Shown here: positions 1 to 64,000 of the stretch, in pieces
Layout of the letters: every line of letters starts with the position of its first letter
Numbering within the stretch: the stretch's first letter is position 1
Assembly (NCBI GenBank): GCA_050257045.1
Contig: JBLMWD010000093.1
Location: forward strand, 21,242 to 85,241
DNA from: Bacteroidota bacterium
GTDB taxonomy: Bacteria > Eisenbacteria > RBG-16-71-46 > SZUA-252
DNA length: 64,000 nucleotides
Direction: 5' to 3'
Made by a program: the position numbers and the translations under genes
The notes under the pieces: model-generated
The model's database searches: none
The model's input: only the letters and a program-made list of their open reading frames with translations
What the model was told of the DNA's origin: nothing

Positions 1-1404
1 CCGGAGCGTCTCCCAGACGAGGCGCGCCTTCGCGGGCATGATCGGAAAGAGGAGGAAGGCCGTGTGCTCGAGCGCGACCGCGAGCGCTCCGAGGAGACGG
101 TCGAGCTCCCCGGCGCGCGCGGGATCCTTGGCGAGATTCCACGGGGCGCGCTCCTCCACGAGCCGGTTCGCGCGGCGGATGATCGTCCACGCGGCCTCGA
201 TCGCGGCCTCGATGGCGAAGCCTTCGAACGCGGCGTGCCAGTCGCGGAACGCCTGGGCGATCAGCTCGTCGAGGCCGTCCGTGGCTTCAGCGCGGGCGAG
301 GACGCCGCCGCGATAGCGGTGGATCATCGAGATCGCGCGCGTGAAGAGGTTCCCCCAGTCGTTCGCGAGGTCGGCGTTGTAGCGCTCGATGAAGAGCTCC
401 CACGTGAAGTCCCCGTCGCGCGAGAGCGGCACCTCCTTCAGGAGGTAGTAGCGGAGCGGGTCGGCGCCGTATTTGTCCGCGACCTCGAGCGGATTCACGA
501 TGTTCCCGAGCGACTTCGAGAGCTTCTGCCCCTGGAACTTCACGAAGCCGTGCCCCAGCACGGTCTTCGGCAGCGGCACGCCGGCGCTCATCAGCATCGC
601 GGGCCAGATGATGCAGTGGAAGCGCGTGATGTCCTTGCCCACCATGTGCACGTCGGCCGGCCAGTAGCGCGTGAATTCGCCGTTTTGATCCGGATAGCCC
701 ACGCCGGTCACGTAGTTGATGAGCGCGTCGAACCAGACGTAGACCATCTGGGTGGGATCGTTCGGGAAGGGCACTCCCCACGTCGTGGACGAGCGCGAGA
801 CGGAGATGTCCTCGAGCCCACCCTCGATCACGTTCACGATCTCGTTCTTGCGGATCTCGGGAATGATGAACTCCGGATGGGTGCGGATGTGCGCGAGCAG
901 GCGCGGCGCGTAGGACGAGAGCTTGAAGAACCAGTTCTCCTCGCTCAGCCACTGCGGCACCGTCCCGTGCGTGGGGCACTTGCCGTCGGCCAGGTCCTTC
1001 TCCGGGTAGAAGCGCTCGCACGAGACGCAGTAAAAGCCCTCGTACTTGCCCTTGAACAGGTCGCCGCGCTCCGTGATGCGCGCGAGCATCGCCTGCACCC
1101 CGCGCACGTGGCGCGGCTCGGTCGTGCGGATGAAGTCGTCGTAGGAGATGTCGAGCCGCCGCCACACCCCCTTGAAGACCTCCGCCATCTCGTCGCAATA
1201 GGCGCGCGGGTCGAGGCCCCGCTCGCGCGCGGCCTTCTCCACGTTGGCGGAGTGCTCGTCGTTCCCCATGAGGAAGTGGGTGTCGAATCCGGCGAGCCGC
1301 TTGTAGCGGGCGATCGCGTCGGCCGCGACCTTCTCGTACGCCGTCCCGATGTGGGGGACGTTGTTCACGTAATCGATGGCGGTGGTGAGGTAGTACTTGG
1401 CCAT
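1..1404 (-). CDS. metG: Methionyl-tRNA synthetase, N-terminal part (C-terminus cut by the window edge)
   Basis: Reverse translation from the ATG at 1404..1402 reads MAKYYLTTAIDYVNNVPHIGTAYEKVAADAIARYKRLAGFD... and later KLSKSLGN (KMSKS motif), both typical of class I MetRS. The frame is absent from the ORF track because it is truncated by the window edge. Confidence 0.85.
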   Translation of the reverse strand, partial: MAKYYLTTAIDYVNNVPHIGTAYEKVAADAIARYKRLAGFDTHFLMGNDEHSANVEKAARERGLDPRAYCDEMAEVFKGVWRRLDISYDDFIRTTEPRHVRGVQAMLARITERGDLFKGKYEGFYCVSCERFYPEKDLADGKCPTHGTVPQWLSEENWFFKLSSYAPRLLAHIRTHPEFIIPEIRKNEIVNVIEGGLEDISVSRSSTTWGVPFPNDPTQMVYVWFDALINYVTGVGYPDQNGEFTRYWPADVHMVGKDITRFHCIIWPAMLMSAGVPLPKTVLGHGFVKFQGQKLSKSLGNIVNPLEVADKYGADPLRYYLLKEVPLSRDGDFTWELFIERYNADLANDWGNLFTRAISMIHRYRGGVLARAEATDGLDELIAQAFRDWHAAFEGFAIEAAIEAAWTIIRRANRLVEERAPWNLAKDPARAGELDRLLGALAVALEHTAFLLFPIMPAKARLVWETLR

Positions 1405-2705
1405 CAGCTCTCTGTCCGCTCGGGATCGGACGGATCCGGCCCGGGACGATCCGATCCGGGGCGTTCCGATCCAGGGCGCTCCGGAGCGCCGGGGGATCCT
1501 GGCCGCTCGCGGCGCTCGGGGCCGCGGCGATCGTTCCCACGCCGGGGACCGCGGCCGTAACGCGGACCGGCCGGCCCCTGGCCGTTCGGTCGCGGACCGC
1601 CGGGACCCGCGGACCCGCCGTACGGGCCGCCCTGCCCGCCCTGCGTTCCAGGGCCTCCCGGCTCACGACGCCCGCCCGCGTCGCGCCGGCCCTCGGGCCT
1701 GCGATGCCCGCCGGAGCCTCCGCCGGCTTCGCGCGGCGGGTTCTCGTCGGCGTCGCCCACGCTGTCGCCGTCCCCGGGGCTCAGGCCGCGCGCTCCGCAC
1801 CGCGTCTTGTCGCACCCCTTCCGCCGGTCGCGCGTCGGGCCGACGATCTTCGTTCCTTTCGGGATGTCCCCGAGGAGAACGACCGTCTCCTTGCCGCCGT
1901 CGTCGCGCAGATGGAGCGTGCGATGGAAGATGTCGACGCGGCCGACCTCCCACTCGCCGTCGGCGAGCGTGAGGCGGCTTCCGATCTTGGGGAATTCGCG
2001 CGCCGACTCCTTGTAGAAGTCGAGCTCGTACCGGAGGCAGCACTTGAGCCGCCCGCACGCGCCCGAGATCTTGGAGGGGCTCGGGGAGAGCCCCTGGTCC
2101 TTCGCCATCTTGAGCGTGATCGGCTCGAACTCGCGGAGCCACGTGGCGCAGCAGAGCTCGCGCCCGCACGTGCCGACGCCGCCGATCCGCCCCGACTCGT
2201 CGCGCACGCCGATCTGGCGGAGCTCGATCCGGGTCCGGAAGATGGAGGCGAGGTCCTTCACCAGCTCGCGGAAGTCGACCCGCTTCTCCGCCGTGAAGTA
2301 GAACGTGACGCGGTTTCCGTCGAGCTGGAACTCGCAGTCGACGAGCTTCATCTCGAGGTCGCGCTGCGCGACGCGGTCGCGGCACTGGACGAAGGCCCGC
2401 TCCTCGCGCGCGCGGTTCTGCGAGAGGCGCTGCAGGTCCTCCGGTCGCGCCGGACGCAGCACGTTCCTGAGCCCGTCGGAGCTCACCGCGGACGCGACCC
2501 ACTCGCTGGAGTGGTGCACCCGGCCGAGGTCCTCGCCGCGCTCGGCCTGCACGATCACGTAGTCCCCTTCACGCAGCGGAAACTGGGAGCCGTTGGCGTA
2601 GTACTCGCGCCGGCGCCCCTTGAAGACGATCTCCACGACGGGCACCGCCGGCGCGGGCGGCGCCGCGGGCGGGGCGGGAGTCAGAACGGTCTCGGTCGGT
2701 TCCAT
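1404..2705 (-). CDS. PSP1 C-terminal domain protein (YaaT/RicT-like) with a Gly/Arg/Pro-rich low-complexity C-terminal tail
   Basis: Track ORF of 433 aa. It contains the Cys-rich PSP1-like core GTCGRELCCATWL...GACGRLKCCLRYE. Its TGA stop overlaps the metG ATG by 1 nt (TGATG). The yaaT-holB-metG neighbourhood matches the B. subtilis gene order. Confidence 0.75.
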   Translation of the reverse strand: MEPTETVLTPAPPAAPPAPAVPVVEIVFKGRRREYYANGSQFPLREGDYVIVQAERGEDLGRVHHSSEWVASAVSSDGLRNVLRPARPEDLQRLSQNRAREERAFVQCRDRVAQRDLEMKLVDCEFQLDGNRVTFYFTAEKRVDFRELVKDLASIFRTRIELRQIGVRDESGRIGGVGTCGRELCCATWLREFEPITLKMAKDQGLSPSPSKISGACGRLKCCLRYELDFYKESAREFPKIGSRLTLADGEWEVGRVDIFHRTLHLRDDGGKETVVLLGDIPKGTKIVGPTRDRRKGCDKTRCGARGLSPGDGDSVGDADENPPREAGGGSGGHRRPEGRRDAGGRREPGGPGTQGGQGGPYGGSAGPGGPRPNGQGPAGPRYGRGPRRGNDRRGPERRERPGSPGAPERPGSERPGSDRPGPDPSDPERTES

Positions 2706-2743
2706 GTAGGTTCACGCCCGCCGGAGCGGGCCCTCGGTCGGGG

Positions 2744-3895
2744 TCATCCGCGCGCGAAGAGGCCCATCCGGTGCTGGGCCGACGCGACGGCGTAGGCGGC
2801 GGTCACGTTCGAGGTCACCGCCGCGGCGATCTCCTCGAGAATGCGCACCCGCATCGTCAGAGTTTCGATCGGGAGCGCCTTCGCGTCGGCCGCGATCGCG
2901 CGCTCCAGGTCGTGGTTCGCCGCCCTCGCGTCGGGCCCCTTCACGCGGGCCCGGATCACGTCGCGGTAGTAGTGCGTCGCGAGCGCCACGGCGGAGAGGA
3001 AGCGCCCGCGGTCGCGCTCGAGACGCGCACGCCGGAGCGGCCCCAGCACGGCGCTCGTCTTCGGATGGACGAAGAGCTCGATGGCCGCGTCGCGCAGCCG
3101 CGCGAAGTCGGCCTCGTCGGGCTTTTCCTTCGCGGGCGCGTCCAGGCACGGCACGAACGGCGCCACCGCGCGGGCGAGGCTCCCCTGCGCGGTCGCGGCG
3201 GCGAGCCGTGCGACGGGGCGCGAGATGCCGTAGCCCTCCGTGAGCGCCTCCGCGATCGTGTCCGCCGGAAGCGGACGGAACCGGACCGGGAGGCACCGCG
3301 AGGCAATGGTCGGAAGAAGCGCGCGGCGCTGGCGCGCGCCGAGTACGAGGAGCCGGTTCGGCAGCGGCTCCTCGAGGATCTTCAGGAACGCGTGCGCGGC
3401 CGGGCCGGTCATCGCCTCGGCCCCCTTCACGACGAGGACCTTCCAGCCTCCCTCGCGCTGCGCGGTCAAGGAGAGGAATTCCTTCGCGCGGGCGAGGTCC
3501 TCGACCGAGTGGACCACGGGGCGGGAGAAGACCGGCGCGAACCAGGGTTCGCGGGCATAGCGCTCGCGCACGCGGGCGCGCGCCTCGGCGCGGGCCTCCT
3601 CGGCCTGCCGCTCGGTGCGTCCCTCGGTCCGGAACGTGGGGAGCGGCACGAGCAGCTCGAGGTCGGGATGGCGGAGCGCCAGGGCCGCCGCGCAAGAGGG
3701 GCAATCGTCGCAGGGCGAGCCGTCGTCGCGCGGGTGCTCGCAGAGGACGGCTCGCGCGAACCAGAGCGCCGCGCGCGTCTTCCCCACCCCCGCCGGCCCG
3801 TGGAACAGGTAGGCGTGGCCGACATGGCCGGTCTTCAAAGCGGCCCGAATCAGGGCGAGGGCCTCGTCCTGGCCGCGAAGGGTATCGTCGCTCAT
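2744..3895 (-). CDS. holB: DNA polymerase III delta-prime subunit
   Basis: Track ORF of 383 aa with a Walker A motif FHGPAGVGKT and clamp-loader AAA+ features. It has a zinc-finger-like CDDCPSC. The ATG is at 3895. Confidence 0.8.
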   Translation of the reverse strand: MSDDTLRGQDEALALIRAALKTGHVGHAYLFHGPAGVGKTRAALWFARAVLCEHPRDDGSPCDDCPSCAAALALRHPDLELLVPLPTFRTEGRTERQAEEARAEARARVRERYAREPWFAPVFSRPVVHSVEDLARAKEFLSLTAQREGGWKVLVVKGAEAMTGPAAHAFLKILEEPLPNRLLVLGARQRRALLPTIASRCLPVRFRPLPADTIAEALTEGYGISRPVARLAAATAQGSLARAVAPFVPCLDAPAKEKPDEADFARLRDAAIELFVHPKTSAVLGPLRRARLERDRGRFLSAVALATHYYRDVIRARVKGPDARAANHDLERAIAADAKALPIETLTMRVRILEEIAAAVTSNVTAAYAVASAQHRMGLFARG

Positions 3896-3908
3896 TGGGT
3901 CGAACGGC

Positions 3909-5192
3909 CTATCGGAGCCACTCGAGGGGGTTCAGCGCCTGCTTGCCCCGGCGAATCTCGAAGTGGAGCGCCGTTCCGATCGTGGAGCCGGTGTCGCCGA
4001 CACGGCCGATGACCTCGCCGGCCGCAACGTCCTTGCCGACCGGCACGCTGATCTCGGAGGCGTGCGCGTACAGCGTGTAGAACCCGCCTCCGTGGTTGAG
4101 GATAGCACACTTGCCGAAGCCCTCGAGCCAGTTGACGTAGTCGACCCGCCCCTTGGCCACGGCCGCGATCGGGGCCCCGAAGGGGGCGGAGATGTCGACG
4201 CCGCTGTTGAACGTGGTGGTCCCGAAGCGAGGGTTGGTGATGTTGCCGAACCCGACCGCCACCTTTCCGGTCACCGGCCAGGGGAGGCGCCCCTTGTTCA
4301 GCGCGAAGTTGCCGAAGAGGACGGGCGGGAGCCCGGGCGCGCCCTTTTCGGCGGCGAGGCGCCGCTTCTCCAACTCCTCGATCAGCCCCTGGATCCGCTT
4401 GCTCGCGCGCTGGAGCTCGGCCTGGGCCTGCTCGTTGGACCGGGTGTCGGAGCGCACCTGGCGGAGGAGGCTGCGGCGCTGGTCCTTGAGCTGGGCGAGG
4501 GCGATCTTCTCGCGCGTGGTCTCGGCCGCGATGCGGTCGAGCTCCCGCTTCCGCGACTCGAGTCGGGTCTTGGTGTCCTGCACCTCGACCCGGCGCGCCT
4601 GGGTCACGAGCATCTGCTCGTGGTCCTCCCGCGCGACCCGCGCGAGATAGTACGTGCGCGTCACGAGGTCGCCGAAGCTCCGCGCGGAGAGGATGTACTC
4701 GATGTCGCGGCTCCGGCCGCGCTTGTAGATCTCCCGGAGCCGCCACGCGAGGCGCCTCCGGTCCGACTCGAGCTGCACGACGGTCCGCCCGAGCTCGGAT
4801 GTGGTCTCGCCGAGATCTCCCGCGACGGCGCGCTGCCGCCGCTCGAGCGCGGTCAGGTAGCGCGCCGTGAGCTGGAGGTTCTTCTCCGTGTCGCGCAGGT
4901 CGCCGAGGATGTTCCGCTCGCGCCCGCGGAGCTGCTTCGAGAGCTGGCGCCGCTGATCGATCTGCTGCCGGAGCGACTCGAGCTCCTTCTTCTGCGCCTC
5001 GATCTCGGCGCCCGAATTGTCCGCGGCGCTGTCGGCGGCCGCCGTCGCGGGAGGGGGCGCGGCTGGTTTGCCGGGCGCGGCCTTTGCCGGCGCCGGAGCC
5101 GCGGCGACCCGGGCGGGCGCCTGCGCGCGCGCCGCCCCGGGCGCTCCCGCGAGCGCGAGGAACAGCGCTACGACCGCGGCTAGAGGAGCCAT
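3909..5192 (-). CDS. Peptidase M23 family murein hydrolase activator (EnvC-like) with an N-terminal signal peptide and coiled-coil region
   Basis: This is the C-terminal 427 aa of the 617-aa track ORF. The start is taken at ATG 5192 (MAPLAAVVALFLALAGAPGAARA signal peptide, SD GAGGAA upstream). The long coiled-coil and the C-terminal M23/LytM domain (HFEIRRGKQALNPLEWL) fit EnvC. It sits downstream of ftsE-ftsX. Confidence 0.75.
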   Translation of the reverse strand: MAPLAAVVALFLALAGAPGAARAQAPARVAAAPAPAKAAPGKPAAPPPATAAADSAADNSGAEIEAQKKELESLRQQIDQRRQLSKQLRGRERNILGDLRDTEKNLQLTARYLTALERRQRAVAGDLGETTSELGRTVVQLESDRRRLAWRLREIYKRGRSRDIEYILSARSFGDLVTRTYYLARVAREDHEQMLVTQARRVEVQDTKTRLESRKRELDRIAAETTREKIALAQLKDQRRSLLRQVRSDTRSNEQAQAELQRASKRIQGLIEELEKRRLAAEKGAPGLPPVLFGNFALNKGRLPWPVTGKVAVGFGNITNPRFGTTTFNSGVDISAPFGAPIAAVAKGRVDYVNWLEGFGKCAILNHGGGFYTLYAHASEISVPVGKDVAAGEVIGRVGDTGSTIGTALHFEIRRGKQALNPLEWLR

Positions 5193-6052
5193 TTCCTCGG
5201 AAGGGTCACGACCGCGATCCAGCTCCCGAGGAGTCCCAAGAGCCCGCTCACCCCGACGAAGAGCGCCAGCGTCGAGTTCGGGAGGAATTGCAGCCGGAAG
5301 AGCCCCTCGGCGAGCGAGTCGTTGAGGAATCGCGCGACGAGGATCGTGAGGACGGAGGAGAGCGCCGCGAGGACGAATCCCTCGAGGAGATAGGGCGCCT
5401 CGTTGAAGAGGAAGCCGCCCCCCAGCGAGCGGACGAGGTGGATCGAGTCGAGCCTCGCCTGGACCGAGAGCCGCGTGGTCGCGCCGACGACGAAGAGGAC
5501 GCCGAGCACGACGATGATGCCGATGATGGCGCCGATCTGCTTCAGTGTCGCCACGACCTGCTGGGCGCGGAGCACCCATTCGCCGGCGTAGCGGACGTCC
5601 TCGACGTGAGCCACGGTCTCGGCCTGCCGCGCGATCATCCGGACCCCTTCGGCGCTCCGGTATCCCGGGCCGGGGCGGAGCACGAACGAAGCGGGGAGCG
5701 GGTTCGATCCGACCGCCTGGATCAGCGCCTCGTCGGCGACGTCCTCCCGGAAGGCGTTCCACGCCTCCTCCTTGCTCACGTACCGGATCGTGCCGACGCC
5801 CGGGATCGCCTGGAGCGAGGCCTGCACCGAGTCGAGGTCGGAGCGCGCGAGGCCCTCGTTCAGGAAGACCGAGATCTCCTCGCGCGACTCGAGCTGGTCG
5901 GTGTAGACCGCCACGCTCTGGATGACCATGAGGAAGAAGAGGAGGACGAGGAGGATCGAGGCCATCGAGAGGATGCTCGTGAGACAGAGCGTGCGGTGCT
6001 GGATGAGCGCGCGCCAGAGCTCGCGGCCGACGTAGCGGGTCCGGTTGATCAC
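5180..6052 (-). CDS. ftsX: Cell division permease FtsX
   Basis: 290 aa from GTG 6052..6050 (VINRTRYVGRELWRALIQHRT...) with four predicted TM segments and a large periplasmic loop. The GTG overlaps the ftsE stop as GTGA. The N-terminal part of the 494-aa track ORF is out-of-frame read-through of ftsE. Confidence 0.8.
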   Translation of the reverse strand: MINRTRYVGRELWRALIQHRTLCLTSILSMASILLVLLFFLMVIQSVAVYTDQLESREEISVFLNEGLARSDLDSVQASLQAIPGVGTIRYVSKEEAWNAFREDVADEALIQAVGSNPLPASFVLRPGPGYRSAEGVRMIARQAETVAHVEDVRYAGEWVLRAQQVVATLKQIGAIIGIIVVLGVLFVVGATTRLSVQARLDSIHLVRSLGGGFLFNEAPYLLEGFVLAALSSVLTILVARFLNDSLAEGLFRLQFLPNSTLALFVGVSGLLGLLGSWIAVVTLPRKWLL

Positions 6053-6753
6053 TGGGGCAGGCTCTCCGTCACGACCTCTCCTTCCGAGGCGTCCGAGCGG
6101 ACGATCCCGCGCTCGAGCCGGATCGCCCGGCCCGGGTGGCGGCGCACCCAGTCCTCGGCGTGCGTCGCCACGAGGACGAGCGCGCCGCGCGTGGCGATCT
6201 CGCGGAGCAGCGTGAAGATCTGCCCCGCCGCCGCCGCGTCGAGATTTCCGGTCGGCTCGTCCGCGATCAGGATGCGTGGGTGGCGCGCCATGGCGCGCGC
6301 GAGCGCCACGCGCTGCTTTTCGCCGGCCGAGAGGTCGTTCGGCCGGAGCGTCTCCTTGCCGCGGATCCCCATCTGATCGAGGAGCGGGTTCACCCGCTCG
6401 CGGATCTCCGAACGGTTCCAGAGCCCCGAGATCTGGCAGGCGAGGGCGATGTTCTCGTAGACCGTCCGGTCGGCGAGGAGGCGGAACTCCTGGCCGAGGA
6501 CGCCGACCAGCTTGCGCATCTTCCGGCTCGAGACGCGCCGTGTCCGCCCGGGCACGTCGCCCGGATCGACCTCCACGCGCCCGCTCGAGGGCTTCTCGGC
6601 CATGGCGAGCACGCGGAGGAGCGTCGATTTCCCCGCGCCGCTCGGGCCGAGGACGAAGATCCACTCACCGGGCTCGAACGAGAGCGTCACGTCGCTCAGC
6701 GCGATGCGGTCGCCGTAGGTCTTGGAGACGTGGTCGAGGCGGATCAGCGGCAT
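6049..6753 (-). CDS. ftsE: Cell division ATP-binding protein FtsE
   Basis: Track ORF of 234 aa with Walker A GPSGAGKST, ABC signature LSAGEKQR and Walker B ILIADEP. Confidence 0.9.
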   Translation of the reverse strand: MPLIRLDHVSKTYGDRIALSDVTLSFEPGEWIFVLGPSGAGKSTLLRVLAMAEKPSSGRVEVDPGDVPGRTRRVSSRKMRKLVGVLGQEFRLLADRTVYENIALACQISGLWNRSEIRERVNPLLDQMGIRGKETLRPNDLSAGEKQRVALARAMARHPRILIADEPTGNLDAAAAGQIFTLLREIATRGALVLVATHAEDWVRRHPGRAIRLERGIVRSDASEGEVVTESLPQ

Positions 6754-6793
6754 GGCGCCTCCGTGGCCCCGCCTCTTCGACGGTCGCGCCGGC

Positions 6794-7840
6794 TCACGGC
6801 CAGCTCCATTCGAGCCGGCGGCGTCCCGCGCGCTGCGCGAGGTCGGCGCCGACCCGGACGGCGGTCACGAGCCCGGCCGGATCGGGGGCGCGGGCACCGC
6901 CGCGCCACGCCCGGTCGAACGCGGTGCCGTGGTCGACACTGCTCCGGATGAAGGGGAGCCCCAGGGTGACGTTCGCGGCCCCGCCAATCCCCTCGCTCTT
7001 CGCCGCGATGAGCCCCTGGTCATGGTACATCGCGATCACGACGCCGAGGCTCTCGCGGCCGCCGTGCTGCGCGAAGAAGGTGTCGGCCGGGTACGGTCCC
7101 TCCGCCTCGATCCCGCTCGCCCGCGCCGCCGCGATGGCGGGGCGGATGACCCGGTCCTCCTCGTCGCCGAAGAGCCCCCCTTCGCCCGCGTGCGGGTTCA
7201 GCCCCAGCACCGATACGGATCGTCCCCGGCCCCAGCGGAAATTGCGGAGCGCGGCCGCGGCGAACTCGATCGTTCGCCGGAGCGGCTCCACGGCGAGCGC
7301 GTCGGGTACGGACCGGAGCGGCATGTGGACGGTGGCGAGGAGGATCCGGAAGCGGCCGCCGACGAAGAGCATCTTCGTCTCGGGGACGCCGGCGAGGGCG
7401 CCGAGGAACTCGGTGTGCCCGGGATAGGGATAGCCCGCGGCCATGAGGGCCGACTTCGAGATCGGCGCCGTCACGATGCCGTCGGCGCGGCCGGCGAGGG
7501 CGAGCCCGGCGGCGGTCTCGATCGCGCGCGCGGCCGCGCGGCCCGAGGCGGCCGTGGGGACGCGCGGCTCGACCGCAGCGAAGCCCTCCGCGCTCGATTC
7601 GATGAGGGGAATGCCCGCCGCGTCGTCGGCGGGGTCGAAGCGCTCGGCCGGGACCGGGCGGAAACGGACGCGCGCCGCCGATTTTCGGACGGCGCGCTCG
7701 AGAACGTCGCGGTCGCCGACGACCGCGAGGCGCGCGGTCCGGCGAAGCGCCTTGAGGGCGAGCGAGCGCACGACGATCTCGGGGCCGATCCCCGCGGGAT
7801 CGCCCATGGTCACGAGCAGCGTGACGCGCCGCGCCGACAC
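6794..7840 (-). CDS. pdxA: 4-hydroxythreonine-4-phosphate dehydrogenase
   Basis: Track ORF of 348 aa with PdxA family motifs (MGDPAGIGPEI, GLNPHAGEGG, HGTAFD). It sits downstream of surA as in the surA-pdxA arrangement. Confidence 0.85.
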   Translation of the reverse strand: MSARRVTLLVTMGDPAGIGPEIVVRSLALKALRRTARLAVVGDRDVLERAVRKSAARVRFRPVPAERFDPADDAAGIPLIESSAEGFAAVEPRVPTAASGRAAARAIETAAGLALAGRADGIVTAPISKSALMAAGYPYPGHTEFLGALAGVPETKMLFVGGRFRILLATVHMPLRSVPDALAVEPLRRTIEFAAAALRNFRWGRGRSVSVLGLNPHAGEGGLFGDEEDRVIRPAIAAARASGIEAEGPYPADTFFAQHGGRESLGVVIAMYHDQGLIAAKSEGIGGAANVTLGLPFIRSSVDHGTAFDRAWRGGARAPDPAGLVTAVRVGADLAQRAGRRRLEWSWP

Positions 7841-7862
7841 CTCCCTGTGTCCCCTCCCGGTC

Positions 7863-9185
7863 CTACTCCTTCAGCTCGACGTTGACGTTCTTCTTGATCC
7901 GATCGTACCAGCGCTTGTACGCGTCTTCGAGCTTCCGGTTCAATACGACCTTCTTCAGGTCGTCCTTGATGTCGTCGAACTTGTAGTCCTGCTCGGGACT
8001 GCGGCCCAGCACCTTGAAGATGTGGTAGCCGGCGTCGCGCTTGAACGGCGTCGAGATCTCCCCTTCGCGCAGGCTGGTGAGCACTTCCTTCATGTTGGGC
8101 GGCAGGCTGGGCACCGGGACCTCGCCGAGGTAGCCGGACGAGTCCTTGGTCGCGGCGTCGCCCGAGTACTTCCGCGCCATCGCTCCGAAATCGGCGCCGT
8201 GGAGCAGCGAGTCGCGGACCGCGATCGCCTTCACCCGGGCGCGCTCCTCGTCGGCCGGCGAGGGCTTCGTCGCGATCATGATGTGCCGCGCGTGGACGCG
8301 CTCCTCGGTGCTGTCGGTCTTCGCGAAGTGCTCGAGCACCTGGATCACGTGGAAGCCGAACCGGGTGCGAACCGGCGGCGAGATCTCCATCGGCTTGAGC
8401 CGGAACGCCACCTCCTCGAACTCGGGCACCATGTCGCCGCGGCCGAACGTGCCGAGGTCGCCGCCGCGCTGTCCGCTCGGATCATCCGAGAGGCGCGCGG
8501 CCATCTCGGCGAACTGGGCCTCCTTCCCCGGCTTCACGAGCACGGCGTGGATGCTGTCCGCGCGCACGCGGGCGCGGCGCACCTGCTGCGAGTCGGGCTC
8601 GAAGGCGATCAGGATGTGGGCGAGCTTCAACGCCTCGGGGCGCTTGGCGATCGAGTCGCGGTTCGCCGTGTAGTAGGCGCGCACGTCGGCATCCGTGACG
8701 GTCACCTTGTTCTGCACCTCGCGCCCGACCGTGCGCATGACGAGAAGCTGGTCCTTCACGTCGGGCCGGTACTTCGCGCGGAGCGCCGCCTCGGTCATCT
8801 TCTGCTGCGCGAGGGCCGTCTTGAACGCGTCGTCGCCGCCGAGGCGCTGCTTCAACTGATCGATCTCCTGGTCGACGGCGTCGTTCACGTCCTTCGGCGG
8901 AACCGTGATCCCGAGGCGCGTCGCCTCGGCCAGGATCACCTGCTTCTCCACGAGCTGGTCGAGGACCTCCTTCCGGAGCTTCTTCATCGAGACGGTGTCG
9001 TCCGGATCGACGTTGAAGCGCGCGGCCGCCTGCTGGGTCTGCTCGTCCACGTCGGAGGAGAGGATCACCGACTTGTTCACGATCGCCGCGATGCGCTCGG
9101 CGGCGCCGGTCGAGCCGGGAGCGCCCCACACGAGAATCCCCGTCGCGAGCGCGGCGAGCAGCGGCGCGAGCGCACGCCGGGTCAT
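7863..9185 (-). CDS. surA: Periplasmic chaperone/peptidyl-prolyl isomerase SurA-like (two parvulin domains)
   Basis: This is the C-terminal 440 aa of the track ORF. The start is ATG 9185 (MTRRALAPLLAALATGILVWGA signal peptide). It contains two PpiC-type rotamase domains (HILIAF..., HIMIATK...). The ATG overlaps the upstream gene stop as ATGA. Confidence 0.8.
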   Translation of the reverse strand: MTRRALAPLLAALATGILVWGAPGSTGAAERIAAIVNKSVILSSDVDEQTQQAAARFNVDPDDTVSMKKLRKEVLDQLVEKQVILAEATRLGITVPPKDVNDAVDQEIDQLKQRLGGDDAFKTALAQQKMTEAALRAKYRPDVKDQLLVMRTVGREVQNKVTVTDADVRAYYTANRDSIAKRPEALKLAHILIAFEPDSQQVRRARVRADSIHAVLVKPGKEAQFAEMAARLSDDPSGQRGGDLGTFGRGDMVPEFEEVAFRLKPMEISPPVRTRFGFHVIQVLEHFAKTDSTEERVHARHIMIATKPSPADEERARVKAIAVRDSLLHGADFGAMARKYSGDAATKDSSGYLGEVPVPSLPPNMKEVLTSLREGEISTPFKRDAGYHIFKVLGRSPEQDYKFDDIKDDLKKVVLNRKLEDAYKRWYDRIKKNVNVELKE

Positions 9186-10990
9186 CGGCTCGCCTCGCTC
9201 GCCGTGGCCGCTCCGCCCGCCGGCGGTCCGTCCGCCTTCGCCGGACCCAGCTTCACCGCGTCGAGCCGCGCCGGCACCACGCGCACCGGCACCGAGGCCC
9301 GCATCCGCTCCACCTGACTCAGCACCCATTCGTTTTCCTTCTCCTCGCGCCAATCGCGCCGCACGCGATCGATCGCTTCATCCAGGGTCATGGGACGCGC
9401 GGGCTCGCGCGCGAGAACGTGCGCGACCGCGTACCCCTGCGCGGTGCGCACCACCGGGGACGTCCGGCCGGGAACGAGACTCCGCATCGCCATCGCGAGC
9501 GGATCGGAGTCGCCGGCCCGGAAGAGGATCGTCGCGGCATGCTGCGGAAAGAGCGTCTGCGCGGTCGCGCGCGACTGCTCCTCGAAGCCGAGCGCCTTCA
9601 GGGACGAGTCGGAGATCCCGATCCCGTTCCAGGCGCGAAGCGACACGAGCGCGCTCTCCCGATCGGCGAACACGGCCACGCGCGCCCGGAGGCCGGCCGG
9701 CAGCTTGTAGCGCGAAGCGTTCGCCTCGAAGTAGGCGCGAAGCGCCGAGCCGTCGGGATCGGGCGGCCGCTCGCGCGCCACCATCGCGTCGACGGCCGTG
9801 CCGTCGCGGATCAGCCGGAGCTCGTGCGCCACGCGCGGGTCGTCGGCGAGGCCGCGGTCCTTGGCGTCGCGCACGAGGAGGCGTCGGAAGAAGGCCTGGG
9901 CCTCGAGCTGCCGGAGCGCCTGCTCGTCGGCGATCCGGATCCTGCCCCCGGCGCCCGCCGCGGGATGGGTCTCCCGGATCAGGTCGACGAACGTGAGCGA
10001 GTCGCCGTCGATGCGCGCGAGCACGCCGAGCGCCGGATGAACGCCGCGGCGGGGACGCTTCCCGTCCGGACCGAGCGAGGCCAGTATCGAATCGGGCGAC
10101 TCGAGTCCGGCCGCGAAGATGACCGCGTGCGCCATCGTGGTGTCCATGACGAAGTGATACTGCTTCAGCAGTCGCTCCTGGTAGTCGTGGATCAGGTTCC
10201 GCTGGCGCTCCGCGCGGACCAGGGACCGGATCGAATCGTCGCTCAGGATCTGGAACCCGCCCACCTTGTAGATCTGGTGCCCGTACGTGCCCGAATAGGG
10301 GCCGAGCACGTCGCCCGGCTTGGCGGTCCGCGCCGCCGCGTAGGACTCGGGCTCGAGATCGCGGACGAGCACGGGCCCGAAGTGCCCTCCGTTTCCGCGA
10401 GTGGGATGCGCGCTCTTGATGCGCGCGACCGAGTCGAAGCGCGCGCCCTGCCGCAGGCGCGCCACGATCGCCTCGGCCTCCTTTCGGCGGGTCTGCCCGG
10501 GGTCGTCCTCGACGAGGATGAAGTGGAGATCCATCATCCGGTAGAGCCCGGAGCGCTTGAGGCTGTCCACCTCCGCGGCGGTCGGCTCGAGCGTCGGCGC
10601 GAGCACGCGCTGGTTGATCACGTCGAAAAGGTGCAGGTACTCCCGCTCGGCGATCCGCTGGCGAACCGCGGGCTCCTGCGCGATCCCGCGCCGCTCGGCC
10701 AGGGTGGCGAGGAGCTCCCGGTCGACGCAGCGGTCGAGGAGCTTGCGCCTCCACTGGGCCGGGCTCTTCTTGCGGAGGGGATCGTCGCCCAGGAGGGTCG
10801 CGGCCCGCTGGATGTCGATCGCCTCCACGGTCCGGTCGCCCACCGTGGCGATCGGGCCGCGCAAGGAGGGCGGAGGGGCGGCTCGGGAGGCTCCGGGAAG
10901 GGCGGCCAGGAGCAACACGAGCAGCGCCGCGGTGCGCGCCGGGGCCGCTCGCCGGGGCGCGAGCCGTGGTGTCCGGGTCTCGGGGTTCAT
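9182..10990 (-). CDS. Second SurA/PpiD-like periplasmic chaperone with a parvulin-type PPIase domain
   Basis: Track ORF trimmed to ATG 10990 (MNPETRTPRLAPRRAAPARTAALLVLLLAALPGASRA signal peptide). An alternative ATG lies at 11036. It has a SurA-N-like region and one PpiC domain (HFILVEDD...GPYSGTYGHQIYKV). Confidence 0.65.
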   Translation of the reverse strand: MNPETRTPRLAPRRAAPARTAALLVLLLAALPGASRAAPPPSLRGPIATVGDRTVEAIDIQRAATLLGDDPLRKKSPAQWRRKLLDRCVDRELLATLAERRGIAQEPAVRQRIAEREYLHLFDVINQRVLAPTLEPTAAEVDSLKRSGLYRMMDLHFILVEDDPGQTRRKEAEAIVARLRQGARFDSVARIKSAHPTRGNGGHFGPVLVRDLEPESYAAARTAKPGDVLGPYSGTYGHQIYKVGGFQILSDDSIRSLVRAERQRNLIHDYQERLLKQYHFVMDTTMAHAVIFAAGLESPDSILASLGPDGKRPRRGVHPALGVLARIDGDSLTFVDLIRETHPAAGAGGRIRIADEQALRQLEAQAFFRRLLVRDAKDRGLADDPRVAHELRLIRDGTAVDAMVARERPPDPDGSALRAYFEANASRYKLPAGLRARVAVFADRESALVSLRAWNGIGISDSSLKALGFEEQSRATAQTLFPQHAATILFRAGDSDPLAMAMRSLVPGRTSPVVRTAQGYAVAHVLAREPARPMTLDEAIDRVRRDWREEKENEWVLSQVERMRASVPVRVVPARLDAVKLGPAKADGPPAGGAATASEASR

Positions 10991-11060
10991 CGGGATGCGG
11001 GGCTGGTGGGTCTCCTGGGTAGCGCTGCTTTCCATCTGTACCCCGCCGGTGGCCCGGAGT

Positions 11061-14000
11061 TCACCCTCCGGCGGCTGGAAGAGGCAGGCGCGCAACGCTA
11101 TCAACGGGGCCGAGGGCCCGCAAGACCTTTGTCGCCAAGGAGACCGGGTCGTCGGGTTTGCGGATCCGCAGCGTCCGTGCCCCGGAGGCGAACTCGACCG
11201 GGAAGGGGACCTTGGGGACCAGCGCCACGATCCGCTCCCGCGGAAGGGGATCGTGGAGCTCGATTTCGACCCGATCGCGGGCGATCCGGAGCCGCTCCGC
11301 CCCGGCTTCCTTCCCGAGGATCCGGAGACCCTTCAGGGCGAGGAGGTGCTCGACCTCGTCAGGCACCGGCCCGAAGCGGTCGCGCAGCTCGGAGCGGAGC
11401 GCGTCCAGCGCCTCCAGGGTGCCGAGGGCGGCCATGCGCCGGTAGACGTCGAGCTTCTCGTCCCGGTCCTCCACGTACTCGTCGGGAACGAACGCGGGGA
11501 GCGGGCTCGAGACCTCGGGCTCGGGCCTCCGGTCGACCGGCGCGCCCTGCAGCTCCTGCACCACCTCGTCCACCATCCGGCAGTAGAGGTCGAAGCCGAC
11601 GCTCAGCATGTGGCCGTGCTGCTCGGGGCCGAGGAGATTCCCGGCGCCGCGGATCTCGAGGTCGCGCATCGCGATCATGAGTCCCGCCCCGAGCTCCTCG
11701 TGCTCGGCGATCACCCGGAGCCGCTTCTCCGCCTCCTCGGTCAGGACCTTCCCCGCGGGCACGAGGAGGTGGCAGAAGGCCTGGTGGTGCGAACGACCGA
11801 TCCGTCCGCGGAGCTGGTAGAGCTGCGCCAACCCGAGCGCGTCGGACCGGTTCACGAGCATGGTGTTCACCGTGGGGATGTCGAGCCCCGACTCGATGAT
11901 CATGGTCGAGACGAGGACGTCGGCCCGGCGCTCGAGGAAGTCGACCATCACCTTCTCGAGCTGGGTGTCGCGCATCTGCCCGTGCGCGACCACGACGCGG
12001 AGCTGCGGAACGACCTCCCGGACGTAGTGCGCCATCCGATCGATCGTCTCGACGCGGTTGTGCACGAAGAACGACTGCCCGCCGCGGTCTCCCTCGCGGA
12101 GGAGCGCCTCGCGCACCACGTCCTGGCTCATCTCCACGATCTCGGTCTTGATCGGATAGCGCCCGCGCGGCGGGGTGGTCATCACCGACATGTCGCGAGC
12201 GCCGAGGAGGCTCATGTGGAGCGTGCGCGGGATCGGCGTCGCGGTGAGGGTGAGCACGTCGACCGTCTCGACGAGCGATCGGATCCGCTCCTTCTGGGCC
12301 ACGCCGAAGCGCTGCTCCTCGTCGATCACGACGAGGCCGAGGTTCTTGAAGGCGACGTCCTTGGAGAGGAGCCGGTGCGTGCCGATCACGAGGTCGACCT
12401 CCCCGCTCGCGACCTTCGCGACCGTCTCCTTCTGCTCCTTCGGCGAGCGGAAGCGGCTCAGCATGTCCACCCGCACCGGGTAGTCGGCGAAGCGCTCGCT
12501 GAACGTGACGAAGTGCTGCTGCGCGAGCACGGTGGTGGGGACGAGGACCGCGACCTGGGTGCCGTCCTGGATCGCCTTGAACGCGGCGCGGATCGCCACC
12601 TCGGTCTTGCCGTAGCCGACGTCCCCGCAGATGAGCCGGTCCATCGGCCGGGGCGATTCCATGTCGCGCTTCACGTCTTCGACCGCCCGGAGCTGGTCGG
12701 GCGTCTCCTCGTAGATGAAGGACGACTCGAGCTCCCGCTGCCAGGGCGTGTCGGGGCCGAAGGCGCGGCCGGGCCGGGCCTTCCGGATCGCGTAGCTCCG
12801 GAGCAGGTCCTCGGCCATGTCCGCGATCGCCTTCCGCGTCTTCGCCTTCACGCGCGCCCACGTCGTGCCGCCGAGCCGGTGCACGGAAGGCGCGCGGCCC
12901 TCCTCGGCCGAGTAGCGCTCCACCATGCCGAGCTGTCCGATCGGCACGAAGAGGCGGTCGCCTCCCGCGTAGTCGATCTGCATGCACTCGGTCTCCTGCC
13001 CGTCGAGCGTGAGCGGCTTCAGCCCGCGGTAGATCCCGATGCCGTGGTCGAGGTGGACGACGTAGTCGCCGGGAGTCAGGGTGAGGAGCTCGCGCAGCGT
13101 CGCGGCCGACGGACGGAGCTTCCGGGCGCGGCGCCGGCGGTACCGGGCGAAGATCTCGTGGTCGGTGAAGACGGCGAGCTTCGCGCCCGGAAGGACGAAC
13201 CCCGCGCTCAGGTCGCCGACGTCGATCCCGCCGAGGTCGTCGCCGAGCAGCTCTTCGAGCCGTTCCGCCTGGCCGCGGTTGTCGCAGAGGATCATCCGCG
13301 TCATGCCGAGATCGCTCAGGCGCCGGAGCTCGGTGCGGAGGAGGTCGAGCTTCCGCCCGAACGAGGGCTGCGGGCGCGAGTCCAGCGTGACGACGTCGGG
13401 GCGCGACGCGCCCTCGCGCGTGGCGAGCGCCGCTTCGACGCGGCGCCGTTCGTGGATCCGATCGGCCGCGCGCGCCGGGGGATCGAAGAGCGACTCGCGC
13501 GGCGGCAGGTGGGGCGCCTTGCCCCGCGCCTCCTTCTCGAGGCGCTCGGCCTCGCGCTCCGCGTCCTCGAGCTCGCGAAGGACGGCGGCCGGCTCGTCGA
13601 CCCAGAGGAACGCGTCGGCCGGGAGGTGGTCGAGCACCGACCCGAGCGGGATGCCGAGGAGCGGGGCCGTCCATTCCATTCCCTCGAAGTAGATCCCCTC
13701 GGCCACGAGGTCGCGGATGCGGTCGGCCTCCGAGCCGCGCGGAGCCGAGGCGTCGTCGAGGGGACGTAGCCGCGCGTCGGCGTCCTCGGCGTAGAGGAGC
13801 TCCCGCGCCGGCGCGATGCGAACGGCGGGGATCGCGCCGGTCGAGCGCTGCGACGTGACGTCGAACGAGCGGAGCGAAGCGACCGTGTCGCCGTCGAACT
13901 CGACGCGCGCCGGGTGGTCCATCCCGGGGCCGAAGACGTCGACGATGCCTCCGCGGCGGCTCACCTCCCCCGACTCGCCGACCTCGGCCACGGAGCGGTA

Positions 14001-14531
14001 GCCCGCGAGCACCAGCTTGTGGAGGAGCGCCTCCGGCGCGATCGCGACGCCCGTGCGGATCTCCACGGCGCGGGAGCGGACGTGCGCCGGGGTCGGCACG
14101 AGACGATGGAGCGCGAGCGCGGGAATCACGGCGACCGGCGGATCGGGGTCGCCGAGGCGGAGGAAGGCGTGGATCCGGTCCTCGCGCACGGGCGCGGTCG
14201 CCACCTGGGCGCTCCAGGGGACCGTATCGTGCGGAGGGATGAAGACCACGCGGTCGGGTCCGAGGAGGAACGCGAGGTCGTCGTGCCATGCCTCGGCCCG
14301 GTCGAGGTCAGGGGCGATCACCGCGAGGCGCGTGCCCGGGCGGCGCGCGAGGAGCGCCGCCACCAGGGCCCCGGCGCTTCCGGCGACGCCGCGGAGCCGG
14401 ACCGATCCGCCGGACGACACCGCCGTGAGGCGTTCGCCCAGCTCGCGGACGCGCGGGTGCGTTCCGCCCGCCTCGAGAAGGCGGGCGGCGACGGGGGACG
14501 GCTCGGTCGGGTTCGGCTCGCGCAGGCTCAT
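11061..14531 (-). CDS. mfd: Transcription-repair coupling factor
   Basis: Track ORF of 1156 aa with a UvrB-homology N-terminus, a CarD-like/TRG region and an SF2 helicase core (GDVGYGKTEVA, DEEQRFG, TATPIPRT). Confidence 0.9.
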   Translation of the reverse strand: MSLREPNPTEPSPVAARLLEAGGTHPRVRELGERLTAVSSGGSVRLRGVAGSAGALVAALLARRPGTRLAVIAPDLDRAEAWHDDLAFLLGPDRVVFIPPHDTVPWSAQVATAPVREDRIHAFLRLGDPDPPVAVIPALALHRLVPTPAHVRSRAVEIRTGVAIAPEALLHKLVLAGYRSVAEVGESGEVSRRGGIVDVFGPGMDHPARVEFDGDTVASLRSFDVTSQRSTGAIPAVRIAPARELLYAEDADARLRPLDDASAPRGSEADRIRDLVAEGIYFEGMEWTAPLLGIPLGSVLDHLPADAFLWVDEPAAVLRELEDAEREAERLEKEARGKAPHLPPRESLFDPPARAADRIHERRRVEAALATREGASRPDVVTLDSRPQPSFGRKLDLLRTELRRLSDLGMTRMILCDNRGQAERLEELLGDDLGGIDVGDLSAGFVLPGAKLAVFTDHEIFARYRRRRARKLRPSAATLRELLTLTPGDYVVHLDHGIGIYRGLKPLTLDGQETECMQIDYAGGDRLFVPIGQLGMVERYSAEEGRAPSVHRLGGTTWARVKAKTRKAIADMAEDLLRSYAIRKARPGRAFGPDTPWQRELESSFIYEETPDQLRAVEDVKRDMESPRPMDRLICGDVGYGKTEVAIRAAFKAIQDGTQVAVLVPTTVLAQQHFVTFSERFADYPVRVDMLSRFRSPKEQKETVAKVASGEVDLVIGTHRLLSKDVAFKNLGLVVIDEEQRFGVAQKERIRSLVETVDVLTLTATPIPRTLHMSLLGARDMSVMTTPPRGRYPIKTEIVEMSQDVVREALLREGDRGGQSFFVHNRVETIDRMAHYVREVVPQLRVVVAHGQMRDTQLEKVMVDFLERRADVLVSTMIIESGLDIPTVNTMLVNRSDALGLAQLYQLRGRIGRSHHQAFCHLLVPAGKVLTEEAEKRLRVIAEHEELGAGLMIAMRDLEIRGAGNLLGPEQHGHMLSVGFDLYCRMVDEVVQELQGAPVDRRPEPEVSSPLPAFVPDEYVEDRDEKLDVYRRMAALGTLEALDALRSELRDRFGPVPDEVEHLLALKGLRILGKEAGAERLRIARDRVEIELHDPLPRERIVALVPKVPFPVEFASGARTLRIRKPDDPVSLATKVLRALGPVDSVARLPLPAAGG

Positions 14532-14534
14532 GCT

Positions 14535-16643
14535 CTACCGTTCTAGGACGCGCGCGCTCCCGAGGAGGATTTCGCCGATCAGGGCGAACCCGGCCAGCAC
14601 GAGGAGCGGGAGCCAGAGCTCCCGGCCGCGGCGGGTATCGCCGAGCCGGGTGAGGAGCGCCGTTCGGGTCGGGAGCGAGAGGACCGGCGCGCCGTTCGGC
14701 CCCGCGGCGTCCGCCTTCAGCGAGTCCTCGGGAACCGCCGCGAGATCGCTCTCCACGGGATCGGGGTTCACGGCCACGGTGGCGATCGGGCGCCCTCCCG
14801 CCTCGAACGTGTAGAAGCCGGGCGCCGGCGCGGGCGCGTCGGCGACGGCGCGGAATCCGGCCCCTTCGTTTTCGATCGCAGCCGGAGAAGTGAAGCCGGC
14901 CGGTCCGCGCGCCGCCACCGCGCCGGACGGCGCGGTCTCGAGGTGCGCGTAGGGACGCTCCCCCACGCGCGGCTCGACGGCGGCGCCCGCGCCGGCCGCG
15001 CGCGCCGCATAGGCCACGAGACCGCGCACGAGGGGGACGAAGGCTCCCGAGTACGGGAGATCGCCCCAGTCGTCCGCGAGCGAGGAGAGGAAGACGGCGA
15101 CCGAGGGGGCGGCGACGACGAGCGGGAGGCCGCCCGAGGTCTGCACGACGACCTCGGCGCGCGAGGAGAGGGTGCGGCCCCGGATCAACCCCGAGAGGCG
15201 CGCCTGGGTGAGCGGCGACCCGACGCCCACGGCGAGCCCTTCGAGGATCGGATGGCCGGGGAGCCGCGCGCGCAGCTCGAACGCCGAGCCCTCGGCGGCG
15301 CGCTCGGGCTGGGCGAGCGCCACGTCGACGACGCCCGGGAAGAGACGGTGCGTGTAGTAGTCGGGGTCGGCGTGGGACCCGAGCGCCACGACGAGGCCGC
15401 CCCCCTCCTTCACGTAGCCCTTCAGCCTGGACTCGGCGTCGGTGGAGAGCGAGGCGACGTCGTCGAGGACCACCACGTCGGCGCGCGACTTCGTGAGGTC
15501 GAGGAGCGCGTTGGGCCCCGCGGTCTCGACGGAGAAGCCGGACGAGCCGTCCCCGGCCGGATCGAGCGCGAGCGCGGCGAAGCGCGGCGGCGGTTCCCCG
15601 CCGCGCGGCTCCGCGATCCGGAGCACGCGCAGACGCCTCGGCGCGCCGAGCACGGCGTACCAGCGGTCGTCGATCGGGAGGGCGTCCTCGTCCTCCTCGG
15701 CGACGACCGGGATCGAGGACGCGGAAACGGCGCCCGGCTCGAGCGCCATCGAGACCCAGCGCACCTCGCCGGCCCGGAGGGTCGCGTCGCCGCCTCCGAT
15801 CAGCGCCTCGCCGCGGCGGATCCGGAGCGCGAGCCGGTCGGAGGGGCCGTCCGCGTAGTTCACGAGCCGCGCGCGCATCTCGAGCCCGCGTCCCTCGGGA
15901 CCGGGGCGCGTCATCGGGTCGACCGCGGTGAAGGCATGGTTCGGCGTCCGCCCCTCGGAGACGGGAAGCAGGATCACGCGGATCCCCGACGTCGCCGCCT
16001 GCGCGATCTCGCGGCGCGCCTCGGGGGTGAGGCTCGTGCGCTGCATGTCGCTGATCACGTAGAGCTCCCGCGCCTTGAGCGCGCTCCGCCCGAGCGCCAG
16101 GCGGAGGGAGTGGAGCGCGGTCTCCAGGCGCGCGGGGAGCGCCTGCGCCACGATCCGCTCGATCGAGCGGCGGAGCCGCACGCGGTCGCGGGCGCGGCCG
16201 GCCTCCGCCTCCTCGGGGCGCGTCGCGCGCGCCAGGTAGAGCTCGTCCCCCGCGCGCCCGGCGTCCGCGATCGCGAGCGCGCGCGCGACCGCCTCGTCCA
16301 TCCGCGGCTTCGCCCGTTCGTCGAGCGCCGACATGCTCTCGGAATCGTCGAGCAGGATCCCGACCGCGGCGGCCGCGTGCGTCACGGCGCCGCGCGGCGC
16401 GAGGGATGGGCGCGCGAAGCCGAGCACGAAGAGGAGGAGCGCGAGCGTGCGGAGGAGGAGGAGCAGGATCTCGCGCAGGCGGAGCCGGCGGATCTCGCGC
16501 GGCTCGAGCGCGCGCAGGAACTGCGTGGTCGGGAAGCGGATCTCAGGGAGCCGGCGACGGCTCAGCAGGTGGATCAGGATCGGGATCGACGCGGCCGGCA
16601 GCGCCCAGAGGAACGCCGGGTTCAGGAAGGAGAGGGTCGGCAT
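14535..16643 (-). CDS. BatA-like aerotolerance-type protein with an N-terminal double-transmembrane domain (DUF4159-like)
   Basis: Track ORF of 702 aa. Its N-terminus MPTLSFLNPAFLWALPAASIPILIHLL matches the TIGR02226-type double-TM motif. It is the third gene of a MoxR-DUF58 operon. Confidence 0.7.
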   Translation of the reverse strand: MPTLSFLNPAFLWALPAASIPILIHLLSRRRLPEIRFPTTQFLRALEPREIRRLRLREILLLLLRTLALLLFVLGFARPSLAPRGAVTHAAAAVGILLDDSESMSALDERAKPRMDEAVARALAIADAGRAGDELYLARATRPEEAEAGRARDRVRLRRSIERIVAQALPARLETALHSLRLALGRSALKARELYVISDMQRTSLTPEARREIAQAATSGIRVILLPVSEGRTPNHAFTAVDPMTRPGPEGRGLEMRARLVNYADGPSDRLALRIRRGEALIGGGDATLRAGEVRWVSMALEPGAVSASSIPVVAEEDEDALPIDDRWYAVLGAPRRLRVLRIAEPRGGEPPPRFAALALDPAGDGSSGFSVETAGPNALLDLTKSRADVVVLDDVASLSTDAESRLKGYVKEGGGLVVALGSHADPDYYTHRLFPGVVDVALAQPERAAEGSAFELRARLPGHPILEGLAVGVGSPLTQARLSGLIRGRTLSSRAEVVVQTSGGLPLVVAAPSVAVFLSSLADDWGDLPYSGAFVPLVRGLVAYAARAAGAGAAVEPRVGERPYAHLETAPSGAVAARGPAGFTSPAAIENEGAGFRAVADAPAPAPGFYTFEAGGRPIATVAVNPDPVESDLAAVPEDSLKADAAGPNGAPVLSLPTRTALLTRLGDTRRGRELWLPLLVLAGFALIGEILLGSARVLER

Positions 16644-16657
16644 CTACCGCCGGCCGA

Positions 16658-17572
16658 TCACAGAAGTCGCGCGCGCTTGGAGAGGTACTCGAGGAGCGCG
16701 CGGTCGTACGGCTGGTCGGTGGTGAGCGGAACGTAGTCGGCGCGTTTCTCGATGCAGTACTGCCGGAGCGTGTCGCGCCATTCCCGCACGCGCGCTCGAT
16801 AGTCGCCCCGGAGCTCCTGGGGGCGCGTCGTGATCCGCTCGCCGCTCTCGAGGTCGACGTAGACCGCCTCGCGCTGGAAATCGAAGGAGACCTCGAGCGG
16901 GTCGAGGATGTGGAAGACCAGCACCTCGTGCTTGCGGTGGCGGAAATGATGGATCGCCTGGGCGATCCGCTCGGGATCGTCGAGGAGATCGGAGAGGATC
17001 ACCACCAGCCCGCGCTGGCTCAGCCGCTCGGCGAGCGAGTGGAGGGACGACGCGAAGTCGGTGCCTCCCCCGGGTACCAGCCGCTCGAGGAGGAGGAGCA
17101 TCGGGCGGAGGTGGCCCATCGTGGAGCGCGCGGGGATGTGCTCCCCGCGCCCCGCCGCGAACGCGTACATCCCCACCGCGTCGTTCTGCGTGAGCATGAG
17201 GTAGGCGAGCGCCGCCGCGAGCTGGCGCGCGTACTCGAGCTTCGTGAGCCCGTGCGAGCCGTAGCCCATGCTCGCGCTCGTGTCGACGAGGAGCGAGGCG
17301 CGGAGGTTCGTCTCCTCTTCGTACTGCTTCAGGTACTTGCGATCCGACTTGGCGAGCACCTTCCAGTCGAGGTGGCGGAGCGGATCGCCCGGCATGTACT
17401 GGCGGTGCTCGGCGAACTCCACGCTGAAGCCGTGGTAGGGGCTCCGGTGAAGCCCGGTGAGGAAGCCCTCCACCACGAGGCGCGCCTTCAAGTCGAGACG
17501 CGCGAGCTTGGAGACGAAGTGCGGATCGAGCAGCCGGATCCGGTCCGAGCCGCCGCGTGTCTGCTCGCTCAT
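16658..17572 (-). CDS. DUF58 domain protein (MoxR-associated, VWA-like)
   Basis: Track ORF of 304 aa immediately downstream of the MoxR ATPase. It carries conserved DUF58 motifs (HRSPYHGFSVEFAEHRQYMPGD, LDWKV). Confidence 0.8.
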   Translation of the reverse strand: MSEQTRGGSDRIRLLDPHFVSKLARLDLKARLVVEGFLTGLHRSPYHGFSVEFAEHRQYMPGDPLRHLDWKVLAKSDRKYLKQYEEETNLRASLLVDTSASMGYGSHGLTKLEYARQLAAALAYLMLTQNDAVGMYAFAAGRGEHIPARSTMGHLRPMLLLLERLVPGGGTDFASSLHSLAERLSQRGLVVILSDLLDDPERIAQAIHHFRHRKHEVLVFHILDPLEVSFDFQREAVYVDLESGERITTRPQELRGDYRARVREWRDTLRQYCIEKRADYVPLTTDQPYDRALLEYLSKRARLL

Positions 17573-17614
17573 CGTCGTTCGCTCGCCCGTGGCGCCGTGC
17601 CGGCCGCGGCCGGG

Positions 17615-18631
17615 CTAGGCGTGCTTCCCGTCGACGCTCGGCGTGGCTTCGAGGAGTTTCGCGATGATGTCGAGGCTCGAGATGCCGTCCGCCTCCGCGG
17701 TGAAGTTGGGAATGATGCGGTGCCGGAGGACGGCGGGCGCGACCGCCTTCACGTCGTCGGCGCTCGGCGTCGGACGGCCGCCCAGGGCCGCGCGGGCCTT
17801 CGCCCCGAGAACGAGGTACTGCGCGGCGCGCGGGCCCGCGCCCCACGAGACCCAGTCGCGGATGAACGGCGCGGCCCCCTCGCCCGGCCTCGAGGCGCGC
17901 GCGAGGCGGACCGCGTAGCGCACGACATGCTCGGAGACGGGGATCCGGCGGACCAGGCGCTGGAGCTCCTGGATCCGGTCCACCGAGAGCACCGTCTTCG
18001 GGTGCGCCTCATAGGCGCTCGTCGTGTTCGTCACGATCTGCTCCTCCTCGGCGTCGCTCGGATAGCCGACCGAGATGTGGAACATGAAGCGGTCGAGCTG
18101 CGCCTCGGGCAGCGGGTAGGTCCCCTCGAACTCGATCGGGTTCTGCGTCGCGAGGACGAAGAACGGGAGCGCGAGCGGGTAGGTCGTTCCGCCCGCGGTC
18201 ACGCGGTACTCCTGCATGGCCTGCAGGAGCGCGGCCTGGGTCTTCGGCGGCGTGCGGTTGATCTCGTCGGCGAGGACCACGTTCGCGAAGATCGGCCCGT
18301 GGATGAACTTGAACGCGCGGCGCCCCGTGCCGGCCTCCTCCTCGAGGATCTCCGTCCCGGTGATGTCCGACGGCATGAGGTCGGGGGTGAACTGGATCCG
18401 GCTGAACTGGAGGTCCAGGATCGAGGCGAGCGTCGAGACGAGGAGCGTCTTTGCGAGCCCCGGCACCCCGACGATGAGACAGTGGCCGTTCGCGAAGAGG
18501 ACGGTCAGGATCTGCTCCACGACGACGTCCTGCCCGACGATCACCTTCCGCAGCTCGGTCAGGATCTCGGACCGCGCCCGGCTCAGCTCTTCGAGCAGCC
18601 GGACGTCGCCGGTTGCCGTGGATTGCGTCAT
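17615..18631 (-). CDS. MoxR-family AAA+ ATPase
   Basis: Track ORF of 338 aa with Walker A GVPGLAKT, Walker B LADEINR and the MoxR signature. An AGGAG SD lies 8 nt upstream of the ATG. Confidence 0.9.
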   Translation of the reverse strand: MTQSTATGDVRLLEELSRARSEILTELRKVIVGQDVVVEQILTVLFANGHCLIVGVPGLAKTLLVSTLASILDLQFSRIQFTPDLMPSDITGTEILEEEAGTGRRAFKFIHGPIFANVVLADEINRTPPKTQAALLQAMQEYRVTAGGTTYPLALPFFVLATQNPIEFEGTYPLPEAQLDRFMFHISVGYPSDAEEEQIVTNTTSAYEAHPKTVLSVDRIQELQRLVRRIPVSEHVVRYAVRLARASRPGEGAAPFIRDWVSWGAGPRAAQYLVLGAKARAALGGRPTPSADDVKAVAPAVLRHRIIPNFTAEADGISSLDIIAKLLEATPSVDGKHA

Positions 18632-18800
18632 GAATGGCTCCTGGGTGATGCGCCATGAAGGCGGGGCCCACTAAAAAGCCGCGCCGGTATGCTCCCTTTC
18701 GCGAAACGCCTGTGCATAACTGGCCCGGTGCTCGTCAATCGGCCAATCGCAAACTGCTGGTGCGGCGTCGGTTCACACGTTGTCCACCGAGAATACCGAG

Positions 18801-18809
18801 TTATCCACA
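18801..18809 (+). promoter_or_regulatory. Consensus DnaA box TTATCCACA 8 bp past the parB stop, in the moxR promoter region
   Basis: Exact 9/9 match to the DnaA box consensus. A related TTGTCCACC lies at 18779..18787. Confidence 0.5.
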
Positions 18810-18816
18810 ACGGGAC

Positions 18817-19746
18817 TCAACGGTGCGCCGTCGCTCCGCCGATTTCCCGGAGCATGCCGAGGATCCGGTCCAGCTCCTCTTCCGTATGGTACTCGATCAG
18901 GATGCTCCCCGACCCGCCGCGGCGGCGGGTCAGCCTCACCTTGGCGCCCATCACCCTCATCAACTCATCTTCCAGCGCCATGAGTTCCGCGGAAAACGCG
19001 CGGCGAGGGGAGCGCCTCGTCCGGGCGGCCCGCGGCGCGCCCGACCGGCGGATCCGCTCCTCGAGGTCGCGCACCGACCATCCGTGGGAAGCGGCCGTGG
19101 TCGCGAGGTCGGTCTGCTGCTTCGGGGTCGCGAGGGCGAGGAGAGCTCGCCCATGCCCCGCGCTGAGGGAGCCGGATTCCATCAGTTGCTGCACTTCCTG
19201 TGGTAAGTTGTTGAATCGAATCGTGTTCGAAACAGTGGATCGATCCTTCCCGACGCGCTGCCCGATTTCCTCGTGCTGAAGACCGTATTCCGTTGCGAGT
19301 CGGTAATAAGCGCGCGCTTCGTCGATCGGATTCAGATTCTCGCGCTGGATGTTCTCGATGAGCGCGATCAGGAGCGATTCGCGATCCGTGAGCGGACGGA
19401 TGATGGAGGGGATCGCCGCAAGGCCGGCTTCCCGCGCGGCCAGGAACCGCCGCTCTCCCGCCACCAGTTGATACCCGTCGCCGGCGGGCCGGAGAAGAAC
19501 GGGCTGGAGGACGCCGCGCTCCCGGATCGAGGAGGCCAGCTCCTGGATCGCGGCCGGATCGAACTGGGACCGCGGCTGCGACGGATTGCGGACGATCTTG
19601 CCGAGCGGGATGTGCTGGATATCTCCGGATCGGACCTCTCCCTGCCGGGGGTCGGCCGGGCGCGGCTCCGGAACCACCGAAACCTCCCGTTCGACCGCGG
19701 CCGGAATCAATGCCTCGAGCCCCCGACCAAGCGCCTTTCTAACCAC
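18817..19746 (-). CDS. parB: Chromosome partitioning protein ParB
   Basis: Track ORF trimmed to GTG 19746 (VVRKALGRGLEALIP...), with a GGAGG SD 9 nt upstream. It has ParB box motifs (GERRFLAAREAGL) and an HTH. The start overlaps the parA stop by 8 nt. Confidence 0.85.
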   Translation of the reverse strand: MVRKALGRGLEALIPAAVEREVSVVPEPRPADPRQGEVRSGDIQHIPLGKIVRNPSQPRSQFDPAAIQELASSIRERGVLQPVLLRPAGDGYQLVAGERRFLAAREAGLAAIPSIIRPLTDRESLLIALIENIQRENLNPIDEARAYYRLATEYGLQHEEIGQRVGKDRSTVSNTIRFNNLPQEVQQLMESGSLSAGHGRALLALATPKQQTDLATTAASHGWSVRDLEERIRRSGAPRAARTRRSPRRAFSAELMALEDELMRVMGAKVRLTRRRGGSGSILIEYHTEEELDRILGMLREIGGATAHR

Positions 19747-20500
19747 GTTCCAACACCTCCCTCGCCAAGTTGACGTAGCTCGTGGCACCCGCGCACTGAG
19801 GATCATAGATGACGACCGGCTTCCCGAAGCTGGGCGCCTCGCTCAGGCGCACGTTGCGTGGGATGACGGTTCGATAGACGCGCTCCGCGAAGAAACGACG
19901 GGTCTCCTCCAGGACCTGCTGCGACAGGTTTAGCCGGTTATCGTACATGGTCAGCAGAACGCCTTCGATCTGGAGGTCCGGGTTGAGGCCCTGTTGCACC
20001 AGGCGGATCGCGCCCAGGAGATGGCTCAACCCTTCGAGCGCGTAGTATTCGCACTGCACGGGGACGAGGACCGAGCGCGCCGCGGTCAGCGCATTGATGG
20101 TCAGGAAGCCGAGCGAGGGAGGCGCGTCGATAAGGATGAAATCGAAGTCACGCTCCACCTCGTGCAGCGCATCCTTGAGCCGGTACTCGCGGCGGTCCAC
20201 CCCGACCAGCTCCACTTCCGCACCCACCAGCCGCTGGCCGGAGGGGACGAGCGTGAGCCCCGGCACTTCGGTCTCCATCGCGACGTCCCGGATCGAGGCG
20301 TGCCCGGTGAGCACGTCGTAGATCCCCCGCGCCACCTTCAGTCCCGGATAGCCGAGACCGCTGCCCGCGTTCCCCTGGGGATCGAGGTCGATCAGGAGCA
20401 CCTTGCGGCCCGCGAGCGCGAGCGAGGCCGCGAGATTCACCGCCGTGGTCGTCTTCCCGACGCCACCCTTCTGGTTCGCTACCGCTACCGTCCTTGGCAT
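19739..20500 (-). CDS. parA: Chromosome partitioning ATPase ParA (Soj)
   Basis: 253 aa from ATG 20500 (MPRTVAVANQKGGVGKTTTAVNLAA...), with the deviant Walker A KGGVGKTT. Confidence 0.9.
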   Translation of the reverse strand: MPRTVAVANQKGGVGKTTTAVNLAASLALAGRKVLLIDLDPQGNAGSGLGYPGLKVARGIYDVLTGHASIRDVAMETEVPGLTLVPSGQRLVGAEVELVGVDRREYRLKDALHEVERDFDFILIDAPPSLGFLTINALTAARSVLVPVQCEYYALEGLSHLLGAIRLVQQGLNPDLQIEGVLLTMYDNRLNLSQQVLEETRRFFAERVYRTVIPRNVRLSEAPSFGKPVVIYDPQCAGATSYVNLAREVLERG

Positions 20501-20595
20501 CACCCCACCACCCCTGCTCACGAACCGAGCTTTGAGTTGTTTGAATCGGGGATGGTGCAGTGTAGGGGAGATCACGATTCGGCGCTAGAGATTCC

Positions 20596-20611
20596 ATGTT
20601 TCACGTGAAAC
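20596..20611. promoter_or_regulatory. parS centromere-like site (15/16 match to TGTTTCACGTGAAACA)
   Basis: Sequence TGTTTCACGTGAAACG lies 95 bp upstream of the parA start. Confidence 0.85.
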
Positions 20612-20988
20612 GTGGCGGTATTTTGCTGTGAACACGTGCGTTGCCCCGGAGAGCCCGAAACTAACCTGTGCGACGCGAGCGAGGCGCGCTTTGCGCCCCC
20701 GTGCGGTTGTACTGGTCTCAAGTCACAACGAACGCGAAGCTCTTTAGGTCGTGGGATTGGGGAGTAGAAGCGGCTACGAGCCGAGGCCCTTGGTGGGGTT
20801 GGTTCGACAACATCTCCCAGGAGATGTTGTCGCGTGCCAATCTGTCGCGGATCCATCCGAATCGGACGCGGCCAGCTGGTTCAACGGAACAGGAGTTCGC
20901 CCGCCTGCGGGCGGGCGCATATCCGTGAAACACGGAGTTAGTTTCGAGGTCTCCGGGGTAACGAACGATTTTCTAGGGATTTACGGCC

Positions 20989-21004
20989 ATGTTTCACGTG
21001 AAAC
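20989..21004. promoter_or_regulatory. parS centromere-like site, perfect 16/16 palindrome TGTTTCACGTGAAACA
   Basis: Exact consensus parS lies 16 bp downstream of the rsmG stop. Confidence 0.9.
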
Positions 21005-21019
21005 ATGCGCCATGCCGCC

Positions 21020-21718
21020 TTATGGACGGGGGAATTTGCCCGTGAGAAGACGCCCGCCGAAGGCCCCCTTCATCACCTCGGCCGAGGCGCTCTCCCCATC
21101 GAGAGCCTCTTCCCTGGAGCGCGACCCGAGGAAGTAGACCCAGCCGGCATCCTCGGTGGCCGCTTTCGAGGCGTTCGCCAGAGTCACCGCCAAGTCACCG
21201 AGCGCCCGGATGAAGACGGCATCGAAGGGGCCGGACGTCCAGCTCCGCCCGTAATCCTCGAGGCGCGCGCACACGACCCGCACATTGCGGAGCCCAAGCG
21301 CACGCACGGCCTGTTCGAGGAAGCCCGCCTTTCGCTCGCGCGACTCGAGCAGCACCACCTGCGACGCCGGCCATGCGATCGCGAGGGGAATGCCCGGCAG
21401 TCCGGCTCCGCTGCCGATGTCCAGGGCCGAACGTGGCGGCGCCGGGAGGGCCGTGAGGGCGTTCAGTGAATCGAGCACGTGGCGGGTGTAGACGTGGGCG
21501 CGGTCTCCCTTGCCGATCAGGGCCAGGCCGGCCGCCCGCTGATAGAGCAGGCGCCCGTACTCGCGCCACAGGCGTAGCGCCGTCGGGTCGCGAACCGGGT
21601 CGAGGCCACTTCCTGCACCGGCCGCGGCCTGGCCCAGCGCTTCGCGGAAGCGCTCGAAATCCGGATTCAGCTCAGGAGGAAGATCGCGAGGAGGCGCGCC
21701 GGCGCTCTCGTTCGGCAT
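21020..21718 (-). CDS. rsmG: 16S rRNA (guanine527-N7)-methyltransferase
   Basis: Track ORF of 232 aa with the SAM-binding motif [16 protein letters not shown]. It sits in the gidA-gidB context. Confidence 0.85.
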
Positions 21719-23516
21719 AGATCGTCAGCACCGCGACGTCAGCGGGCGAGAAGCCGGGCAGTCTCGATGCCTGCCCGACGGTGGAGGGCCGGAACCGACG
21801 GATCTTCTCGTGCCCCTCTCGAGAAAGCCCCTGCATCTCGATCGTGAGCAGCCCGTCGGGGATTTCGAGTCGCTCGTTGTGGGAGGCGCGCTCCACGGCG
21901 CGGCGCTGGCGCTCGATGTAGCCCTCGTAACGGATCTCGATGAGAGCCGACTCGGCCGCCTCGTCCTCCACGGAGACCGATGCCGTCGCGTGGCCGCTCG
22001 CGCCGGCCACGCCCGACCGTACGAGATGCTCGTGCGGACGGTTGGTGACCGAGCCCACGCCGCGCACCGCGCGCAGACGTCCCAGCGCGGCACGCGTGGC
22101 GGCCATTCGCGTCTCGAGCACCTGCAGCTCGTCGCGGTCCAGGGTGCCGATCGAGCGCGCATGGTGCGCGAGCCGCTCGGGCGCGTTGTCCTGGCGCAGC
22201 AGGAGCCGATGTTCGGCGCTCGATGTGAACATGCGGTACGGCTCCTCGGTCCCTTTGGTCACGAGGTCGTCGATGAGAACTCCGATGTAGGCTTCGTCCC
22301 GCCGGAGGACGAACGGCTCGCGGCCGAGAATCCGGTTCGCGGCGTTGATCCCCGCCATGAGCCCTTGGGCCGCGGCTTCCTCGTACCCCGACGTGCCGTT
22401 GATCTGACCCGCCAGGAAGAGGCCGGCCACCGGGCGCGTCTCGAGCGTGGGACGGAGCTGCGTTGGAGGAACGAAGTCGTACTCGACGGCGTAGCCGGTG
22501 CGAATCAGCTCGGCCTCCTCGAGCCCGGGAATCGTCTTCAACATCTCGCGCTGGACGTCCTCGGGCAGGCTCGTCGAGAGCCCGTTGACGTAGTACTCGT
22601 GCGTCGTCCGTCCCTCCGGCTCGAGGAAGATCTGGTGCGCCGTCTTGTCGGCAAAGCGAACCACCTTGTCCTCCACCGACGGACAGTATCGAGGGCCGAT
22701 GCCGCGGATCTTCCCGGTGTAGAGCGGCGACCGGTGGAGGTTGGCGCGGATCACGTCGTGCGTCTCGGCCGTGGTCGCGGTGAGGTGGCAGAGCACCTGG
22801 TCGACGCAGAGCGACTCGGTGAAGTGCGAGAACGGCCGCGGCGGATCATCGCCTCGCTGCTCGAGACATCGCGCGAAGTCGATCGAGTCCCGATGGAGGC
22901 GGGGCGGCGTGCCGGTCTTCAGCCGGATCATCGTGAACCCAAGCGAGGTCAGGCACTCCGAGATCCCGCGCGACGGGGCCTCGCCGGCCCGGCCGCCCGG
23001 CGTGCTTCGATCGCCGACGTGCAGGAGCCCGTTCAAAAAGGTGCCTGGGGTCACCACGACCGCTTCGGCTTCCAGCACATCGCCCGCCGCGGTCCGGACG
23101 CCGCGCACGATCCCGCCTTCCACCACGAGCCCGGTGACCTGCGTTTGCACGAGCGTGATCCCGGCGGTGTGCTCGAGATGCTCGCGAACGATCGTCCGGT
23201 AGAGGGCCTTGTCTTCCTGGGCGCGTGGCGACCAGACGGCCGGTCCGCGGCCGCGGTTCAGCATCTTGAACTGGATCCCGGCACGGTCGGCCATCCGCCC
23301 CATGATGCCGCCAAGCGCATCGATCTCTCGCACCAGGTGGCCCTTGGCCAATCCGCCGATCGCCGGATTGCACGGCATGTGCGCGATCGACTCGAAGCTC
23401 ATCGTGACGAGCCCCACGTCGATCCCGAGGCGTGCCGCGATCGAGGCAGCCTCACAGCCAGCGTGACCCGCGCCGATCACGAGCATCGAGTAGTGACTTC
23501 GCGGCACGCCGCTCAT
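21672..23516 (-). CDS. mnmG: tRNA uridine 5-carboxymethylaminomethyl modification enzyme MnmG (GidA)
   Basis: Track ORF of 614 aa with FAD-binding [12 protein letters not shown] and a conserved GidA core. Confidence 0.9.
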
Positions 23517-24979
23517 TTGCCGATGCAGAATCGGGAGAAGATGGCGGCGATCACGTCCTGATCGACGCCGCGGCCGACGATCTCGCCCAGGGCGCGGCGC
23601 GCGTCGGTGAGATCGACGGCGATCAGGTCGTACGAAGCGTCATCCAGAAGCGCGGCTCGAGCACGGCGGATCGATTCGAGCGCTTCCGCGAGGAGCGCCT
23701 CCTGGCGCGCGCTCGTCGCGGGCGCCTCCTCTCCGGCGGCGGCGCCGAGCAGCATCGGAAGACATGCGCGAAGAGCGTCGCGGAGCGTTGCCGCGCCGCC
23801 GGGCTCGATCGCAACGGTCTCGACTTCGGCGACAATCGAACGATCCTCGAGGACGGTGCCGGCCCAGCTCCGAGCCGGCGTCTCCGCATGCTTCTTCGCG
23901 CGCCCCGAGCCGTTCCCGCCACTGCTTCGCGCCAGGTCGGCCTTGTTCCACGCCACCACGACCGGAGCGGCCCTCTCGGCCAGCTCCGGCGCCCGCCTCT
24001 CGGCCGGCTCCGGCACCCGCCGCCCGAGCGCGCCGACGCTCGCCTCGGGATCGGACCGGTCGAGGACGACCACGGCGAGATCGGTGGCTTCGAGCGCCGA
24101 TTCGGCGCGCGCGATGCCGAGCCGCTCGACCGGGTCGTCGCTCGCCCGAATGCCGGCGGTGTCGGTGAGGCGGACCTCGATTCCATCGAGCCAGACCGCG
24201 CTCTCCACGGTATCGCGCGTCGTCCCCGGCGTCGCGCTCACGATGGCGCGATCGAATCCGACCAGCGCGTTCAGGAGGCTCGACTTTCCGACATTCGGCG
24301 GGCCCGCGAGCACGACCGACACGCCCGACTCGCGCCGGCGCGCCGACGGGACGCCTTCGAGCCAGGGCTCGATCTCGGCCGCGACCGACCCGCACCGCGC
24401 CGCGAGCGCCGTTCCGTCGAGCGGCTCGGAGGCGTCGGCGGGAAAATCGATCCGCGCCTCGACCTCGGCGAGCAGCTCCACGAGCGCCGCGTCGAGCCGC
24501 GCCACGCGCCGCGAGACCGCGCCCCCGAGCGTCGCGCGCGCGGCGCGCGCCGCCGACTCGGATCGCGCGCGCACCAGGCCGGCTACCGACTCGGCTTGCG
24601 CGAGATCGAGCTTCCCGTTCCGGAACGCGCGCTCCGTGAATTCGCCGGGACGCGCGGGGCGCCCGCCGGAGCGGACCAGCGCGTCCAGGATCCCCCCGGG
24701 GATCACCGCACCGCCGTGCGAGGAGATCTCCACCACGTCCTCGCCCGTATACGAATGGGGGGCGCGGAACACGGAGAGGAGCACGGAATCGACCGGCGCG
24801 CCGTCCGAATCGACGAACCGACCGTAGAGGATGTGGTGGGAAGGAGTTGCTTCGGGAGAGCGGCTACCTCGGAAGTGGCGTGCCGCGAGCGCCAAGGCGG
24901 CGGGCCCGCTCACCCGCACGACGGCGACGGCCGATTCGCCCGGAGCCGTCGCGGGAGCGACGATGGTGTCGTCTGCCAC
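23513..24979 (-). CDS. mnmE: tRNA modification GTPase MnmE (TrmE)
   Basis: Track ORF of 488 aa with a GTG start. It has G-domain motifs [20 protein letters not shown] and the C-terminal CIGK. Confidence 0.9.
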
Positions 24980-24993
24980 CGGGCTTCACGCCC

Positions 24994-25824
24994 TCATCGC
25001 TCGCTCTTCGACGCGGCGTCGGCCGAGGCGCGCCGGATCACCACGCGCTTGTAGTGGCCGTCGCCGATCGTCACGGTCTCCATGCCGGGAACTTCCGCGA
25101 CCTCGAGATGCACGATCCGCCGCTCGCTCGCCGGGAGCGGTTCGGTCGTGACCTCCTCGCCCGATCCGCGCGCCTCTTCGATCAGCTCGCGCGCGAGCAC
25201 GCGGAGCGCTTCGATCTGGCGGTCGCGATAGCCGGCGACGTCCACCTCGAGCCGCGGCGGCGAATCTTCAGGCATCCGCGCGCGGATCATCCGGCCGAGG
25301 AGATGCTGGAGCGCGGCGAGCGTCTCCCCCTCCGGGCCGATGAGGTACTGGTCCCAATCGCCGGCCTGGATCGACACGCGGATCCCGTGCCGCGTCTTCT
25401 CGGCGTCGACACTCGCGGGGAATTCCATGTGCTTCATGATTCCGTCGGCGAGCGCGCGCACGTCGGCGACCAGCTCCGGCGTGATCTTCTCCGGATCCAT
25501 GGGCGGCGGCGGCGGGCCGTACGTCACGGGCGCCGGCCGGCGCGACGGGCCGTAGTGGCCGCGACGGCCGCCGTCGTCGTAGTCGGACGGGGCGCGGCGC
25601 GGCGCTCCGGAGGGCTTCTTCAGCCCCTCGGGCGTGGCGTCGGCCTCACGCCGCCAGGCCTTGATCCGCACGGGCCGGTATCCGCCGCTCGAAGTGGCGG
25701 AGGCGCCGGGGTCGATGATCTCGATCCCGAGCTCGGTCGACTTCAGTCCGAGCTGCGCCGACGCCGCGGCGACCGCGTCCTGGAATGACTCGCCTTCGGT
25801 CTGGATGCCATCGTCGTGATTCAT
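24994..25824 (-). CDS. jag: Jag/KhpB-like RNA-binding protein (KH and R3H domains)
   Basis: Track ORF of 276 aa positioned between yidC and mnmE as in the canonical operon. It has an R3H-like C-terminus with a proline-rich linker. Confidence 0.8.
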   Translation of the reverse strand: MNHDDGIQTEGESFQDAVAAASAQLGLKSTELGIEIIDPGASATSSGGYRPVRIKAWRREADATPEGLKKPSGAPRRAPSDYDDGGRRGHYGPSRRPAPVTYGPPPPPMDPEKITPELVADVRALADGIMKHMEFPASVDAEKTRHGIRVSIQAGDWDQYLIGPEGETLAALQHLLGRMIRARMPEDSPPRLEVDVAGYRDRQIEALRVLARELIEEARGSGEEVTTEPLPASERRIVHLEVAEVPGMETVTIGDGHYKRVVIRRASADAASKSER

Positions 25825-25893
25825 CGATCCGATCCCGTCATAAAGGTTCGCGCTTCACGCTTCCAAACCTGGTCATGGCATCGTGTTCGCGGA

Positions 25894-27594
25894 TCAGGTC
25901 TGCGCCGCCATCCGACGGTCCTCGGCGACATTGACCAGGTACTGCTGGAGCGCGGATACGAGGTTGTTCACCGTCCAGTAGATGATCACGCCGGACGGCA
26001 GATTATACATGATGTAGAGCATCATGACCGGCATCAGGTACATCATGAACTGCTGCCGCGGATCGACCGGGGTCTGCGACTGGAGCAGGAACGTGCTCCC
26101 GGTCATGATGAGCGGCAGGACGTGGATCGGGAAACCCCCCAGGTGCCCGACCACGTCGGGGGCCGAGAGGTCCTTGATCCACCCCGCGAACCCGGCCGAG
26201 CGCAGCTCGATCGCGTGCAGGAGCACCTGGTAGAGCGCCAGGAAGACCGGCAGCTGGAGGAGCATCGGCAGGCACCCCCCCATCGGGTTCACCTTGTGCT
26301 CCTTGTAGAGGTTCAGCATGGCCGAGTTCATCTTGGCCGGATCGTTCGCGTGCTTCTCGCGGATCGCGTTTACTTCGGGCTGCAGGCGGTGCATCACCTT
26401 CATGGTGCGCAGGCTCGACTGCGTGAGCGGGTAGAAGATGAGCTTGGCCGCGAGCGCGATGATGATGATCGCGATCCCGTAATTGGGGATCACCTTGTAG
26501 AGGCCGATCAGCGCCTTGAGCAGGACGGCGCTCACCGGGACGATCCACTTCCATCCGAGATTGGCGAGGTCCTCGAGTCCCGCGCCGATCTGCACGAGCG
26601 TGTCGAAATGGATCGGTCCGGCGTAGATGCGCGCGTGGCGCACGAGGTCCATCCCGGGCGGCGCCGTGCCCGACAGCCAGACGATCGGGAGCTTGTCGGG
26701 ACCTTGCTGGAAGACCACGTCGGTGACGGTCGCGGAGTCGGGAATGACCGTCGCGATGAAGTACTTCGTCCGCTCCCCCGCCCAGCGGACGTTGCCCGAC
26801 AGCCGCCGCGTCCCCTCCTTGGCGATCCGTCCCTCGTCGATCGTCTCGAGCTTCGCGCCGAGATAGGCGACCGCGGTGCGCTCGACCGGACGCGCGTTCA
26901 GCTCCGTGAGCGGGAGCGGCTCGGCCCATCCCATCCGGTAGCGGATCGGTCCGAGGGCCGGCGGCGCCGAGACGCGGATCTCGACCTCGAGGAGATGGGG
27001 ATCGCGGGAGAGCCGGAAGCTCTTGGTCACGCGGATCCCGCTCGAATCCTCGGCGACGTACGTGATCGTGCCCTGCCGCGCGCTCCCCGTTCGGTGGAAC
27101 GGGGCGCCGGAGAAGTCATAGTTGAACGCGCCCGCGCCGACCTCGACGTGCATCGCGCTTCCGCCCGGAGGGATCAGATCGACCGGCGCGTGCCGGCGCG
27201 GGTCCTGGTACGCGGGGAGCACCCACGAGGAGACGGACGCGCCCACGTTCGTGAAGCCGGCGCGGAAGCGATCAGTCACGAGCGAGTCGCGCTCGGCCGG
27301 CGCGGGCGCGACGCGCGCGGGAACCAGGGGCCCTCCCTCTCCGGAGGCGGTCCCGGTGAAGCGGGCGGCCGATGAGGACGCCTCTCCCGGCTGGGCGAGC
27401 GGACGCCCTTCCCGCACCGACTCCGCCGCGGCCGCGCGCGCGGCCGAATCGGCCCTCGCATTGCCGGGCGCGGCCGGGGCGCCCGCCGGCGGCGGCGGCA
27501 CCTGGCGCGGCTTCTCCTTGGGTCCCCAGATCACCTGGTCGATCACGAGGACGCCCATGATGAGCACGATGGCGAGCAGCGTTCTTCGATCCAT
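25894..27594 (-). CDS. yidC: Membrane protein insertase YidC
   Basis: Track ORF of 566 aa with an N-terminal TM, a large periplasmic domain and a conserved C-terminal 5-TM core (KLIFYPLTQSS...MKVMHRLQPE...). Confidence 0.9.
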   Translation of the reverse strand: MDRRTLLAIVLIMGVLVIDQVIWGPKEKPRQVPPPPAGAPAAPGNARADSAARAAAAESVREGRPLAQPGEASSSAARFTGTASGEGGPLVPARVAPAPAERDSLVTDRFRAGFTNVGASVSSWVLPAYQDPRRHAPVDLIPPGGSAMHVEVGAGAFNYDFSGAPFHRTGSARQGTITYVAEDSSGIRVTKSFRLSRDPHLLEVEIRVSAPPALGPIRYRMGWAEPLPLTELNARPVERTAVAYLGAKLETIDEGRIAKEGTRRLSGNVRWAGERTKYFIATVIPDSATVTDVVFQQGPDKLPIVWLSGTAPPGMDLVRHARIYAGPIHFDTLVQIGAGLEDLANLGWKWIVPVSAVLLKALIGLYKVIPNYGIAIIIIALAAKLIFYPLTQSSLRTMKVMHRLQPEVNAIREKHANDPAKMNSAMLNLYKEHKVNPMGGCLPMLLQLPVFLALYQVLLHAIELRSAGFAGWIKDLSAPDVVGHLGGFPIHVLPLIMTGSTFLLQSQTPVDPRQQFMMYLMPVMMLYIMYNLPSGVIIYWTVNNLVSALQQYLVNVAEDRRMAAQT

Positions 27595-27607
27595 GAAGGA
27601 GCCCCGC

Positions 27608-27859
27608 CTACGGCACGGGGTCGTAGCCTCCCGGGTGGAATGGATGGCAGCGGAGGATGCGGCGCGCGGTCAGGTAGAAGCCGCGGAAGAAGCCGTGCCT
27701 CTGGAACGCCTCCTCGGCGTACTCGGAGCACGAGGGGGTGAAGCGGCAGCTCTTCGGGAGCACCGGGGCGATGGCGAAGCGATAGCCGCGGATCAGGAGG
27801 GTCGCGACCGACCCGAGCGGACTCAATCGAGCCGGATCGGGATTCGCGGGCGCGCTCAC
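27608..27859 (-). CDS. yidD: Membrane protein insertion efficiency factor YidD
   Basis: The C-terminal 83 aa of the track ORF 27608..28192 carry the YidD hallmark [36 protein letters not shown]. The start is taken at the in-frame GTG 27859 just after the rnpA stop. The upstream part of the track ORF is out-of-frame overlap with rnpA. Confidence 0.65.
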
Positions 27860-27888
27860 GGAGCCGCGATCGGCGTTCGCGGGAGCGC

Positions 27889-28236
27889 TCACCGCGATTC
27901 CCGACCCACGAGGCGCGCCATCTCGGCCGCAACGTCGCCGAGGTTCGATCGCGAGCAGGCGGCCCGCGCGATCCAGATGCGCCACCGCGGCTCCTCGCGA
28001 AGCGATTCGGACAGGCCGCGGAATCCTTCGCGCAGAAGCCGTTTCGCGCGGTTCCGGCGCACGGCGGATCCGACCTTCCGGCTCGCGACATACGCGATCC
28101 GGCCGTGGTCGCCGGGCTTGCCGAGACTCACGAGCGACATCAGCGTGCCGTGATAGGAGCTGCCTGACCGATAGACCTCGCGAAACTGCCATCCGGAGCG
28201 GAGGCGGCGATCGCGAAGCGGGACGGCGCCGGCCAT
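27889..28236 (-). CDS. rnpA: RNase P protein component
   Basis: Track ORF of 115 aa, basic, with the RnpA motif [15 protein letters not shown]. It lies between rpmH and yidD. Confidence 0.85.
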
Positions 28237-28261
28237 GGGCGAATCGCCGGGCGCGGCCGCG

Positions 28262-28396
28262 TCAGACGGTGAGACGTTTGCGGCCCCGGTCGCGGCGGCG
28301 CTTCAGGACCGCGCGGCCGCCGCGGGTGCTCATGCGCTCGCGGAAGCCGTGGACCTTCTTCCGGCGGCGGTTGTGCGGCTGGAACGTGCGCTTCAC
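28262..28396 (-). CDS. rpmH: 50S ribosomal protein L34
   Basis: Manual translation from GTG 28396 gives [44 protein letters not shown] (44 aa), near-identical to the universal L34. It is absent from the track, presumably because it is under the length cut-off. A GAGG SD is upstream. Confidence 0.85.
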
Positions 28397-28741
28397 GGTG
28401 ATGCCTCGTGCTGTTGGAAGTGGAGATCGAGTTCGTCGACGAGTGGGGGAGTCTAACCGACGCTCTGTACGCGGTCAAGGACGAGCGCGTCGCCGGATCG
28501 GACGCGGCGTCTTCAACAATTTCGTTGCGGAGCCGCAACGCACGGACGTAGAGTGCGCCCCTCGGCGAACGTCAGACGCGATTCCCTCTGGTCGCGGCGA
28601 ACGCCCGTTGACCTTCCCGGCGCGCTCGTGGCGCGCCTTCAATGAAAGTCGAAAAAAAATGTCGTCGGAACGCGCGCTGCCCGACATCGCGTTTTCGGGG
28701 CGTAACGGAACTACACGCAATCCGTTACGCCCCTGCTATTT

Positions 28742-28750
28742 TGTGGATAA
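28742..28750 (-). promoter_or_regulatory. Consensus DnaA box (TGTGGATAA = TTATCCACA) in the dnaA promoter, with a second degenerate box at 28754..28762
   Basis: There is a 9/9 match 49 bp upstream of the dnaA ATG, followed by TGTGGATTG (7/9). This is the typical dnaA autoregulatory arrangement. Confidence 0.7.
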
Positions 28751-28798
28751 GTGTGTGGATTGTGCGTGGAGTGGGTGTGGTCAAGTGGGGATAGGGAA

Positions 28799-30268
28799 AT
28801 GATCGAAAAAGCTGCCGTCGATCTGTGGGAACGCGCACTCGGAACCATCCAGGACAGCATGTCGCCGCAAGCCTACGACACGTGGTTCCGGTCGCTCCGG
28901 CCGGTGGCGCTGAACGGCGCGCTCGTGTTGGAGGTTCCGAGCCAGTTCTACGTGGACTGGCTCGACCAGCACTACCGCGCGCTGATCGAGGCGTCGGTCG
29001 CGACCGCGGCCGGCGAAACGATCCGCGTCAAGTTCCAGGTTCGCGAAGAGGAGCCCGAGGCCCTTCTCGCCGCCGCTCCCGAGCTCGCGGTGAGCGGGGC
29101 CGGGATCGCGGGCTCCGGCGGCCCGCCCCCGTTCCGGTCGACCGCGATCGGATCGCCGGGCGCTTCCGACCCCGGCTGGAACATCGGGATCACGCCGAAC
29201 CGCCAAAGTGGAACGAGCGGATGGAGCGGACAGCTCCCGTCGCGTGACGAGAGCGCGCTCTTTCCGCTCAACACGTTCGAGACGTTCGTGGTCGGCAACG
29301 GCAATCAGTTCGCGCACGCCGTCTGCCAGGCCGTCGCGCAGAGCCCCGGGGAGCGCTACAACCCGCTCTTCCTCTACGGCGGCGTCGGCCTCGGGAAGAC
29401 GCACCTCATGCACGCGATCGGGCACTACGTCCGCGCGCAGCGCAAGCACGCGAAGGTCTTCTTCGTGTCCGCCGAGAAGTTCATGAACGAGATGATCTAC
29501 GCGATCCAGCACGCCACGACGCTCGAGTTCAAGGCGCGCTACCGCTCCGCGGATCTCCTCCTCATCGACGACATCCAGTTCCTCGAGGGGAAGGAATCGA
29601 CCCAGGAGGAGTTCTTCCACACGTTCAACGCCCTCCACGACCAGCACCGCCAGATCGTGCTCACGAGCGACGGGCCGCCGAACGCGATGACCGCGCTCGA
29701 GGAGCGGCTCGTCTCGCGCTTCTCCTGGGGCGTGGTGGCCGATCTCCAGCCGCCCGATCTCGAGACCCGCGTCGCCATCGTGAAGAAGAAGGCCGAGCTG
29801 AACGGCCGCGTCGTGCCGAACGAAATCGCGCTCCTCCTCGCGAGCAACATCAAGAACAACATCCGCGACCTCGAGGGCTCGCTCGCGCGTCTCCTCGCCT
29901 TCGCCGACCTCACCAACTCGGAGCTCACGGTCGATTTCGCGCAGGACGTGCTCCGCGATCAGATCAAGCCGGACCTCGCCCGGTTCGACGTGCACGACAT
30001 CCAGCGCGTCGTGGCGCGCCACTTCAACGTCACCGAGGAGTCGCTGCGCGGGAAGCGGCGCACCGACACGATCGCCTTCCCGCGGCAGATCGGCATGTAC
30101 ATCGCGCGGACGATCACCGACCTCTCGCTCGCCGACATCGGCGCGAAGTTCGGGGGGCGCGACCACACGACGGTTCTCCATGCCTGCCAGAAGATCGAGG
30201 CGCTCATCACCAGCGACCCCGAGATGCGCGGCGTGGTCGAGGAGTTGATGGCGCAGATCACCGCCTAA
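28799..30268 (+). CDS. dnaA: Chromosomal replication initiator protein DnaA
   Basis: Track ORF trimmed to ATG 28799 (MIEKAAVDLWERALGTIQDSMSPQAYDTWF...). It has an AAA+ core (LFLYGGVGLGKTHLMHAIG), the sensor motifs, and the C-terminal DNA-binding signature (GGRDHTTVLHACQKIE). Confidence 0.9.
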   Translation: MIEKAAVDLWERALGTIQDSMSPQAYDTWFRSLRPVALNGALVLEVPSQFYVDWLDQHYRALIEASVATAAGETIRVKFQVREEEPEALLAAAPELAVSGAGIAGSGGPPPFRSTAIGSPGASDPGWNIGITPNRQSGTSGWSGQLPSRDESALFPLNTFETFVVGNGNQFAHAVCQAVAQSPGERYNPLFLYGGVGLGKTHLMHAIGHYVRAQRKHAKVFFVSAEKFMNEMIYAIQHATTLEFKARYRSADLLLIDDIQFLEGKESTQEEFFHTFNALHDQHRQIVLTSDGPPNAMTALEERLVSRFSWGVVADLQPPDLETRVAIVKKKAELNGRVVPNEIALLLASNIKNNIRDLEGSLARLLAFADLTNSELTVDFAQDVLRDQIKPDLARFDVHDIQRVVARHFNVTEESLRGKRRTDTIAFPRQIGMYIARTITDLSLADIGAKFGGRDHTTVLHACQKIEALITSDPEMRGVVEELMAQITA

Positions 30269-30269
30269 A

Positions 30270-30750
30270 TCGGGCGGCTCACATCAGGCCGGTCATTGAA
30301 CGTGGTCTACCCGGAAGAGGCGTCGCGGATGCGGCGCCTCTTCTTTTTTCATTTGGGGAAAGGGTGTGGAAAACCCGGTGCCAGGACCCGGCCGGCGCCG
30401 TCCGGTGGGCGCCTGTGGATCGGCGGGAGCTTATCCCCAGCCCGGTACGAGCCGCCGCGCCGGCGGCAATGGTCGTGGATTTGGTTGGGGTACAAATACT
30501 TACCCTTTTCGGCCCTCTTCTCGTCCCCACCCTCCACCGCCCCTACAACCACTGCATCTATTCATGGAACCTATTCGTTCTTGGAGCAGCCGAACTCCGT
30601 GGAAAACCAGGCTCTTGAACGACCCTTTAGTGTTGTTCGAAACCCCTCGAAAACCTATAATTCGGAGTGACGACCAAGCCACCCCGACGCGACCGCAACC
30701 ACCAATACCTAAAGGGACTTAGACACATGACAATCGCACAGGACGTGGCC
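30270..30750. other. Candidate oriC: DnaA-box cluster plus AT-rich DNA unwinding element in the dnaA-dnaN spacer
   Basis: Four DnaA-box-like 9-mers occur at 30364..30372 (TGTGGAAAA), 30413..30421 (TGTGGATCG), 30430..30438 (TTATCCCCA) and 30473..30481 (CGTGGATTT). A markedly AT-richer tract follows at about 30480..30700, which is unusual in a 70% GC genome. The rpmH/dnaA gene-strand switch is 1.5 kb to the left. Confidence 0.6.
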
Positions 30751-31887
30751 ATGAAATGCTCCGTCGCCCAGACGGAGCTGTTGCAGGCGTTAGGCCTCAT
30801 CTCGAGCGCCGTTCCGAGCCGGACGACGCTCCCGGTGCTCTCCAACATCCTCGTGGAAGCGACCGGCGAAGGTTTGCAGATGACCGCCACCGACCTGGAC
30901 CTTTCGGTCACCACGCGTGCGATGGCGGACGTCAAGGCCGAGGCGGCTCTCACCGTCCCGGCGAAGAAGCTCTTCGAGCTCGTGCGGAAGCTGCCCAAGG
31001 AAGAGCTGAAGCTCGAATCGAAGGACCTCACGATGAACGTCGTGAGCAAGACGGGGCGTTTCAAGTTCCTGTGCATTCGTCCCGAGGAGTTTCCGGCCCG
31101 CGTCACGGTCGCGCCCGATACGGCGCTCACGGTGGACGCGAAGCAGCTCGAGCGGATGATTCGCCGCACGATCTACGCGGTCTCCACCGACGAGACGCGT
31201 CCCGCGCTGAACGGCGCGCTGCTCCAGATCGCCGAAGGGGAGATCCGGCTCGTCGCGACGGACGGCCATCGCCTCGCGCGCGCCACGCTGAAGCACCCGG
31301 GCGCGGTGAAGGGAGCGCTCAAGGGCGACGTGATCGTTCCATTGAAGGCCCTGCACCACATTCAGCGGCTCGTCACGGAGGGCGCGGATCCAGTGCACAT
31401 CGAATTGTCCAAGAATCACGCGCGCTTCACGGTCGGCCAGACGTCACTCACGACGAAGCTGATCGAGGGGCCGTTTCCGAACTATGAACAGGTGCTGCCC
31501 AAGAACAACAACAAGCATCTCCACGTGAAGACGGGAGACCTCGCCGCCTCCCTCGATCGCGTCTCCGTATTCTCGGACAGCCTCACGCGGCAGGTGAAGT
31601 TCTCGCTGGAACGCAACCGGCTGAGCCTCATCGTGCAGACACCCGACCAAGGCGAAGCCACCGAAGCGCTCGACGTGCGCTACGACGCCGAGGATCTCGA
31701 GATCGGCTACAACGCCGGCTACCTGCTCGACATCCTGCGAACGGTGGACGCGGAGGAGGTGATCATGCAGCTCAACACGCCTGTGACGGCCGGCCTCCTC
31801 GTGCCGGCGCCGCCGGCGGACGGAAAGGGAACTCCGGCCCTGGAAGGGCTCCTCTGCCTGGTCATGCCCCTCCGGCTGGCCGGCTGA
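30751..31887 (+). CDS. dnaN: DNA polymerase III beta sliding clamp
   Basis: Track ORF trimmed to ATG 30751 (MKCSVAQTELLQALGLISSAV...), the typical DnaN N-terminus. An alternative ATG lies at 30727. It has a three-domain clamp fold pattern and ends ...LCLVMPLRLAG. Confidence 0.9.
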   Translation: MKCSVAQTELLQALGLISSAVPSRTTLPVLSNILVEATGEGLQMTATDLDLSVTTRAMADVKAEAALTVPAKKLFELVRKLPKEELKLESKDLTMNVVSKTGRFKFLCIRPEEFPARVTVAPDTALTVDAKQLERMIRRTIYAVSTDETRPALNGALLQIAEGEIRLVATDGHRLARATLKHPGAVKGALKGDVIVPLKALHHIQRLVTEGADPVHIELSKNHARFTVGQTSLTTKLIEGPFPNYEQVLPKNNNKHLHVKTGDLAASLDRVSVFSDSLTRQVKFSLERNRLSLIVQTPDQGEATEALDVRYDAEDLEIGYNAGYLLDILRTVDAEEVIMQLNTPVTAGLLVPAPPADGKGTPALEGLLCLVMPLRLAG

Positions 31888-31888
31888 C

Positions 31889-32973
31889 GTGCGGCTCCAG
31901 AGCCTCGAGCTCCGCAATTTCCGAAATCACCGCGAGGCGAGGACCCCGGTCGGGGACGGCAGCACGCTCATCCTCGGTCCGAACGGCTCCGGCAAGACGA
32001 ACTGGATCGAGGCCGCCGTGCTCCTTTCCCTGGGGCGCTCGTTCCGCGGCGCGCGGGACCGGGAGCTGATCCGCAACGGCGCCGACGCGTTCGAGATTCG
32101 CGGCGTCGTGCTCGGGCGCGGCGGCGTGCGGCGCGAGCTGATCGCCCGCGGCTCGCGCGAGGGGACGCGGGAGGTGCGCGTGGACGGAGAGGCTCTGCCC
32201 CGGCTCACGGACCTGCTCGGGCGGTTCCCGACGGTTCACTTCTCCGTGGACGACGTCTCGGTCTTCGGCGGCGGCGTCCCCGAGCGGCGCCGATTCCTCG
32301 ACGTGGCGCTCTGCCAGCTCGAGCCCGCGTACGTGGGCTCGCTCCGCGACTACACGGCGGCGCTGAAGCAGCGGAACCGGCTGCTCACGCAGAGCGGACG
32401 GTCTCCGGTGCCCGACGAGGAGTTCCGGGTCTGGGAGACGATCCTCGGCCGCGCGGGCGCCGAGCTCGACCGGCGGCGCGAGGGGCTCGCGCAGGATCTC
32501 CACGCGACGATGCGCGACCTCGCCGGGCGCGTGGACGAGGAGCTCGTGCCGCTCCTCGAGTACGTGAGCGCGGGGACCGGGACGCCCGAGGAGCGCGCCG
32601 CCCGGCTCGCCGCGATGCGCAGCCGTGACGCGCGGCTCGGATGGACGGCCGAGGGTCCCCACCGGGCCCGGCTCGTCTGCCGGATCCGCGGGATGGAGCT
32701 CGCCGAGGGCGCCTCGCGCGGCTACTCGCGGCTCTACTCGATCCTCCTGCGGCTCGCGCTCGCGCGGGTGCTCGAGGAGCGGCTCGACGAGGCCCCGGTC
32801 GTCCTGCTCGACGATCCCGAGTCGGAGCTCGACGCGCGCTGGATCGGACCGATCCTGGCGCTCGTTCCCGAGTCGAGCCAGCTGATCGTGACGGCATGCC
32901 GCGCGCTCACGTCGACGCCCGCGCGCGTAGCGTCGCTCCCGATCGAGTCGCTCGCCGCGTTTGCGGGGGCGGC

Positions 32974-32977
<4 letters not shown>
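31889..32977 (+). CDS. recF: DNA replication and repair protein RecF
   Basis: Track ORF of 362 aa with a GTG start 1 nt after the dnaN stop. It has Walker A GPNGSGKTN and an SMC-like signature. Confidence 0.9.
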
Positions 32978-35296
<2,319 letters not shown>

Positions 35297-35364
35297 TCCG
35301 CTTTCGGACCGCCCGGCCGCGCGTCTGAGCGCCGGAAGGTCCTCACGGAGGGAGAACCGAACGC

Positions 35365-37803
35365 ATGGCCATGCGTGAGAAGGTGATTCCGATCTACGTC
35401 GAAGACGAGATGCGGAACTCGTACATCGACTACTCGATGTCGGTCATCGTGTCGCGCGCGCTGCCCGACGTGCGGGACGGGCTGAAGCCCGTGCACCGCC
35501 GGGTGCTGATCGCGATGCGCGAGCTGAACCTCCTCCACGACCGGCCCTTCCGGAAATCCGCGAAGATCACCGGCGACGTGACCGGCAACTACCACCCGCA
35601 CGGCACCGTGGCCGTCTACGAGACGATGGTCCGTCTCGCCCAGCCCTTCTCGATGCGCTACCCGCTCGTGGACGGCCAGGGGAATTTCGGCTCGGTCGAC
35701 GGCGACGCCCCGGCGGCGGAGCGGTACACGGAGGCGCGCCTCACCGAGTTCGCGGAGGAGATGCTCCGCGACATCGAGAAGGACACGGTCGACACGCGCC
35801 CGAACTACGACGAGTCGCGCGAGGAGCCGGTCGTCCTCCCGTCGGCGGTCCCGAACCTGCTCGTGAACGGCTCGTCGGGGATCGCGGTCGGGATGGCGAC
35901 CAACGTTCCGCCGCACAACCTGCGCGAGATCGTCGACGCCACCGTCCACGTGATCGACAACCCCGACTGCGCGATCGAGGACCTGCTGCGGATCGTGCAG
36001 GGGCCCGACTTCCCGACCGCGGGCATCATCTACGGCCGCCAGGGGATCCTCGACTGCTACACCACGGGGCGCGGGCACATCACGGTCCGCTCGGCCGCGA
36101 CGATCGAGGAGTACAAGAAGGACCGCGAAGCGATCATCGTCACCGAGATCCCCTACATGGTGAGCAAGTCGGCCCTCCTCGAGAAAATCGCCGACCTCGT
36201 GAAGGACGGCACCCTCGACGGGATCTCCGACCTGCGCGACGAGTCCGACCGCGAAGGGATGCGGATCGTGATCGAGCTGAAGCGCGACGCCACCGCGCGC
36301 GTGATCCTGAACCAGCTCTTCAAGCACACGCAGATGCAGACCACCTTCGGCGCGAACATGCTGGCCCTGGTCGGGAACCGACCGCAGACGCTCACGCTGA
36401 AGGAGATGATCCAGCACTACATCGCGCACCGGCAGGAGGTGGTGGTGCGGCGGACCCGCTTCGACCTGAACGAGGCGGAGAAGCGGGCGCACATCCTCGA
36501 GGGCTTCAAGATCGCCCTCGACCACATCGACGAGATCGTGGCCCTGATCAAGGCGTCGGCCAACGTGGAGGCGGCGCGCCAGGGGCTCATGGCGACTTTC
36601 GGGCTGTCCGAGATCCAGGCGAACGCGATCCTCGAGATGCGCCTCTCGCGTCTCACCGGCCTCGAGCGTCAGAAGATCGAGGACGAGTACCTCGAGGTGA
36701 TCCAGCTCATCGAGCGCCTCCGCGCGATCCTCGAGAGCCCGGCCAAGGTGCTCGGGCTCATCAAGGACGAGCTGAGCCAGGTGAAGGAGAAGTTCGGCGA
36801 CGAGCGCCGCACGCGCATCGAGTCGGCCACCGGCGAGTTCGGGGTGGAGGATCTGATCGCCGAGGAGGACATGGTGATCACGATCAGCCACGCCGGCTAC
36901 ATCAAGCGCCTCCCGGTGACGACCTACCGGAGCCAGCGGCGCGGCGGGCGCGGCATCACCGGCGCGGGGACGAAGGAAGAGGACTTCATCCAGCACCTCT
37001 TCATCGCCTCGACGCACAGCTACATCCTCGTCTTCACCGACAAGGGGCGCGTCCACTGGCTCAAGGTGCACGAGATCCCGCAGGCCGGCCGCACCGCGAA
37101 GGGGAAGGCGGTCGTCAACCTGGTCGAGATGTCGCAGCGCGAGCGGGTGGCCGCCGTCCTCCCGGTGAAGCAGTTCGACGACAAGCACTTCATCCTGATG
37201 ACCACGGCGCGCGGCGTGGTGAAGAAGACGCCGCTCTCGGCCTACTCGAACCCGCGCCGCGGCGGCATCGTGGGGATCGGCGTGGACGGCGAGGACACGC
37301 TCATCGACGCCGTGCTCACCGACGGAACGCAGGAGATCATCCTCTCCAAGAAGGACGGGAAGGCGATCCGCTTCAAGGAGACCGACGTCCGCCCGATGGG
37401 GCGCACGGCGCACGGCGTCCGGGGCGTGACGATCGAGGGGGACGACGCGGTGATCGGCGTGATCGCGGTGCGTCGCGAGGCCTCGCTCCTCGTCGTGACC
37501 GAGAACGGCTACGGGAAGCGCAGCCCGGTCAGCGAGTACCGCATCACGGGCCGCGGCGGGAAGGGGATCATCTCCATCCAGACGAACGATCGGAACGGGC
37601 GCGTGGTCGCGGCGCTCGAGGTCCTGCCCGACGACGAAGTGATGCTGATCACGCGCGGCGGGATGGTGATCCGCACGCAGGTCGCGGGGATCTCCGAGAT
37701 CGGGCGGAACACGCAAGGGGTGCGCCTCATCAATCTGGAGCCGGGGGATCAGCTCATCGACGTGGCCAAGGTGGAAGAGTCGGAAGAAGGCGAGGAGGCG
37801 TAG
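35365..37803 (+). CDS. gyrA: DNA gyrase subunit A
   Basis: Track ORF of 812 aa with the active-site region AMRYTE-like (RYTEARL), the QRDR-type segment [12 protein letters not shown] and C-terminal beta-pinwheel repeats. It ends in an acidic EEGEEA tail. Confidence 0.95.
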
Positions 37804-37804
37804 G

Positions 37805-38476
37805 CTGGATCCACGCATCCCGACGTCGACCGTCCGGCGTCTCTCGTCGTATTACCGCGTCCTCGAGGAGCTCGAGACCGAGGGGCAGCGGACCGTCTCC
37901 TCGCAGGGGCTCGCGCGCGAGAGCGGGGTGACCCCCGCCCAGGTCCGGAAGGACCTCTCCTACTTCGGGAACTTCGGGAAGCGAGGCCTGGGCTACGGCG
38001 TCGCGCGCCTGAAGAAGGAGATCCGCCTCATCCTGGGGCTGAACCGCCGGTGGCGCGTCGCCCTGGTCGGCGCCGGGAACATGGGTTCGGCCCTCTTCTC
38101 GTACAAGGAATTCCACCGCCAGGGCTTCGACTTCGTCGCGGTCTTCGATGTGAGCTCCGACCGCGTGGGGCAGGTGTGGCGCGACCTCACCGTCCGCCAT
38201 CTCGACGACCTCGAGGCCGAGACGCTCCGCCTCGGGATCGAGATCGGCGTGATCGCCGTCCCCGCGCGCTCGGCGCAGAGCGTGGCCGACCGGCTCGTGT
38301 CGGCGGGGATGCGCGGCATCCTCAACTTCGCCCACCGCCGCATCCAGGTCGCGCCCGAGACCGCGCTCCGCACCGTGAACCTCTCCATCGACCTGGAGAG
38401 CCTCGCCTTCGAGATCAAGGCGCTCCACGTGAAGGGCACGCGCACGCGCCGCCGCCGCCGCGCCGCGGGGCTCTGA
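37805..38476 (+). CDS. rex: Redox-sensing transcriptional repressor Rex, apparently initiating at a non-canonical CTG
   Basis: The track ORF (GTG 37928) begins inside the conserved Rex winged-helix. The same frame is open upstream to 37670 and encodes LDPRIPTSTVRRLSSYYRVLEELETEGQRTVSSQGLARESGVTPAQVRKDLSYFGNFGKRGLGYGV, the canonical Rex N-terminus. This stretch contains no ATG/GTG/TTG. CTG 37805 lies 6 nt after a perfect GAGGAGG SD and 2 nt after the gyrA stop. A Rossmann domain LVGAGNMGSAL follows. Confidence 0.65.
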   Translation: MDPRIPTSTVRRLSSYYRVLEELETEGQRTVSSQGLARESGVTPAQVRKDLSYFGNFGKRGLGYGVARLKKEIRLILGLNRRWRVALVGAGNMGSALFSYKEFHRQGFDFVAVFDVSSDRVGQVWRDLTVRHLDDLEAETLRLGIEIGVIAVPARSAQSVADRLVSAGMRGILNFAHRRIQVAPETALRTVNLSIDLESLAFEIKALHVKGTRTRRRRRAAGL

Positions 38477-38518
38477 TCGCGGGCCGAAGCCGCCCGTGAA
38501 GCCGCCGCGCGACCCATC

Positions 38519-39439
38519 GTGAGCCGCGCGGACCTCGCCCTCCTCCTCATCTGCGCGATCTGGGGGACCACGTTCGCGCTCCTGCGCGAGGCGCTGCGCG
38601 TCCTCACCCCCGCCGAGCTGATCGCCCTCCGATTCACGATGGCCACGATCGTGCTCGCCCTGGCCTCGGCGCGGCACTTTCGGGGCTTCCGGCTCTCGTG
38701 GCTCAAGGACGGGCTCTGGATCGGTGTCTGGCTCGCGATCGGATACCTCACGCAGGCGATCGGGCTCCGCACGGTGCCCCCCTCCCGCTCGGCCTTCATC
38801 ACGTCCATGAGCATCGCCTTCGTCCCGTTCATCGCGTTCGCGCTGCTGCGCACGCCGCCGGTCCTGGGCGAATCCGTGGGCGTGGCGCTCGCGGTGGCGG
38901 GGCTCGTCCTCTTCTCGTCGGATGCCGGCTTCTCCCTGCGCGGGGGCGAGCTCTGGACCCTCCTGGGGGCCGCGGCGTTCGCGATGCAGATCGTCACGAC
39001 CCACGTCGCCGGGAAGCGGAGCCCGCCCCTGCCGATCTCGGTGATCCAGACGGCGGCGGGCGCGGCGGCGGGCTGGACGCTCGTGCTCGCGGCGGGCGGG
39101 ATGCGGGCCGAGCCGCGCGCGATCCCCTGGGGCATCCTCCTCTACCTCGCCGTCGCCGCGACGGCCTTCATCATCGTGCTCCAGACCTGGGCGCTCGCGC
39201 GCACGTCGTCGGTGAAGGCGGGGGTGCTCTACGCGACCGAGCCGATCTTCGCGGCCATCTTCGCGATCTCGTTCTTCGGCGATCGGATGACGCCGCGGGA
39301 GGTGGCGGGCGCGGCGCTCATCCTCGCCGGCGTCGTGGCGAGCGAGCTCTGGCGGCCGCTGCGCGCGCGATGGGAGGCGCGGCGCCTCAGCGAGGCGACG
39401 GCCGGGCCGGGCTCCCCGGAAGAGCGCGGGCGAACATGA
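38519..39439 (+). CDS. EamA/DMT family transporter (drug/metabolite exporter)
   Basis: Track ORF of 306 aa with a GTG start. It is 10-TM hydrophobic with two EamA-like repeats. Confidence 0.75.
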   Translation: MSRADLALLLICAIWGTTFALLREALRVLTPAELIALRFTMATIVLALASARHFRGFRLSWLKDGLWIGVWLAIGYLTQAIGLRTVPPSRSAFITSMSIAFVPFIAFALLRTPPVLGESVGVALAVAGLVLFSSDAGFSLRGGELWTLLGAAAFAMQIVTTHVAGKRSPPLPISVIQTAAGAAAGWTLVLAAGGMRAEPRAIPWGILLYLAVAATAFIIVLQTWALARTSSVKAGVLYATEPIFAAIFAISFFGDRMTPREVAGAALILAGVVASELWRPLRARWEARRLSEATAGPGSPEERGRT

Positions 39440-40205
39440 GGAACGCCTCCTCCGCGGCCCGCGCGATGGGAGGCGCGTCCGGGTAGCCCAGGTCGCGCGG
39501 CGAGTCGCTCGGGCCGGGCGTCGGGAATCCGCCCCTCCCGGGCCGGAACTCGCCCGGACGCTCCGGCTGCGTTCGCTGCGGCGGGAGCGAATCGGGGTTC
39601 AGGGTGTCGGCGGACGCCGGACGGGTGCTCGGCGCCGCGTCGGTGGACCCGAGGAACTTGGCCTGGTAGACGACCGCGCGCGTCGCGAGGTCGTAGACGG
39701 TCGTCTCGACCCGCACGTCGCGCCCGGTGACGCGGACCGCGGTCTCGCGGGAGCCGGTGGCGTCGCTGGGCGGGATGTCGCGCGTGCCGTACCGGATCCG
39801 AAGCTCGGTGACGCGCGCGATGACGCCGTAGCGCGCGAGCGGCCGGGCCGCTTCCGCCGCGCGGGCGAGCCAGACCGCGTCGGGGTCGCCGCGGAGCTGG
39901 TAGCCGAGGAGGAAGAGCCGCTTCGCCGAGTCGGGGAGGGCGGCGCCCGCGCGGTCGGACGTCACGAGCGGGATGTCGCGCCGCGCTCCCGTGAGCACGC
40001 GCTCGAGCGCGTCGATGAGCGGAGGGCGCGCCTGCGGCACCTCGTCCACCTGGACCACGCCGAGCACGGCGAGCCCGCCCTTCTGGAGCGAGGCGGCCGT
40101 AAAGCCGGGGTCCTCGCGCACGAGCGTCGACTCCGAGGCGCATCCGGCCAGGTGGGCGGCCGCGATGCAGGCCGCCGCAAGGGGGGCCAGGGCCGCGGCC
40201 CTCAT
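39387..40205 (-). CDS. Hypothetical lipoprotein
   Basis: This is the C-terminal 272 aa of track ORF 39387..40943. The start is ATG 40205 (MRAAALAPLAAACIAAAHLAGC, lipobox LAGC), and it overlaps the upstream aminotransferase stop as ATGA. The N-terminal part of the track ORF is antisense to the aminotransferase gene. Confidence 0.6.
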   Translation of the reverse strand: MRAAALAPLAAACIAAAHLAGCASESTLVREDPGFTAASLQKGGLAVLGVVQVDEVPQARPPLIDALERVLTGARRDIPLVTSDRAGAALPDSAKRLFLLGYQLRGDPDAVWLARAAEAARPLARYGVIARVTELRIRYGTRDIPPSDATGSRETAVRVTGRDVRVETTVYDLATRAVVYQAKFLGSTDAAPSTRPASADTLNPDSLPPQRTQPERPGEFRPGRGGFPTPGPSDSPRDLGYPDAPPIARAAEEAFLMFARALPGSPARPSPR

Positions 40206-41608
40206 CGGTCCTCCCACTCCTCGACCCACGGACGTCCGCCTCCGGCCGGCGCCGCGGCCTCGATCGCCTCCCCCAGCGCGGCGGCGATCGTTGAGAGCTC
40301 CTCGGCGCCCGTGACGAGCGGCGGCGCGACGAGAATCGCGTCCCCGAGCCGTCCCGGGAGGAACCCCGCCGAGGCATGCACGAGGACGCCGCGCGCCCGG
40401 CAGCCGGCCGCAACCTCGCGCGCGACCTGCCGCGCCCTCGGGAAGGGTGCCCGCGTCCCGCCGCGCCCGTCTTCCGAGGGACCCGCGGCCAGCTCGACGC
40501 CCCAGAGGAGCCCCAGCCCGCGCACGTCGTAGACCGCCTCCCGTTCCCGGAGCGGCTCGAGGGCGCGCGCCGCCTCGGATTCGAGCGATCGCGCGCGCTC
40601 GAAGATCGACTCGTTCCGGTAGGCCTCGAGCGCGCGGAGCCCGACGGCGCACCCGATCGGGCTCTCCCCGAACGTCTGCACGTGACGGAACGGCTCCAGT
40701 CCCGAGTCGAGGGCTTCCGCGACGCGTCTCGAGACGAGCACGCCGGCGAGAGGGAAGAACCCCGCGCTCGCTCCCTTGCCGAAGACGACGAGATCGGGGA
40801 CGGGCGGCTCGGCGGCGCCGTCGCGCGACGCCAGGCGCGGCCACGCGAAGAGATCTCCGGTCCGGCCGAACCCGGTGAGCGTCTCGTCGGCGATCCAGAG
40901 CGCCCCCGTTTCGTCGCAGCGCGCGCGCACGCGGGCGCACCACCCTTCAGGAGGAGCCGCCGCCGCGAGCCCCGCGGCCGGGACGCTCTCCGCGATGAGC
41001 GCGGCCGCCTCCTCCGCCCGCTCGAGCGCCGCGTCGGCGCAGGCGAGTCCGCAGGAAGGATGGGTGAGCCCGCGGAAGCAGCGGACGCAGTGGGCGGCCG
41101 GGCCGAACGCCCCTTCGCCGAGCCAGGTCTCGAACGGAGCGCGGCGCTCGGGCAGCCCCGTCGCGGCCAGCGCGCCGAGGGTCGCGCCGTGGAAATGTCC
41201 GGAGAGCGAGAGGATCGCGCGGCGCCGGATCGATCCGTTCGCGCGCTGCCACCACCAGGCCGCCTGGATCGCCGTCTCGACCGCCTCGCTCCCCGACGAG
41301 GTGAGGAGCACGCGCGCGAAGGGGGCTCCCGCCGCCTCGAGGAGCGCCGCCCGATAGCGCTCGGCCTCCTCCGAATCGAAGACCGAGGGGCGCGCGTGGG
41401 GAAGGCGGGAGGCGGATTGGGCCATCGCGCCGGCGAGATCGGGGCGCGTGTAGCCGAGCTGCATGCAGAAGGCGCCGGAGGTGGCGTCGAGGTAGCGGCG
41501 CCCGGCGGAGTCCTGGACGTAGAGCCCCTCGGCCCGGGTCAGCACGGGGCGCTGAGGAAGCGGCGTGGTCACGCCGGCGAGCATACCGCGAAACGGCGCG
41601 GGCGCCAC
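40202..41608 (-). CDS. Class III pyridoxal-phosphate-dependent aminotransferase
   Basis: Track ORF of 468 aa with the aminotransferase class-III fold pattern (TSSGSEAVETAI, DETLTGFGRTG, VVFGKGASAGFFPL with a PLP lysine candidate). Confidence 0.8.
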   Translation of the reverse strand: MAPAPFRGMLAGVTTPLPQRPVLTRAEGLYVQDSAGRRYLDATSGAFCMQLGYTRPDLAGAMAQSASRLPHARPSVFDSEEAERYRAALLEAAGAPFARVLLTSSGSEAVETAIQAAWWWQRANGSIRRRAILSLSGHFHGATLGALAATGLPERRAPFETWLGEGAFGPAAHCVRCFRGLTHPSCGLACADAALERAEEAAALIAESVPAAGLAAAAPPEGWCARVRARCDETGALWIADETLTGFGRTGDLFAWPRLASRDGAAEPPVPDLVVFGKGASAGFFPLAGVLVSRRVAEALDSGLEPFRHVQTFGESPIGCAVGLRALEAYRNESIFERARSLESEAARALEPLREREAVYDVRGLGLLWGVELAAGPSEDGRGGTRAPFPRARQVAREVAAGCRARGVLVHASAGFLPGRLGDAILVAPPLVTGAEELSTIAAALGEAIEAAAPAGGGRPWVEEWEDR

Positions 41609-41671
41609 GGGCGCGGAGCTGGAAGGGAGCGGATGGCGCGCCGGAGGGCGCGCGAGGGGCTGGGAGCGGCG

Positions 41672-43153
41672 CTAGCCCGCGCTCGCCACGCGCGCGGCCG
41701 CCTGCTGCAGCGCCGACATCCGCTCGTTTCCGAGGCGGAACGTCGAGGCGAGCAGGAGGCAGGCTTCGGCGCGGGTGAGCGGCTGATCGGACTGGGCGAG
41801 CGCGGCAAAGCCCGGATCGAGCCGCGGCGCGGCCACCGCCGGCTTGACGACCGGTCGCTTCACCCGCTTCCGGGAGTGCGATCCCGCAGCCAGGGCCGCC
41901 TTCCGGGCACGGAGGGCGCGCGCGTACTCGGCGTCGGCCGCCTTGCGACGCGCGGCCGTCTCGGCCAGGGCCGCGGCCCTCGCGTCGCGCTCGGCCCTGG
42001 CGGCCGCGGCCGATCCGGCGAAGATCCGGTTGAAGTCGTCGCAGACCCGTTCCCGCCCGAACGAGGCGAGGCTGTAGCCGCGGGAGGCGGAGTGCTCGGC
42101 GCACCGGAGCAGCACCTCGAGCGCCTCGGCGCGCGTCAGGTGATCCCCTGCGCGCTCGCCCGAGGAGCCGGCATTCAGCACCCCCGCGTCGAGGAGCGCC
42201 TGGCGGAGCGACGAAAATGAGGCGGCGCCGGCGGTGCCCGGGATCCGGAACGCCGAGCCGAGCGCGGCGTAGAAGTCGGCGCGAGTGATCGAATCATCGG
42301 GCTGGAAGGAGTCCTGGTTCTCGGCGACGATCCCGTCGCGGAGCGCGGCCAGGGCGTAGCGCGCCTGCCAGCTCCCGGGCTCGAGGTCGTCGTAGCCGTG
42401 AACGTGCCGCTCCATGAAGGCGAGCGGATCGGTCGGGGCGAGGAGCGCGAACGTGCGGTCCTCCACGGTCGCGCTCTCGGCTTCGTCGGGATCGAAGTCG
42501 TCACCCGCCGCGGCGCCGGGCTGGGCGTCGCGGATCTCGAAGTGGAGGTGCGGCGAGGTGGCCCGTCCCGACTGCCCCACGCGCGCGATCACCTCGCCCG
42601 CCGCGACCAGGTCGCCCCCCTTGACCAGGATCGATCGCGGCTTCAGGTGGCCGTAGAGGGTGTGGACGGTCTTCCCGTCCGAAAGGACGTGGCGGATGAC
42701 GACGTAGTTGCCCCAGCCGGTGCGCCAGTGCGACGAGACCCGGTAGCGGGTCCGCGACCGGACCACGCGCTTCCCATGCACGCGGCGGGTGACCTTGACC
42801 GTGTAGGGAGTGCGCGTCTGGATGAGGCCGTTCACGTCGGCCACCTCGACCACGCCGCAGGCCGCGGCGCGCACCGGCGCGCCGGCCCCGCCGTTCGCGA
42901 GGTCGACCCCCTTGTGCAGGCGCCGGCCGTGCGCGTCGTCGCGCACCGCGTCGTAGGGATCGGAGACGTGGAACCCCGAGCCCTCTCCGGCGTGGGGTTT
43001 CGTGTAGTCGAGCTCGTCGCCGACCGGATAAACGAAGGCGCCGGCGATGGGGACATCACCGGCGTCGTCGTGTGCGAGGTCTTTGGCCGCCGCGCCCGGA
43101 ACCGGGCCGGCGACCGTCAGGAGGAGCGCCGCGATCGCGAGCGCCCGCGGCAA
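41672..43153 (-). CDS. Secreted M23 family peptidase with C-terminal SLH-like repeats
   Basis: The track ORF is trimmed to TTG 43153 (MPRALAIAALLLTVAGPVPGAAA signal peptide), 2 nt after the dacA-like stop. It has an M23 domain (HKGVDLA...HLHFEIRD) and two or three SLH-like segments (ITRADFYAAL, LTRAEALEVL, LTRAEACLLL). The upstream 160 codons of the track ORF are antisense to dacA. Confidence 0.7.
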   Translation of the reverse strand: MPRALAIAALLLTVAGPVPGAAAKDLAHDDAGDVPIAGAFVYPVGDELDYTKPHAGEGSGFHVSDPYDAVRDDAHGRRLHKGVDLANGGAGAPVRAAACGVVEVADVNGLIQTRTPYTVKVTRRVHGKRVVRSRTRYRVSSHWRTGWGNYVVIRHVLSDGKTVHTLYGHLKPRSILVKGGDLVAAGEVIARVGQSGRATSPHLHFEIRDAQPGAAAGDDFDPDEAESATVEDRTFALLAPTDPLAFMERHVHGYDDLEPGSWQARYALAALRDGIVAENQDSFQPDDSITRADFYAALGSAFRIPGTAGAASFSSLRQALLDAGVLNAGSSGERAGDHLTRAEALEVLLRCAEHSASRGYSLASFGRERVCDDFNRIFAGSAAAARAERDARAAALAETAARRKAADAEYARALRARKAALAAGSHSRKRVKRPVVKPAVAAPRLDPGFAALAQSDQPLTRAEACLLLASTFRLGNERMSALQQAAARVASAG

Positions 43154-43155
43154 AC

Positions 43156-44175
43156 CTATTCGTTCTCCAAGGACGGGTCGAGGTCGCGGTGGAGGGCGAA
43201 CCGGATCGTCCAGTCGAGGATCCGCTTCGCCTCCGCGAACCGCAGGGCGTTGCTCGGCGCTCCCAGCACCACCGCCGTGATCTCCGTTCCGGTCGGGGAC
43301 TGGATGTTCGTCGCGAGGCAGTAGCCCGCTTCCTGGATGAACCCGGTCTTGCCCGCCGTCACGCGCCACTTGCTCCGGAGCAGCCGGTTCGTGTTGATCA
43401 GCAGGTGCAGCCGGCGGTTCGACGTGAAGGTGTACTCCTCCTTCTGCATGATGTTGCTGATGATGTCGTTGCCCGCCGCGGTGCGGAGGAGCTTCGCCAC
43501 GGCCTGCGCCGTCGCGACGTTCTGGTCGCTGAGCCCGGTCGGCTCCACGAAGTGGGCGCCGGTCAGACCGAGCGAATCGGCCTTCACGTTCATCCGGCGC
43601 ACGAACTCCATGCGGTCGAGGCCGCACGTGCGCGCAAGCGCCTTGGTGGCCACGTTGTCGGACGACATGATCGAGGCGTGGATGAGGTCGCGCACGGTGA
43701 TCTGCTCGTGCGCCCGGATGTGGGAGCGGCTCGAGTTCCGGACGTCCTCGGGAAGGATCTCGACCACGCGGTCCCAGTCGGGCTGCGTGTCGAGAAGCAC
43801 GAGGGCGCTCACCATCTTCGTGAGGCTCGCGATCGGATAGACGCGCTCGGGATTCTTCTGGAAGAGGACCTGTCCGCTCGCGTCCTCGACGTAGGCCGCC
43901 TTCACGTGGAGGCGCGGGATCCCGTACGGGGTGATGGCGGGGAGCCTCAGCATCGCCACCCGGCGGCGGCGGTGGACGCGCGCGCGCCGGCGGGCCGGAC
44001 GGCTCGTCGCCGTGGACGCCGACGAGCGGAGATGGGTCCGATGGCGATAGGTGCGCGCCGAAGCGCTCCCGGTTTCGGCGAGAACCCCAAAAGCCATTGC
44101 GAGACAGGTGATTACAGCGACATTTCGGATTCGACGGACCTGATGCGGAGATGCCATGGATCGTTCTGCCCTCAT
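43156..44175 (-). CDS. D-alanyl-D-alanine carboxypeptidase (serine peptidase S11, PBP5/6-like)
   Basis: Track ORF of 339 aa with a signal peptide and the SxxK (SLTKM), SxN (SDN) and KTG motifs. Confidence 0.8.
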   Translation of the reverse strand: MRAERSMASPHQVRRIRNVAVITCLAMAFGVLAETGSASARTYRHRTHLRSSASTATSRPARRRARVHRRRRVAMLRLPAITPYGIPRLHVKAAYVEDASGQVLFQKNPERVYPIASLTKMVSALVLLDTQPDWDRVVEILPEDVRNSSRSHIRAHEQITVRDLIHASIMSSDNVATKALARTCGLDRMEFVRRMNVKADSLGLTGAHFVEPTGLSDQNVATAQAVAKLLRTAAGNDIISNIMQKEEYTFTSNRRLHLLINTNRLLRSKWRVTAGKTGFIQEAGYCLATNIQSPTGTEITAVVLGAPSNALRFAEAKRILDWTIRFALHRDLDPSLENE

Positions 44176-44420
44176 CCGTGAGTTACTCCCTGAACAACGG
44201 TTGGCGGAAGGACGGGGAAGGCGTCCTTCTCAGGGTTATCGGATGCGGCAGGCAGAACTGAAGGGGAAGTTCTTGCCGCCCGGGCTCGGAAGCCCCTACT
44301 GCCCATAAGAATAGCATGACGCATTTGCCGTTGTCCACCCTGGGTTCCATCCGTCGCTTCGGGAAGGGGGCGGGCGGTACGCCGGGACGCCGTGCCGCGC
44401 CATCGAATTGCGGTGGATAC

Positions 44421-44448
44421 GCTTGCGGCGGCCCCTTGGAAGAGGCCG
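44421..44448 (-). terminator. GC-rich hairpin (9-bp stem GCGGCGGCC/GGCCGCCGC, 10-nt loop) 22 bp downstream of the PDZ-protein stop
   Basis: It is a perfect inverted repeat, but no U-tract follows, as is common in high-GC genomes. It is a putative intrinsic terminator or RNA-stability element. Confidence 0.4.
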
Positions 44449-44469
44449 CCGCGGGTCAAGTCCTCTTAA

Positions 44470-45156
44470 CTAGTCGCCGTTGTCCTGATCGCGGTCGCGC
44501 GAACGGTCGTTGTCACGGTTGTCGTTGTTCTGACTGTGGATCTCCTGGCGAAGGGACTGGATCTCCTGGCGGAGCTCCCGGACCTGGTCTTGAAGGTCAC
44601 GGATCTGCCGCTGCATGTCCCCGTTGGGCGTCATCGGCACTTCGGGCGGCATCATCGGGTGCTGCATCATGCCCATGCCGGTCATTCCCTTGGGGCGCTC
44701 GCCCACCTGGACCGCCACCGTGCGGACCGAGCCGGAGCGCCACACGGTCACCCGCGCCCGGTCGCCGGGGCTGAGCCCCCGGACCACCCGGATCAGGTCG
44801 GCCGAGTTGTCGATCTTCTGCCGGTTCACGTTCGTGATCACGTCGCCACGGCGGATCCCGCTCTGATCGGCGGGGCTGTCGTCCTCGACGCGGCTGACCA
44901 ACGCTCCCTCGTCCGTGGGGAGGTTGCGCGCCCGCTGGAGCGCGACGGTCACGTCCTGGACCTGCACGCCGAGATACCCGCCCTGGGCGTCGTCGTCGCT
45001 GCCGTAGATCCGGACCGTGCCCTGCCGGCCGTTGTCGTTGTTGTTGTCGTCATCGTCGTCCGCCGCCCTCGCCACGACGGGCAGGGTCAGCAGCGACAGC
45101 GCCAGCCCGAACGCCGCGAGGCTCCAGGCGGGCCGCAAAGCCCGAGACAATCTCAT
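44470..45156 (-). CDS. Secreted PDZ domain protein with poly-Asp/Asn low-complexity segments and a C-terminal coiled coil
   Basis: Track ORF of 228 aa with a signal peptide (LLTLPVVARA), a DDDDDNNNDN stretch and a PDZ core (GYLGVQVQDV...GALVSRVEDDSPADQSGIRRGDVITNVN). It also has a RQIRDLQDQVRELRQEIQSLRQEI heptad region and an N/D/R-rich tail. Confidence 0.7.
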   Translation of the reverse strand: MRLSRALRPAWSLAAFGLALSLLTLPVVARAADDDDDNNNDNGRQGTVRIYGSDDDAQGGYLGVQVQDVTVALQRARNLPTDEGALVSRVEDDSPADQSGIRRGDVITNVNRQKIDNSADLIRVVRGLSPGDRARVTVWRSGSVRTVAVQVGERPKGMTGMGMMQHPMMPPEVPMTPNGDMQRQIRDLQDQVRELRQEIQSLRQEIHSQNNDNRDNDRSRDRDQDNGD

Positions 45157-45258
45157 CTGCAGTTACCTCCGTTGCGAATTGGATGGGGGTGCGCCGCGCC
45201 TCACTCCGGTCTACCGCGCCGACCGGCCGAAGTTCCCGCCCCTGGTTGGACGAGCGGA

Positions 45259-46602
45259 CTAGTTGGCCGGTTGGAGCCGGAATGTGGAGCAGCCCGCGCT
45301 TTCGGAGAGCGCTCCGATCGGACCGCACGGAGCGCGAAGAGCGGGCGACAGGTCCCGGAGCTTGAAATCGCCGTGCTCCGCGTCGCAGAAAAGCGGGTCC
45401 CCGACCCAGGTGTTGGCGGAGGGGAGGGCGCCGATGGCCCCTCCGGACGGATCCCAGATGAGGTTGCAGTCGTATCGAGGAGAGGTCTGCAGCCCCGTCG
45501 CCGCGCCCTGATCATGTTCCAGCACGAAGATGTTCTTGCGCACTTCCGGGGAGACATCGACGAAGAAGAGGTTGGCTCCGTCTCCTTTCACCCGGTTCTT
45601 GTAGAACGTGTTGTTGGAGAGGATCGGATTCACGTTCGCGGTCCCACGCTGCCGAATCCCGATCGCGCCGGCGACACCGTCGGCGGTGTTCTCATCGAAC
45701 ACTGAGTATCCCACATTCGTCCGCGCGTGGTCGGAGTTGATCGCGGGGGCCGTGGGCGAGTGATTCCGGGTAAAGCGCGAGCGGGAGACGTTGAACTCCG
45801 CGAAGGTCATGGTTGCCAGGGCGGCGCCGGACACGTCGGACGTGTTCTCCCGGAAGGTGCAGCTCGCGATCGTCCCCTCCGAGGAGTCGGCGGCGCAGAC
45901 CCCTCCGCCGACGCCGCCCTTCGCCCGGTTTCCGGAGAAGAGGGTGTTCCGCAGGGGCATCATGAGCCGGGAGTTGCTCAGGAAGAGGCCGCCCCCCTCG
46001 TGACCCTCGTTGTCGGTGAACTCGCAGTCGAAGACCGCCACGATGGTGTCGTTGACGCGGACCCCGCTCCCCTGGTTGTTCGAGATCTTGCACCCGCTGA
46101 TCGCGATCTCTTTGGACCCCCAGACGCCGATGGCCGATTCCCAGTTCTTGGTGAGCACGCAGCCGCCGACCGAGAAGGTGGTGTCGCGGACGATCTGGAT
46201 GCCGCCGCCTCCGTTCGCCTTGCCGCCGCGGATGCCGAACCCCAGGATCGCCCCCCGGCGCACCCCTTCGACGTGGAGGACGCGCACGCTGTCGCCGCCG
46301 TCCAGAATCGTCTTCTCGGGCCCTCCCTCGGAGCGGAGCACGAGCGGCTTCTTCAGCTGGATGCCGCCGCGGTAGATCCCGGGCGCGACCAGGACCGTGT
46401 CGCCGGGCTGGGCGGCGTCGATCGCGGCCTGGATCGTGCGGTGCTCGCGGGGAACGAGGCGGCGCCGGGCCTCTGCGGCGCGGGGTGCGAGTGCTGCGAC
46501 GAGGAGCACCGCGGCAACGAGCCGCGCCGCCGCCGCGGCGACGGCGAGGCCGCCTCCGCGGGCGGGGCGGGACCTTCGGGCGCGAGCGCCGTCAGGGCCC
46601 AA
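45259..46602 (-). CDS. Secreted right-handed parallel beta-helix repeat protein (pectate-lyase/NosD-like fold)
   Basis: Track ORF of 447 aa with a signal peptide and repeated beta-helix rungs (ISGCKISNNQGSGVRV, FDCEFTDNEGHEGGG, FSGNRAKGGVGGG). Confidence 0.65.
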   Translation of the reverse strand: MGPDGARARRSRPARGGGLAVAAAAARLVAAVLLVAALAPRAAEARRRLVPREHRTIQAAIDAAQPGDTVLVAPGIYRGGIQLKKPLVLRSEGGPEKTILDGGDSVRVLHVEGVRRGAILGFGIRGGKANGGGGIQIVRDTTFSVGGCVLTKNWESAIGVWGSKEIAISGCKISNNQGSGVRVNDTIVAVFDCEFTDNEGHEGGGLFLSNSRLMMPLRNTLFSGNRAKGGVGGGVCAADSSEGTIASCTFRENTSDVSGAALATMTFAEFNVSRSRFTRNHSPTAPAINSDHARTNVGYSVFDENTADGVAGAIGIRQRGTANVNPILSNNTFYKNRVKGDGANLFFVDVSPEVRKNIFVLEHDQGAATGLQTSPRYDCNLIWDPSGGAIGALPSANTWVGDPLFCDAEHGDFKLRDLSPALRAPCGPIGALSESAGCSTFRLQPAN

Positions 46603-49408
46603 CGGCGCTCCCCGGGGCCGCTGTCGACCCCGCGATCACGAGGGCGTATCCGGACGAAGACTTGAGGTAGGCGCGCGCGGCGGCCGCGGCCGCCTCCTTC
46701 GTGACGCCCCGCACGATCGAGGTGTAGCGCTCGATGTAGTCCAGCCCGAGCCCGTAGAGCTCCGCCGCGAGGAGCTGCGAGGCGACGCCCGCGTTGGTCT
46801 CGAGGCGCACCGGGAAGACTCCCGTCAGGTAGTCCTTCGCGTCCTCCATCTCCGTGTCGGTCGGACCCGAATCGGCCATGCGGCGCACCTGCTCGAGGAT
46901 GCTCGAGACCGCGCGATCGACGTTGGCCGGGTTGGTGCCGGCGCGGATCGTGAGCGGCCCCGCGCCGATGCCGGCGCCGAACGAGGAGTAGACGCCGTAG
47001 ACGAGCCCCTGCTCGTCGCGGAGGCTCGTCATGAGGCGGCTCGAGAGCGATCCGCCGCCGAGGATGTAGTTCATCAGCATCGCCGCGTCGTAGTCGGGAG
47101 CGGTCCGCGCGATTCCCGGCACGGCGTAGACCACGTCGGTCTGCGACTTCCCCGCCATCGGAACCTTCAGCTCGAGCGTCTTCGCGGGGGCGGGCGCGGC
47201 CGGCACCGCGAACGGCGGCGCCGGGTCGAGCCGCTTCCAGCCGCCGAACGCCTCGCGCACGAGATCGGCCGCGCGCTGGGGGTCGACGTCGCCCACGAGG
47301 ACGAGGATCGTGTTGTTCGGGCCGTAGTGGCCCGCGTGGAACGAGACCATGTCGTCGCGCGTGATCGCCTTCAGCGAGCTGTCGGTCCCCATCGGATTCA
47401 GGCGGTAGGGGTGCCCCTCGGGATAGAGGAGCAGGTTCGCGCGGCGCGCGGCCACGCTCGCGGTGGAGTTCTCCGCGATCTGCCAGTCGCTGATCCGCTC
47501 GACCCGGACCTTCTCGACCTTGTCGGCCGGGAACGCGGGGTGCTGGAGCTCGTCGGAGAGGACCTCGAGCATCGAGGGCAGATCCGGCGAGAGCATCGTC
47601 CCGGAGAAGGAGATCGTCTCGGCGCCGCCGTCGAAGCTCAGGTGCGCGCCCGCTCCTTCCACCGTCTCGGCGATCTGGAATGCGCTCCGCTTCGTCGTCC
47701 CCTGATCGAGCAGGGCGGCGGTGAAGCCGGCGAGACCGCTCTTTCCCGGCGGGTCGTAGATTCCCCCGGCCCGGACGAGTCCCTGGAGCGAGACGGTCGG
47801 GTTCGCGGAATTGCGCCGCACGATGAGCGTGAGGCCGTTCGGGAGCACGGTCCGGTAGGGGAGCGCGGCCGCGTGCGTCGCCCCGCCCGTCGCGGCGGGA
47901 GCCGACGCGAAAGCCGCGGTGAACGGCGTGAAGGCGGCGTCGGGCGAGGATTCGGGGCGATAGTGGTCGACCCAGTGGGATGGAGCGCCCGCCCCCGCGG
48001 CTTCGGCGGGCGCGGCGTTTCCGGCCGAGGCCCGGGTCTCCGGGATCGGGTCGTACCAGCCCACGGTGCGCGAGCTCTCGGTCAGGTAGGTTCGCGCCAC
48101 CCGCCGGACGTCCTCCGCCGTGACCGCGCGGACCCGCTCCACGTAGGTGTCGAGATAGCGCCAGGAGGCCACGGTGTTGTAGTACCCCAGCTGCTGCGCG
48201 AGGCTCCGGATCGAATCCTTCGAGTAGACGAACGAGGCCTCGACCTGCTTCTTCGCCCGGGCGAGCTCCTGGGCCGTGACCGGATCCCGCTTCAGCCGCT
48301 CGGTCTCGTCGAGGAGCGCACCCTCGAGGCGGGCGAGCTCGACGCCCGGCGCGGCCGTCGCCTGCACGCTGAAGAGGAGCGGATCGTGCCCGGTGTCGTT
48401 CGAGGCGTCCACCTCGCTCGCGAGCTTCTTCTCCACGAGCGCCTGGTAGAGGCGCGACGTCTGGCCGTGGCCGAGGATGATCCCGAGCACGTCCATCGCG
48501 TAGTTGTCGGGGTCCGTCACCGCCGGGTTGTGCCAGGCGATCATGAGGTAGCGCGTGTCGCCCGGCTTCCGGATCTTGAAGCGGCGCTCCCCGAGCTGCG
48601 GCGGCTCGACCGTGGTCACAGGCGGCGGCTCGACGCCGCGCGGGACCGGGCCGAAGTACTTCTTCACCATCGCGAGCGCGGCGGCGGCGTCCACGTCTCC
48701 GACCACGACGACCGTCGCGTTGTTCGGCATGTAGTGGCTCTTGTAGTAGTCGCGGATCTGGCTCGTCTGGATCTGCTCCACGTCGGTGCGCCATCCGATC
48801 GTCGGCCAGTGGTAGGGATGCGCCTTGAACGCCTCGGCCATCGCCTCGAGATAGAGGGCCCGGTAGGGGTTGTCCTCGTTCCGCTCCAGCTCCGAGCGGA
48901 CCACCGTCATCTCCAGGCGATGCTCCTCGTCGGGAATCGTGGCGTTCACCATGCGGTCGGCCTCGATCTTCATCGCCATCTCGAGCCGGTCGCTCGCGAG
49001 CACTTCGAAGTAGGTCGTGTAGTCGAGGGACGTCCCCGCGTTGAACGTGGCGCCGTTCTTCTGGAGGACCTTCGCGATCTCTCCCTTTCCGTACGTCGGC
49101 GTCCCCTTGAACATCATGTGCTCGAGCAGGTGGGAGATGCCGGTGATCCCCGCGCTCTCGTTCCGCGATCCGACCTTGTACCAGACCATGAACGCGGCGA
49201 CCGGCGCCGTGTGGACCTCCTGCACCAGTACCGTGAGCCCGTTGTCGAGCTTCGTCTCGATGACGGGCGACTGCGTCGCGGTTGCCGCCGTGGGCGCTGT
49301 CATGGATCGAGTCCCTTTATGTTTCGAGGTGGAGCCGGCGAGCGCCGGCGTCGCCAGAATCGTCGTCATCGTGAGGACCGAAAGGAGCGCCGAAACCCGC
49401 CGCATCAT
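46592..49408 (-). CDS. Tandem M16 family zinc metallopeptidase (two pitrilysin-like units)
   Basis: Track ORF of 938 aa with a signal peptide and the inverted zinc motif HLLEHMMFKG plus a downstream E in the first unit. The second unit is an inactive-like M16 domain. The two halves are homologous. Confidence 0.85.
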   Translation of the reverse strand: MMRRVSALLSVLTMTTILATPALAGSTSKHKGTRSMTAPTAATATQSPVIETKLDNGLTVLVQEVHTAPVAAFMVWYKVGSRNESAGITGISHLLEHMMFKGTPTYGKGEIAKVLQKNGATFNAGTSLDYTTYFEVLASDRLEMAMKIEADRMVNATIPDEEHRLEMTVVRSELERNEDNPYRALYLEAMAEAFKAHPYHWPTIGWRTDVEQIQTSQIRDYYKSHYMPNNATVVVVGDVDAAAALAMVKKYFGPVPRGVEPPPVTTVEPPQLGERRFKIRKPGDTRYLMIAWHNPAVTDPDNYAMDVLGIILGHGQTSRLYQALVEKKLASEVDASNDTGHDPLLFSVQATAAPGVELARLEGALLDETERLKRDPVTAQELARAKKQVEASFVYSKDSIRSLAQQLGYYNTVASWRYLDTYVERVRAVTAEDVRRVARTYLTESSRTVGWYDPIPETRASAGNAAPAEAAGAGAPSHWVDHYRPESSPDAAFTPFTAAFASAPAATGGATHAAALPYRTVLPNGLTLIVRRNSANPTVSLQGLVRAGGIYDPPGKSGLAGFTAALLDQGTTKRSAFQIAETVEGAGAHLSFDGGAETISFSGTMLSPDLPSMLEVLSDELQHPAFPADKVEKVRVERISDWQIAENSTASVAARRANLLLYPEGHPYRLNPMGTDSSLKAITRDDMVSFHAGHYGPNNTILVLVGDVDPQRAADLVREAFGGWKRLDPAPPFAVPAAPAPAKTLELKVPMAGKSQTDVVYAVPGIARTAPDYDAAMLMNYILGGGSLSSRLMTSLRDEQGLVYGVYSSFGAGIGAGPLTIRAGTNPANVDRAVSSILEQVRRMADSGPTDTEMEDAKDYLTGVFPVRLETNAGVASQLLAAELYGLGLDYIERYTSIVRGVTKEAAAAAARAYLKSSSGYALVIAGSTAAPGSAVGP

Positions 49409-50865
49409 TCCTCCCCGGCGCCCGAGCGCTCAAGCGTAGCACGCCCGAGCGCCGCGACGCATTCGATGTGGGGCGTGTGCGGAAACATGTCCACCGGACG
49501 CACCCACGAGAGCCGATAGCGCGATTCGCAGAGGAGCGCGAGATCGCGCCCCAGCGTCGCGGGATTGCACGAAACATAAACGAGCCGCGGAGCGGCGAGA
49601 GAAACCAGACGCCAGATGACCCCAGGATGGAGCCCGGCCCGTGGCGGATCGACCAGCACCGCATCGAAGGCGCCGTGCTCTTCGCGCAGCGCCTCGGCGG
49701 CTTCGCCCCGGATGAAGCGGGCGTTCTCGATCCCGTTCCGGGCGGCGTTCCGCCCGGCGTCGCGCACAGCGGCTTCCGACGATTCGATCCCGACCGCCTC
49801 CCGCGCGCGTCGCGCGATCGGCAGGGTGAAGGTGCCCGTTCCCGAGTAGACGTCGAGCACCCGCTCGGCGCCGGTGAGCGCGAGCCCTTCGAGCGCGGTC
49901 TCGATGAGGCGCTCCCCCTGTTCCGTGTTGGTCTGGAAAAAGGATCCTGAGGAAATCTCGAAGACGAGCCCGCCGAGGCGCTCCTCGATGCGGTCGCGCC
50001 CGGCGAGCACGCGCTCCTCCTCGCCGACCGCAACCTGCGCCTTTCGCCGGGTCAGGTTCAGGACCACGCTCGCGACGGCGGGGAACCGCCGCGTGATCCG
50101 CTCCGCGAACGCGGGGAAGGAGGGATGCGGCGCCGACGCGACCAGGTTGACCATGACCTCCCCCGTCCGGATCCCCTCGCGCACGACGAGGAAGCGGAGG
50201 AGCCCCACGTGCCGGCGCGTGTCGTACGGCTCGAGGCCCTCCTCGAGCGCCCAGGCCCGGGTCTCGGCGACGATCTCGCTCGCGATCGGCCGGGCGATGT
50301 GGCATCGGGCGAGATCGAACGAGCGGTCGAAGAAGCCGCGGCGGTGGAGGCCGAGCGTGAGGGTCCCCGAGAAGTCCCGGCCGAAGGAGAACTCCATCTT
50401 GTTCCGGTAATGGTAGAGCGACGGGGCCGGAATGGCCGGACGGGAGGCGGCGGAGAGACCGCCGAGATGCGCGAGGCTCTCCTCGACCTGGCGCTCCTTG
50501 TGCCGGAGCTGTTCGGCGTAGTCGAGCTCCTGGAAACGGCAGCCGCCGCAGATCGGGACGTGCTCGCAGCGGGGGATCACCCGCGCCGGAGAGGGTCGAA
50601 GGATCGTGTCGGCGCGCGCCTCGGCGTACTGCCGCTTGCGGCGGTAGACCGTGGCAAGGACCCGGTCTCCGGGGAGGGCGTTCTCCACGAAGACGACCAG
50701 GCCGTCCACCTTGGAGAGGGCCGCCCCGCCGAACGCGAGCCCGGTCACGTCGAGCTCGAGGCTCGCGCCGCGCCGGACGGCGTCGGCCGTGGGCGAGGCC
50801 GGGCCGGTATCGGCAGTTCCGGTGGGCGTGAAATCGGGCGTCACGGAGGCCTCATGGGGGGTCAC
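49405..50865 (-). CDS. rlmD: 23S rRNA (uracil-C5)-methyltransferase RlmD/RumA with TRAM domain
   Basis: Track ORF of 486 aa with a TRAM-like N-terminus, an Fe-S cluster cysteines region (CEHVPICGGCRFQ), a SAM fold (VLDVYSGTGTF) and a C-terminal catalytic Cys region (YVSCNPATL). Confidence 0.85.
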   Translation of the reverse strand: MTPHEASVTPDFTPTGTADTGPASPTADAVRRGASLELDVTGLAFGGAALSKVDGLVVFVENALPGDRVLATVYRRKRQYAEARADTILRPSPARVIPRCEHVPICGGCRFQELDYAEQLRHKERQVEESLAHLGGLSAASRPAIPAPSLYHYRNKMEFSFGRDFSGTLTLGLHRRGFFDRSFDLARCHIARPIASEIVAETRAWALEEGLEPYDTRRHVGLLRFLVVREGIRTGEVMVNLVASAPHPSFPAFAERITRRFPAVASVVLNLTRRKAQVAVGEEERVLAGRDRIEERLGGLVFEISSGSFFQTNTEQGERLIETALEGLALTGAERVLDVYSGTGTFTLPIARRAREAVGIESSEAAVRDAGRNAARNGIENARFIRGEAAEALREEHGAFDAVLVDPPRAGLHPGVIWRLVSLAAPRLVYVSCNPATLGRDLALLCESRYRLSWVRPVDMFPHTPHIECVAALGRATLERSGAGEE

Positions 50866-50940
50866 CGTTGGATTCTACACCAGGGATCGAACCCCAAGAA
50901 CGCGCTTAGGGTAGCGGGTTTCGGGGCCGATAGGAGACGC

Positions 50941-51618
50941 ATGCGCCGTTTCTCCCCCGGCGGGGGTCTCCTCGCCGTTCTCGCGCTCGCGTTCGCCGGA
51001 TCCGCCCGCGCCGGGACCATCGAAGGCTCGGTCACGCTCACGCCGGCCGATCTCTCCTTTCGCGGAGGGATGAAGCCGAACGCCTACGTCGGGCAGCTCA
51101 GCGGAAGCGCGATGCGCGCCGACGCGCCGGTTCCGTCCGACACGACGTACGGCGTCGCCTACGTCGCCGACGTCGGAACGGCCGGCGACGCAGAGCCGGA
51201 GCCGCTCCTCCTCGATCAGAAGGGACAGCGCTTCATCCCGCGGATCCTCGCGGTCGTCGCGGGCGAGGCGGTCGACTTCCGGAACAGCGACAACGTCTAC
51301 CACAACGTCTTCTCGTACTCGCCGCCCAAGCGCTTCGACCTGGGGCGTTATCCGCGAGGCCGCTCGAAGCGGCTCGTCTTTCCGAAGCCGGGGCTGATCC
51401 AGGTCTTCTGCGACATCCATTCCGACATGCGCGCCGACATCGTGGTGGTGCCGAGCCGGCGGTACGCGTACCTGAACGCGGACGGCCGCTTCCGGATCGA
51501 GGGCGTCCCCGCCGGCAAGCACACCCTCGTCGTCTGGCTGCCGCGCCGGGGCGAGCGGAGCGGCGAGGTCGAGGTGCCGTCGGCGTCACCCGCGGAATTC
51601 GTGCTGGGCGCCGAGTGA
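50941..51618 (+). CDS. Secreted cupredoxin (type-1 blue copper) domain protein
   Basis: This is the C-terminal 225 aa of the track ORF, starting at ATG 50941 (MRRFSPGGGLLAVLALAFAGSARA signal peptide). It carries a plastocyanin-like ligand set, HNVF ... CDIHSDM (His, Cys-x2-His-x2-Met). Its stop overlaps the downstream histidine kinase GTG as GTGA. Confidence 0.6.
   Translation: MRRFSPGGGLLAVLALAFAGSARAGTIEGSVTLTPADLSFRGGMKPNAYVGQLSGSAMRADAPVPSDTTYGVAYVADVGTAGDAEPEPLLLDQKGQRFIPRILAVVAGEAVDFRNSDNVYHNVFSYSPPKRFDLGRYPRGRSKRLVFPKPGLIQVFCDIHSDMRADIVVVPSRRYAYLNADGRFRIEGVPAGKHTLVVWLPRRGERSGEVEVPSASPAEFVLGAE

Positions 51619-64000: not shown

What the first reader, a model, noticed from the sequence alone, without database searches (positions are those of the whole stretch)
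20596..21004. Two consensus parS sites bracket a 380-bp lower-GC non-coding segment containing a 26-bp perfect palindrome and a GC hairpin
parS 20596..20611 (15/16) and parS 20989..21004 (16/16) flank the parA-rsmG intergenic region. Inside it, ORFs have poor GC3 (about 60%), so it is probably not coding. It holds GACAACATCTCC-CAGG-GGAGATGTTGTC (20806..20831), a perfect 12-bp-arm palindrome, and CGCCCGCC-TGCG-GGCGGGCG (20898..20917). It also holds a parS half-site-like CCGTGAAACACGG (20923..20935). The segment could encode a small RNA, or a regulator binding site for the parAB or gid operons, embedded in the ParB spreading zone.
Basis: seen in the sequence. Interest (0 to 1): 0.5.

Follow-up and report, generated by a model that had tools for sequence, protein, structure and literature searches.

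The report
Paired extended parS modules, variable spacer

Summary
All reported features exist. The parS coordinates are one base low, and the palindrome has a 2-nt centre, not 4. The 519-bp rsmG–parA spacer is non-coding and has no Rfam match.

The main new result is that the two parS sites are the outer ends of a 71-nt imperfect inverted repeat. In 12 related spacers (labelled Candidatus Eisenbacteria; ParA 86–99% identical), every parS carries the same indel-free extension, pointing inward:
- parS, then 44 nt, then an invariant AAACTAA.
- Often a perfect half-parS follows.

The two arms do not covary with each other and have no internal RNA structure. The motif occurs nowhere else in about 163 kb of clade sequence. 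Paired parS sites in 65 other bacterial loci lack such extensions. This points to a sequence-specific protein-binding module.

The core between the arms is 111–747 nt long and cannot be aligned between lineages. The 26-bp palindrome belongs to a hairpin family (AAC-N6-yr-N6'-GTT) with 0 to 10 copies per genome, so it is not a conserved operator. The GC hairpin is probably the rsmG terminator. A conserved parA promoter lies 8 nt beyond the parA-side parS.

I found no support for a small RNA. I rate this a new variant of a known kind, of moderate interest.

The parts
21020..21718 (-). rsmG (16S rRNA m7G527 methyltransferase), last gene of the mnmE-mnmG-rsmG run
   Evidence: Pfam GidB, E = 5e-35. 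Relatives 91% identical.
20990..21005 (.). parS-G, a perfect 16/16 parS, 15 nt after the rsmG stop. It is the outer end of the rsmG-side arm.
   Evidence: Invariant in 21 arms.
20937..21007 (-). G arm: parS plus a 53-nt inward extension. Inverted-repeat partner of 20595-20665.
   Evidence: I1 (71 nt, 79% complementary). Orthologous arms in L161, L163-L166, L168-L170, L172 and L174 without indels.
20937..20963 (-). Box-G: CGTTACCCCGGAGACCTCGAAACTAAC, the conserved inner block of the arm, containing the invariant AAACTAA
20925..20932 (-). Perfect half-parS (TGTTTCAC) 4 nt inside box-G
   Evidence: the only GTTTCAC outside the parS sites in 64 kb. A GTTTCAC or GTTCCAC half-site sits at the same place in 9 of 21 arms.
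20898..20917 (-). G+C hairpin CGCCCGCC-cgca-GGCGGGCG, the probable intrinsic terminator of the rsmG operon
   Evidence: -21.4 kcal/mol, z = -2.8. Conserved in L161 and L163. The tail AACUCCUGUUCC is U-poor. Terminator function is inferred.
20805..20832 (.). 28-bp palindrome (13-bp arms, 2-nt centre). The single window copy of the hairpin family AAC-N6-yr-N6'-GTT.
   Evidence: -21.7 and -27.6 kcal/mol; z = -4.7 and -6.3. Family members in L169, L166 and L168. Contigs L161 and L163 end at it.
20666..20936 (.). Hypervariable core between the two arms (271 nt here; 111-747 nt in relatives)
20595..20665 (+). A arm: parS plus a 53-nt inward extension on the parA side
   Evidence: I1. Orthologous arms in L164-L166, L168-L172, L174, L176 and L177.
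20639..20665 (+). Box-A: CGTTGCCCCGGAGAGCCCGAAACTAAC
20597..20612 (.). parS-A (15/16), 8 nt upstream of the putative parA -35 hexamer
20559..20588 (-). Putative sigma-70-type parA promoter: -35 CTAGCG (20583-20588), 18-nt spacer, -10 TACACT (20559-20564)
   Evidence: TA.ACT is invariant and TTGGCG/TTGGCC/CTGGCG stands at -35 in nine relatives. It was not picked up by the strict consensus scan, so it is inferred.
19739..20500 (-). parA (253 aa)
   Evidence: Pfam AAA_31, CbiA and ParA. Identical to P0121.
18817..19746 (-). parB (309 aa; ParB_N, HTH_ParB, ParB_C; contains GERRF)
   Evidence: Translation.

Best explanation
The segment is the chromosomal centromere and regulatory spacer of the parAB operon of an uncultured, roughly 70% G+C bacterium; its relatives are labelled Candidatus Eisenbacteria. 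It has three layers.

(1) Two composite ParB-loading modules face each other. Each module is a canonical parS followed, on its inner side and in fixed register, by a conserved 53-nt extension that ends in CGAAACTAAC, often followed by a half-parS (TGTTTCAC). That the arms are conserved as primary sequence is shown. That they are a protein-binding platform is inferred. The platform would be read either by ParB itself in a second, half-site mode (the extension carries the GAAAC core of a parS half-site plus a true half-parS) or by an unidentified accessory protein. It would help assemble or orient the partition complex.

(2) The parA-side module abuts a conserved sigma-70-type promoter: parS ends 8 nt before the -35. 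ParB bound there would autoregulate parAB. This is inferred from position.

(3) The core between the modules is dispensable filler. It first carries the terminator of the rsmG operon (the G+C hairpin; inferred). It then carries lineage-specific hairpin repeats, of which the 26-bp palindrome is the window's single copy. These palindromes are born and amplified locally, probably by template switching or slippage at hairpins. They may act as extra RNA 3'-end or insulator hairpins. They are not a conserved operator and not a small-RNA gene.
For: Context:
- Gene order and identities place the spacer about 8 kb from dnaA, with DnaA boxes near dnaA and none in the spacer.
- parS occurs twice in 64 kb, against 0 expected.

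The arms:
- The two parS sites are the ends of a 71-nt inverted repeat.
- The same 70-76-nt inverted arms occur in L164, L165, L166 and L168, with 111-741 nt between them, and in L169/L170, L172 and L174.
- 21 arms align without a single indel over 72 nt. parS, T17, A24, G44, T46 and AAACTAA are invariant.
- rsmG-side arms are orthologous to each other and parA-side arms to each other. Own-genome identity between the two arms (0.676) equals cross-genome identity (0.683), so neither gene conversion nor pairing between arms maintains them.
- RNAalifold finds no structure beyond the parS palindrome.
- Inward-flank identity of 0.57-0.75 is seen only in this clade. It is at most 0.5 in 65 other loci with two or more parS, and outward flanks score 0.25-0.36.
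- GAAACTAA[CG] occurs only in the arms in about 163 kb of clade DNA.

Half-parS:
- All GTTTCAC heptamers of the window lie in the spacer.
- ParB binding to GTTTCAC/GTTCCAC half-sites is documented in Pseudomonas aeruginosa and other species (PMC7022226, PMC5961200, PMC10419367).

Promoter: TA.ACT is invariant, with TTGG-type -35 hexamers.

Core:
- No BLAST similarity between lineages.
- L164 versus L165: parA 98.4% identical, core 62% against 51% for shuffles.
- The core fold is not unusual (z = -1.2).

Hairpins:
- The hairpin family has five different self-complementary inner stems. Three of them coexist in L166. Copy number is 0-10.
- The G+C hairpin is conserved in L161 and L163.
- L174 carries a classic A-run/stem/T-run hairpin at the equivalent place.
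Against: - Nothing here shows protein binding. The organism is uncultured, and no factor for the box is known or encoded next to the locus.
- ParB (309 aa) has only the three standard domains, so nothing obvious in it would read a 50-nt extension.
- The half-parS is present in only 9 of 21 arms.
- Apart from the GAAAC at positions 61-65 (mean 5.05/8 match to a parS half), the extension does not resemble parS.
- Conserved positions show no significant helical periodicity (p = 0.24).
- The G+C hairpin lacks a U-tract.
- The promoter was not found by the strict consensus scan.
- All relatives are metagenome assemblies, and many contigs break inside this spacer, so some core sequences could be misassembled.
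- Only one locus per genome was seen, so I cannot say whether the extension accompanies every parS of these genomes.
Confidence: 0.5

Rival explanations
1. One reading: the segment between the parS sites encodes a small RNA.
For: The segment is non-coding and has two stable local hairpins. The whole spacer folds much better than shuffles (z = -6.1 and -8.2).
Against: - The good whole-spacer fold is produced by the two inverted arms pairing with each other. The arms do not covary.
- The core alone has z = -1.2.
- No promoter-like site and no Rfam family.
- The core cannot be aligned even between genomes with 98.4% identical parA.
Confidence: 0.06
2. One reading: the 26-bp palindrome is the operator of a dimeric regulator of parAB or the gid genes.
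For: It is a perfect 12/13-bp-arm palindrome, the longest in 64 kb. Related palindromes keep AAC...GTT at a fixed distance from the dyad in four lineages. The CGAACAT/ATGTTCG ends of the L166/L168 copies resemble LexA (Cheo-box) half-sites (from my own knowledge).
Against: - It is absent from L164/L165, L172 and L174 while the promoter is conserved.
- Copy number is 0-10, and the position in the core is not fixed.
- It lies about 250 bp upstream of the putative -10.
- The inner 6 bp differ between copies yet stay self-complementary, with three versions inside one genome. A single protein's specificity does not explain that, but hairpin formation or palindrome-generating mutation does.
- The half-sites are 10 bp further apart than in a LexA box, and GAAC-N4-GTTC is not enriched in the window.
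Confidence: 0.1
3. The arms are the terminal inverted repeats of an old non-autonomous mobile element (MITE-like) that landed at or carried parS. The hairpin-rich core is its decaying cargo, and nothing beyond the parS sites is functional.
For: The shape is that of inverted ends with a variable, hairpin-rich interior. The core changes by replacement. Contigs break here.
Against: - There is only one copy per genome stretch: no other copy of the box in the 64-kb window or in about 163 kb of clade DNA, and no match in plasmids or phages.
- No transposase is nearby.
- The two arms have evolved as separate orthologous lineages yet keep the same positions invariant and indel-free across genomes whose rsmG is only 62-65% identical at DNA level. 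That indicates purifying selection rather than decay.
Confidence: 0.1
4. The inverted arms are recombination sites of an invertible DNA switch that flips the core between rsmG and parA.
For: Inverted repeats bracket a variable segment directly upstream of a promoter. Assemblies fragment at the locus.
Against: - The arms are only 73-80% identical.
- No recombinase gene is in the conserved neighbourhood.
- Where two assemblies of one lineage exist, the core has the same orientation (window/L161/L163, L169/L170, L172/L173). The only inverted BLAST hits are palindromes.
- The parA promoter lies outside the flanked segment.
Confidence: 0.04
5. Two ordinary parS sites with no further function. The similarity of their inner flanks is a relic of an inverted duplication, and the apparent conservation is an artefact of few, closely related genomes.
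For: Pairs of parS near parAB are common: 65 of 177 fetched loci have two or more. The sampled genomes all belong to one clade.
Against: - The core next to the arms is randomised between the same genomes, while the arms keep 21/21 invariant positions and no indels.
- Conservation extends to genomes with ParA 86-87% and rsmG DNA about 63% identical.
Confidence: 0.12

Closest known systems
Chromosomal parS sites clustered at the parAB operon near oriC (Bacillus, Caulobacter, Pseudomonas, Myxococcus; review PMC7022226)
   Same: The 16-bp TGTTTCACGTGAAACA palindrome lies next to parAB, about 8 kb from dnaA. The cognate ParB has ParB_N, HTH and C-terminal domains.
   Different: Here each parS carries a clade-specific, fixed-register 53-66-nt extension, and the two are arranged as a mirror pair. 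Inward flanks of parS pairs in 65 other bacterial loci show no such similarity.
Half-parS (GTTTCAC/GTTCCAC) binding by ParB in Pseudomonas aeruginosa and other species (PMC5961200, PMC10419367, PMC7022226)
   Same: A perfect TGTTTCAC half-site is conserved 58 nt inside the full parS. The invariant box contains the GAAAC core of the other half.
   Different: In Pseudomonas the half-sites are hundreds of dispersed genomic sites. Here they are part of a fixed module attached to a full parS, and binding is untested.
Composite plasmid centromeres: P1 parS (box A/box B motifs around an IHF site) and iterated centromeres such as F sopC (from my own knowledge)
   Same: The centromere is made of a primary ParB site plus additional motifs in fixed register. 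The arrays of repeated short palindromes in L166/L168, including three tandem 37-bp units, look like iterated centromeres.
   Different: This is a chromosomal locus with a canonical parS. No IHF consensus is present in the arms. The repeated palindromes are absent from several close relatives, so they cannot be the essential centromere.
Plasmid-type autoregulated par operons, where the centromere or operator overlaps the par promoter (PMC7022226, section 10)
   Same: parS-A ends 8 nt upstream of the putative -35 of parA.
   Different: Chromosomal ParA lacks the N-terminal HTH of type Ia ParA. Regulation here is inferred from position only.
REP/BIME-type intergenic hairpin repeats and quasipalindrome template-switch mutation (from my own knowledge)
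   Same: Short, perfect or near-perfect hairpins with conserved stem bases lie downstream of an operon, in variable copy number. Perfect symmetry is kept while the sequence changes.
   Different: They are not dispersed. Every copy found lies inside this one spacer, and no RAYT-like transposase was seen.

Membership tests
Chromosomal ParABS centromere (parS) | 16-bp palindrome matching TGTTNCACGTGNAACA | tested here: met
   16/16 at 20990-21005 and 15/16 at 20597-20612; 0.00 expected by chance.
Chromosomal ParABS centromere (parS) | Next to a parA-parB operon in the origin-proximal region | tested here: met
   parA and parB confirmed with Pfam. dnaA lies at 28751-30268 with DnaA boxes at 28742, 30365 and 30431.
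Chromosomal ParABS centromere (parS) | ParB binds the site, loads as a CTP-dependent clamp and spreads | not testable with these tools
   ParB has ParB_N with GERRF, HTH_ParB and ParB_C. There are no binding data for this uncultured lineage.
Half-parS site | Heptamer GTTTCAC or GTTCCAC | tested here: met
   At 20925-20931. It is the only one in 64 kb outside the parS sites and is present at the same place in 9 of 21 arms.
Small RNA gene | Own promoter and terminator delimiting a transcript | tested here: not met
   No promoter-like site in 20300-21300. The hairpins present lack U-tracts.
Small RNA gene | Sequence or structure conserved in relatives, or membership of a described family | tested here: not met
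   No Rfam hit. The core cannot be aligned between lineages. Core fold z = -1.2.
Intrinsic terminator (G+C hairpin 20898-20917) | Stable G+C-rich stem-loop shortly after the last gene of an operon | tested here: met
   8 G-C pairs with a tetraloop, -21.4 kcal/mol. It begins 103 nt after the rsmG stop and is conserved in L161 and L163.
Intrinsic terminator (G+C hairpin 20898-20917) | U-rich tract directly after the stem | tested here: inconclusive
   The tail is AACUCCUGUUCCGUUG. The scan's rule of at least 5 T in 8 is not met. U-poor terminators are common in high-G+C bacteria (from my own knowledge).
Palindromic transcription-factor operator (26-bp palindrome) | Site conserved in sequence and position in orthologous regulatory regions | tested here: not met
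   Absent in L164, L165, L172 and L174. It has a different inner sequence in L169 and 7-10 copies in L166/L168.
Dispersed hairpin repeats (REP/MITE) | Many copies at unrelated loci of the same genome | tested here: not met
   One copy in the 64-kb window. In L166/L168 all copies lie inside the spacer. Only 5.8 kb of those genomes was available.
Invertible DNA switch | Inverted repeats flanking the segment | tested here: met
   71-nt arms, 79% complementary.
Invertible DNA switch | Site-specific recombinase nearby and both orientations present | tested here: not met
   No recombinase in the conserved neighbourhood. The core has the same orientation in all same-lineage pairs. Read-level data are not available.
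Replication origin (oriC) | Cluster of DnaA boxes with an AT-rich unwinding element | tested here: not met
   No TTATCCACA with up to 1 mismatch in 20501-21019.

The most novel reading that the evidence does not exclude
In this uncultured clade the chromosomal centromere is not a bare 16-bp parS. It is a directional module of about 72-82 bp: parS, then a fixed 44-nt spacer with conserved positions, then the invariant AAACTAA, then a half-parS. The module would be read by ParB in a second binding mode or by a so far unknown centromere-accessory protein. Two such modules face each other across a segment that has become a local hot spot for the birth, amplification and replacement of perfect palindromes, possibly because clamps loaded from both sides, or the accessory complex, promote hairpin extrusion and template switching there.
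Probability: 0.3. Interest if true: 0.65.

Novelty: new variant of a known kind. Interest (0 to 1): 0.45.

Why it matters
parS is treated as a self-sufficient 16-bp ParB loading site. A lineage in which every parS examined carries a conserved, oriented, indel-free extension would point to an extra determinant of partition-complex assembly, such as a second ParB binding mode or a new accessory factor. It gives a concrete 72-bp DNA probe with which to look for that determinant. The contrast between frozen arms and a scrambled, palindrome-rich core 30 nt away is also a clean natural example of very local differences in non-coding sequence turnover. It explains in practice why metagenome contigs of this group tend to break between rsmG and parA. 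If the arms turn out to be inert, the locus is an ordinary parS pair upstream of parAB.

Tried and rejected
- Rfam: nothing at E<=10 on 19500-22000, nor at gathering score on the whole window and six related loci.
- Coding potential of six spacer ORFs: none.
- Long-range RNA or cruciform pairing of the two arms: rejected, because own-genome arm identity equals cross-genome identity.
- Conserved secondary structure inside an arm: none beyond parS.
- Helical (10-11 bp) periodicity of conserved arm positions: not significant, p = 0.24.
- A further degenerate half-site at arm positions 31-38: not supported. Only position 59 stands out.
- Promoters inside the arms:
  - Sigma-70, sigma-54, ECF-type and Bacteroidetes-type motifs were checked by eye in both orientations.
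  - Spacings or key bases do not fit.
  - No conserved -35 lies upstream of the invariant TAGTTT in the outward orientation.
- oriC: no DnaA boxes in the spacer.
- LexA/Cheo-box reading of the palindromes: the half-sites are 10 bp too far apart, and GAAC-N4-GTTC is not enriched.
- Integron attC, Xer/dif and Hin-type hix sites were compared from memory. Size, spacer symmetry and flanking consensus do not fit, and no recombinase is nearby.
- RNA versus DNA level for the hairpins: G·T versus A·C mismatches are 4 versus 2, which is uninformative.
- BLAST of the 421-bp element against plasmids and phages: no match.
Close relatives had to be fetched one by one through protein look-ups.
Full report
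**1. Check of the observation**

- parS sites: a search with up to 3 mismatches finds exactly two in 64 kb, at 20597-20612 (15/16) and 20990-21005 (16/16), against 0.00 expected.
- Palindrome: it is GACAACATCTCC-CA-GGAGATGTTGTC at 20806-20831, with a 2-nt centre, not 'CAGG'. With the flanking C/G the arms are 13 bp.
  - It is the longest perfect short-loop palindrome in the window.
  - Only 1 of 30 composition-matched shuffles reached 13-bp arms.
- The G+C hairpin (20898-20917) and CCGTGAAACACGG (20923-20935) are as described.
- All five GTTTCAC heptamers of the window lie in this spacer. Four are in the two parS sites and the fifth is the half-site.
- Composition: the window is 70% G+C and the spacer 57-60%.
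- Coding: spacer ORFs have third-position G+C of 0.54-0.69, against 0.78-0.87 for the neighbouring genes. The segment is non-coding.

**2. Context**

Gene order:
- On the minus strand the genes run yidC, jag, mnmE, mnmG, rsmG (21020-21718), the spacer, parA (19739-20500), parB (18817-19746), moxR, a DUF58 gene, a batA-like gene and mfd.
- dnaA lies on the plus strand at 28751.

Origin:
- DnaA boxes sit next to dnaA (28742, 30365, 30431). None is in the spacer.
- The spacer is therefore an origin-proximal parAB upstream region, not oriC.

Lineage:
- ParA and RsmG searches place the organism among uncultured soil bacteria. The sources mostly name them Candidatus Eisenbacteria.
- I found nothing on partition systems of this group in the paper library.

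**3. What is conserved: the arms**

In the window:
- The repeat finder shows that the two parS sites are the outer ends of a 71-nt inverted repeat. The arms are 20595-20665 and 20937-21007, 79% complementary, with 271 nt between them.

Relatives examined:
- I fetched the rsmG-parA spacer, or the part of it the contig held, from relatives with ParA 86-99% identical.
- All complete spacers have the same layout. The inverted arms are 70-76 nt and lie 111 nt (L165), 121 nt (L164), 588 nt (L168) or 741 nt (L166) apart.
- L169/L170, L172/L173 and L174/L175 show the same arrangement.

Alignment of the arms:
- Twenty-one arms align over 72 nt without a single indel.
- The consensus is ATGTTTCACGTGAAACrTGGC.g.A.....CTG..AA...GT.CGTTg.CCcGG.G.....GAAACTAAC.
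- parS, T17, A24, G44, T46 and AAACTAA (positions 62-68) are invariant.
- In 9 arms a GTTTCAC or GTTCCAC half-parS follows 3-5 nt further in. The window's rsmG-side arm is one of them.

Five tests bear on what the arms are.
- (a) Relationship between the arms.
  - rsmG-side arms resemble each other across genomes, and so do parA-side arms.
  - Identity between the two arms of one genome (0.676) is no higher than between arms of different genomes (0.683).
  - The duplication is therefore old. Gene conversion does not homogenise the arms, and they are not kept complementary to each other.
  - This removes the long stem that dominates the RNA folds of the whole spacer.
- (b) RNAalifold on the 21 arms predicts only the parS palindrome. 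Conservation is therefore of primary sequence.
- (c) Specificity to the clade.
  - For every parS pair in all fetched loci I compared the 56 nt inside each site. Identity is 0.57-0.75 in this clade.
  - It is at most 0.5 in the other bacterial loci that have two or more parS (65 loci in all, including this clade's).
  - Outward flanks score 0.25-0.36 everywhere.
- (d) Restriction to the arms.
  - The 9-mer GAAACTAA[CG] occurs only in the arms in about 163 kb of clade sequence.
  - It occurs 4 times in 953 kb of other bacteria.
  - The longer box occurs twice in the window, against 0.01 expected.
- (e) The more distant L001 (ParA 84%) has four parS sites in an 800-bp spacer but no box. The module is therefore specific to a subclade.

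Taken together, the arms behave like an oriented, sequence-specific binding module attached to parS. I could not identify what binds it.
- The extension contains the GAAAC core of a parS half-site at positions 61-65 (mean match 5.05/8 against a background of 1.97), plus the true half-parS.
- ParB binding to such half-sites is documented in Pseudomonas aeruginosa and several other species (PMC7022226, PMC5961200, PMC10419367).
- A second mode of ParB binding is thus one candidate. An unknown accessory protein is the other.
- ParB here has only the standard three domains.
- I tested and dropped a helical periodicity of the conserved positions (p = 0.24).
- I also dropped promoter readings of the arms. 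No consistent -35 lies upstream of the invariant TAGTTT, and the spacings do not fit sigma-54 or ECF-type motifs.

**4. The parA promoter**

- Downstream of the parA-side parS, nine relatives share TA.ACT (TACACT or TAGACT). It is preceded at 17-18 nt by TTGGCG, TTGGCC, CTGGCG or CTAGCG.
- In the window this is -35 at 20583-20588 and -10 at 20559-20564 on the minus strand.
- parS ends 8 nt upstream of the -35. ParB bound there is positioned to modulate parAB transcription, as in autoregulated par operons (PMC7022226).
- This is inferred from position only. The strict consensus scan did not call the site.

**5. The core, the G+C hairpin and the palindrome**

Turnover of the core:
- The core between the arms is 111-747 nt long. 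It shows no BLAST similarity between lineages.
- L164 and L165 encode the identical ParA protein. Their parA genes are 98.4% identical (96% at third positions) and their arms 88-95%. Their cores are only 62% identical, against 51% for shuffled sequences.
- The window and L163 (rsmG 90.7% identical) share 92.6% over the first 108 nt of the core.
- Change therefore looks episodic, by replacement or expansion, rather than by steady hypermutation.

Folding of the core:
- As a whole it does not fold unusually well in the window, L164, L165, L169 or L172 (z between -1.2 and +1.8).
- It does in L166, L168 and L174 (z between -6.1 and -8.5), which carry hairpin arrays or one long hairpin.

The G+C hairpin:
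- It is stable (-21.4 kcal/mol).
- It is the first element after the rsmG-side arm, and it is conserved in L161 and L163.
- L174 has a textbook A-run/G+C stem/T-run hairpin in its core.
- I read the G+C hairpin as the terminator of the mnmE-mnmG-rsmG transcript. Its tail is U-poor, so this reading stays inferred.

The palindrome:
- It is one member of a family with the frame AAC-N6-yr-N6'-GTT. The inner stems found are:

| Locus | Inner stem |
|---|---|
| window | ATCTCC |
| L169 | TGTCCC |
| L166/L168 | ATGCTT, ATGCCC, TCGCCC |

- L166 has 10 copies, including three tandem 37-bp units. L168 has 7. The window and L169 have one each. L164, L165, L172 and L174 have none.
- The outer AAC/GTT keep the same distance from the dyad. 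The inner stems differ but stay self-complementary, with three versions inside one genome.
- That pattern fits hairpin formation, or a mutational process that creates perfect palindromes (template switching at quasipalindromes; from my own knowledge). It fits recognition by one dimeric regulator less well.
- Every copy found lies inside this spacer, so the family does not look like a dispersed REP-type element.
- Mismatch types do not tell whether the hairpins matter as RNA or as DNA.

Assembly breaks:
- Contigs L161 and L163 end exactly at the window-type palindrome.
- L176, an 82.6-kb contig, starts inside the long core hairpin.
- L171 and L177 start 21-24 nt into the core. L173 starts in the middle of a parS. 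L165 starts 23 nt before the rsmG-side parS.
- L169 and L170 have runs of N in the spacer.
- The locus is evidently hard to assemble. This fits repeats, hairpins and strain-level core variation. It also means individual core sequences should be treated with care.

**6. Comparison with known systems**

- What it works like: an origin-proximal chromosomal parS pair upstream of parAB. It has the organisation of a composite centromere, meaning a primary site plus accessory motifs in fixed register, as in P1 parS (from my own knowledge). Its half-parS is of the kind ParB binds in Pseudomonas.
- Membership of the chromosomal ParABS class is met for every sequence-level criterion. Binding and spreading cannot be tested here.
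- It fails the tests for a small-RNA gene, a conserved operator, a dispersed repeat, an invertible switch and an origin (see the membership table).

**7. Verdict**

The specific proposals, a small RNA or a palindrome operator, are not supported.
- The noteworthy feature is the clade-wide mirror pair of extended parS modules around a scrambled, hairpin-prone core.
- I call this a new variant of a known kind, with interest 0.45.
- The most novel reading, a directional composite centromere read by a second ParB mode or an unknown accessory factor, has a probability of about 0.3. If true it would deserve about 0.65.

Noticed in passing
window 18711-18719 and 18801-18809 (parB-moxR spacer); also 28742-28750, 30365-30373 and 30431-30439: DnaA boxes. 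A perfect TTATCCACA and a 1-mismatch copy lie in the 185-bp spacer just downstream of parB. A perfect box ends 1 nt before the dnaA start. Two 1-mismatch boxes lie just after dnaA. In total 5 were found against 1.2 expected. The likely oriC is next to dnaA. The pair after parB is unexplained.
   Followed up: partly
window 20543-20547, 20576-20580, 20590-20594: Three GANTC sites (GAATC, GATTC, GATTC) lie within about 50 bp of the putative parA promoter and leader, in a 70% G+C genome. All three are kept in L164, L165 and L177, but only one (CCCCGATTC) in L166 and L169, and none in L174 (sequences). This could hint at methylation-dependent control. It was not tested against chance with a tool.
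   Followed up: partly
L161, L163, L165, L171, L173, L176, L177 (contig ends); L169:2304-2317 and L170:2465-2499 (runs of N): Seven of 17 clade contigs, including ones of 14, 11.7 and 82.6 kb, end inside the rsmG-parA spacer. Two of them end exactly at the palindrome. An eighth (L162) ends at the rsmG stop codon. Two scaffolds have gaps there. The locus breaks assemblies.
   Followed up: partly
L168:1500-1585: Four tandem copies of an 18-19-nt unit (CCTAGGTCTCCCCGCAGG) lie directly after the rsmG stop and before the rsmG-side parS. They are absent from the sister genome L166.
   Followed up: no
L172:2290-2350 (core of its spacer): An AT-rich island of about 50 nt (TAAGTAATATTCAATAAGCATCTTATATGC) sits in an otherwise G+C-rich genome, followed by a third, partial copy of the arm box (CAAAACTAAC).
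   Followed up: no
L174:3690-3820 (and L176:1-70): A 30-bp-arm hairpin with a 47-nt loop is flanked by A7 and a T-run (-81 kcal/mol, z = -7.8). It looks like a bidirectional terminator between rsmG and parA.
   Followed up: partly
window 20886-20899: GGAACAGGAGTTCG fits the GAAC-N4-GTTC (LexA/Cheo-box-like) pattern. It lies immediately beside the G+C hairpin and is conserved in L161 and L163. Window-wide the pattern is at chance level, 7 found against 5.2 expected.
   Followed up: partly
protein P0121 (identical to window ParA; source contig 120,832 bp): The public record that carries this exact ParA is labelled 'Bacteroidota bacterium'. L001 (ParA 84%) is labelled 'Acidobacteriota bacterium'. 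Most close relatives are labelled Candidatus Eisenbacteria. The taxonomic labels of these MAGs disagree.
   Followed up: no
window 20988-21007 and all arms: In this clade the parS palindrome extends to 20-22 bp (cCATGTTTCACGTGAAACATGg). The outermost pair changes on both sides together (C...G in 15 arms, T...A in 2). The core palindromes of L166/L168 start and end with the same AACATG/CATGTT hexamers.
   Followed up: partly

What the first reader, a model, noticed from the sequence alone, without database searches (positions are those of the whole stretch)
30270..30750. Candidate oriC in the dnaA-dnaN spacer: DnaA-box cluster followed by an AT-rich unwinding region
The 480-bp spacer is non-coding (only short low-GC3 ORFs). 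It contains four DnaA-box-like 9-mers between 30364 and 30481, then about 200 bp that are conspicuously AT-rich for this genome (e.g. GGTACAAATACTTACCCTTTTCG, CTGCATCTATTCATGGAACCTATTCG, AAACCTATAATTCGG). Gene orientation flips 1.5 kb to the left at rpmH/dnaA, and parAB-parS sit 8 to 10 kb away. All of this is classic for a bacterial origin.
Basis: partly seen in the sequence, partly recalled or inferred. Interest (0 to 1): 0.5.

Follow-up and report, generated by a model that had tools for sequence, protein, structure and literature searches.

The report
Chromosome replication origin upstream of dnaN
The non-coding DNA between dnaA and dnaN of this uncultured high-GC bacterium (Candidatus Eisenbacteria-like) has the conserved layout of a standard bacterial replication origin, so it is an ordinary origin found in a phylum where none has been described.

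Summary

The spacer (30269-30726) starts with the dnaA terminator (30313-30351). It ends with the dnaN promoter (TTGTTC-17-TATAAT, 30633-30661) and a near-invariant leader. The origin candidate lies between them (30354-30606).

- **Boxes:** seven DnaA boxes are conserved in 15 relatives. Their spacing is fixed to within 2 bp although the DNA between them varies freely.
- **Unwinding module:** two co-oriented boxes (30521-30538), a 4-bp GC spacer and seven period-3 CTA-type repeats (30543-30563) form a basal unwinding system (BUS) with DnaA-trios. Orientation and geometry match Bacillus and Clostridioides. The window's own trios are the most degenerate copy.
- **Stability:** the least stable 100-bp and 200-bp duplex stretches of the 64 kb lie here.
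- **DnaA:** it keeps the trio-capture residues.
- **Linkage:** where relatives have genes inserted between dnaA and dnaN, this module stays with dnaN. A second box array (28742-28794) stays with dnaA.

GC skew in the window follows gene strand and decides nothing. There is no experimental evidence. Verdict: a new member of a known kind, of modest interest.

The parts
30313..30351 (+). Intrinsic terminator of dnaA: a 14-bp stem, 4-nt loop and T-run. It belongs to dnaA, not to the origin.
   Evidence: Found by the terminator scan. Relatives with dnaA adjacent keep the stem through compensatory changes such as GGGCG..CGCCC to GAGCG..CGCTC. It is absent where another gene lies upstream of the module (L087, L089).
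30354..30373 (-). DnaA boxes a (TGGGGAAAG, 30354-62) and b (TGTGGAAAA, 30365-73). They are tandem with an 11-bp period, in the TGTGGATAA orientation.
   Evidence: Box b has 1 mismatch. Column identity is 0.84 and 0.83, against 0.49 in the next spacer. Positions are fixed at about -188 and -177 from trio 1 in 15 relatives.
30414..30439 (.). Inverted pair of DnaA boxes: c (TGTGGATCG, 30414-22; TGGGGACAA in relatives) and d (TTATCCCCA, 30431-39).
   Evidence: Found. Column identity is 0.86 and 0.85. Positions are -126 to -129 and -109 to -112 in all 15 sequences.
30521..30538 (+). Two abutting co-oriented low-affinity DnaA boxes: f (TCGTCCCCA) and g (CCCTCCACC). These are the box pair of the unwinding module.
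   Evidence: Box f is 1 mismatch from the lineage motif TTRTCCMCA. The box g core TCCAC is conserved, always at -13 from trio 1. It reads ATATCCACA in L097 and ATATCCACC in L089.
30539..30542 (+). 4-bp GC spacer (GCCC).
   Evidence: It reads [GAC][CAG]CC in all 15 sequences. It matches the 'GC-rich region (4 bp on average)' of the published BUS search rules.
30543..30563 (+). DnaA-trio array. The top strand reads CTA CAA CCA CTG CAT CTA TTC. The DnaA-bound bottom strand reads 3'-GAT GTT GGT GAC GTA GAT AAG-5'.
   Evidence: Column identity is 0.88 with 11 of 21 columns invariant. The first base is C in trios 1-6 in nearly every sequence. The middle base is T in 8 to 15 of 15 sequences. Relatives read CTA CTA CTA CTG CTT CTA TTC. 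The region is not coding. The same pattern retrieves Firmicutes BUS elements.
30564..30597 (.). Low-stability flank next to the trios (ATGGAACCTATTCGTTCTTGGAGCAGCCGAACTC). This is the likely first-melted region (DUE).
   Evidence: 30543-30660 is 46.6% GC against 70.1% for the window. The least stable 100-bp stretch of the window starts at 30559. The function is inferred.
30598..30606 (-). DnaA box h (CGTGGAAAA), conserved on the far side of the melted region and about 50 bp upstream of the dnaN -10.
   Evidence: 2 mismatches. Column identity is 0.88. It lies at +54 to +56 from trio 1 in 12 of the 15 sequences; my pattern did not match it in L087, L094 and L096, where the alignment shows TGTGGAAAT at the same column.
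30633..30661 (+). dnaN promoter: -35 TTGTTC (30633-38), a 17-bp spacer and -10 TATAAT (30656-61).
   Evidence: CCTATAMT is invariant in all 15 sequences. Coordinates were checked. The tool's strict scan did not list it because the -35 matches only 3 of 6. Function is inferred from consensus and conservation.
30677..30726 (+). Near-invariant dnaN 5' leader (GCCACCCCGACGCGACCGCAACC...AAAGGGACTTAGACAC).
   Evidence: 27 of 48 columns are invariant and identity is 0.87. It is more conserved than the dnaA 3' end. A 1-nt indel in L089 and L097 shows that it is not coding.
28742..28794 (-). Second DnaA-box array (cluster A). It has five co-oriented boxes at 10-12 bp spacing, ending 4 bp before the dnaA ATG. 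It is probably the dnaA autoregulatory operator and possibly an auxiliary origin half.
   Evidence: It holds a perfect TGTGGATAA. It is conserved in all relatives and stays with dnaA when dnaA and dnaN are separated. No trios lie beside it, from my reading of the sequence.

Best explanation
The region 30354-30606, directly upstream of the dnaN promoter, is the chromosomal replication origin (oriC) of this Candidatus Eisenbacteria-like bacterium.

Proposed mechanism:
1. DnaA binds a phased set of double-stranded boxes (a, b, c, d, f, g, h).
2. From the co-oriented pair f/g (30521-30538), ATP-DnaA extends across a 4-bp GC spacer as a filament on the bottom strand. It captures the 3'-GA-5' dinucleotides of seven DnaA-trios (30543-30563).
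3. This opens the adjacent, least stable duplex (about 30543-30660).
4. The replicative helicase is then loaded, presumably with the DciA encoded four genes downstream.

The rest of the spacer is not origin. 30313-30351 is the dnaA terminator. 30633-30726 is the dnaN promoter and leader.

Shown here: the sequence elements, their conservation, their spacing, their orientation and the duplex-stability minimum. Inferred: binding, unwinding and origin firing.
For: 1. **Box enrichment.** All 5 matches to TTATCCACA with <=1 mismatch in 64 kb fall in three intergenic sites, two of them here (1.24 expected). With the lineage motif TTRTCCMCA, 9 of 16 hits fall in those three small clusters.
2. **Phylogenetic footprint in 15 non-redundant relatives.** DnaA identity to the window is 68-82% where the whole gene lies in the locus; two loci carry no dnaA. 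Boxes and trios show 0.77-0.88 column identity (box f is weaker at 0.65), against 0.48-0.56 in the intervening DNA.
3. **Fixed spacing.** Every element stays within 2 bp of its position relative to trio 1 in the sequences where it is found: -188, -177, -128, -111, -13 and +55.
4. **BUS architecture.** The layout is box, box, 4-bp GC spacer, then CTA-type trios. The distal box is 13 bp from the trios, the modal value in the published survey. Relatives read CTA CTA CTA CTG CTT CTA TTC, and L097 has ATATCCACA-CCCC-(CTA)3 CCA (CTA)2 TTC. The strand and direction match the C. difficile trio 5'-CACCTACTACTATTACTACTATGA-3'.
5. **Positive control.** A pattern taken from this block retrieves textbook Firmicutes BUS elements. 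In 5 unrelated loci they lie in the dnaA-dnaN spacer, on the same strand.
6. **Period-3 conservation is not coding.** Several relatives have no start codon or an immediate stop, in every frame.
7. **Captured guanine.** The invariant first-position C is the guanine that B. subtilis DnaA captures. The window's DnaA keeps N187, I190, I193 and E228, and has K for R202.
8. **Duplex stability.** The least stable 100-bp and 200-bp stretches of the window start at 30559 and 30478.
9. **Linkage.** The module stays immediately upstream of dnaN when 1.5, 2.5 or 5.8 kb of genes separate dnaA and dnaN.
10. **Neighbourhood.** rpmH, dnaA, dnaN, recF, dciA, gyrB, gyrA, parAB and 2 parS sites are present, with a gene-strand switch.
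Against: - The window's own trio array is the weakest of the 15. Only 4 of 7 triplets have the canonical central base, and there is no run of three directly after the spacer.
- Its two proximal boxes are 3 and 4 mismatches from TTATCCACA. The window copy therefore fails the published BUS search rule when the E. coli motif is used (criteria).
- The 'AT-rich' flank is only about 47-50% GC.
- GC skew within the window tracks gene strand (-0.022 +/- 0.007). The side-of-origin term is marginal (+0.012 +/- 0.006) and confounded, because every gene to the left is on the minus strand.
- A better-matching box array (cluster A, with a perfect box) lies upstream of dnaA.
- The metagenome relatives were collected with a dnaN promoter and leader anchor. 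Only L087, L088 and L089 test the dnaN linkage without bias.
- There is no experimental evidence for any member of this lineage.
Confidence: 0.8

Rival explanations
1. The origin is bipartite. The box array upstream of dnaA (28742-28794) and the module upstream of dnaN act together through DnaA-mediated looping. Unwinding occurs at the dnaN-side module, as in Bacillus subtilis, Clostridioides difficile and Helicobacter pylori. This refines the best explanation rather than excluding it.
For: Two conserved DnaA-box clusters flank dnaA, which is the layout of Firmicutes and H. pylori origins. Cluster A holds the only perfect box near dnaA. Its five co-oriented boxes at 10-12 bp spacing suit a DnaA oligomer.
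Against: In relatives the two clusters are separated by 1.5 to 5.8 kb of inserted genes. In L088 no dnaN or dnaN-side module lies within 10 kb, so close pairing is not conserved. Cluster A ends 4 bp before the dnaA start codon. It also follows a conserved terminator-like RNA hairpin. That position fits a dnaA operator.
Confidence: 0.2
2. The conserved DNA is only the regulatory region of dnaN: a promoter, DnaA-box operators and a leader. The chromosome origin lies elsewhere in the genome.
For: An invariant -10 element and a near-invariant leader lie within the same conserved block. The block always travels with dnaN. Box h sits at a position typical of a promoter-proximal regulator site. No replicon-scale evidence places the origin here.
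Against: A promoter does not explain seven boxes held at fixed phasing over 250 bp. It also does not explain a box pair, GC spacer and period-3 GA-type repeat in canonical BUS geometry 113 bp upstream of the -10. The gene-strand switch, the parS sites and the whole origin-proximal gene set are here.
Confidence: 0.1
3. The origin is the rpmH-dnaA spacer (cluster A, 28397-28798). The dnaA-dnaN spacer boxes are accessory.
For: It has a perfect TTATCCACA box and four more co-oriented boxes. It lies exactly at the gene-strand switch. A short A-run at 28636-28665 is among the least stable 30-mers.
Against: No trio-like repeat lies on the side of the boxes where their orientation requires it. A GC-rich conserved hairpin occupies that position. 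The region is less unstable than the dnaN-side region at 100 and 200 bp. The array abuts the dnaA ribosome-binding site.
Confidence: 0.07

Closest known systems
Bacillus subtilis oriC incC region / basal unwinding system (DnaA-boxes 6 and 7, DnaA-trios, AT-rich region; Richardson 2016/2019, Pelliciari 2021/2023)
   Same: - It lies in the dnaA-dnaN spacer.
- Two co-oriented boxes point towards dnaN, followed by a short GC cluster and then 6-7 trios read 3'-GAT-5' on the bottom strand.
- The least stable DNA follows.
- The DnaA trio-capture residues are retained.
   Different: - The boxes abut directly and are degenerate (a TCCCCA or TCCAC core).
- The flank is only about 47% GC.
- The window's trios have non-A central bases in 3 of 7 positions.
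- The helicase loader is likely DciA, not DnaD, DnaB and DnaI.
- The module is not obligatorily linked to dnaA.
Clostridioides difficile oriC2 (PMC7561715)
   Same: The trio block 5'-CACCTACTACTATTACTACTATGA-3' has the same strand, direction and position, between the boxes and the DUE upstream of dnaN. A second box cluster lies upstream of dnaA.
   Different: In C. difficile both halves were needed for melting in vitro. Here the halves drift apart in relatives. Base composition is at the opposite extreme.
Actinobacterial oriC (Mycobacterium, Streptomyces) in the dnaA-dnaN spacer (from my own knowledge)
   Same: These are high-GC genomes with the origin in the dnaA-dnaN spacer. They have many degenerate TTGTCCACA-type boxes and only a modestly AT-rich unwinding region.
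   Different: Streptomyces origins carry many more boxes over about 1 kb. This origin is compact (about 250 bp, 7 boxes) and has a clear single BUS.
Escherichia coli oriC
   Same: DnaA boxes of both orientations are present at fixed phasing beside a DUE. DnaA binds one specific single strand.
   Different: E. coli oriC is translocated away from dnaA, uses 13-mers, IHF and GATC/SeqA control, and scores weakly for BUS. None of these features is seen here.

Membership tests
Basal unwinding system (BUS) of bacterial oriC | A DnaA box with <=2 mismatches to the standard or species-specific motif lies 0-16 bp from the trios. | tested here: inconclusive
   In the window, box g is 4 bp from the trios but 4 mismatches from TTATCCACA. 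Box f is 13 bp away with 3 mismatches, or 1 mismatch to the lineage motif TTRTCCMCA. At the homologous position, L097 has ATATCCACA (1 mismatch) and L089 has ATATCCACC (2 mismatches).
Basal unwinding system (BUS) of bacterial oriC | A second co-oriented box lies within 3 bp, and the more conserved box is about 10-13 bp from the trios. | tested here: met
   Boxes f and g abut with a 0-bp gap. Box f ends 13 bp before trio 1. This holds in 15 of 15 sequences, and 13 bp is the modal value in the published survey.
Basal unwinding system (BUS) of bacterial oriC | At least three consecutive trios carry a central adenine on the bound strand, directly after a short GC cluster. | tested here: inconclusive
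   The window reads CTA CAA CCA CTG CAT CTA TTC. The central base is canonical in 4 of 7 trios. The only run of three (CTA TTC ATG) starts 19 bp from box g. Relatives have 7 consecutive canonical trios (L081, L085, L090, L091, L095) or 3+3 (L089, L097). The GC cluster is present in all.
Basal unwinding system (BUS) of bacterial oriC | The box-to-trio direction points to the unwinding region, with the trios on the strand that gives a 5' tail. | tested here: met
   The order on the top strand is TCCAC-type boxes, then 5'-CTA repeats, then the least stable DNA. This is the same as in C. difficile and in 5 Firmicutes loci recovered with the same pattern.
Basal unwinding system (BUS) of bacterial oriC | The DnaA residues that capture the trio dinucleotide are present (B. 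subtilis N187, I190, I193, R202, E228). | tested here: met
   The alignment to 8BTG gives N230, I233, I236, K245 (for Arg) and E271. Residue roles are taken from PMC10721633.
Basal unwinding system (BUS) of bacterial oriC | DnaA-dependent strand separation requires both the boxes and the trios. | not testable with these tools
   This needs purified DnaA and a strand-separation or P1/KMnO4 assay.
Bacterial chromosomal origin (Ori-Finder / DoriC criteria) | A cluster of at least 3 DnaA boxes lies in an intergenic region next to an indicator gene (dnaA or dnaN). | tested here: met
   Three boxes with <=2 mismatches lie within 75 bp, with more conserved degenerate ones, between dnaA and dnaN.
Bacterial chromosomal origin (Ori-Finder / DoriC criteria) | The site is the GC-skew or Z-curve switch point of the replicon. 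| tested here: inconclusive
   Only 64 kb is available. Skew follows the coding strand. The side-of-origin term has the expected sign but is marginal and confounded.
Bipartite oriC (Bacillus / Clostridioides / Helicobacter type) | Two DnaA-box clusters flank dnaA. | tested here: met
   Cluster A is 28742-28794 and the dnaN-side cluster is 30354-30606.
Bipartite oriC (Bacillus / Clostridioides / Helicobacter type) | The two halves are kept together across the lineage, as functional interdependence would predict. | tested here: not met
   The halves are separated by 1.5 kb (L087, L094, L096, L100), 2.5 kb (L101), 5.8 kb (L089) or more than 10 kb (L088).

The most novel reading that the evidence does not exclude
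In this candidate phylum the origin may be a self-contained cassette tied to dnaN rather than to dnaA. The near-invariant dnaN leader and first ten codons (30677-30756) are conserved even at synonymous sites. They could be part of the origin machinery itself, for example a DciA/helicase loading site or a coupling of dnaN transcription to origin opening, rather than a simple translational leader.
Probability: 0.1. Interest if true: 0.6.

Novelty: new member of a known kind. Interest (0 to 1): 0.3.

Why it matters
This gives a precise, testable origin map for an uncultured candidate phylum (Candidatus Eisenbacteria / Eiseniibacteriota) in which I found no described origin. It also adds an independent high-GC example to the claim that the box-pair plus DnaA-trio unwinding module is ancestral and widespread.

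The practical uses are modest:
- setting the origin coordinate of genomes assembled from metagenomes;
- anchoring growth-rate estimates based on read coverage (peak-to-trough ratio);
- supplying a compact DNA scaffold for DnaA unwinding assays.

Nothing here challenges current models of initiation.

Tried and rejected
- **Genome-contig scan with DnaA.** These loci later served as a negative and positive control set.
- **Exact look-up of the window's DnaA.** It is not on record.
- **Small ORF (Leu-rich peptide) behind the CTA period-3 pattern.** Rejected. No frame has a conserved start and stop, and 1-nt indels occur downstream.
- **Known RNA family in the spacer.** None found. No tRNAs are present.
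- **GC skew as a test of origin position.** Uninformative at 64 kb, because skew tracks the coding strand.
- **Structured RNA in the dnaN leader.** The consensus fold pairs GCCAC/GUGGC and GCGA/UCGC across the start codon. The folding energy is no better than shuffles (z = 0.18), and covariation is impossible to assess because the sequence is invariant.
- **Trio-like repeats next to boxes a, b, c, h and cluster A, in the direction their orientation requires.** None seen, from my reading of the sequence.
- **Pfam scan of the recF-gyrB gap for DciA.** It failed on the ORF I chose. tblastn with relatives' DciA located the gene at about 32974-33324.
- **Literature on an Eisenbacteria origin.** None found.

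Full report
**Setting**

The window is 70.1% GC. NCBIfam and Pfam scans give this gene order:
- minus strand: parB (18817-19806), parA, rsmG, mnmG, mnmE, jag, yidC, yidD, rnpA, rpmH (28262-28396);
- plus strand: dnaA (28799-30268), dnaN, recF, a DciA homologue (about 32974-33324), gyrB, gyrA.

Every gene from 1 to 28396 is on the minus strand, and every gene from 28799 to 39439 is on the plus strand. Two perfect parS sites (TGTTTCACGTGAAAC) lie at about 20597 and 20990. The closest named DnaA homologues are from Candidatus Eisenbacteria metagenome-assembled genomes, a candidate phylum. I found no paper on its origin.

**Checking the observation**

The relatives' conserved ATGACAATCG shows that dnaN starts at 30727. 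The spacer is therefore 30269-30726.

TTATCCACA with <=1 mismatch occurs only five times in 64 kb, against 1.24 expected. All five lie in three intergenic sites, two of them in this spacer: 30365 TGTGGAAAA and 30431 TTATCCCCA. 30414 TGTGGATCG has two mismatches.

The AT-rich claim holds. 30478-30677 is 50.5% GC. It is the least stable 200-bp duplex of the window, and 30559-30658 is the least stable 100 bp.

Two parts of the spacer are not origin. 30313-30351 is a strong intrinsic terminator for dnaA. 30633-30661 is a TTGTTC-17-TATAAT promoter followed by a leader for dnaN.

**Relatives**

The genome-contig scan was unhelpful. A protein search followed by contig look-ups gave loci with DnaA 68-81% identical to the window's. 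A metagenome scan anchored only on the dnaN promoter and leader gave twelve more loci. Fifteen non-redundant sequences upstream of dnaN were aligned.

Conservation is sharply punctate:
- boxes a, b, c, d, g and h and the repeat block have 0.77-0.88 column identity;
- box f has 0.65;
- the DNA between them has 0.48-0.56;

Despite this free sequence drift, the distances are fixed within 2 bp wherever an element is found. Relative to the first repeat, a is at -188, b at -177, c at -128, d at -111, g at -13 and h at +55. Phased boxes in otherwise unconstrained DNA are what an origin looks like, and are not expected of an ordinary promoter.

**The unwinding module**

From 30521 the top strand reads TCGTCCCCA CCCTCCACC GCCC CTA CAA CCA CTG CAT CTA TTC. 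Relatives read, for example:
- CCGTCCACA CCCC CTA CTA CTG CTT CTT CTA TTC (L081);
- ATATCCACA CCCC CTA CTA CTA CCA CTA CTA TTC (L097).

This is two co-oriented DnaA boxes, a 4-bp GC cluster and 6-7 repeats. On the bottom strand the repeats read 3'-GAT-5'. That is the basal unwinding system (BUS) with DnaA-trios defined in B. subtilis and surveyed across bacteria.

The published search rules describe a GC gap of about 4 bp and a modal 13-bp distance from the better box to the trios. Here the distance is exactly 13 bp. The strand and direction match the C. difficile trio 5'-CACCTACTACTATTACTACTATGA-3' in its dnaA-dnaN spacer.

As a positive control I used a regular expression taken from the Eisenbacteria block (CCTA[CG]N10-12CTATT). 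It hits once in every relative that includes the region and not at all in L088. In the 80 unrelated dnaA loci it hits nine times. Five of those hits are textbook Firmicutes BUS elements of the form TTATCCACA-TATTCACAC-GC-CTACTACTATTACTACTA-TTTTATA. They lie 100-250 bp downstream of dnaA, on the same strand.

The period-3 pattern is not coding. In each frame several relatives lack a start codon or meet a stop at once, and 1-nt indels follow.

The first base of trios 1-6 is invariant or nearly so: 15, 14, 15, 15, 15 and 15 of 15 sequences. It corresponds to the guanine that B. subtilis DnaA captures together with the central adenine.

The window's DnaA aligns without gaps to the B. subtilis cryo-EM chain through this region. 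It keeps N187, I190, I193 and E228, with Lys for R202.

**Weak points**

- The window's own copy is the most degenerate of the fifteen. Only four of seven trios have the canonical central base, and the two proximal boxes are 3 and 4 mismatches from the E. coli consensus. Judged alone by the published rule, it would not pass. It is called here by homology to better copies.
- The lineage evidently uses a TCC[A/C]CA core. TTATCCCCA, TGGGGACAA and TCGTCCCCA recur.
- The flank is only moderately AT-rich in absolute terms.
- GC skew cannot help. Gene by gene, skew follows the coding strand (-0.022 +/- 0.007). The side-of-origin term has the expected sign but is marginal (+0.012 +/- 0.006). It is confounded because all genes to the left share one strand.

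**Which cluster is the origin?**

A second array, cluster A, has five co-oriented boxes at 28742-28794, including a perfect TGTGGATAA. It ends 4 bp before the dnaA ATG and is equally conserved.

Cluster A has no trios on the side its orientation requires. That place is taken by a conserved 13-bp hairpin plus T-run (28697-28733). The hairpin is 98% paired in 12 sequences. It has two compensatory pairs and six G.U cells that are valid only on the plus strand, so it behaves like a transcript terminator or attenuator.

Natural rearrangements separate the two clusters:
- in L087, L094, L096 and L100 an M29 peptidase gene lies between dnaA and dnaN;
- in L101 the gap is 2.5 kb;
- in L089 the gap is 5.8 kb;
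- in L088 there is no dnaN within 10 kb.

In each case cluster A stays with dnaA, and the BUS-bearing module stays immediately upstream of dnaN. Only L087, L088 and L089 were found through DnaA, so only they are unbiased on this point.

I therefore read cluster A as the dnaA operator, and possibly an auxiliary origin half. I read the dnaN-side module as the site of unwinding. A strictly interdependent bipartite origin is unlikely, given how freely the halves separate.

**Mechanism**

*Inferred:* DnaA occupies the phased boxes. From boxes f/g an ATP-DnaA filament extends onto the bottom-strand trios and opens 30543 to about 30660. The helicase is then loaded, presumably with DciA. Box h and the outward-firing dnaN promoter border the bubble.

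*Shown:* the elements, their conservation, their geometry and the stability minimum.

*Not shown:* binding, melting or firing.

**Verdict**

This is an ordinary BUS-type oriC in a lineage where none has been described, so it is a new member of a known kind. My confidence that this is the origin is 0.8. Interest is modest (0.3).

Noticed in passing
window 28697-28798 (also L081-L091, L095, L100 upstream of dnaA): A conserved 13-bp hairpin plus T-run (GGGGCGTAACGGA-N11-TCCGTTACGCCCC-TTATTTT) lies immediately upstream of five co-oriented DnaA boxes. The boxes run up to the dnaA ribosome-binding site. The G.U wobbles and 2 compensatory pairs fit a plus-strand RNA terminator or attenuator in a long dnaA leader. 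A possible promoter (TTGCGG-18-TAGAGT) lies near 28525-28554. The layout suggests DnaA-controlled read-through or a roadblock, which I did not test.
   Followed up: partly
window 30677-30756: The dnaN leader and the first ten codons (MTIAQDVAMK) are nearly invariant at the nucleotide level across relatives, including synonymous sites. They are more conserved than the end of dnaA. A possible pairing of GCCAC/GUGGC and GCGA/UCGC encloses the ribosome-binding site and start codon. It has no energetic or covariation support.
   Followed up: partly
window 18711-18809 (L081 69-167, L085 25-123, L089 74-172): A third conserved DnaA-box site lies between parB and a MoxR-type AAA ATPase gene (17615-18631, minus strand). 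It comprises TGTGCATAA, TTGTCCACC and a perfect TTATCCACA. The 90-bp spacing of the outer boxes is identical in the relatives. No trios lie beside it. It may be a DnaA-regulated promoter or a titration site.
   Followed up: partly
window 20596-21006: Two perfect 16-bp parS palindromes (TGTTTCACGTGAAACA/G) and a half-site near 20924 lie in the 520-bp parA-rsmG spacer. The spacer is 58% GC.
   Followed up: no
window 53432-53700: This is the second least stable duplex stretch of the window. It lies in the 590-bp gap between a sensor histidine kinase gene (50934-53423) and lon (54013-56838). I did not examine it.
   Followed up: no
whole window: The coding strand is C-rich. GC3 skew is negative in 34 of 37 genes whatever their strand or position. 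Local GC skew therefore mirrors gene orientation, and the cumulative curve has a local maximum, not a minimum, near dnaA.
   Followed up: partly
L087 11339-12457, L089 11385-16836, L088 11358 onwards: Relatives carry unrelated genes inserted between dnaA and dnaN: an M29 peptidase, an HI0933-like flavoprotein, DUF899 and others. One relative (L088) has no dnaN within 10 kb of dnaA.
   Followed up: yes
window 32974-33324: A DciA homologue (67-77% identical to relatives' PF05258 proteins) fills the recF-gyrB gap and overlaps the ORF start I first assumed for gyrB (33311). The gyrB start probably lies further downstream.
   Followed up: partly
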